DNA from: Octopus bimaculoides
Taxonomy: Eukaryota
Direction: 5' to 3'
DNA length: 44,310 nucleotides
Assembly: GCF_001194135.2 (NCBI RefSeq)
Contig: NC_069005.1
Span: 5,506,148 to 5,550,457 of the forward strand
Shown: positions 1-44,310 of the stretch, in pieces
How positions within the stretch are numbered: the first letter of the stretch is position 1
How the letters are laid out: each line of letters begins with the position of its first letter
Made by a program: the position numbers and the translations under genes
Notes under the pieces: generated by a model
Told to the model about the DNA's origin: nothing
The model's input: only the letters and a program-made list of their open reading frames with translations
Databases searched by the model: none

Positions 1-40
<40 letters not shown>

Positions 41-123
41 AGGTGCCAGGAGTGAGACGATGTTCGTAAAAACAAAAAAAAAAGAAGAAAGGGGATAAAC
101 AGCTTAAATGTCATTGATTACAG

Positions 124-169
124 GTCACCTGGGTCCATACTCACCTGAGATTAAACAACCTCTAAAACA
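124..169 (+). CDS. Possible additional upstream micro-exon of the Tyr-motif gene (HLGPYSPEIKQPLK)
   Basis: ttacag|...CA|gtaaac; 46 nt, open in the one frame whose phase-2 end fits the next exon at 579. The donor is weak and there is no homology support. Confidence 0.3.
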
Positions 170-578
170 GTAAACGCAACAATTCCATATTCCATATGGT
201 GCTTTCTACCAAGATAGACAACTACGATTACTACTGATTCCAGTGTAACGCTGGAGTTATCTCCCTTAAACTATTATACATACATACATACGTACGTATA
301 CACGCACATATATGTGTGTCGGCATACACACACACAGATATACATGTATGTATGTATGTACGTATACATAATCTTACTGAAAGGACCAAGTTTGTGGATA
401 AACTGCATTTTATACATTTAAATGCTTTAGAATCGAACAAAGAAAAAAGTGTCAGTAAAGTTCTATTATAAACTGTTTCTCTCTCTTTCTCTCACTGTCA
501 CTCTCTCTCTCTCGTCTCCATTTCTGTCGAATCGCAGAAGATAACTGATTCATCTTTCTTTGTGTTTGGTTTTTACAG

Positions 579-2334
579 TGAAATCCCATGTGACAGAGAA
601 GTCCTCGCTCTTCCACCAAACTCACGGAACAACTGCTGGGAATTACCTGAAGGTATATATCTCTCTCTCTCTCTCTGAGGTTGCCAATATAAATAAATAA
701 ATAAATAAATATACATATATATATATATATATACGTATGTATCTGTCTGTCTGTCTATTTATCTATCTGTCTCTATCTATCTATTTATCTATCTATCTAT
801 CTGTCTGTCTGTCTATCTATTTATCTATCTATCTATCTGTCTGTCTGTCTATCTATTTACCTGTCTGTCTCTATCTATCTATCAGTCTGTCAGTCTCCCT
901 GTCTATCTACCTCCTTTGTCAGTACAATCATGCCTCATCTCTCTTTTACATTAAGGTTTAAGCTGTAACGTGGCGGCACCGGATGAGAATTACTATGTCA
1001 GTATGAACAATGGTTTCACCTCAGACACACCCAACGTCAACAGGATGCTCTCCACACGGGGTTCTCGGTATGTAGCATCTGTCTGTCTAGCTTCCTACCC
1101 ATACATCCAGATACATGCATACATCTTATTTCTTTATTGCCCACAAGGGGCTAAGCAACACCATCCTTTTACTACTTCACTGCATCAACCCAAACAACAA
1201 CAATAACAACATCAATAAAACAGTCTTTAACCATCGTTAAATAAATAAGCCCTATGTTTTTTTTAATTTTGCTTTGTTTTCTTTTTTATTTTTAGCTACA
1301 GATTTGATGACCTCGACGAAGGAAACTGCGGCGGCAGGTCCCGAGTAGACACTCTTTATGTGCTCCCTGATCCAAAATTTAAGCCAGGAAATGCGAAAAC
1401 CTGCAGGATAAGAGAGGAGCCTGCGCAGATTTGTGGTAGTTCTTCAGATATTTACGTCAACGAGAGGCCGGAAAGTTCTGAAGCAACCTCAGCTAACAAC
1501 GACAGCGATGATATATACTCAGAAATTAAGACCGGTACCAACAATACTTCGCAGCCATTGCACTATGCAACGTACGAAGACATCAAGCAAGATAACAAGA
1601 CGGATGTTAACGGCAACGGTAGAAGTGGTCGTGGTAAGGACGGCAGTGGAAGAAGTGATAATGCTAAAGGCGAACATATGGAACTAACAGACCTTGCAAA
1701 GACGAAAACCGAGGATACTTACAACGTACCAAAATCTCATTCTAGATTTAACAACCAGAAATCGTCCGACGATCGTAACGACAATGCTGTTGGTGGTGGT
1801 AGTGGTGGTGACGACCGCAAAAACAATAATGGGGATAATGATAGCATTGAAGGGAGTCGCAGCAAAACCTGCGACAGTGGAATCTATATCTATCTGAACA
1901 GTAAAGAAGAGGAAGACGAGCAGGAGGACGAAAATGACATCATTTACAGTGTTCCATATAGTAACAGTAACAATAACAATAGCAACAACAATAACAGCAA
2001 TTGCAGCAACAACAACAACAGCCCATCACACAGAGACTGCATCAAGTGCAATGACACACGACAACCAAGAAAACAACGGCGCGCTGCCGTCGTCCAGTCG
2101 CATGTCTACCAAAACGCCATGTTCGATGGCGAGGAAGCTGGGCACAGCACTGACATTGCAAAGACGAACGCTTCGTCGCTTTCGTCATCACCATCACCAT
2201 CGTTATCGTCGTCGTCGTCGCTGCAACAGTGGCAAAACGATGGCATAATCTATAGCAATGTAGCAGACAATTGTTGTGACGATCAGACTTTATACCAAGA
2301 CATCGACAACACAAAGAATGAGGTCCATGTTTGA
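579..2334 (+). CDS. 3' part (last three coding exons: 579-652, 956-1067, 1296-2334) of a gene encoding a disordered, Tyr-motif-rich C-terminal tail; probable receptor or adaptor cytoplasmic domain; 5' end outside the window
   Basis: Phases join: ttttacag|579..652|gtatat (phase 2 to 1), ttaag|956..1067|gtatgt (1 to 2), tttag|1296..TGA 2334. Spliced product is open: EIPCDREVLALPPNSRNNCWELPEGLSCNVAAPDENYYVSMNNGF...RGSRYRFDDLDEG...DTLYVLP...DQTLYQDIDNTKNEVHV*. The terminal exon includes the 324-aa ORF in the track. Confidence 0.8.
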
Positions 2335-2677
2335 GAGGGAGATGGATGAAAAGATGGTGCGTGTGAGTGTGTGGAAATATATAGATATGTTTGTGTGTAT
2401 ATTTGTGGGTGTGTGTGTGTGTGTATGTATCAAGATATATAATAAGATTCAGAGGAGCATGCATGTGTATATATGTGTGTATATAGACATGCAAGCTAAA
2501 ACCTTAAATTCATTTTAAACCTATGCCTTAACTAATATATACGCACACATACATATACATATATATATATGCATATACATATATATATGTACAGTCATAA
2601 ATATATTCACATTTATACATATACATACATTATATATATATTACATGTACATTACGCGCACACACACACACACAAAG

Positions 2678-2830
2678 GGTCAGCGCTAGAGTTGCTGGTG
2701 CCCCGGGTAAGCTGAACTTCGATGTGTACAAGCTGACGGTCGTGGAAATTTCATTGTCTTTGTCACGCCCACTAACACGAAGCGCCCCGGGCGGCTGCCA
2801 GAGACGCCGGAACCTTCAGCTGGCCCTGGA
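2678..2830. mobile_element. Possible small GC-rich MITE
   Basis: GC-rich island in AT/microsatellite context with imperfect termini AGGGTCAGC / GCTGGCCCTG and subterminal GCCCCGGG motifs; no clear TSD. Confidence 0.35.
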
Positions 2831-3346
2831 TATAGATATAGATATATATATATATATATATATANNNNNNNNNNNNNNNNNNNNNNNNNNNNNNNNNNNN
2901 NNNNNNNNNNNNNNNNNNNNNNNNNNNNNNNNNNNNNNNNNNNNNNNNNNNNNNNNNNNNNNNNNNNNNNNNNNNNNNNNNNNNNNNNNNNNNNNNNNNN
3001 NNNNNNNNNNNNNNNNNNNNNNNNNNNNNNNNNNNNNNNNNNNNNNNNNNNNNNNNNNNNNNNNNNNNNNNNNNNNNNNNNNNNNNNNNNNNNNNNNNNN
3101 NNNNNNNNNNNNNNNNNNNNNNNNNNNNNNNNNNNNNNNNNNNNNNNNNNNNNNNNNNNNNNNNNNNNNNNNNNNNNNNNNNNNNNNNNNNNNNNNNNNN
3201 NNNNNNNNNNNNNNNNNNNNNNNNNNNNNNNNNNNNNNNNNNNNNNNNNNNNNNNNNNNNNNNNNNNNAAAGAATATATATATATTCATATATATATTTG
3301 TATTATTATTATTATTAATTATATATACATAAATATATATACATAC

Positions 3347-3379
<33 letters not shown>

Positions 3380-3380
3380 C

Positions 3381-3413
<33 letters not shown>

Positions 3414-3453
3414 CATATATATACATATATATACACATATATATACACATATA

Positions 3454-3488
<35 letters not shown>

Positions 3489-3867
3489 CCCTCTCTCTCT
3501 CTTTGGGAGAGAGGCACAAGCACATACACAGACATATACACACACGGCAGTAACTTCCGCCTACCAAATTATACATACAACAGATCGAAATTGGTTCATT
3601 CGCTACAGTTGTTTCAAATATCTTTTTTTTTATTGATGAAGCAAGTTATTACATCATGCGAAAAATAAAATGTTTTCTTCAGGTGAATACACATGAATTC
3701 AACATCTTTAAAATAACATATATCTGATTCACTTGAATCTTGAACTTTTATATATATATATATATGTATACATATGTATGTATATACATATATGTATACA
3801 CATATATGTATACATATGTATGTATATATATATATATACATACACACACACATATATATATATACAT

Positions 3868-3911
<44 letters not shown>

Positions 3912-4594
3912 TGACTGACGTGTTTGGTTTCTGTAAGAAACCTACGAAACTGAAATGGGGCCGAATCAAATTGTTTTTAATAATAATGTACGTGTGCGTG
4001 TGTGTGTGTGTGTGTTCATAAATGTATGTGTATAAATGTATGTACATTCTGTCGAACAATCAGCTGACAAAAGCAAAAAAAAACAAAAAAAACTGTGGAT
4101 ACAGAAATTCATGCTGAAGTCTGTTTCAAACCCTCGTCTCATTCTCATTAAATCCATACAACATTTCCGCACGAGTGAGTGTATGTGCACGCATGAAAAC
4201 ATGATGTATATATGAAACAATAATCATCATCATCATCATCATCATCATCCTCATTGTTATCCTGAAACTCTCTTCTCTATATCTAATATCTCATTTAATT
4301 TGTATATAGACCAAATTAAAATCACCTTCATTAACCATCAATTGTGAACGATTGTTTTTTTATTTTTCTATCAAACTGTCATGAGTTGTTCTTGTTGTTG
4401 TTTAGCCCTTGGTCAGCTCTAACCAACCGGACCTACGCATTCCACTTCAAGCCATTGTTAGCCCTGCCTTTTGTTGTGGCCAAGCCATTGATTCCTTGAG
4501 TCAGTTCGTTCAGAGTTCCTTCTGCTCTCTTGCACATACACACTAGTAGATAGACAGACAGACAGACAGATAGATAGATGGACGGATAGATATA

Positions 4595-4751
4595 GGCACA
4601 GGAGTAGCTGTGCGGAAAGTAGGTTGCTTACCAGCCATGTTTCCGGGTTCAGTCCTACTGCGTGGCACTTTGGACCAGTGTCTTCTATTATAGTCTCAGG
4701 CTGACCAAAGCCTTGTGAGTAGATTTGGTAGATGGAAAATGGAAGAAACCC

Positions 4752-4796
<45 letters not shown>

Positions 4797-4950
4797 ATGT
4801 GTGTGTGTCTGCATTTGTTCCCATACCATCGCTTGACAACCGATGCTTGTGTGTTTACGTCCTCATAACTCGGCGGTTCAGCAAAAGAGTCCGATATGTC
4901 TTGGGGTCGATTTGCTCGACTAAAGGCGGTGCTCCAGCATGGCCGCAGTC
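4595..4950 (+). mobile_element. SINE family A (tRNA-like head, internal TA/GT microsatellite)
   Basis: GGCxCAGGAGTxGCTGTGTGGTAAG...GGTTCAGTCCC head, repeated many times in the window. Confidence 0.85.
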
Positions 4951-5549
4951 TGTTTCAGTCATATAACTGCGGCTATGTGGTTGTCGTCTGGTTTGAAAAG
5001 CCACATCAGACGCCATGATGAATCTAATGGTGTAAGTACAAAAGGTGGTCAGATTCCACATAAAGAGTAGATAACCACTACTAGATATATATGAATGTAA
5101 TTAATATTTTGGACTAATTGGTACAGGTCAATTAGTGCGTTTAACTGTTGATTAGTGCACTGGCACAGTTGGGGCGACCTGCTGTCACCCGCAGTCGTGG
5201 TATATTTCTGTTGGATCTTCAGAAACTCTGCAGAGTTAGTTGGAATAATTATATTAAGCAACGAAAAGATAAGATTTAGTATCAAAATTTATTCTGTACA
5301 ACGTTTGTTTGCATTGTATTCATTCCTTAACTCAGTGGTTCTCAAACTTACCAAAAGCTTTTACGTGGAAGACCTGACATATAACCAAAGGTTTCGATTT
5401 AATAGAAAGTATTTTTTTGCTGAAAATGCAGAGGAAACGAGTTCATTGTATTGCGCAATGAGGTCAATTGCTTTGTGCAATAATGACATGTTTTATAAAG
5501 CTTAAAAGATCAGTTAAGTTTTCTTTGTTTGTCTTTACCATTTTACATA

Positions 5550-5766
5550 CGAGGGAGTGCAGCAAAGTTTCTAGCTTTAAGGGTATTGTGAAAGGCCTGT
5601 TTGGAGGCCCAACCTTGCAAGTTCTTTTGCAGAGATTAGAAAAACTGAAGGACCACTGCAATAAGTGTGTGATTCTCAAAGTGGAATGTGTTGACTAAAA
5701 TCATAATTAATTGATCCTCCTGTATTTTCTATTACCCAAAGCCAAGGACTTTTCAGCACCTCTTTG
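5550..5766 (+). mobile_element. Mariner-derived MITE / internal-deletion derivative
   Basis: TA-flanked TIRs CGAGGGAGTGCAGCAAAGTTTCTAGCTTT / AAAGCCAAGGACTTTTCAGCACCTCTTTG. The interior encodes a mariner-like C-terminus (LEKLKDHCNKCVILKVECVD*). Confidence 0.8.
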
Positions 5767-5959
5767 TATATTTGTGTGTGTAAATTACATAAATATATAA
5801 AAAACCTTTAATCAATGCTGGTAGAGACAAAATCTGTAAGGTAATGTCAACAAAGGAAAAGAAAGAGAAAAGATATTGAATTATCTTATATGAATTGTTT
5901 GATGATCCTATATTTTGGGTAGGATCTCCCTTTTCAAATATAAGAAATTAAGTGGAATT

Positions 5960-6389
5960 CAGAGACACAAGATCACCTCCTCCATTCGACGATTTTCCCT
6001 CACAGCTGCGATGTTTCACTCAGTTCTACTGGTTTCGAATCTCCGAGAACGTTCATCAATATCAACACTTTTCGGCCATCTTGGAAACGTCTGAACCACT
6101 CGTACACTTGTGTGCGGCTCATACACTCCTCCCCACACACTTTCTGCAACTTTACGTAGGCCTCTCAGCAGGTGTCGCCATGACAACTGTTTCTGTCATG
6201 GTCAATGCGACGATCACACACTACACATCTTCCTTCCAAGCACTGCTGTAAACAGCGGCAGAGAGCTAGAATGTTAAAACTTAGTGTGCATGCACAGCAG
6301 AGTTCAAGGTCAATTTTTGCCAAGTGGCTCACTCTGTGTGCTTCAGCTTCATTACTATAACAGTCCGGATACTTATTGATCAGACCCTG
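5960..6389 (-). mobile_element. 5' portion of a degenerate mariner element (TIR + HTH region)
   Basis: TA|CAGGGTCTGATCAATAAGTATCCGGACTG end; translation YVKLQKVCGEECMSRTQVYEWFRRFQDGRK is the mariner N-terminal HTH pattern. Confidence 0.8.
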
Positions 6390-6452
6390 TACATTGCTTA
6401 CATAATGCATGCATACATACTTACACATATACATGAAATAAATACGTTACAC

Positions 6453-6810
6453 ATGTGGTAAGAAGCCTGCTTACTTCCCAACCACATGGCTCCAGGTTCA
6501 GTACCACTGCATGGCACCTTGGGCAAGTGTGTTCTACTTACTATAGCCTCAGGCAGACCAAAGCCTTGCGAGTGGATTTGGTAGATGGAAACTGAGAGAA
6601 GCCTGTCGTATATATGAGTGTGTCACCCTATACCACTTGACATCCAGTTGCTGGTGTTTACATCCCCATCACTTAGCAGTTCGGCAAATGAGGCCGATAA
6701 AATAGGTACTAGACTTTAATGAAACAAAGAAAATCCTGGGGTACATTTGTTCAACTAAAACCCTTGAAGGTGGTGCTCCAGCATGGCTGCAAATCAACTA
6801 ACAGAAACAA
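6453..6810 (+). mobile_element. SINE family A, diverged
   Basis: Same body as 7308-7698 and 40602-41012. Confidence 0.8.
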
Positions 6811-6835
6811 GACTATATGTGTATCTCTCTCTATT

Positions 6836-6887
<52 letters not shown>

Positions 6888-7307
6888 TACATACAAGGGT
6901 GAAGATTCACTGTAGACCAAGAGGTCATCTAATGGTGCGACATAATCCAAGAAGGTAATCCAAGAATTAAAGTAATACCTAAGTATCCGCTCGATACACA
7001 GATACCCATACATAGGGACAGGTTTCAATGCAGAGTCCCATAGTCATTATTCCAGTGTATTTTCTGGGTTCAAATTCCGCCAAGGTTGATAAATGAAGTA
7101 CCAGTGAAATACTGGAGGTTGATGTAATCGACTACTCCACACCCCAAAATTTTGAGGCCTTGTGCCTCGAGTAAACAGGGTTATTCCAGTGTCTTTTATG
7201 CTGTTTTGTTCCTCATTCTCCATTAGCAGACACTGCCCTTCACTTCAGACAAGACAATCCAAACATCTAGTAACTTATATTAAACGAACATTATTGGAAT
7301 ATTTGAG

Positions 7308-7698
7308 AAGACGCAGGAGTGGCTGTGTGGTAAGTAGCTTGCTTACCAACCACATGGTTCTGGGATCAGTCCCACTGCATGGCATCTTGGGCAAGTGTCT
7401 TCTACTATAGCCTCGGGCTGACCAAAGTCTTGTGAGTGGATTTGGTAGACGGAAACTGAAAGAAGCCTGTTGTATATATGTATATATATGTATGTTTGTG
7501 TTTGTACCCCTAGCATTGCTTGACAGCTGATGCTGGTGTGTTTACGTCCCCGTCACTTAGCGATTCAGCAAAAGAGACCGATAGAATAAGTACTAGGCTT
7601 ACAAAGAATAAGTCCCGGGGTCGATTTGCTTGACTAAAGGCAGTGCTCCAGCATGGCCGCAGTCAAATGACTGAAACGAGCAAAAGAGTAAAGAGTAA
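7308..7698 (+). mobile_element. SINE family A, full length
   Basis: Head through ...GCAGTCAAATGACTGAAAC and an AAGAGT-type tail. Confidence 0.88.
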
Positions 7699-8419
7699 GA
7701 CAATCCTAATCTAATTCCATTTTACAATTTTGGTTGGTGTTTAGTAAATTACTTAATAGTTTATGCTAGATATTAGTATGGCGTTTATGTTGGTTAAAAA
7801 AAATAGCAGACTTTAGCAGAGTCGTCGTAGCTCAAAGGTATTGGCTTATCAAACAGGTAAGTGTTTCACTCAAACTTCTGTTGCTGCTCTTTGAGATTCA
7901 CGTCCTCGTATTCTTCCTAACACGTCTTCATGACCATCTTCTCTGTCTTTTTACAAATGCGGTGACCGTGTGTGTCATCTGCAACAAAACACTTGCAAAA
8001 GTTGCTGAGCAACAAGTGATGACTTGCTGTTGTCTTCTTGTCAACAGATCACCTAAAGATCCTTTGCCTGAAAACGCAGGTAAGAGTTAGCAACAGGAAG
8101 AGCATCTGGCTGGGGGGGGGGGATCGTCTTAACAATATAATCACCTAACCCATGCAAGCATGGAAAAATAGATGTGAAACTGGGAAGAAGGAACATATAG
8201 CATGTATTATGCAATTACAAATGTGGATGAGTCAGAAAGAAATATAAATAAAGAGAGAAAAGAATTCATATTGCATTATATTTTATATATACATAATATA
8301 TATATATACATGTATATACATATCTTCATAGTTATACACCCTCACACAAATAGATATTATATAGGCTCAGTCACAAATATATTCAAGACTTGAATACACA
8401 CCCATACACATAAATTCAT

Positions 8420-8807
8420 AGCAAAGATTGTTTGCCAACATAACATGGCAGTCCTGGTTTAGGACTAATGTTGCTGTAATTTAGCCCCAGGAGACATCGT
8501 CTCCAGCTGGTTATTCGACACGGTCTGTGTCCTTATATTTTCGAATAAGGGAATCTAGCACCCCCACTCAGCTCAAACAATATGTCTGTATCGCGATTTC
8601 CAGCTGATGAAGGGAAATTAAGCCGGAAATCGCGATACACAGATATTGTTTTGAGCTGAGTGGGGGCGCTAGATTCCCTTGTTCGAAAATATAAGGACAC
8701 AGATCATGTCGTATAGCCAGCTGGAGACGAGGTCTCCTGGGGCTAAATTACAGCAACATTCGTCCTAAACCAGTACTGCCATGTTATGTTGGCAAACAAT
8801 CTTTACT
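8420..8807. repeat. Long inverted repeat / foldback element (arms about 185 nt, 15-nt loop)
   Basis: 8423-8605 is the reverse complement of 8621-8804 with few mismatches (about 90% by eye); loop GATGAAGGGAAATTA. Confidence 0.93.
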
Positions 8808-8891
8808 ACAAAGTACTGTTGCTGAATATCTCACGTTGTGAGATTTAAAAATAGTAATTTTCTAACATACATTCATGTATGTATGGGTGTG

Positions 8892-8945
<54 letters not shown>

Positions 8946-9180
8946 CACATACATATGCAAACATACACATACACACACACATATACATATATGTACATAC
9001 ATAGACACACACACGTGAATACATAGGTATATATACACACACACCAATATATATGCTCTTACATATACATAAATAGGCACACTCATAAACACACATACAC
9101 ACGTAAGCATGCTCTCTTGCACATACATGCGGACACACAAACACACATCAGTACATGTTCTTTTGCATACATAGATACAC

Positions 9181-9220
<40 letters not shown>

Positions 9221-9664
9221 ACGCGTATATGCATTACATATACATTCATTCATGAATAATTACCTATCATATACATATATACAGTTAGTCGCCAACAACA
9301 GTTAGCATACGTGTGTGTGTGTACGTGTGTATGTGTGTGTGTTCACACACCAAAATAAATTTTGCAATAAGTTGAATAAATAATCTGGGGTCAGGGTTCA
9401 CCTGCAAGATCAAATGAAAATATCTACAGAAACTGTACACAGGGAGTTCAAGCCACAGGTCGTCCCAATCCTCACCACAGCCCAGCGACTGGCGAGAATG
9501 AGAGGAAAAGAGGAGGAGTAGGAGGCGAGAGCGTTAAGATTGATATTAGAACTGCTGGGATCACACAAACACACGCACGCAAGTACACATGCACACATAC
9601 ACACACACACATACACAAGCATACCCACAAACAACAACAGAGTGATGGGGAGGGGGACTGGAAG

Positions 9665-9803
9665 TCAAAGGTTACAGGGGTTGAAGTCAGGGGTCGTTGG
9701 AGTAGTGAAACTGGCAGTGGTGGAGAAGGCGTGAAGGTTTCCCATTTGGCTCAGCCCACTCTGGATATGGTTGATGTGAATTTCCACATTGTTCTGGAAA
9801 GAG
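9665..9803 (-). CDS. LIN9: LIN9 last coding exon ([45 protein letters not shown])
   Basis: tctcttttag acceptor, phase 2; TGA at 9667-9665. Confidence 0.96.
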
Positions 9804-9817
9804 CTAAAAGAGATAAA

Positions 9818-9848
<31 letters not shown>

Positions 9849-12800
9849 TGCCAATACACACAGATAGAGAAATTAAGGCAAATAGACCAGATATAGTTGT
9901 CAGAGATCACCAAGGAAAAAAAATGCTTTCTAATTGATGTATTAATACCAGCAGATGACGTTTCCCTAAAAGAAATTGAAAAACTTTCAAAATACAAAGA
10001 CCTGGAAATAGAGGTAACTCGAATGTGGAATCTAAAAACAGAAACAATTCCTATCATAGTAGGTGCCTTAGGTATAATAAAAAAAATATTCAGACAAATA
10101 CATAACAAAAACACCAGGACTTACAAATATATATAACATACAGAAAATTGCACTACTGGGTACTGCACACATCCTACACAAAACACTTTCAATACAGTAA
10201 ACATAAGAGCATCACAGCAAACCACAGCACATACCCAAGGCGCACAGAGCTGCGCTCAGTAGTGAAGTGAAAGCACGTTATAAAAATAAAACTACTGAAC
10301 AATAATAATAATAATGATTTCAAATTTTGTCACAATTTTGGGGGAGGGGATTAAGTTGATTACATCAACCCCAGTACATGACTGGTACCTGATTTATCAA
10401 CCCTGAAAGGATGAAAGGCAAAGTCGACTTTGGCAGAATTTGAACGTGGTTAAGAGTTGTTTTGACTCTCATTTCTAGCAATGCTGGTGGTGACTAACAC
10501 CCTCCATCACTCTAAAGAAAATTGTACTTGTTACACACACACACTTTGCTTGCGAAGACCTGTTTGAGGCAAGTGAAATCAAAATCGTTGACGTGGCTGA
10601 TGACAGTGCCGCCTGATTGATACTTGTGCCAGTGGAACGTTAAAAGCATCATCCAAGCGTGATCGTTGCTAGGGCCACTGATTGGCTCCCATGCCGGTGG
10701 CACGTAAAAAGCACCATCCGAGCGTGATCGTTGCCAGCATCACCCTTACTGGCAGATGTGCCAGTGGCACGTGAAAAACAACATTCGAGCGTGGTTGTTG
10801 CCAGTGCCACCAGACTGGCTCCCGTGGGGGGAGGGGGGTAAACACAGGTACAAAGACACACACACACGTGACAGGCTTCTTTCAGTTTCCATCAACCAAA
10901 TCTACTCACAAGGCTTTGGTTGGCCTGAGGCTATAACAGAAGACACCTGTCCAAGGTGCTACGCAGTGGGCTTGAACCCAGAACCATGTGATTGGGAAGC
11001 AAACTTCTTACCACACAGCCACACCTATATATATATAGACACAAAGCTTAAAAGTGCTGCACCAAACTGTAAAAAGTACCTACTTTATGTTATTGCCATC
11101 CAAACTTTTCTTAATATCATCCAAGCTGTCTTGAAGGGAACAGAATTCAAAAGAATTGAAATCATTTTCAGCAAATGTCTGGGAAGAGAAAAAGAAGAAA
11201 AAAAAAAATGGTAAAGGAATTTGGATGGAAACAAATTAACATGAAATTTTGATGACAAGTTTTAACCCTTTTGTTACCTTATTGCTGTTGAAATGCACAG
11301 GTTTAGTTTTATTTAATTTTGGAAATAACTTCATCATTTATCTTTTATCTCTTAGCTTGTTTCAGTCATTGCACTGTGGCCATGCTGGTGCACTGCCTTG
11401 AAGAGACTTTAGTCAAATGAACTGACCCTGGTACTTATATTTTTAAAGCTCAGTAATTATTCTATTGGCTTCTTTAGCCAGTTCTAAGCTACAGGGATGT
11501 AAACACACAAACACTGGTTGTCAAGCAATGGTGGTGGGGACAAAGATGAACACACACACACATATATATATATATATACAAGCTTCTTTCAGATTCCATC
11601 GACCAAATCCACTCACAAGGCTTTGGTCAGCCCTGAGGCTATTGTAGAAAGACACTCGCCCAAGGTGCCACGCAGTGGGGCTGAACCCAAAACCATGTCG
11701 TTGGGCAGCAAGCTTCTTACCACACCAAACTAACTTTGTCATTATCCATCTGGTGGTGAGCTGGCAGAATCGTTGGCATGCTCGACAAAATGCTTAGTGG
11801 TATTTCACCCATCGCTGCATTCTGAGTTCAAATTCCACCAAGGTTGACTTTGCCTTTCATCCTTTCAGGGTCAATAAATTAAGTACCAGTTACACACTGG
11901 GGTTGATCTAATCAACTAGTACCCTCCCCCAGATTTGCGCCTATGGTAGAAAGGATTATTTCATCCTTTCAAGGTCAATAAATTAAGTACCAGTTACGCA
12001 CTGGGGTTGATCTAATCGACTAGTACCCTCCCCCAGATTTCAAGCCTTGCGCCTATGGTAGAAAGGATTATCTCTCTGGTGTTTGGAACATAAATTAACA
12101 AGAAATTTTAAAGGAAAGGTTTTAATNNNNNNNNNNNNNNNNNNNNNNNNNNNNNNNNNNNNNNNNNNNNNNNNNNNNNNNNNNNNNNNNNNNNNNNNNN
12201 NNNNNNNNNNNNNNNNNNNNNNNNNNNNNNNNNNNNNNNNNNNNNNNNNNNNNNNNNNNNNNNNNNNNNNNNNNNNNNNNNNNNNNNNNNNNNNNNNNNN
12301 NNNNNNNNNNNNNNNNNNNNNNNNNNNNNNNNNNNNNNNNNNNNNNNNNNNNNNNNNNNNNNNNNNNNNNNNNNNNNNNNNNNNNNNNNNNNNNNNNNNN
12401 NNNNNNNNNNNNNNNNNNNNNNNNNNNNNNNNNNNNNNNNNNNNNNNNNNNNNNNNNNNNNNNNNNNNNNNNNNNNNNNNNNNNNNNNNNNNNNNNNNNN
12501 NNNNNNNNNNNNNNNNNNNNNNNNNNNNNNNNNNNNNNNNNNNNNNNNNNGGTGGGAGTGGGTGAGTGGCAGCAGTGGGATGAGGTGGTGGTAGTAGTGG
12601 TTAGTGTTGATGGGTGTGGCGATGGTTGGTGTTGGCAGGAGTGGTAGGGTGAGGTGACAGCAGTGGGGGGTGAAAAGTGGTGGTGGTACTGGTGGGGGTA
12701 GTAGGAGTGATTGTGGTGGTATTGGTGAGGGTGGTAGGGTGAGGTGGCAATGGTTGTGGTGGCATTGGTGGGGGGAGTGTTTGTGGTGATTGTGTGAGAC

Positions 12801-15800
12801 AGTTATGTCACCATAGTGTAGTGGCTGCCAAAAGTCTTCAGGGTGCCGATCTCTTGGCACATGGGGTCGGTTTTCTAGTGGTGGTAGTGGTGGAGGTGGT
12901 AGAGGTATGAGTGGTGATGGTGACTGCAGTGTGAAATGATGATGATGATGTTAGTGTTGGTGGTGGTAGGAATGGTGGTGACCACAATGTGAAATGGTAG
13001 ATGTGTTGGTGATGGTGGCAGGAGTGATGATGGTAATGGTAGTCATGGTGTTGGGGATGTAGTGCAAAGTGGTGGCTGGAGTGGTGATGGTGTTGGTGGT
13101 GCTAGTGGGCAAAGTGCAAAGTGACAGTGCGGAGATCCACTCCAACTTACCAGGCGAACCTTCTCGACCATTCTCTGGGCCTCGTCCTCACATCTCTGCT
13201 TAATCTCCGACGGTTGGTCTATCGCAGGTAGGCCCTGTTCAGGAACAATCTGGAAGACAAAGAAATACAGATTCACACTTCACTCAACTCCCTTCATATC
13301 AAAGGTGCCAGCTTAACCCTACCCGATTCATGCAAGCAAGGAAAAGTGAACACTAAACAATGATGGGGGATAATGAAATCCAACATCAGTCAGTATTACC
13401 TTCCCTACTTCCAAGCACATTAAAATAAGTACCAATATTGGAACCAATATAATTAACTAAAACCGTTTGTGGCAGTGGCCCAACACCTGTGAAAATCAAT
13501 CAGTGTAAACGATTGGAAAAAATTCACAAAAAATAAAGGCAAGAGTGACAGGAACAACCACGGAAAAGATGCGAGTTGACATACCTCCTGGCAGAAGTGC
13601 TGCACACTGTTAAGGTATTTCTGTAATTCCTTGTTTAAACGTTCCAGTTCAAGGACGACACCAGCGTATTTCCGCTGGAATTCATAGGTAATTGGTTTCT
13701 GTAATGATTCCTAGCAAAGAGAACAACGTTTAATTAATAAGGAGAAAACGAATTGGCAAAAGGTGAAGGAAGAAGTGGCCACTGCTCTTACCATGCAAAA
13801 AAAAGTCAGAAGTGAAAGACACAGCTAACAGTCTAAAAAATAGATGACTGGAGTAGAAATTTTAATATTACCTGAACCATATATAACTTTTAAAGATCAT
13901 AAAGATAATATTCTTGCCAAGCACACATGTAGAGCAATAAATCTAGGAAAAAGTGAGATAAGCAGCCTCAGTAAAAACATTTTTAGATTCCATCATTTTT
14001 TTAACATCAAACAGGTCAATTCTCCTCTATTATGGAATAAGAGCTTATCAGTGATCGAGTGGTTTGATAACATAGATAGCATGCACCGTAGTAAATCTAT
14101 GTAGTTCTATACAGAGTTTCCTCCAGCTCTAACTAAATACCTTCTCGAAAAGCTTTAGTGTTTGGTAGAGGGTTTTATTTCAGCACTCATGTCAGTGCCA
14201 TGTAAGAGAAAAAAAAAAGAAAAAAAAAAAAAAAGGCACCTGAGCTAGTGCCACATGAACAAACACCCAGTACGCTCTGTAAAGTAGTTGGCATTAGGAA
14301 GGACATTTCAGCCGCTTGTGTTTGCACTCAAACGCTTTAGCTGGGTAAACAGTCTTTACTGTAAACCTAGCAAAAATTTGCAAGTTAATATTAATTAGCT
14401 CTTATCTAGTTTATCTTCTCATGGAGATTCCTTTTTAGTGTGATCATTATTTATTACAAGGATACATTAAAAGACAATGGCTTCAAAGATAGAATATAAT
14501 ACAAGTAAAACAGCTCTAATATACATTGGCACAAAATAAACATTATTTTATATAATCCTCTATGTAAAATATCACACGGTATAATCCACTATGCAGTTTA
14601 GATGTTCATTTTAATGTGGCCCAAGTTTTATTAACCCTTTAGCATTCAAAACCAGCCATATCCGGCCTAAATATTCTGTGTTTTATATTCAAATAAGTCA
14701 GGTGCCTCTCACACCTACCCTACAATGTCATTTGAAAATTAAGCAATCACATCATGAAAATCTCAAAACTAGAAGATAATACATGATTAATTCAAAACAA
14801 TGTGAATAAATGAACATTACATTCGACAGAATAATCTGAATGCTAAAGGGTTAGATATCATAAATAAGTATTTCCATACAGACCATTAACATCATCAGAT
14901 CTTCAATAGAAGCAGTGTTATAGAGAGTAACAGTTTCCACAGCCAGTGTTATCAAAAAAAAAAAAAAAAACTTTTTAAGCATAAACAGAGAAACCTCACT
15001 TCTATGTAATTACAACAACCTTAATATCTGCCCACTGAATGGCAAGTGACTTTCCAAAACATTAGTTTATTGAGCTAAAGTCTCTTTCGCAAATAAATAT
15101 GCATGAGCACACACGCACGCGTGTATGTGTGTGCATGTGTATATGTCTGTCTCTCCTTGTCTTGGCATTGCATGGTAAGTTGTAAAATGGTTGTCACAGC
15201 CACACAAGCAGTGTCATTCATTTCCAATCATCTGTAAAAACATGTCTGGCCTTGGGGAAATATTACCTTGCTCAGAAACAGGAAGAGCATCTGGCCATAG
15301 AAAATCTGCCTCAATAAACTCTTTCCGACCCATGCAAGCATGGAGAAATGAAAGTTAAAACAATGACGACGATGGATGTATTTAAAACATTTACAGCGTA
15401 ACATCGAAACAGAGAGAAGACAACTTACAAATTTTTCTGCGTGACAGTTCATTTCTTTTAATTTCTTTATCCAATCTTTTTTCATTAAGAGTATTTTTGA
15501 TAATTTAATCTGAAAATAGATTTAAAGGCAAAGTTTATCTCACAGGACAAACATACCGTACGTCGAAATCTAGAAACAAGACACCTCATACTCATCAGAG
15601 ATTAAACCAATCACAACACGGCATAGATATATTGATTTCTACATACTGATTGCTAACTTATGCACAAAACATCAAACTTATTGAAAAATACTGTGGGACT
15701 ATCAATTATATCAACCTCCATCTTTCGCTGCTTTCCAAAAGGAAGAACGGTAATGTCGACTTTGTGGAAGATTACATCAATCCCGATATTTGGTTGGGTC

Positions 15801-17474
15801 TTATTTTATCAACACCCAGAAGGAAAAAAAGGAAATAAATTCGTGAAAGGTGCAGTCGATTGTACCCGCCTCAGTTCTTCACCGATTCTTATTTTATTGA
15901 TACCCAGAAAGAAGAAAAGCAAAATCAACTTTCATGGCATTTGGAAATAGAATATAAGGGTCATAACTACCATATTTTAACATGTATAAGGAACCCCCTA
16001 ATTTTGGGGACTTAAAATTTGGAAAAAAGGTTTTGTAAGGGATTATAATACTATCCATGTATAAGAAACTCCCATATTTTTTTAACCTAATTTTCGACAA
16101 AAAAAGGGTTCCTTATACAGGATGTGCACAAAGTCTGGGTACATGGGGATTAACACGTACTTTAAGAAATTATTGTTTCTTATATTTAATTGTTTATCTT
16201 ATGATTTTATTTACTCTGTGTACCCAGACCTTGTGGATACCCTGTACACATTAAAATACAGTTCAACCAGTTCAACTCATACCAGCAAAGTAAAGCAGAT
16301 ATAAAATAACGATGATGATGATGATGATGATGTATCATCATAATCTCACTAACGAGATTATGATGTACACGACTGAAGTTCTACAGAATTATTAAAATGG
16401 TATCTTTATCATTTCACAATAATGATAACGAGTGAAGATGACGACAGCAATGAACGATAATGAATGATGATTAATGACAATGAATGATAATGAATGACGG
16501 TGATGAAGTTTATTGGCTGCAAAATTAATACTTACAACATGTAACAAAAACTTCACTGGAAACCCTCCATAAGTGGCCCCTTCTAAACTCCGAAACTGGG
16601 TTTTTATGGGAGAACTGCTGAGAAGGGGATCGTTCTCCTGAAAAATACACACAACCATTAGTCATCATTAGAGATTTTATTTTATTTTCAAAACAAAAAA
16701 CAGTTGTTACCTGGCTAAAAAAAAAAAAAAATCCACGTAAAAATATAGACCCTAAATTGTTGTTGTTCTTGTTAATGCTATAATTGTTCACCCCCAGGTT
16801 GGTCTTGCTCCCCAATTNNNNNNNNNNNNNNNNNNNNNNNNNNNNNNNNNNNNNNNNNNNNNNNNNNNNNNNNNNNNNNNNNNNNNNNNNNNNNNNNNNN
16901 NNNNNNNNNNNNNNNNNNNNNNNNNNNNNNNNNNNNNNNNNNNNNNNNNNNNNNNNNNNNNNNNNNNNNNNNNNNNNNNNNNNNNNNNNNNNNNNNNNNN
17001 NNNNNNNNNNNNNNNNNNNNNNNNNNNNNNNNNNNNNNNNNNNNNNNNNNNNNNNNNNNNNNNNNNNNNNNNNNNNNNNNNNNNNNNNNNNNNNNNNNNN
17101 NNNNNNNNNNNNNNNNNNNNNNNNNNNNNNNNNNNNNNNNNNNNNNNNNNNNNNNNNNNNNNNNNNNNNNNNNNNNNNNNNNNNNNNNNNNNNNNNNNNN
17201 NNNNNNNNNNNNNNNNNNNNNNNNNNNNATAATAATAATGCCTTAGGTATAATAAAAAAATATTCAGACAAATGCATAACAAAAACACCAGGACTTACAA
17301 ATATATATAACATACAGAAAATTGCACTACTGGGCACAGCACACATCCTACGCAAAACACTTTCAATACAGTAACCATAAGAGCATCACAGCAAACCACA
17401 GCACATACCCAAGGCACAGAGAGCTGCGCTCGGTAGTGAAGTGAAAGCACGTTATAAAAATAAAACTACTGAAC

Positions 17475-17518
<44 letters not shown>

Positions 17519-19199
17519 TGAGACAATTATAGAAGCTTACCAGTTGGTGACTGGGTGACCCTATCCGAGGAGCAAACCTCGGAGGATGGGATGTCGTCAA
17601 CTTCGATCGGTGCCGCTGCTGAAAGGCTGATAATGGTGTCGTTTCTTGTGGACTTGTGCTCTTTGGAATAAAAAAAAAGAAAAACATTTTTGAATTTTAT
17701 CAACTTGGGGCCCAGTGCTCATAGAAAAGGGGGTCGGGTATTTTGTACTGCAGTAACAGAGAGTTAATCCTTTAGCAGTTAAACCGGCCATTATCAGGCC
17801 CAAATATTCGACTTGTCTTATGTTCAAACTGGCCAAATCTGGCCAGAAGCTGTGATTTTCATCCAGCAAAAATCCTTTTGTAGACATCATCATCATCGTT
17901 TAACGTCCACTTTCCATGCTAGCATGGGTTGGACGATTTGACTGAGGACTGGTGAAACCAGATGACTACACCAGGCTCCAATCTGATTTGGCAGAGTTTC
18001 TACAGCTGGATGCCCTTCCTAAGGCCAACCACTCAGAGAGTGGTTATATATACATATGTAGTGTTATATCAATAGTTTTTACTATAGAGATACTTCCATT
18101 CTATAATTCAAATATATATAAACTTGGTGTTATACCTGTGTGCGTGAGGATGCATTTCCAAGCTCAAGCATTTGGAGGAAATCCCAGAATAGCTGAAGAT
18201 TGTTCTGAGAGAGAAGAGGAAAGGGAGGAAGGAGGAGGAGGAGGAAAAGAACAGCAGGACTTACCAAAACCTCGTAGTCGGAGATGGAATGCGTACCCAA
18301 GCCAGCTCGGTCGAAGATCACTCTGTACGTGTTGTTAACAGTGTCTAGGGCTTCCACAGATCCCGTGAACAAACCGTCTTGCACCTTCCTGAACCGTGCT
18401 GAAAGAAGTTCAATTGCATGTAGAAAGAGAAAACAAGTTTGTCAAAAATTAAAGGACATCATCATCATAATCATCATTTAACGTCTGTTTTTCCATGCTA
18501 GCATGGGTCGGATGGTTCAACAGGAGCTGATTAGCCAGAAGACTGCACCAGGCTCTCATGCCTGTTTTGGCATGGCTTCTATGGCTGGATGCCCTTACTA
18601 ACACCAACCACATTAACCCTTAAAGCATTTAAAGGAGTCACATCAGGCCCAAATGTTTAACCTGTTTTATGTTGAAACCCACCAGATCCAGCCTCTCACA
18701 CCTACCCTTCAATGTCATTCTAAAAGTATATAATTACATCAGCCAAATTTCGAAGCTATGAGATATTGCATAGAATTAATTTTAAAAAAACAGTGTCTGA
18801 AAAAGCATTACATTTGACAATAATCTGAATGCTAAAGGGTTAAAGAGTGTTTTTTTCTTTCTTTATATATATNNNNNNNNNNNNNNNNNNNNNNNNNNNN
18901 NNNNNNNNNNATATATATATATATATATATACGTATATAGATAGATAGATAGATGTGTGTGTGTGCATATGGGGACCTCAATAGTGTAGGTAGCATGATA
19001 ACAGCACCCAGTCCATGTTGTAAAGTGGATGGCACTTGGAAAGACATCCAGCCATAGAAACCATGCCAAGGTAGACATAGGAGATCAATGCAGTCCTTCA
19101 ACACCTCAGATCCTGCCAAACCATCCAACCCATGCCAACATGGAACATGGATGGATATCAAATGATGATCATACATATACATATGTGTGTGTGTGTGTG

Positions 19200-19230
<31 letters not shown>

Positions 19231-19240
19231 NNNNNNNNNN

Positions 19241-19288
<48 letters not shown>

Positions 19289-19663
19289 AGCAAACTACAT
19301 GAACACATATATACATAGGGTCCAACCCATGATAACATGGAAAGCGGACGTTAAACAATGATGATGATGATAATGACAGGTATAAATGCATATAAATATG
19401 CGTATTAAAAGGCACCTGTGCAGGTGACAAATAGAAAGCACCCATGCTGGTGGCACGCAAAAGGCACCCAATACAGTCTTGAAGTGGTTGGCATTAGAAA
19501 AGGCATCCAACTGTAGAAACCATGCCAAACCAGACTGGAACCTAGTGCAGCTTTCCATCTTACCAGTTCCAGTCAAATCGTCCAACCCATGCCAGCATGG
19601 AAAGCAGATGTTGAATGATGATGATGATGATGATAATGATACACACACAAAGAGTTCACATGG

Positions 19664-19696
<33 letters not shown>

Positions 19697-22600
19697 GACA
19701 GATAAAACAATCCAATAAACTTACCTGTTACTTTGGTTCCGATGACCAAATGCATGGGTATCTCTTCTGGCAAGTCCTTGAAGTTTGTCAACTCCCGCAG
19801 TTTCCTCTGCTGTAGTAACCGGATTTTACAACGCCGCTGGTCGAGAGCATCACGTTCCTCTTTGAAGAAAGCAGCTGAGCACCTGAGAAAAGATGACAAA
19901 CATTACCACACAGATTACTTTTATTGATAGCTCAGTTGTGCACCACACCTGGGGAAGCTGACAGGTTCATTTCCACAGGTGTGAAAACTGACCATCTTTC
20001 ATCGTCATTTAACGTCCGTTTTCCATGCCAGTACCCGCCTGACTGGCCTTCGTGCAGGTGACACGTAAAAGCACCCACTACACTCTCTGAGTGGTTGGCG
20101 TTAGGAAGGGCATCCAGCTGTAGAAACTCTGCCAAATCAGATTGGAGCCTGGTGTTGCCATCCGGTTTCACCAGTCCTCAGTCAAATCATCCAACCCATG
20201 CTAGCATGGAAAGCAGACGTTAAACGATGATGATGATGATGATGATGTATGAGATGGACGATTTGACTGAAAGCTGGTAAGTTATGGGAACATAAACACA
20301 CCAACACCTGTTGTCAAGTGGTGGTGAGGGGCGAACAAGCAGACATGAAGAGACACACACACACATGATGGGCTTCTTTCAGTTTCCATCTTCCAAATCC
20401 ACTCACAAGGCTTTGATTGGTACGAGGCCACAGTGGAAGATATTTGCCCAAGGCGCCATGCAGCAGGACTGAACCTGGAACCACGTGGTTGAGAAGCAAG
20501 CTTCTTACCAAACATCTACGCAAATACAGAAACTGGGGAGCTGTTTCTGAGACTCTTCAGTTAATGGCAGACACAGCACTTGGCTGGAATTCTACAAGTA
20601 CTGCTAATGAATAATGGTAGCAAAAAGTGAACATCAAAATTAAAGGCAATTAGCAAACGCAACTTTTCCCCCTCCACCCACTCACCTGCGAGGTTTACCC
20701 ATGAGACGTCGAATCTTGCACCATTCTACCCTCCGTAAAAGCTTGGTTTTAAGCTGAGGGAAAGACTCCCTCAAACAACTGCAAAACTCGTTTTCTCCTT
20801 GAAATAAAGGCCTGCAAAATCGAAAAATAACATAAGCAACAAATCATGTATAATGGTAGGCAGAAGGGCCACACTGGCCCAAACACACCAGGTATCTTTC
20901 CATTCCAACCAAACAACCTGTCTTCATTGCCACACCATGTCTTCTCTCACAAACAGCCTCATTATTACACTGCAACTCCAATCCATGCCCTCATCGACAT
21001 CCTACACCTCCTATACACTGTCATTACTACACAAAATGTCCTCACAAGACATCCTACATCGCCACCACCACCACCACACACGTCCTCATCAACATACATT
21101 CGGTCAAGTCACTCTTGACTGACCGCTACAGCTTACAAGTGGACCAGTACAAACTGCCACATGCTTGGATAATCATACACTACACCAGGAACCTCCACCA
21201 AGGCTTGCTTGGTGAGGAGGGAGTTTTGTTGGACATCCAGCAGGACAAACAACAAAACCTGTCAATGGGGCAGAAAACCTCAAGAGAGTCAACGGCCATC
21301 TAAGGATGTGTGAGGGTGCAAGGCCTAAATCCTACACACCCTGTCACTACTATACTATATCTTCACACAATCTCCTCACAAAGCACCATCACAACAACAA
21401 CAACAACACATCTTCATCAATACACATTTGGTCAAGTCACTCTTGACCGACTGCTATTGCTAACAAATAAACCAGTACAAACTGCCACATGGCTGGGTCG
21501 TCAGTGACTAGACTGGTAACCCCCCAGCAGGACAAACAACAAAACCTATCAAAAGGCAGAGGAACTCAAGAGAGCCAACGGCCATCCAATAATGTGTGAA
21601 GGCACGTGGCCTAATGGTTAGGGGTGTTGCACTCATGATTGCAAGGTCATGGTTTCAATTTCCAGACTGGCTGTGTGTTGTGTTCTAGAGCAAAACACTT
21701 TACTTTACATTACTCCAGTTTACTCAGCTGTAAATGGGTAACCTTGTGGTGGGTTGGTGTACAAGGGTGCGATGGTGACTCAGGAAAATCAGTCAAACGG
21801 AGGTCTTGCAATCCATGTTCTGTATTCAGTCATCGAAAGGATGAATAGCACAACCTGTACCATGAATCCCGACCGGTTGGGACTGGTTGTTCAACCTTGT
21901 CGAAGGATGATGAACATACTAGACTGCAACGCACCTCCACACACAAATATATCATTGCTACACAACACATTTTCAGATACAAATTAAAATTATCTCAAAG
22001 CTAATTAACCCTTTAGCATTCACATTATTCTCTCAAAAGTAATGCTTATTTATTCACCTTGTTTTTAATTAATCATACATTATCTTGTAGCTTCATTTAA
22101 CATCTGTTTTCCATGCTGGCATGGGTTGGACGGTTTGACAGGAGCTGGCTCGGCAGAAGAGTGCACCAGACTTCGTGGTTTGTTTTGGCAGGGCGTTTAC
22201 AACTGGATGCCCTTCCTAACACCAACCACCTAACAGAGTGGACTGAGAGCTTTTTACATGGCACCACCATCTGCAAGGTCTGTTTTGGCATGCTTTTTAC
22301 AGCTGAATTCAGGAAGATATTTCGGTACTTGTTCAAGAAATGTTGCCAGGCAGAATCAAGTTGTACCGTATTTTCTAGCATACAGCCAAAGATGACATAG
22401 GAGCTCGATGCAGCCCTACAGCTAGCTGGTGCCCTGTAAAACCGTCCAACCATGACAGCATGGAAAGCAAATGTTAAATGATGAGGATGAAAAACAATTC
22501 AATTTACTCGAAAATTATTTTAATTCTAAGCTTAAACTTTTAACTTACATATCTAAATTTGAGTAGAACCATTCGTAACAGACCCATCGGTGAGCTTTAG

Positions 22601-25372
22601 GTAACTTGAGCAGGTTGCGGAGAGGGATACCAATTGCATATGCTTTCTTTTTGTCAGGCGAGCTGGAAAGTCTATTGTACTGTGATGGGTGAAAGAGACA
22701 AACTGTACATTAGCTAAATACCAATGATGACGACAATACACACATCACATACTGTATTTACCTGTGCACAAGTCACACCTGTAATTTAGTGTTAATTCTT
22801 GGGATAAAGTTCTTCTCTTTGTAACTTTAGCTTTGCCCTGAGTATAAGTTGCACTCAAGTACAAAAAGTATAAGTAGCACTCGAGTTTCTTCTAGTACAA
22901 AATTGTGCAACTGATGTACAAGAAAATACAATGTATGTGTGTGTATATATATATATAGAGAGAGAGAGAGACAGAATAGATAGATAGAAAGATAGACATG
23001 TAATATACAGTGATACTTCGCAGTACGAGTTTAATTCATTCCTTGACCAAGCTCGTCTTATGATGTACTCGCTTTACAAATTAATTTTCCCCATTGAAAT
23101 TAACTAAAATATAATTAATCCGTTCCAGCCCCAACAAAACCACTCAAAAATAATTTTTTAGGGGTTTTAAAACAGAAAAGGTGTCGTTACAAGTAAAATG
23201 ACAATTATAAAGAAAGAGAATGCAAAAGAAATATGTAAATGGGTTTCATTAACTGAATTGCCTTAACGATGGGATAATTTGGGTGCTTGTACTGCGGATT
23301 TCTGCTCATACTTCAAGACAAAAATTCGCACAAGTCTCCACTCGTACTGCAAATTACTTGTACAATGGAGCACTCGTACTGCGAGGTTCTACTGTGTGTA
23401 TATATATATATACATATATATATATATACCAGAAAATAAACAGAAATATTGATTTCAAATTTTTGGCACAAGGCCAGCAATTCTGGGGGAGGGAAGGAGT
23501 TGATTACATCGACTCCTTAATGTTCAGTTGGTACTTATTTTGTCAACCCTGGAAGGATGAAATGCAAAACCGACCTCGGAGGAATTTGAACCGAGAACAT
23601 CGAGATGGATGAAATGCCAGTGAGCATTTTTCCACCAGCTCACCGCTTTACAAAGAAGCAAAAATATTACGAAATTGTCTATGAGCACATAATGGCACTC
23701 ACTCCAGCTTGGAAAGCAATTTAAGGAAAGATGTACATTTGTCAAAAGCAATGCAACAACAATAGAAAGATGCATCGATCCATTATGCTAGCATTGGAAA
23801 ATGGATGTTAAAAAAAAAAAACTTTCCCCAACTTCACTCAACTGTGCCACTGGGAAAGTAACTTAACTCCACTCGCTTCAGTATGCTAACCAGCAAACAG
23901 GCTTCACTCTGTCAGATTGAGTTAACCCTTTGGCAATCAGATTGTTCTGTCAAAAGCAATGCTTATATTATTCACATTGTTTTGATTTAATCATGGATTA
24001 TCTCATAGCTTCGAGATTTTAATGTGATTGATTGTTTTTAGAATGACATTTTAGGGTACATGTGAGAGGCCAGATCTGGCTGGTTTGAACATAAAACGGG
24101 TGGAATATTTGGGCCGGATATGGCCGGTTTAAACGCTAGAGGGTTAAGCAGAAGGAAAAGACTGCAAGTATACAGTTAATAGCTACAAGGAAATGAATCC
24201 TCCTCATCATCATCATCATCATTACCATTTTCATCATCGTTATCACTCTCATCATCATCATCATCAACAAGCAGGCACTGGATTGGCAGCATCGCACAAA
24301 GAGGCCTGCAGCATTCCTCTGGCTTTTTTCACTTCCAAGTTCAAAAGTCAACATTTGTCTTTCATCCTTTTGGGGTCAATAAAATATATCAGAAAACTAC
24401 TACAGCCAATACAACTGACTGTTCCTCTTCCCTTCCGAACCAGTTTCTTTTCCAGTAAATCATCATCATCATTATTATTATTATTATTATTGAGTGAGAG
24501 AGCAGTGCATGCCATCAAAGTGACACTGAGGTAAAATATACAAAGCCCAGTATACCCATCAGGACTACCCGTCTGATAAGGGTACACCAGGCACATGCAT
24601 CATGACCATATGTGCGCGTGACATGGTGATCTCATATCAAGATAAACAGTGCATGACCTTGCAGGTGGGGACCAGTTAGAATTTTCTTCAAGTCAAGTAG
24701 CCCAGCCTGTTCAAAAATTCCCTGAATAAGGGTTGTGTAAGGATGTTGAACAAAACATCCATGTTTCCAAAGGTGAATTATCCAAACCCCTCGGCAGAAT
24801 TTGAACTCAGAACGTAGTGACGGGTAAAATGCTCCTAAGCATTTTGTCTGCTGTGTTAATGATTCTGTCAGCTCTCCACCAAAATTTGAAACCATTATTA
24901 TTATTATTATTATTATTATTAAGGTGGTGAACTGGCTGAACCATTAGCATGCCAGGCAAAATGCTTAGCAGTATTTTGTCTGCCACTATGTTCTGAGTTC
25001 AAAGTTCCACCGAGGTCGACTTTGCCTTTCATCCTTTCGAGGTTGATAAACTAAGTACCAGCAAAACACTGGGGTCGATGTAATCGATTTAATCCCCTCC
25101 CCCAAACTGCCCTTGTGGCAAAAATTTGAAATCATTATTATTATTATTATTATTATTAAAGCAGCAAACTAGCAGAAACATTAGTTCATCAGGCAAAACA
25201 CTGAGCAGCATTTTGTTCATCTTTACATTGAGGTCAAATTCTGCCGAGGTCAACTTTGCTTTTCATCCATTCAGGGCTGATAAAATAATACCAGTGAAAC
25301 ACTGGGGTCAATGTAATCAACTAGTCCCATTCCCCCAAATTTCAAGCCTTGTGCCTATTAGCAGAAAGGATG

Positions 25373-25408
<36 letters not shown>

Positions 25409-28400
25409 GAGGAGGTCAGCTGGTAGAATTGTTAGAGTACTGGAAAAAATGTCTTGCGTCACGTTCCTGCTATTTTATGTTCTGACCTGCCAAGGTTGAC
25501 TTAGCCTTTCGTTCTTTCAGGGGTGTTGATAAAATAAAATACCAGTCAAGTACTGAGAGAGTGTGTGCATGTGTGTGTGTATGGGATGGGGGGTGTAATC
25601 AAATTCCCTCCTCCCCCTTTGCTCTTTCCTCATAATACTGACCTTTTGCCTGAATGAGATGATGATGATGATGACAATAATGATGACGGTGATGCTTATG
25701 ATGACCAGTGCTGACAACAATAATGATCACAACAAAAACGGGGGAGGGAGGAGGAGGTGGTGGTGGTGGTGATGGTAAATTGTTATGAAAGATGTTATGG
25801 TGTGGGGCTCCAGGCCCCATAATCATAATTTCAGCTCATATGACAAAGATGCTAAAACGTGATGTGAGGGATATTTGGCTGCTATTCCTAGCAAGTAAAG
25901 CAACCACATGGAAGGTCTCTCATCATCCCTCTATAGATGTTCGGGTTGCTTCAGAGCCTTTTTTTTTTTTCCTAATCTTTCTTTGTGCTGCACTCAGCTA
26001 TGTTGTAGGAGTGGAACTGGCTTTGTCAGTCAGATAGACTGAGTCAAACAGAGTTATATGCCCTTGATCACAACATCCTCAACATCATTGTTGTACATCC
26101 ATTTTTTTTCCATGCAGGAATGGGTTTGATGTTATGTATTGAGGTAAAATAATCCACAGCTGGATACTCTACCAGTCACCAACCCTGCTATCCTTGTTTC
26201 TCAAAGATAAGTGCAGGTGTGGTAAGAAGTTTGATTCTCAACCACATGGCTCTGAGTTCAATCGCACTGCGTGGTACTTTAGGCAAGTGTCTTCTACTAT
26301 AGCTGCAAGCTAACCAAGGCCTTGTGAGTGAATCTGATAGATGGAAACTGTAAGAAACCTATCAGGTGTGTGTGTATACATATATGTGTGTGTGTGGCCA
26401 ATGCCAGTGCCACCTGACTGGCACCCTTGTCGGTGGCACATAAAAAGCACCATCCAAGCATGGTCAATGCCAGTGCCGCCTGACTGGCTCCTGTGCCAGT
26501 GACATATATAAACACCCACTACACTCTTAGTGTGGTTTGACGTTAGGAAGGACATCCAGCTGTAGAAACACTGCCAGATCAGATTGGAGCCTGGTGCAGC
26601 CTCCTGGCTTGCCAGTCCTCAGTCAAATCATTCAACCCATGCCAGCATGGAAAGCAGACATTAAACAATGATGATGGTTGATGACATATATATATGTGTT
26701 ACTGGCTCCTTGCCTCGACATCATGTCACAGCTGTAAGCGAGTGTCACCATCATACAGGGTCCTTCATTCCCGATCTTTCATGAGAATACACGTCTGATC
26801 ATGGGGGAAATATTAACGTCACNNNNNNNNNNNNNNNNNNNNNNNNNNNNNNNNNNNNNNNNNNNNNNNNNNNNNNNNNNNNNNNNNNNNNNNNNNNNNN
26901 NNNNNNNNNNNNNNNNNNNNNNNNNNNNNNNNNNNNNNNNNNNNNNNNNNNNNNNNNNNNNNNNNNNNNNNNNNNNNNNNNNNNNNNNNNNNNNNNNNNN
27001 NNNNNNNNNNNNNNNNNNNNNNNNNNNNNNNNNNNNNNNNNNNNNNNNNNNNNNNNNNNNNNNNNNNNNNNNNNNNNNNNNNNNNNNNNNNNNNNNNNNN
27101 NNNNNNNNNNNNNNNNNNNNNNNNNNNNNNNNNNNNGGAAGAGGACTAACAAAGTGGGGTGAAAAGGAAGTAATGTGCCTGGGTGGAGGGAAAAGTAGCG
27201 AGGAAGAAGAGGAGGATGAGGGAGAAAAACTGTGCCTTGGTGGAGGAGGGTAACAGGGTTTGAACTCATGGCCATCTATATTGCAATAAAAAAAAAATAT
27301 TAAAAAAAAAATTGGGAAAAAAAAAATCTGCTAAACAATACAAATGACACAGTTACACACAAGACAATGAGTAAGCCCCTTACATGGTCAACTTGCCCTG
27401 CAAGAAATAGAAGTCAAATCCTCTTCAAATTACACTCAACTGTCTTAAGTAAAAAAAAAAAAAAAAAAGAGACAGATTAGAGAATGTGATCCTAGGGAAA
27501 AGGATGGAATATCTGTGATCGTAGGAGGTCCCTGACTTACTCCTCTCAAGGCTGACCAGGGGCTGAGACAACAACGAACAATGCAGGCAGGTACGTGATT
27601 ACAAAAGGACTACATTTACCGATGTCGACAAATTGGATGTGGGTGTTTTCGCTTGTTTCTTCGGAGTTTTGATACAATAACCAGATTCTTCTTCTTCATT
27701 GTAAAACCGAGAGTTTTTCTTCCGTATTCTCTGAGGCTACAAAATAATTTACAAACAACATTTTCATGGCTTGTGTGTTTGTTTTAATTTTTTAATTTAA
27801 TTCTACCCTTTAACCATTTCTTCAACAATATATTTCTTAAAAAAAAAAAAAATTCTCTTTTGTTCATTTATTTCAGTTACTGGACTGTGACCAGAATGGG
27901 GCACCACTGCCACCACAGGTTTTTTTTTTTTTCTTGGGAGCATTTCTTTGCTCTATTCATTAAGTCCCTTATACCAAACCTGGTACCTTCTCTGGTATAT
28001 ATTTTATCTATCTGATAAGAAATGAAAGGCAAGTCATCACTGGCTTAAAAGGAAGTCAGAACTCAATACTTTGAAGCCCCAAATTCCTTCATACTGCCCC
28101 TACACGCACACACAAAGGGTGCCAGTATAATAAGTACCGCATTTAAAACCAGAAATAAAAGAAAAGCAAATATTTAAGAACAAAAGAGAAACGGTAAAGT
28201 ACAAACAGAAAATACTGGAAACATTTCGACTTCTTTTTTTTAAGGATTTCTTAACACAAATTTTTTGTCGTATTTCATTTTGCTTTTCAATTAATTTTAG
28301 CTGGAAATGTGGTAATTACTTTAAATATATCCAATGTATGCAAGTGTATATGTGTGTATGTATATGTGCATGTGTGCATATATATGTATAAGTGTGTGCA

Positions 28401-28451
28401 TATATATGTATGCATATGTGCGTGTGTGCATATATATGCATGTATATATGC

Positions 28452-28510
<59 letters not shown>

Positions 28511-29123
28511 ATGGTCTTCTTTCAGCTTCTGGCTACCAAATCCACTCACAAGGCTTTGGTCAGCCTGAGGCTATATTAGAAGACACTTGCCCAAGGTGCC
28601 ACACAGTGAGACAGAACCCGGAACCATGTGGTTGGGCAGCAAGCTTCTTACCACATGCATCCCCCTAAAATAATCCAGGTTTTAGATCTGGCCCAGATAT
28701 TAGAAAGGTTGTGAACCCCTGCTCTAAACNNNNNNNNNNNNNNNNNNNNNNNNNNNNNNNNNNNNNNNNNNNNNNNNNNNNNNNNNNNNNNNNNNNNNNN
28801 NNNNNNNNNNNNNNNNNNNNNNNNNNNNNNNNNNNNNNNNNNNNNNNNNNNNNNNNNNNNNNNNNNNNNNNNNNNNNNNNNNNNNNNNNNNNNNNNNNNN
28901 NNNNNNNNNNNNNNNNNNNNNNNNNNNNNNNNNNNNNNNNNNNNNNNNNNNNNNNNNNNNNNNNNNNNNNNNNNNNNNNNNNNNNTTCCTCGTCGAGGAG
29001 GCGTCCTGTAGCAGCCTTTGCCTGGAAAATTGGAAACAAAATGAGAAGAAAAAGGTAATGACTTCATAAACAATACAAGCAAAAGGAATGTTTTACATTC
29101 TGCAGTGATCTTGTGATTAAGGA

Positions 29124-29155
<32 letters not shown>

Positions 29156-30687
29156 GGTTGTTCTGAAAATAGTGGCCGATTTCAGAATTCTGGAAAAATC
29201 AACACAAGGGGCTAAGCATTGAGGGGACAAACAAGGAGGGACAAAGGGATTAAGTCGATTACATCGACCCCAGTGCGTAACTGGTACTTAATTTATTGAC
29301 CCCAAAAGGATAAAAGGTAAAGTTGACCGTGGCGGAATTTGAACTCAGAACATAAAGACAGATGGAAATGCCACTAAGCATTTTGCCTGGCTTCGTAACG
29401 ATTCTGCCAGCTCGCCACCCTGATAATAATAATTTCTTTTATTTGCCACAAGGGTATCAGAATGAGCAGGACATTACAGAGACAGTTTACATATAGAAAG
29501 GGAGAAGATGGAGATAAGACCAGAAAAAAATTTTTAAAGTGGGGAAAAATTTAAATGAATGAAATGTGTTTAATATTTACCCTCTTTTAGGCTAACTAAA
29601 GCCTTCGCCGAGGAACCTGGGAAAAGAGAAAAAGAGGGAGAAAATAAATAATAAAATTAGAAATGAAAGAACAGCAACAAAATACAGAAACACTAGAGAA
29701 GTTTGCTCACAATACCATTTCTGCAAAATTTCCTGAAGAAGGGCTCCTATCCTCAAAGTATTGAAATAAAAGGTAGATATACAAACCATACACAACGGTA
29801 AATATACAAACCACCATTTCTTGAGAAAATTCAAATCTAGTTGAGGATTGAACTCACAACAGCCAGATGTCAAAGTAGATAGAGACCTCCTTCGGTTATG
29901 AATGACCATGGGATTGCACCTAGAAAGTTACCCTCTGAGGTACAAGCCCAGGCAAGGTTGTTTATAGAAGACCAGCAGTTACCCATGCATACCAGCACCC
30001 ACCTTCCATGCCACCGAAGTTATCCATGAGGAAGGCAAAGGGGCCGATACACCTCCACACCAGTGATGTCGCAACTCATTTCTACAACTGAATGAACTGG
30101 AGCAACATGAAATAAAGCGTCTTGCTCAAGAACACAACACAGCCTGGTCTGGAAATCGAACTCACTACCTCATGATTTTGAGCCTGACACCCTTACCACT
30201 GAGCCATGCGCCTTCACTTTTTTTTTCTTTTTTCAAAGTAGATACTGTTGTTGAAAATAAAGACATCAATCAATGAATTAACTGCTCCACCCCCTTCCCA
30301 TCCCCACTCCCAAACAATCAGTCACCTTCATATCAATATCACCTGTGCTCTAAATAATAGGGACAGGAGGCCCGCTATATAATTGCGCTTATACTAAAAT
30401 AACTGGGGGGGAGTTTGTAAAGTTAATTCTGCGAAAGGAACAGCTGTTAAGCTATTGCAACTGTACAGTAAGATAGGAGTCAGTCAGTCAATTACTGTAC
30501 AGTGTGTAATAAGTAGGTCAGTACATGACCACAGGAAATATTCAGTGAAGGGGGTGGGGGAGGGTAACAAATAAATACAGATTTTGTATCAGGTTAAACT
30601 AAACATATAATAAATGATACATATATACATAGATACATATAAATATGATATACATACATATAAATATGATACATATAAACATATATG

Positions 30688-30765
<78 letters not shown>

Positions 30766-33700
30766 GTATGGGTGTGTGTGTGTGTGTGTGTACATGAATG
30801 AGATATTTAAGTTACCAAGAAAAGCAAGTGTGTGTGTGTGTGTGCATGTAGATGTATGTATATCACATGATCACATGACCGACCAGACTATCACGTTATA
30901 CATCACTGCTCACAATGCACTTTGCATCATTTTAGACTTTGAATGGTACTACCCTGCTGGCTAGATGCAGGGTGTTAGGAAGGGCATCCAGCTATAAGAC
31001 TCATGCCAAAACAGACACAGAAGCCTGGTGTAGTCTTCTACCTGACTGGCCTCTGTCAAACTGTCCAACCCATGCCAACATGGAAGGTAGACGTTAAATG
31101 ATGATGATGATGATCAAAGCAAAGACAATTTGTTGATGTGTGACAACAACCCAACCTTCACCTGAAAGGATTTTCATACAATGTAAATGTAAATAAGCAC
31201 ACACACACACGTGATCGTTTCCAGGGCTGCTGACCGGCTCCTGCTCTGGTGGCACATAAAAAGCCGGTGGCACGTGAAAAGCAACATTCGAGCAAGGTCG
31301 TTACCAGTGCCACTGAACTGGCTCCTGTGCAGGTGGCACATAAAAAACACCATTTAAGCATGGCCGTCGCCAGTACCGCCTGACTGGCCCTTGTGCCGGC
31401 GGAACGTAAAAGCACCCACTACACTCTCGGAGTCGTTGGCACTAGGAAGGGCATCCAGCTGTAGAAACTCTGCCAGATCAGATTGGAGCCTGGTGCAGCC
31501 ATCTGACTCGCCAGTCCTCAGTCAAACCGTCCAACCCATGCTAGCATGGAAAGCCAACGCTAACCAAAGATGATGATGATATATACACACACATTTGAAG
31601 CAGCATCTTTGTGGTTGGGTGCTCTTCCTATCACCACCATTTAATTATTTTTCAAATAAGGCAATTTTTTCCCCTGTGCTCACAAGTTTTCCAAAGTGCA
31701 AATCAACCAGTTGTAATATCAACAAGCAATGTAAACATCATACCAACATTTCGCTCAAATAGTCATAAGCAAGACCAAGGAAAATACTGGTTAGGGTGAG
31801 TAAGTTTGCAAGAGCATGAAAGGAGGAAATGGAGGCAGAGGAAGAAGAATTTAGTGAGTGGTGATGTGCAAAATGGGCTTCCTACAGTTTCCATCTATGA
31901 AACTCACTAATAAGAAATTGGTCAGCCTGCAGCTGTAGTTATAGTTGGTACCATTACAATTCCACACACTGTAAAAATGACTGACAAGCAAACAGGTAAA
32001 CAGACGTGTGATTGTACGAAGAGCACTTCAAACGTAATTAGTAGCGACTTCTCTTGAAAAATCAACAAAATTTGGCATTGTGCTGTTATCAAGTACCTGC
32101 AGAGAAAGGGGCTGACCTCCAAGGACATAGTTGCTACATTAAGAGATGACACTCCAACTTTATCAACAGTGCAAAAGGGGGCAGATAAATTTAGGAAGAG
32201 AAGGGAGAGTTTTGAAGATGACTCAAGGTTGGAATGTACTGCAACTGCCACCTATGAGGAAAACATCGATTGTGTTCACCACCTGCTGATGGATGACAGG
32301 TAATTAACTGTAAATCAAACAGCCAATGCTATCAGCATATCTCATGAGAGAGTTGAGAATGTTTTGCACAGTGAACTTGACATGATGAAGGTTTCTGCTT
32401 GGTGGGCACCACATTTTCTGACAACTGAAAGTGCACCAGACTGGTCACATCACAAGAAAATTTAACATTGTTTGAAGCAAATCCAGCTGGTTTCCTTGAA
32501 TGTTTCCTAACCCCAGAAGGGTAAGTGTTGGCTTCATCATTCTGAGCCAGAAACAAAGAGACAATCCATGCGGCAGAAAAAAACCCACTCCTCACCTGCT
32601 CCTAACAAGTCCAAGGTTGTTTCGTCTACAGTAATCCCTCGCCTCTCACGGATGTCACATTCCAAAACCCCATCAATAGGTGTAAATCCACGAGGTAGAA
32701 ACAGTACTGTACTGTATATTTTTTTTTATTATTATTTTTATAATCTGTATATATCTATTTTATTATTTTTATATATTTGAGCTTTTATAAACTCTATCCA
32801 CATTCTTAGGAGTACCTGTGTCTTCTCTTCTTTTGCCTCCCAAATTTCGTTTTCCATACAGTATGGGCGATTCTTTGGTTACACATCTACGTATTTTCTT
32901 TTAATATATTTCAATTAATGTGTTATACAGTGCACTATTGTATTGTATTTTTATTTATTAATTTATTAATTTCTAGGCATAAAAATGATTATTTTATTTA
33001 CCACAGAAATAATTAAAATCTAAAAAAATATAAATACCCATCAGCCACAGTAACCCGAGATAAACCGAGGAGTCTGCAATATAAATTTACATATATTAGC
33101 TACACTCTACACTATGAGTGGTTGGCGTTAGGAAGGGCATCCAGCTGTAGAAACTCTGCCAAATTTAGATTGGAGCCTGGTGTTGCCATCCGGTTTCACC
33201 AGTCCTCAGTCAAATCGTCCAACCCATGCTAGCATGGAAAGCGGACGTTAAACGATGATGATGATGATGATGATTAGCCAGAAAAATCCGTGATGTACTG
33301 AAGGCATGATAGGTGGACCGCGATATGGCAAGGGATTACTGTATAAGGAAAGTGATGGCCTAAGATTTTGGGGACACAAAAGGCATTGTTTATTGACTAG
33401 CTTCAAAAGGACCATACCATCAATGATGGTATGGTCATGTCAACTTACTGAAGCAGTTATGAAAGTCTATCAAGATCAAATGCCTGGGAAAACTGGTGAA
33501 AGGGGTCTTGTTTCATCAACACAATGCTCCAGCACACAAGTCCTTGCTGTCAATGGCTGTTGTATGTGATGACAGCTTTGAACTGGTTTGTGTAGCGGGT
33601 GCTTTTACGCGCCACCGGCATGAGGGCCAAGCAGGCGGTACTGGCAACAGCAACGCTCAAATGGCGTTTTTACCCGTCGCCTGCACAGGAGCCAGTCCAG

Positions 33701-35035
33701 CGTCACTGGCAATGCCCTCGCTCGAATGTTGTTTTCCACGTACCACCGGCACAAGTGTCAGTAAGACAACGCTGGTAACGATTATGCTTGAATGGTGCTT
33801 TTTACGTGCCACCGGCACGGGGGCCAGTCAGCAGCTCTGACAACGATCACGCTCGGATGGTGATATATATATAATGTGAAGGTGTTTTGGGCTGTGTTCT
33901 TGAGCAAGACACTTTATTTCACGTTGCTCCAGTTCACTCAGCTATAGAAATGAGTTGTGATGTCACTGGTGCCAAACTGTATCCGCCATTGCCTCTCAAT
34001 TGGATAACATCAGTGGCATGAAGAAGGGAGGTTGGTATGCATGGGTAACTGCTGGTCTTCCATAAACAACCTTGGCCAAACTTGTTCCTCAGAGGGTAAC
34101 TTTCTAGGTGCAATCCCATGGTCATTCATGACCAAAGGGTGTCATATATATATATATATGTACACATACTTATGCATCAAGAGGTGCTGATCTCTAATGG
34201 TAGAGGGGACATGTGGAAGGGGTGAACCCAGGAAGACATGGGACGATGTGGTGAGAAAGGATCTACAAACACTGGGACTCACAGAGAGGATGGTAGGGGG
34301 CCCGAGACCCCTAGTGGTTTTCTGGGCTTGAACAAAAAAGAAATCAAGCTAAGTAAAAGTGTGGTCAGCATACATACATATATACACACACATATGTATC
34401 ATATATTACATCTATACATCATAATATATTGTAGAGTGGTTGGTGTTAGGAAGGACATCCAGCTGTAAAAGCCCTGCCAAAACAGAGTAGCCTAGGGTAG
34501 AGTTTTCTACCTGGCCAGATCCTGTGAACCATCCTACCCATGCATGCCTGGAAGATGGGTGTCAAACAGTGATGATGATATATGCGTGTGTGTGTGTGTG
34601 TGTGTGATATACCATGAATATATTATATATACACATACAAGTATATTAATGGTCCACCAAGGCTTGCCCACAACGACAAAAACAAATTATGTAACCAGTT
34701 GTGTACGGTGAAAGAGAAATCAAGATCTGTCTAATTCTCCAATACACACACAAACATATATATGCTGAACAAAAGAGCCTTTATGTAATCATTGTACATG
34801 CTAGAAATAACAGCCAAGTCTCTTGCAAAACACACTTTGCCTTATTAAAGGAAGGATACTGGATAAGTGTAGTCTTTGAACCACTGTGTCTGAAATAGAA
34901 TAAAAGGCTGAACTGAAACGGTCACGGCCGGGTAGCTTTTGATAACGGTTTCATGGTTCAGTAGATATGTAAGTAGATTGAACATATACACACATATAAT
35001 GTATAGATTAAATACACAAACATATATGGATATAA

Positions 35036-35092
<57 letters not shown>

Positions 35093-35673
35093 AACACACA
35101 AGTATACATGTGTATAAACACACACACACACACACACATTATATATATATATATATATATATTTTAAGTATTCACATTAAGATCGTGAGCAAGCGAGCCT
35201 CCTGTACGATTTAAAAGGCTGAGGGGTGGTGGTGCTCTTGAAAGGAAATCAATCAACATGCAATACCGATTCTAAATATAGACCGAAATTATATCAGAAT
35301 TAAAGGGGAGGGGTTTGCGCAAACAGGGGCAACTGTGCCACGGTGCTTGTTGTTGTTGTTGTGTGGGGCATCAAATAACTTTTACCCTAAATAGGAGATA
35401 ACGGTTTGGCTTAGGAATCAAAAAGGAGGTGGGGAGAGAAGGGGTAAGAGGAATGTGACTGATTTTGGGACCCAGGTTCAAAGAAGGACACTTGGGATTT
35501 CATGATTTCACAGCCCGAGAGGAGAGAATAACGCTGAAGTGACATTGATGCCTTCCTCAGATCAACCAGAAAATTTATGTGGAATGATGTAAACACAACC
35601 AAAGAGAAAGGGTGGAAAGAAGAGGCTTTGGACTTGGGTCCGGGTCCAAAGTGTATACATACATGCATATACA

Positions 35674-35705
<32 letters not shown>

Positions 35706-35943
35706 ATTATATATACCCACACACACACATAGATGCGGTGGGAGGGGCGATACTTGAAGGGGTTTAGTAAGATTAACATTAGGCAAGGGTTATATATAAA
35801 CAATAATTAATTAAACAAAATTGATTACACAGCTGACGGAAAGGCATTACGGGAATGAATTTACTAATTAATGCGAGATTAGACAGACAAGTCACATCGG
35901 TGAGCCCTGTAAAGCCGTGACGAGACTGACGTGTGTATATATG

Positions 35944-36007
<64 letters not shown>

Positions 36008-36454
36008 TCACACACACACACAAACGTATATGATGAAATGTTAGATATAAAATACAAACATTCTCTCTGGAAGGAGAATGTAATTTCAAAAAAATATCTA
36101 GTGAAGTCTGACATAGTACAACAAATATAATCTATAAATAAATAAAAAAAAAAGCACTCCTATAAGGTGTGGAGGTCTATATAATTGCGTGCGTATATGT
36201 GTGCGATTGATAGCTTTGCATGTATGTATATAGATACGTAGATAACTACATCGAGATATGTATATGTGTATGTATATATATATATACACAGGCCAGAAAA
36301 AAGAGGCAATTACGGAATGGTATCATGAGAAATGTGTATACCGTTGGAAACTAACAAGGAAGACGAAGATATTGCGATAATTAAAGATATTATGCACCAC
36401 CCCAAAAGGTATCGAGAACTCTACAAAGCAGTCACGAATTATATACACACACAC

Positions 36455-36507
<53 letters not shown>

Positions 36508-37519
36508 TCACACTTTTGTGTGTGGTTAGATATCGAATTAAGCAAGTGGGGAGGGGGTTAGATACAGCATTAAGTGTGTGTGTATATATGTGTGGTTAGA
36601 TATAGAATTTAAGTGTTATACGAGTGTGTGTGCATACATATAATATGTGTATTAGAAGTAGCTATAGAATATGTATAGTATTACACACGTATATGTGTGT
36701 ATGCATTTATATATACATATATAAATATACATACATGTGTGTGTGTGTGTAATATATGTGTAATCTATGTGGGTGAGTATTAGCTGAAGAATGTATGTGC
36801 AGTGTATGTCTATTATTATATGTGTATGCATATGTATATAATTAGTATGTGTGTATATATATATATGCGTGTGTGTGTGCTCGTATTAGAATGTATGTAT
36901 AATAAATATATACATTCTAATATATTAGTACATACTTTACAGATATATATATATATATATATATAGGCATATATACAGACACACGTATACACACGGGTAC
37001 AGAAATACCAAGACGGGTAGATAATTAAAAGGCGGTTAATTAGAAAGGAAAGAGAATTTAAACAAGAAAAACACACAATAACAAGTAAAAACGGCATCAA
37101 ATTAAGGTAATGTCTGCCCCACAAGACAACACCACATCAATATATGTATAATATATAAACATAAGGCCTTTGTTGGAGAGCCATGAAGGCCTTGTGGACG
37201 GGGTAGGGTTAGAAGAGGAGTTTAGGGGCATCGGAAGACGGGGCATGGACGGATTTGACATGTAATATTTATAATAACAGAAAGTGGTGTCTCCTCCATA
37301 AGTGGCAAAACAGGGGTGGATATTAGTGGATAGGTGGAAGTAAAGGAGTGTGTAGCGGGGCTGTGGGGCGTGTGATGTCGATTATGAGTGGTCATCGGTG
37401 TTGGGTGGATGTAGGGTGTGATGATGAATGGTGGTTTGGGAGACGAAGAGCGGGGGAAACGATGGAACGACCGAGCTAAACAAACAAACAAACTCACTTT
37501 CCAATGACTCTTCCGCCAT
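9665..37519 (-). CDS. LIN9: LIN9 (lin-9 homolog, DREAM/MuvB core subunit), spliced gene; 15 exons found (1522 nt), one more predicted in a gap
   Basis: Translated exons match LIN9 hallmarks as I recall them: [13 protein letters not shown]; DIRP domain [24 protein letters not shown]...[25 protein letters not shown]; Tudor [12 protein letters not shown]...[21 protein letters not shown]; coiled coil; C-terminal [25 protein letters not shown]. All observed junctions are GT-AG with matching phases. Confidence 0.97.
9848..10300 (+). mobile_element. 5'-truncated R4/Dong-like non-LTR retrotransposon (restriction-like endonuclease domain + 3'UTR) within an (AAT)n tract
   Basis: Frameshifted translation [20 protein letters not shown] / [35 protein letters not shown]...IPIIVGALG / [13 protein letters not shown] is a PD-(D/E)xK RLE pattern. 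Flanked by (AAT)10 at 9818-9847 and (AAT)5 at 10301-10315. Confidence 0.85.
10600..10830. repeat. Imperfect ~65-nt tandem units (..GTGGCACGTAAAAAGCACC..GAGCGTG.TCGTTGCCAG..), part of the family-C SINE interior
   Basis: About 3 units here; the same units occur at 26400-26520, 31210-31420 and 33590-33860, upstream of family-C 3' bodies. Confidence 0.75.
10871..11725 (-). mobile_element. Two family-A SINE copies (10871-11025 partial, 11341-11725) flanking the LIN9 penultimate exon
   Basis: Reverse complement of the family-A consensus. Confidence 0.8.
11084..11178 (-). CDS. LIN9: LIN9 penultimate exon ([31 protein letters not shown])
   Basis: tcttcccag|95 nt|gtaggt, phase 0-2; matches human DLNSFEFKSLTDSLNDIK. 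Confidence 0.95.
11750..12071 (+). mobile_element. SINE family B ((TTA)n-tailed) with an internal ~105-nt tandem duplication of its 3' half; other copies at about 7060-7190 +, 10316-10450 -, 15765-15950 -, 23440-23600 -, 24345-24460 +, 29210-29425 -
   Basis: Core GACTTTGCCTTTCATCCTTTC.GGGTCGATAAA..AAGTACCAG, which from memory resembles the Meta/MESC SINE domain (unverified). Confidence 0.8.
12551..13135. repeat. Degenerate (GGT/GAT)-rich low-complexity tract in a LIN9 intron
   Basis: Strong G/T skew with no fixed period; produces spurious His/Pro/Thr ORFs. Confidence 0.8.
13151..13249 (-). CDS. LIN9: LIN9 exon 13 ([33 protein letters not shown])
   Basis: gtcttccag|99 nt|gtaagt; matches human LAPDQGLQPADQPTDMRRRCEEEAQ. 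Confidence 0.95.
13585..13710 (-). CDS. LIN9: LIN9 exon 12 ([42 protein letters not shown])
   Basis: tttgctag|126 nt|gtatgt; conserved FQRxYAxxVLELExLNK. Confidence 0.96.
14635..14850 (+). mobile_element. piggyBac-type MITE (about 220 nt)
   Basis: TTAA|CCCTTTAGCATTC ... GAATGCTAAAGGG|TTAG; related copies elsewhere in the window. Confidence 0.8.
15429..15509 (-). CDS. LIN9: LIN9 exon 11 ([27 protein letters not shown])
   Basis: tattttcag|81 nt|gtaagt; start of the coiled coil. Confidence 0.96.
16118..16244. mobile_element. Small Tc1/mariner-type MITE
   Basis: TIRs CAGGATGTGCACAAAGTCTGGGTACA / TGTACCCAGACCTTGTGGATACCCTG with TA on both sides. Confidence 0.8.
16536..16637 (-). CDS. LIN9: LIN9 exon 10 ([12 protein letters not shown]...[13 protein letters not shown])
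   Basis: tttttcag|102 nt|gtaagt; conserved NDPLL and GGFPV motifs. Confidence 0.96.
17239..17474 (+). mobile_element. Second, shorter copy of the same R4/Dong-like element in an (AAT)n tract
   Basis: Near-identical to the 3' ~240 nt of 9848-10300 ([11 protein letters not shown]...[18 protein letters not shown]). AAT repeats lie 5' (running into a gap) and (AAT)14 lies 3'. Confidence 0.85.
17541..17660 (-). CDS. LIN9: LIN9 exon 9 ([20 protein letters not shown]...SPSHQL)
   Basis: tttattccaaag|120 nt|gtaagc (AAG acceptor), phase 0-0; resembles human SNEPHETMPIAAFGQKQRP. Confidence 0.9.
17885..18046 (-). mobile_element. SINE family C ((GAT)n-tailed), 3' part; other minus copies at about 18462-18612, 22095-22330, 33590-33865
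   Basis: Reverse complement of GTTAGGAAGGGCATCCAGCTGTAGAAAC...CCATGCTAGCATGGAAAG..GTTAAACGATGATG. Confidence 0.85.
18265..18398 (-). CDS. LIN9: LIN9 exon 8, Tudor domain ([45 protein letters not shown])
   Basis: tctttcag|134 nt|gtaagt, phase 1-0. Confidence 0.97.
18617..18839 (+). mobile_element. piggyBac-type MITE, TTAA on both sides
   Basis: TTAA at 18613-16 and 18840-43; CCCT...AGGG termini; interior similar to 14635-14850. Confidence 0.82.
19725..19882 (-). CDS. LIN9: LIN9 exon 7 ([27 protein letters not shown]...[12 protein letters not shown])
   Basis: ttctcag|158 nt|gtaagt, phase 2-1. Confidence 0.97.
20030..20250 (+). mobile_element. SINE family C; other plus copies at about 18975-19170, 19405-19640, 26395-26680, 30960-31115, 31210-31580, 33110-33275, 34430-34580
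   Basis: Same body with a (GAT)n tail. Confidence 0.85.
20270..20512 (-). mobile_element. SINE family A, partial (other partial copies at about 26215-26370 +, 28510-28655 -, 42860-43105 -, 44126-44280 +)
   Basis: Shared CCAAAGCCTTGTGAGTGGATTTGG core. Confidence 0.8.
20686..20811 (-). CDS. LIN9: LIN9 exon 6 ([41 protein letters not shown])
   Basis: ttttgcag|126 nt|gtgagt, phase 2-2; DIRP core. Confidence 0.97.
20990..21600. repeat. Diverged direct duplication (about 300-330-nt unit x2)
   Basis: Blocks GGTCAAGTCACTCTTGAC, CCAGTACAAACTGCCACATG, CCAGCAGGACAAACAACAAAACCT and CTCAAGAGAG.CAACGGCCATC each occur twice in the same order. Confidence 0.8.
22549..22679 (-). CDS. LIN9: LIN9 exon 5 (SSPDKK...[24 protein letters not shown])
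   Basis: atcacag|131 nt|gtaagt; start of the DIRP region. Confidence 0.97.
23008..23394. mobile_element. Tigger-type MITE
   Basis: TIRs CAGTGATACTTCGCAGTACGAGT / ACTCGTACTGCGAGGTTCTACTG; TA on the left. Confidence 0.8.
23926..24143 (-). mobile_element. piggyBac-type MITE, inverted, TTAA on both sides (partial copies also at about 17765-17850 and 22008-22095)
   Basis: TTAA at 23922-25 and 24144-47; interior is the reverse complement of the 14635 and 18617 copies. Confidence 0.8.
24491..24790 (-). mobile_element. Probable 3' end of another (AAT)-tailed retroelement
   Basis: Non-simple sequence abutting a (TTA)n tract. The minus strand ends an ORF (...[32 protein letters not shown]) followed by a UTR-like stretch and the AAT tail. 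Family not identified. Confidence 0.45.
24790..25560 (+). mobile_element. Head-to-tail train of family-B SINEs separated by (TTA)n, preceded by an inverted SINE head
   Basis: Copies at about 24921-25135, 25158-25372 and 25409-25560, each starting right after a TTA tract. Confidence 0.85.
27620..27736 (-). CDS. LIN9: LIN9 exon 4 ([39 protein letters not shown])
   Basis: ttttgtag|117 nt|gtaaat, phase 0-0; aligns loosely with the human PFRNSKRSRLFSDEDD...SPKR region. Confidence 0.85.
28986..29021 (-). CDS. LIN9: LIN9 exon 3, partial ([12 protein letters not shown]...), runs into N-gap 28730-28985
   Basis: Acceptor aattttccag, phase 1 matches exon 2, open up to the gap; 3' end not visible. Confidence 0.7.
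29581..29616 (-). CDS. LIN9: LIN9 exon 2 ([13 protein letters not shown])
   Basis: ttttcccag|36 nt|gtaaat; near-identical to the vertebrate LIN9 N-terminal motif. Confidence 0.93.
29875..30225 (-). mobile_element. SINE family E (tRNA head + CORE-like domain); copies also at about 21600-21740 + and 33870-34142 +
   Basis: TTGAGCAAGACxCTTTATTTCAxGTTGCTCCAGTTCAxTCAGxTGTAGAAATG resembles the CORE domain and recurs three times. Confidence 0.75.
31960..33589 (+). mobile_element. Degenerate mariner transposase pseudogene split by nested insertions
   Basis: [12 protein letters not shown]...[11 protein letters not shown]...[12 protein letters not shown]...[10 protein letters not shown] breaks at 32626 and resumes at 33344 (KVMA...DTKGIV...[15 protein letters not shown]...FELV). 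Multiple stops and frameshifts. Confidence 0.88.
32629..33341. mobile_element. Tigger/pogo-type MITE inserted in the mariner, itself containing a family-C SINE (33110-33275)
   Basis: TIRs CAGTAATCCCT(C/T)GCC at both ends, with TA at 32627-28 and 33342-43. Confidence 0.85.
37498..37519 (-). CDS. LIN9: LIN9 exon 1 coding part (MAEESLE)
   Basis: ATG in AAGATGGCGG context; donor A|gtgagt; phase 1 completes Ser with exon 2. Confidence 0.85.
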
Positions 37520-37584
37520 CTTGATCGCGCCTCTTTTTAAAAACTTTCACTACGTTACTTCTGTAGGCTGATCGCTGATTGGTC
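37510..37584 (-). promoter_or_regulatory. LIN9 proximal promoter/5' region: CCAAT box, CDE/CHR-like tandem, YY1-type motif over the ATG
   Basis: GACCAATCAG (minus strand, 37575-37584); CGCGCC(37526-37531)-4 nt-TTTAAA(37536-37541) on plus; AAGATGGCGG spanning the start codon. Motif matches only. Confidence 0.5.
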
Positions 37585-37901
37585 GGATCTGCGGACGGAG
37601 GAGTGGGAAGCGNNNNNNNNNNNNNNNNNNNNNNNNNNNNNNNNNNNNNNNNNNNNNNNNNNNNNNNNNNNNNNNNNNNNNNNNNNNNNNNNNNNNNNNN
37701 NNNNNNNNNNNNNNNNNNNNNNNNNNNNNNNNNNNNNNAAAGCGAGGGGGAGAAAACAAAGAGAAGGAGAAGAAGGAAAGCGAGGGAGGAAAAAAGAGAT
37801 GAACAAGGGTGAGAGGGAGGAAGGGGGTTTAGAATTTTTTACTTGTCGTCACCTTCGTCTCCACCACCACCACCACCACCACCAGCAAGACAACTTAAGT
37901 A

Positions 37902-37935
37902 GCAGCAGCAGCAGCAACGTTGCTGCTGCTGCTGC
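37902..37935. repeat. Perfect 34-nt palindrome (GCA)4GC-AACGTT-GC(TGC)4
   Basis: GCAGCAGCAGCAGCAACGTTGCTGCTGCTGCTGC read directly from the sequence. Confidence 0.95.
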
Positions 37936-38379
37936 ATTTGTTACGTTAGGGCGGGGAAGACGACGGTAGCGACGAAGTGTCGGCGTAAGTTTTTTTTATT
38001 TTAGTCACGATATTGACGGGTGGTGTCGATGGGGGGGGGGCAGGAAAGAGGTGATGATGATGATGATGACGATGCTCCTGATGACTATGATGATTAATCA
38101 AAATTTTGCTCATGATTGATCAATGATGATGACCACAGCAAGGCGGGGGGGATTACATGTCACCGGAGGTGGGGAAGGCGAGTTAGACGTTGTTGTTTAG
38201 CAACACACACACACACACACCAACCCCGGATGAAATACAGATATTATGAATGAACTCACTGCGATTCGAACTCATATCGAATCATTTACATCTTCACTGT
38301 AGCTTTCTCTTTGTTGATGCTGCTGTTGTTGTTGTTGTTGTTGTACATATCAACCTTGACAACTGTTGTCAGTTTCAAG

Positions 38380-38730
38380 ACGACGAGATGGGAGATATCG
38401 AGGAGTCTCTCCGGATTCGTGGACCCCTAATTCTCCGCATTACGAGGTCACAACTTCCACACCTCCGCACCCCACCCACCCCGCCGTACTATGGACATGA
38501 GATTAGAATTTTGCAGGAAAAAAATCGAAAGACGAATTCTTCAAGCCGACCCAACCAGCGCTGGAGACCCTGGGGCAGAACCAAGAACGAGATGGTTGGA
38601 TAACGTCCATGGTTCCAGTTGGTCACGCTCGGGAACCCAGCTGGAAAGTCTAATGACAGTTGCTTCTGTTAGGACCCTAAGGAGGAGGCGCCCGAAGACA
38701 CTCCTCCCATGACCCTCCCAAGAATAGTGG
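38380..38730 (+). mobile_element. 3' fragment of an RTE-like LINE ORF
   Basis: Frameshifted YYGHEIRI / IERRILQADP...PRTRWLDNV...SWSR..LESLMTVASVRTLRRR resembles the RTE C-terminus (YxGH...GRPRxRWxD..DR..WR). Confidence 0.55.
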
Positions 38731-38877
38731 GCGGAGAAAATGGCTGGCTGGCTAGACTAGGGCGTGGTTTGAGGGACATCTGCCTGCTATTTCTCCCTCA
38801 TTAGCGCTGTAACTAGGTGTTTGTTGTTGTTTACTACTGTGGTTATGTTTCTCATTATTTTTTTTTATCGTTAGCTT

Positions 38878-39109
38878 ATTACTCTTTTATTCTCTTTTTA
38901 CTCTTTTACTTGTTTCAGTCTTTTGACTGTGGCCATGCTGGAACACCGCCTTTAGTCGAGCAACTCGACCCCAGGACTTATTCTTTGGAAGCCTAGTACT
39001 TATTCTTTCGGTCTCTTTTGCTGAACCGCTAAGTTACGGGGACGTGAACACACTAGCATCGGTTGTCAAGCGATGTTGGGGGGGGGGGACAAACACAGAC
39101 ACACATACA

Positions 39110-39153
<44 letters not shown>

Positions 39154-39315
39154 TAAGACGGGCTTCTTTTAGTTTCCATCTACCAAATCCACTCACAAGG
39201 CTTTGGTCGGCCCGAGGCTATAGTAGAAGACACTTGCCCAAGGTGCCACGCAGTGGGACTGAACCCGGAACAATGTGGTTGGTAAGCAAGCTACTTACCA
39301 CACAGCCACTCCTAA
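38878..39315 (-). mobile_element. SINE family A, full length
   Basis: Reverse complement of 40602-41012 with high identity. Confidence 0.88.
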
Positions 39316-40601
39316 GCCTATTGTTCATTTTGTTATTTTTGTTATTGTTTAACCCCTGTTCAACCCCGATCGAGCGCTGACCTCTGATCAAAAGCATTCC
39401 AACCGTGACTATCGATTCTTTTATCCTAGGCACGCTCAGTCAGTATATTCAATTCCACATTATCTAAACTGTCCTTCTTTTCTCGACGGCTTGCTGTGTT
39501 CTGAAGAAGGTGTGGTTGTTATTTCTAACAACTTAGAAGTTCCTTCTTTCACTCGATTTTCTTGTTGTTGTTGTTTAGCCTTGGGTCAGTCCTTGACTGA
39601 GCAGCTCAGTCAGAGCATTCTACTCGTAAATGTTCCGTCATTTAGGAGAGTGTCTCATATTTAGGGGTTAAGGGGGGGGGGGAAGATTTGGCTGCTATTT
39701 CTAGTAGATCGATGACCCACGTAAAGTTTTGCTGTTGTTGCTTAGCCCCCCAGGTAGGGGAAGGAAGAAGAAGAAGAAGACATACATACATACATACATA
39801 CGTTCGTTACATACTATCTCCAACTTTGAAGCTAGAATTATCAGCCCCCGTTAACCCAACTGGTTAATCTTCAGATGAATGAACTGCGGGATTCTTCTAT
39901 TCAAGACCGTTGTGATTTTCGACTGGAACTTGACTTTGCCATTTATAAAGTTACTACAAACGATATATGGCTAGACACGACAGCATCAGCAACACAGTAA
40001 CTACAAAGCACATTTTTTTCTCTGGAGCTATGAACTGAATAATGATTTAACTGTCATAAAAGAGAGAAACGAAACCCTGCTGTTGGATACATGAACAGAT
40101 TGAAAGCATATCGAGACGATCCAGCACCCAGCTCTAAATTATTTTACTGCGAAACAATTATGCTAACAAGCAACATTTGTGGAACATTGGAAGAAAGTTA
40201 GTGAATGTAACTTTATTTTAAAAAAAAGAGATCTGAAATTAACTTCCTTCTAAACAGTATAAATTTTTTAAAATCTGACCTACGTTAGAACACCACATGC
40301 TTTCATAATTAGTGACATTCCAACGGATACTATACTGTCTGCCAGCCAAACTACATTGCGTGCAAAAGCAACTGACCATTGTCCATTTGTTACGACTATG
40401 GTAAGTAGCAGGCACAACAGCAAGGATCGTTGTAGCAATTGTCAGGGTTATATATCGGTAAAAATAACATTTTCCAAGTAAAAATAACTGGCTTTGAAGC
40501 ACACTTTCGAAGAGAGAGTATTCTCTATCAAAGTACGTAAAAGACCCACCAGACACGATTTTAAAAGCTGTTATTGAAATTGGAGAGAAGTGTTTACAAT
40601 A

Positions 40602-41012
40602 GGCGCAGGAGTAGCTGTGTGGTAAGTAGCTTGCTTAACAACCACATGGTTCCGGGTTCATTCCCACTGCGTGGCAGCTTGGGCAAGTGTCTACTACTAT
40701 AGCCTTGGGCTGATTAAAGCCTTGTGAGTGGATTTGGTAGACGGAAACTAAAAGAAGCCCGTCGTATATATGTAAATATATATATGTGTGTTTGTGTATA
40801 TGTTTGTGCGTCTGTGTTTGTCCACCCCTCCCACCAACATCGCTTGACAACCGATGCTGGTGTGTTTACGTCCCCCGTAATTTAGCGGTTCGGCAAAGGA
40901 GACCGATAGAATAAGTACTAGGCTTCCAAAGAATAAGTCCTGGGGCCGATTTGCTCGACTAAAGGCGGTGCTCCCGCATGGCCGCAGTCAAATGACTGAA
41001 ACAAGTAAAAGA
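40602..41012 (+). mobile_element. SINE family A, full length
   Basis: Head to tail intact. Confidence 0.88.
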
Positions 41013-41049
41013 GTGTATATAATGAACCCTCATTCTGGTACAATAACGT

Positions 41050-42350
41050 CTGTCTGTATGTCCGGTTTACTTCTGCAAAACAATACATGAACGACACTCT
41101 ATAAAAGAAAACAAAAGTGAAACAACGAAAACAGTGACGTCATGAGTTTTGAAGACAAGACAAAAAGTTAACTGATTTACTGAAGACCAACAGCCAATGT
41201 GACGATGCTTATTGCTTGCAAACAAGCAAATCATTATACGTCTCACCAAAGTGGAATAAGGAGATAACAAAAACAGGACATTCAGTTACAAACTGATCAC
41301 GTTCAAGTAGGAGCTTCAAAGCTGTCAGTGAGAAATTACCGTATCAAAGGAGAATGCTGTTGGCACTCCGTCGCTTACGACGTCGAGGGTCCCAGTTGAT
41401 CCGATCAACGGAACAGCCTGCTCGTGGAATTAACGTGCAAGTGGCTGAGCACTCCACAGACACGTGTACCCTTAACGTAGTTCTCGGGGGATATTCAGCG
41501 TGACACAGTGTGACAAGGCTGACCTTTTGAACCACAGAAACAGGAAGTAAGAGTGAGAGAAAGTTGTGGTGAAAGAGTACAGCAGGGTTCACCACCATCC
41601 CCTGCCGGAGCCTCGTGGATCTTTAGGTGTTTTCGCTCAATAAACACTCACAACGTCCGGTCTGGGAATCGAAACCGCGATCCTATGACCGCGAGTCCGC
41701 TGCCCTAACCACTGGGCCATTGCGCCTCCACATCAAAGGAGAATAACCGATAGAAAAACAGACACAAAATTTAACCGGAACCGCTCTTAAGTTGGAGTTC
41801 TTAGTGAGAAGTTACATCAGAGGAGAATAACCAAAGAAAAACAATAAACAAAAGATTCGACCGGAAACAGGCAGCTGTATACAGAGATATAAGACGAGAA
41901 GCAGGAAACGTCATGGGAACTCCTTCAGTAGAAGACAGAAACTCCTTTTGGAGGAACATTTGGAGCGAAGAGGCAGAGTTTAACCGAGATGCACTGTAGC
42001 TGGAAGAAATTCGAAGTAATTATTGTCCCTGCATTGCACCAAAAACATACAGCATTAATGGTGAAACTTCAGGATGGTGAAGCATTGGAGGAGATTTGAC
42101 TGCTGGATACTGGTACGAGAAGTTAACCTTTTACCAACCTGTAGCAGCAAGCTCTTAATGGGAATAGTAGCATAGCAGACTGGTTAGCTCTGGCAGAGAC
42201 AAAACTGATCACCAAAAGCAGATACGTAACACACTGCCTAAGCACCAATCTTGAGAAACTAGGCTTCTCAAAAACAGAATGGAGAAAGCTAATTCGAAGA
42301 CTACACATCCAAACCATCAATGGAACTGTAAAAATTTGTAAAACTTTCCA
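41050..42350 (+). mobile_element. Degraded, internally deleted RLE-type (R4-like) LINE, interrupted by a SINE
   Basis: Fragments FDRKQAAVYRDIRR...SFWRNIWSEEAEFN, GYWYEKLTFY...DWLALAETKLITK and C-terminal LEKLGFSKTEWRKLIRRLHIQTINGTVKICKTF resemble R4/Dong ORF regions. The left boundary is uncertain. Confidence 0.6.
41356..41731 (-). mobile_element. Near-full-length tRNA-derived SINE (family F) with a 13-bp target-site duplication
   Basis: Head GGCGCAATGGCCCAGTGGTTAGG...GGTTTCGATTCCC carries A/B boxes; ATCAAAGGAGAAT is duplicated at 41343-41355 and 41732-41744. Confidence 0.9.
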
Positions 42351-42351
42351 T

Positions 42352-42742
42352 AGGCGCAGGAGTGGCTGTGTGGTAAGTAGCTTGCTTACTAACATGGTTT
42401 CGGGTTCATTCCCACCGCGCAAGTGTCTTCTACTATAGCCTCGCATAACCAAAGCCTTGTGAGTGGATTTGGTAGACGGAAACTGAAAGAAGCCCATCCT
42501 ACATATGTGTATATATGTGTGTGTGCGTGTTTGTGTGTCTGTGTTTGTCCCCCCCCCCCACACCAACATCGCTTGACAACCGATGCTGGTGTGTTTACGT
42601 TCCCGTAACTTAGCGGTTCGGCAAAAGAGACCGATAGAATAAGTATTAGGCTTACAAAGAATAAGTCCTGGAGTCGATTTGCTCGACAAAAGGCGGTGCT
42701 CCAGCATGGCCACAGTCAAATGACCGAAACATGTAAAAGAGA
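42352..42742 (+). mobile_element. SINE family A, near full length
   Basis: Same as 40602-41012 with small deletions. Confidence 0.86.
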
Positions 42743-43335
42743 AGTTTACTATTTAAAAGTATATTATGCGCATGTCTAGACATGCAACCATTATGCACGA
42801 AAATACATGCATGAAACGAAACGTATAAATCTGCACATGCACCGACTCCAAATACTGCACACAGTTCTTTTTTCTTTTCTTTTCCTTGTTTCAGTTATTT
42901 GACCGCGGCCATACTGGAGCACCGCCTTAAAGGGTTTTAAAGCGAAGAAATCGACCCCAGGACTTATTCTTTTTAAGCCTAGTACTAATTCTGTCGGTCC
43001 CTTTTGCTGAACGGCTAAGCTACGGGGACATGAACACACCAGCATCGATTGTCAACCAAATCCACTCACAAGGCATGGCCGCAGTCAAATGACTGAAACA
43101 AGTAAATAAATAAATAAAAATAAACTCTGCAAGTAGGGGAAATAACTCTGCACTTCGTAGTTTAATTATCCCTCATATAGCTTTATTCCCTTCCCCTACT
43201 TCTCTCCCCCCTCTCTCTCTCTCTCTTTATTTTACATGCATTAATTATAACAACGTATTCCACGTCGTGAATTACATAGGAATGTCGTCATATATTGACA
43301 GCTCCATTAGATATGGCATCAGATCTCTCTCTCCT

Positions 43336-43404
<69 letters not shown>

Positions 43405-43557
43405 CTCTTTCTCTCTTCCTCTTTCGCTCTGTCTATATACATGATACATAATATATATATCATGTATATACTCCAACACAAGCACGCTGAAGTATACACA
43501 CATACAAGCGCATATATATCCACAGACACCTACACATGCATGCGCAAACACGCATAA

Positions 43558-43614
<57 letters not shown>

Positions 43615-44310
43615 GACAAACACGTACACACAGAGAGAAAACCAGTCGCGGAAAAGTTTCAGATTTATCTCCCTTGCAACGTTGATTGTGGAAAAAAATG
43701 CGACGAGCAGTTTTGCCAACAATTGTTGATTTTTCAAAGTATATAACCATAAATCCCTTAACTATGTTTATAAACTTATAAGAACTTTTTAATAAGTTCT
43801 TCACCGATAATGGTGTTTACATACCGAAGGGCTTGGTAAAAATTATTAATTATTAATTTATTAATAAATTAATATTCCTTTACCCTTTTATTTGTAACCA
43901 TAAATATAGCAATTTGAGTATGTCTATCGTATATCTTACCTTTCGTATTTTACTCGTTTCAGCCTTAGGACTTTGGCCATGCTAGAGCATCGCCTATCAT
44001 TTTAAAGCGTAGTATCTATCCTATCGCTCTGGGGTAGACTTGTGCGAATACCTACACAAATGTGAGATTCTTGACTTTGTTTCCGCAGAAAAACAAGTAT
44101 TTTTTAATGGAATTTTCTACAGGTGAAGGCTGTGTGGTAAGAAGCTTCCTCCCCAACCACATGGCTCCGGGTTCATCTCACAGCGTGGCATATTGAGTAA
44201 GTGTCTTCTGCTATAGCCTCGGGCCGACCAAAGCCATATGAATGGATTTAGTAGACTGAAACTGAAGGAAGCCTGTCATATATACATTTATATATATATA
44301 TATATATATA

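What the first reader, a model, noticed from the sequence alone, without database searches (positions are those of the whole stretch)
579..2334. Unidentified signalling tail with about 12 phosphotyrosine-type docking motifs and a PDZ-type C-terminus
Seen: the spliced product is low-complexity (Asn/Asp/Ser/Gly runs). Nearly every Tyr sits in an acidic-then-hydrophobic context: ENYYVSM, DTLYVLP, SDIYVNE, DDIYSEI, HYATYEDI, EDTYNVP, SGIYIYLN, DIIYSVP, HVYQNA, GIIYSNV, QTLYQDI, then EVHV*. Established: YxxM binds PI3K p85; YxN binds Grb2; YxxP binds Crk/Nck/Abl-type SH2 domains; IxYxxV is ITIM-like; TxYxxI is ITSM-like; hydrophobic-x-hydrophobic C-termini are class II PDZ ligands; acidic residues before Tyr favour Src/Syk kinases. 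Inference: this is the cytoplasmic hub of a transmembrane receptor or LAT/PAG-like adaptor, possibly a lineage-specific cephalopod immune or neural receptor combining activating and inhibitory motifs. I do not recognise it as a named gene.
Basis: partly seen in the sequence, partly recalled or inferred. Interest (0 to 1): 0.72.

Follow-up and report, generated by a model that had tools for sequence, protein, structure and literature searches.

The report
Tyrosine-rich tail of an octopus EMI-domain receptor
These three exons encode the cytoplasmic tail of an uncharacterised, mollusc-restricted single-pass membrane protein whose conserved tyrosine motifs suggest a phosphotyrosine docking platform; no phosphorylation, binding or expression was tested here.

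Summary
Window 579-2334 (+) carries the last three coding exons (579-652, 956-1067, 1296-2334) of an Octopus bimaculoides gene.

The Tyr contexts are not random. I/L/V sits at -1 in 9 of 16 (2.0 expected), and a hydrophobic residue or Pro sits at +3 in 9 of 16 (2.8 expected). Upstream acidity is explained by composition alone.

Full-length orthologues (O. sinensis, O. vulgaris) place, upstream of this tail:
- a signal peptide;
- one divergent six-Cys EMI-like domain;
- an alternatively spliced Thr/Pro stalk;
- one TM helix followed by RRRKK.

In O. bimaculoides the TM exon most likely falls in the assembly gap just before window base 1. The gene is therefore annotated as two fragments, one misnamed a Ser/Thr kinase.

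Relatives were found only in cuttlefish, another cephalopod-like transcriptome and, weakly, oyster. Tyr and their flanks are preferentially conserved, and dN/dS is 0.10 near Tyr against 0.30 in the linkers.

There are no EGF repeats, no NPxY and no canonical ITAM, so it is not a Draper/MEGF10 member. The EVHV C-terminus occurs only in Octopus.

Best reading: an uncharacterised EMI-domain receptor or adaptor whose tail docks SH2 proteins after Src-type phosphorylation. That mechanism is inferred, not shown.

The parts
579..652 (+). Coding exon e1 (third from last): juxtamembrane segment (S)EIPCDREVLALPPNSRNNCWELPE. Base 579 completes a codon begun in the upstream TM exon, which is not in the window.
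   Evidence: AG|T acceptor and AAG|GTATAT donor. The junction to e2 gives ...ELPE-G-LSCNV..., as in O. vulgaris and O. sinensis and the older O. bimaculoides model P0029. 96% nucleotide identity to O. sinensis L004 11055-11128.
653..955 (+). Intron containing a (TATC/TGTC)n microsatellite at 736-888.
956..1067 (+). Coding exon e2: LSCNVAAPDENYYVSMNNGFTSDTPNVNRMLSTRGS(R). It holds the conserved YxxM motif (ENYYVSM, 985-1005).
   Evidence: The motif is conserved as ENSYISM and ENAYMSM in the cephalopod relatives. The same exon boundary is seen in Sepia pharaonis L006.
1051..1311 (+). STRGSRYRFDD, the most conserved non-acidic block of the tail. It spans the e2/e3 junction; the intron 1068-1295 lies inside this range.
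   Evidence: Its function is unexplained.
1296..2334 (+). Last coding exon e3 (345 codons plus the stop at 2332-2334): the bulk of the disordered Tyr-motif tail.
   Evidence: 92% nucleotide identity to O. sinensis. Whole-tail dN/dS is 0.22.
1348..1374 (+). DTLYVLPDP, a YxxP motif conserved in cephalopods (NSMYMAPDP, DSLYMVPDS).
1441..1464 (+). SSDIYVNE, a YxN motif conserved in cephalopods (SSDIYING, AADIYING).
1507..1584 (+). DDIYSEI followed after 15 residues by YEDI: an ITAM-like pair whose spacer is too long for the canonical definition. It is conserved as YSEI-x15/16-Yxx[IV].
1711..1731 (+). EDTYNVP, a YxxP motif that aligns only loosely in the relatives.
1870..1959 (+). CDSGIYIYLN and DIIYSVPY, distal motifs. 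TCDSGIY is shared with relative P0005 and absent from the short cuttlefish tail.
2101..2118 (+). HVYQNA, a YxN motif that aligns with DFYENC in P0005.
2242..2304 (+). GIIYSNV (ITIM-like) followed after 10 residues by QTLYQDI. Compare VIYSDI in P0005 and MVYSDV at the oyster C-terminus.
2320..2334 (+). C-terminus EVHV plus the stop codon. It has the Phi-x-Phi form of a class II PDZ ligand and is found only in Octopus species.

Best explanation
Window 579-2334 encodes the whole cytoplasmic tail, apart from the first few membrane-proximal residues, of an uncharacterised type I single-pass membrane protein of Octopus bimaculoides.

The full protein, seen in the orthologues, consists of:
- a signal peptide;
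- one divergent six-cysteine EMI-like domain;
- a short, alternatively spliced Thr/Pro-rich stalk;
- a TM helix followed by RRRKK;
- a disordered tail of about 420 residues.

Shown here: the exon structure, the architecture in orthologues, the non-random sequence context of the Tyr residues, their preferential conservation, and purifying selection on the tail.

Inferred mechanism: when the EMI ectodomain binds a ligand or clusters, Src-family kinases phosphorylate the [I/L]-Y-x-x-[V/I/L/M/P] sites. Hydrophobic residues at -1 and +3 are the classic Src-type preference. The phosphorylated sites then recruit SH2-domain effectors. By motif class the candidates are:
- PI3K p85 at YVSM;
- Grb2 at YVNE and YQN;
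- Crk, Nck or Abl-type SH2 domains at YVLP, YNVP and YSVP;
- Src, Csk or a Syk/Shark-type tandem SH2 at YSEI-x15-YEDI;
- possibly SHP2 at IIYSNV.

The protein would thus work like the signalling half of Draper/MEGF10/PEAR1 or like a transmembrane adaptor. It does not belong to either family.
For: - Exons and frame: confirmed by the independent models P0001 and P0029 and by orthologues.
- Source: the window lies on O. bimaculoides CM046625.1 directly after an assembly gap. The EMI exons and an alternative stalk exon lie upstream in L001.
- Missing TM exon: the O. sinensis gene has 9 exons over 12.5 kb with no gaps, and its TM exon ends about 1.4 kb upstream of e1. The same spacing in O. bimaculoides falls inside the gap.
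- Topology: an N-terminal signal-like segment, one TM segment (Kyte-Doolittle 2.97) followed by RRRKK, and a tail with mean hydropathy -1.26 and 73% disorder-promoting residues.
- EMI-like domain: Pfam EMI is the top hit for the octopus domain alone (17.7 bits, E 0.0063, model positions 1-68 of 69). It recurs below threshold in all four relatives. hhalign against Pfam-validated EMI domains gives 89.5% probability, E 2e-6. The Cys spacing is close to that of MEGF10. UniProt names the cuttlefish and oyster relatives 'EMI domain-containing protein'.
- Tyr context: -1 I/L/V in 9 of 16 against 2.0 expected; +3 in 9 of 16 against 2.8 expected, p 3.5e-4. A similar bias appears in P0005 and, at -1 only, in oyster.
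- Conservation against P0005: 9 of 16 Tyr retained against 22% identity for other residues (Fisher p 0.004). Flanks within 3 residues are 40% identical against 18% elsewhere (p 1e-4).
- Selection, O. bimaculoides against O. sinensis: dN/dS is 0.22 overall, 0.10 within 4 residues of a Tyr and 0.30 in the linkers.
- Expression in relatives: contiguous full-length coding sequences sit on 2.2-2.8 kb Logan contigs, while the genomic genes span 12-57 kb. These contigs therefore behave as spliced transcripts.
Against: - No phosphorylation, binding or expression data exist for this protein, here or in the searchable literature.
- The motif classes are short and degenerate. Six of the sites also fit YxxPhi endocytic signals.
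- The EMI assignment is below Pfam's gathering score (17.7 against 25 bits), and the AlphaFold model of the domain was unusable (pLDDT 49.7).
- The distal half of the tail is missing in cuttlefish, so it is dispensable there.
- The Tyr-context bias is not significant in the short cuttlefish tail.
- The best-conserved block (RMLSTRGSRYRFDD) is basic rather than Src-like and is unexplained.
- The dN/dS contrast rests on small counts: 8 non-synonymous changes near Tyr against 32 in the linkers.
Confidence: 0.6

Rival explanations
1. The Tyr motifs are mainly YxxPhi sorting signals read, unphosphorylated, by AP-2 and other clathrin adaptors. The protein would then be an endocytic or scavenger-type receptor whose tail drives internalisation and trafficking rather than signalling.
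For: Six octopus sites fit YxxPhi (YVSM, YSEI, YEDI, YIYL, YSNV, YQDI), and several are conserved in relatives. The tail is long, disordered and accessible. From general knowledge, dual-use motifs exist, for example YVKM in CTLA-4.
Against: The strongest bias is I/L/V at -1 (9 of 16 against 2.0 expected). From general knowledge that is a kinase preference, not a mu2-adaptin one. Conserved YxN and YxxP sites (YVNE, YVLP) lack a bulky hydrophobic residue at +3 or carry Pro there, and do not fit YxxPhi. One sorting signal normally suffices, whereas here about ten are conserved. The two readings are not mutually exclusive.
Confidence: 0.15
2. The tail is a low-complexity disordered spacer. Its Tyr residues are kept for a non-motif reason, such as aromatic 'stickers' for condensation or general structural contacts. 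The resemblance to SH2 docking sites is then coincidental.
For: 53 Asn and 52 Ser in 407 residues, with poly-N and poly-S runs. The linkers diverge fast and carry indels. The distal half is absent in cuttlefish. NCBI's name for the protein comes from low-complexity similarity.
Against: Flanking positions are conserved as well as the Tyr: 40% against 18% identity. Specific +1 to +3 residues are kept across cephalopods (YxSM, Y[VI]N, YSEI, Y[VM]xP). dN/dS near Tyr is 0.10. From general knowledge, a sticker model predicts conservation of aromatic content and spacing rather than of motif class.
Confidence: 0.1
3. It is the cephalopod orthologue of the Draper/CED-1/MEGF10 engulfment receptor, with either a reduced ectodomain or a mis-annotated one.
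For: An N-terminal EMI-like domain with MEGF10-like six-Cys spacing, a single TM helix and a Tyr-rich tail, as in that family (PMC8092387).
Against: The ectodomain has exactly six Cys, all within the EMI-like domain, and Pfam finds no EGF repeat. The O. sinensis gene is gap-free, with every coding exon accounted for, so no EGF exons are hidden. No family member has NPxY or a canonical ITAM. Searching 1.84 billion representatives with the full protein returned no MEGF10- or Draper-like protein at E <= 0.001.
Confidence: 0.05
4. It is a serine/threonine protein kinase, as the NCBI product names say ('probable serine/threonine-protein kinase DDB_G0277165 / DDB_G0282963').
For: Only the automatic names themselves.
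Against: Pfam finds no kinase domain, and no domain at all at E <= 1, in the full-length orthologue. The sequence is a signal peptide, an EMI-like domain, a TM helix and a disordered tail. The name most likely reflects Asn/Ser-rich low-complexity similarity to Dictyostelium proteins.
Confidence: 0.01

Closest known systems
Draper / CED-1 / MEGF10 / PEAR1 (Jedi-1) engulfment receptors
   Same: Type I single-pass proteins with an N-terminal EMI domain. The six-Cys spacing here (C-x24-C-x5-C-x25-CC-x9-C) is close to that of MEGF10 (C-x25-C-x8-C-x24-CC-x9-C). Their cytoplasmic tails are phosphorylated on Tyr by Src-family kinases and read by SH2 or PTB proteins such as Syk/Shark and GULP/CED-6 (PMC8092387). 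The likely mode of action is the same.
   Different: No EGF or NIM repeats at all: the ectodomain is the EMI-like domain plus a short stalk. There is no NPxY and no canonical ITAM, only a YSEI-x15/16-Yxx[IV] pair. No tail similarity was detectable. Instead the tail carries YxxM, YxN and YxxP sites typical of growth-factor or adaptor-type docking proteins.
Transmembrane adaptor proteins (LAT, PAG/Cbp, NTAL, LIME, SIT)
   Same: A single TM helix, a long disordered tail with about ten Tyr docking motifs (YxN for Grb2, YSSV/YSEI-type for Csk or Src) and no enzymatic domain.
   Different: Those adaptors have ectodomains of only a few residues and, in most cases, a conserved juxtamembrane CxxC palmitoylation site (general knowledge). 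This protein has a folded Cys-rich ectodomain of about 80 residues plus a stalk. Only octopus has a single Cys at the membrane boundary (VACRRRKK), and the decapodiform relatives have none. There is no sequence homology.
EMI-domain proteins in general (EMILINs, multimerins, EMID1)
   Same: The Cys-rich N-terminal module with the YR...CCxG[FY]...C signature.
   Different: Those proteins are secreted matrix proteins with coiled-coil, collagen or gC1q regions. This one is membrane-anchored with a signalling-type tail. Its EMI match is below the Pfam threshold, and it lacks the conserved Trp residues of the reference EMI domains.

Membership tests
EMI domain (Pfam PF07546) | Score at or above the Pfam gathering threshold (25 bits) | tested here: not met
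   The octopus domain alone scores 17.7 bits, E 0.0063, covering model positions 1-68 of 69. The full-length octopus protein gives no hit at E <= 1. The relatives score 14.8, 12.2, 11.5 and 8.0 bits. EMI is the top hit for the isolated octopus domain and for P0003, and recurs at the same place lower in the lists of the other three, but never reaches threshold.
EMI domain (Pfam PF07546) | Profile-profile similarity to bona fide EMI domains, including the YR...CCxG[FYW]...C signature | tested here: met
   hhalign of the family alignment A3 against four sequences that Pfam scores as EMI at 55-71 bits gives probability 89.5%, E 2e-6, over 39 columns covering the C-terminal half.
EMI domain (Pfam PF07546) | Cysteine pattern and position directly after the signal peptide | tested here: met
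   Six invariant Cys with spacing x24, x5, x25, CC, x9, against MEGF10-type x25, x8, x24, CC, x9. The domain starts about 15 residues after the signal-like segment.
Draper/CED-1/MEGF10/PEAR1 receptors | Multiple EGF-like or NIM repeats after the EMI domain | tested here: not met
   No EGF hit in Pfam. There are no Cys in the ectodomain outside the six of the EMI-like domain. The O. sinensis locus is gap-free with all exons mapped.
Draper/CED-1/MEGF10/PEAR1 receptors | NPxY motif in the tail (the GULP/CED-6 PTB site) | tested here: not met
   A regular-expression scan of the octopus, cuttlefish-like, P0005 and oyster tails found none.
Draper/CED-1/MEGF10/PEAR1 receptors | ITAM (Yxx[LI]-x6-12-Yxx[LI]) or YxxL in the tail | tested here: not met
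   No canonical ITAM in any member. A conserved YSEI-x15/16-Yxx[IV] pair exists, and octopus also has YSNV-x10-YQDI.
Draper/CED-1/MEGF10/PEAR1 receptors | Single-pass type I topology | tested here: met
   A signal-like N-terminus and one TM segment followed by a basic cluster in the orthologues. The TM exon is not present in the O. bimaculoides assembly.
Transmembrane adaptor proteins (LAT/PAG type) | Very short ectodomain with no folded ligand-binding domain | tested here: not met
   The ectodomain is about 110-165 residues and includes a Cys-rich EMI-like domain.
Transmembrane adaptor proteins (LAT/PAG type) | Juxtamembrane CxxC palmitoylation motif | tested here: not met
   Octopus has one Cys (VACRRRKK). 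The decapodiform relatives read VIVLRKR and VVVYKRRKK, and oyster reads MLGIRRNK.
Transmembrane adaptor proteins (LAT/PAG type) | Multiple conserved Tyr docking motifs in a disordered tail, with no catalytic domain | tested here: met
Class II PDZ ligand | Phi-x-Phi at the extreme C-terminus, conserved among orthologues | tested here: inconclusive
   V-H-V is present and identical in three Octopus species, but these are too close to be informative. Relatives end THTS (P0005), SSSH (cuttlefish, confirmed in the genome) and DVRY (oyster). PDZ binding cannot be tested with these tools.
ITIM / ITSM immunoreceptor motifs | [SIVL]xYxx[IVL] (ITIM) or TxYxx[IV] (ITSM), conserved | tested here: inconclusive
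   O. bimaculoides has IIYSNV (ITIM) and TLYQDI (ITSM). O. sinensis reads MIYRNV, as does O. vulgaris, so the strict ITIM is lost there. P0005 has VIYSDI and oyster has MVYSDV.
Phosphotyrosine docking sites (functional class) | Tyr actually phosphorylated and bound by SH2 or PTB domains | not testable with these tools
   Only sequence context and conservation are available.

The most novel reading that the evidence does not exclude
This may be the founding member of a mollusc-specific family of 'mini-Draper' receptors: a lone EMI domain wired directly to a composite docking tail that combines PI3K, Grb2 and Crk-type sites, an extended ITAM-like pair and an ITIM-like site. Such a protein would act as a recognition or engulfment-type immunoreceptor, or as a neuron-glia receptor, in cephalopods, which lack vertebrate-type immunoreceptors. 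The family would show that the EMI module alone can serve as the sensing ectodomain of a phosphotyrosine signalling receptor.
Probability: 0.3. Interest if true: 0.55.

Novelty: new variant of a known kind. Interest (0 to 1): 0.42.

Why it matters
Cephalopods have complex nervous systems and an innate-only immune system, yet very few of their cell-surface signalling receptors are characterised.

This gene is hidden in O. bimaculoides. It is split by an assembly gap into a 74-residue 'secreted protein' and a tail misnamed as a Ser/Thr kinase.

Recognising it as one EMI-domain, single-pass receptor with about ten conserved Tyr docking motifs does three things:
- it corrects the annotation;
- it defines a small lineage-restricted family (octopus, cuttlefish, another cephalopod-like source, probably oyster);
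- it gives a compact, testable candidate for Src/SH2-type signalling in molluscs.

The architecture pairs an EMI domain with a Tyr-rich tail and has no EGF repeats. It is also a natural minimal version of the Draper/MEGF10 design used to build chimeric phagocytic receptors.

The finding is a sound annotation-level discovery rather than a surprise in mechanism.

Tried and rejected
- **Ectodomain word search.** A word-indexed homologue search with the ectodomain and proximal tail returned only the O. bimaculoides fragment.
- **Family-alignment search.** The third word-indexed search, using family alignment A2, was swamped by low-complexity candidates and returned only the octopus proteins. The query should have been trimmed of its poly-N/S regions.
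- **Pfam on the full orthologue.** No hit. Only the isolated domain gives the sub-threshold EMI hit.
- **PDB sequence searches.** A single sequence and a profile of the ectodomain both found nothing at E <= 10.
- **Structure prediction.** The AlphaFold2 model of the EMI-like domain, built on a 6-sequence alignment, had mean pLDDT 49.7 and pTM 0.26. It is unusable, so no fold search was run.
- **TM exon.** I looked for it in the 9 kb upstream of the window (L001) by tblastn and by ORF listing and did not find it. It most likely lies in the N gap at L001 7591-8998.
- **Exact lookup of O. vulgaris P0002.** Not on record.
- **Synteny.** The oyster neighbours are a B-box protein and a DUF3504 protein, and the cuttlefish flanks are empty. 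This gives nothing for or against orthology.
- **Literature.** Searches by accession, by SRA run and by 'EMI domain' plus 'cephalopod' found nothing relevant.
- **Rfam.** No RNA family matched in the window.
- **Weak Pfam hits treated as chance.** HGAL (E 0.48), and Cadherin_C_2 and Protocadherin over the TM region.
- **Ser/Thr kinase name.** Rejected as a low-complexity artefact.
Full report
**1. What is at the coordinates**

The window is eukaryotic DNA. It is about 38% G+C, rich in microsatellites and contains several N gaps.

An exact protein lookup places it on Octopus bimaculoides chromosome record CM046625.1 (GCA_001194135.2). Window base 1 equals base 8999 of locus L001, directly after an assembly gap at L001 7591-8998.

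Positions 579-2334 on the + strand hold three exons with canonical boundaries: 579-652, 956-1067 and 1296-2334, with the stop at 2332-2334. Base 579 completes a codon begun upstream. The e1/e2 junction creates a Gly codon (G|GT) and the e2/e3 junction an Arg codon (CG|C).

The spliced product is 407 residues, EIPCDREVLALPPNSRNNCWELPEGLSCNVAAPDENYYVSM...NTKNEVHV*. Three lines of evidence confirm the junctions:
- the NCBI model XP_014785322.1 (P0001, 367 aa, 100% identical, starting at a Met inside e2);
- an older O. bimaculoides model, P0029 (421 aa), which uses all three exons;
- the O. vulgaris and O. sinensis orthologues.

**2. Is the Tyr pattern real?**

The tail has 16 Tyr.

| Feature | Observed | Expected from 20,000 shuffles | p |
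|---|---|---|---|
| I/L/V at -1 | 9 of 16 | 2.0 | reached by no shuffle |
| I/L/V/M/P at +3 | 9 of 16 | 2.8 | 3.5e-4 |
| Combined pattern (I/L/V/T at -1, acid upstream, hydrophobic or Pro at +3) | 7 | 0.2 | reached by no shuffle |
| Acidic residue within -4..-1 | 10 of 16 | 8.1 | 0.24 |

The tail is acidic everywhere, so upstream acidity carries no signal. The hydrophobic bracketing of Tyr is the real signal.

The same bias is seen in relative P0005 (p 0.03 at -1, p 0.002 at +3) and, at -1 only, in the oyster relative (p 1.5e-4). It is not significant in the short cuttlefish-type tail.

**3. The rest of the protein**

They lie outside the window but could be recovered.

O. vulgaris P0002 and the O. 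sinensis isoforms X1-X3 (P0023-25) place the following in front of this tail:
- a signal-like segment, MKIEL(W/L)IGVFPWLCILASS;
- a Cys-rich domain of about 80 residues;
- a Thr/Pro-rich stalk built from two alternatively used exons;
- one strong TM segment, IAVVVSAAVAACLLAAIIV (Kyte-Doolittle 2.97), followed by ACRRRKK.

The tail after the TM segment has mean hydropathy -1.26 and 73% disorder-promoting residues.

The O. sinensis gene (L004) has 9 coding exons over 12.5 kb with no gaps. In O. bimaculoides, two EMI-domain exons and one alternative stalk exon are found upstream in L001. The TM exon is not. By the O. sinensis spacing it should end about 1.4 kb upstream of e1, which falls inside the assembly gap.

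This explains why the gene is annotated as two fragments:
- P0028, a 74-residue 'Secreted protein' covering the N-terminus;
- P0001, named 'probable serine/threonine-protein kinase DDB_G0277165'.

Pfam finds no kinase domain, or any other domain, in the full-length orthologue. The name is a low-complexity artefact.

**4. The ectodomain**

Scanned on its own, the octopus Cys-rich domain has Pfam EMI (PF07546) as its best hit: 17.7 bits, E 0.0063, model positions 1-68 of 69. That is below the 25-bit gathering score. The same family recurs below threshold, at the same place, in all four relatives.

A profile-profile comparison of the family alignment against them gives 89.5% probability and E 2e-6 over the YR...CCxG[FY]...C half.

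The six invariant Cys are spaced x24, x5, x25, CC, x9. MEGF10 has x25, x8, x24, CC, x9. UniProt already labels the cuttlefish and oyster relatives 'EMI domain-containing protein'.

I therefore call this a divergent EMI-like domain, with two caveats: it is below the Pfam threshold, and no usable structure model was obtained (pLDDT 49.7).

**5. Relatives and conservation**

A full HMMER scan of 1.84 billion representative proteins found only five clusters at E <= 0.001:
- the octopus protein itself;
- P0003 and P0004, cuttlefish type (P0004 is from Acanthosepion/Sepia pharaonis);
- P0005, from an unidentified run, SRR24189504;
- P0006, from oyster (Magallana gigas LOC105322057), with E 5.9e-4 and matching on the EMI domain only.

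All share the layout of signal peptide, EMI-like domain, stalk, TM helix, basic cluster and Tyr-rich tail.

P0003 and P0005 sit as uninterrupted coding sequences on contigs of 2.8 and 2.2 kb, whereas the genomic genes span 12-57 kb. These contigs therefore behave as spliced mRNAs.

The Sepia genome has the same exon junctions, but its tail is short and ends ...TSSSH.

Six proximal motifs are shared across the aligned cephalopod tails:
- ENxY[VIM]SM;
- GS[RG]YR[FL];
- [ST][LM]Y[VM]xPD;
- DIY[VI]N;
- [DN]IYSEI;
- a further Yxx[IV] 15-16 residues after YSEI.

Octopus and P0005 also share TCDSGIY, a YxN site and a distal [IV]IYS[ND][VI] motif. The oyster tail ends with MVYSDVRY.

Conservation was measured between O. 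bimaculoides and P0005:

| Class | Identity | Comparison | Fisher p |
|---|---|---|---|
| Tyr | 9 of 16 retained | 22% for other residues | 0.004 |
| Residues within 3 of a Tyr | 40% | 18% elsewhere | 1e-4 |

Selection was measured between O. bimaculoides and O. sinensis:

| Region | dN/dS |
|---|---|
| Whole tail | 0.22 |
| Within 4 residues of a Tyr | 0.10 |
| Linkers | 0.30 |

**6. Mechanism**

Shown:
- a single-pass membrane topology in the orthologues;
- a disordered tail under purifying selection;
- Tyr embedded in conserved [I/L]-Y-x-x-[hydrophobic or Pro] contexts.

Inferred from established specificity rules:
- Src-family kinases prefer I/V/L at -1 and a hydrophobic residue at +3.
- p85 SH2 domains bind pYxxM.
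- Grb2 binds pYxN.
- Crk, Nck and Abl bind pYxxP.
- Src and Csk SH2 domains bind pY[ES][ES][IV]-type sites.
- Tandem SH2 kinases bind paired Yxx[LI] sites.

The most likely mechanism is that clustering or ligand binding through the EMI ectodomain leads to Src-type phosphorylation of the tail. The tail then assembles PI3K, Grb2 and Crk-type effectors, with possible Syk/Shark or SHP2 input.

This is how Draper and MEGF10 work (PMC8092387). Nothing here shows phosphorylation, binding or tissue of expression.

**7. Membership**

The defining features of the Draper/CED-1/MEGF10 family were tested and mostly not met:
- no EGF or NIM repeats, since the ectodomain has no Cys beyond the six in the EMI-like domain and no exons are hidden in the gap-free O. 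sinensis locus;
- no NPxY;
- no canonical ITAM.

It is not a LAT/PAG-type adaptor either. It has a folded ectodomain and lacks a conserved CxxC motif.

The EVHV end fits the class II PDZ form but is confined to three near-identical Octopus species. The strict ITIM (IIYSNV) becomes MIYRNV in the other Octopus species.

**8. Rivals**

- YxxPhi endocytic signals explain six sites. They do not explain the -1 bias or the conserved YxN and YxxP sites. The two readings may coexist.
- A motif-free 'sticky' disordered spacer does not explain the conservation of the flanks.
- A reduced Draper orthologue fails the feature tests above.
- The kinase name is an artefact.

**9. Novelty and verdict**

No paper in the searchable library mentions these accessions or an EMI-domain receptor of this type in cephalopods. 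Databases list the proteins as hypothetical, uncharacterised or misnamed.

It is a new variant of a known kind: an EMI-domain, single-pass receptor or adaptor with a multi-Tyr docking tail and no EGF repeats, restricted as far as was found to cephalopods and probably oyster.

Its specific partner, PDZ, ITIM/ITSM and tissue claims remain unverified or weak. Interest is moderate.

**10. Unexplained**

The best-conserved stretch of the tail...RMLSTRGSRYRFDD..., spans the e2/e3 junction. It is basic rather than acidic and matches no motif I could assign.

Noticed in passing
L001 7591-8998 (immediately upstream of window base 1); window 1-578: An assembly gap abuts the window start. By the O. sinensis exon spacing it should contain the TM exon of this gene. 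As a result the O. bimaculoides gene is split into a 74-aa 'Secreted protein' (A0A0L8G048) and a truncated tail model.
   Followed up: yes
window 1003-2334 (model XP_014785322.1): The NCBI product name 'probable serine/threonine-protein kinase DDB_G0277165' (and DDB_G0282963 in O. sinensis) is a low-complexity artefact. Pfam finds no kinase domain in the full-length orthologue.
   Followed up: yes
window 1051-1067 and 1296-1311: The most conserved block of the tail across cephalopods is the basic stretch RMLSTRGSRYRFDD at the e2/e3 junction, not an acidic Tyr island. No motif could be assigned; it may be a basophilic Ser/Thr kinase site or a separate binding site.
   Followed up: partly
L004 6266-6340 and 8721-8852 (O. 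sinensis); L001 about 6775-6890 (O. bimaculoides, outside the window): Two alternatively used stalk exons, one Thr/Pro-rich and one reading EIHSSGRIRIDGGPLF..., produce isoforms of 573, 590 and 629 aa. These differ only in the length of the extracellular stalk.
   Followed up: partly
L006 66046-66534 (Sepia pharaonis): The cuttlefish orthologue spans 57 kb with the same exon junctions but has a short tail ending ...TSSSH, with no distal Tyr motifs. The public model P0004 also carries spurious N- and C-terminal extensions.
   Followed up: partly
window about 9665 onward, minus strand: The downstream neighbour is a LIN9-like gene. Its called product is 529 aa with DIRP and LIN9_C domains, and it is transcribed towards the tail gene.
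   Followed up: no
window 4458-4829 (-), 10756-11214 (+), 28309-28668 (+); also 9665-10114 (-) and 16788-17288 (-): Interspersed repeat copies. Three ORFs share the peptide QIYSQGFG(Q/W)PE..EDT.P.C..V..NPE, and two others share [11 protein letters not shown]. These are probably transposable-element remnants.
   Followed up: no
window 736-888: A (TATC/TGTC)n microsatellite of about 150 bp lies in the intron between e1 and e2. (AT)n and (TA)n arrays and N gaps follow the 3' end of the gene, starting near 2870.
   Followed up: no
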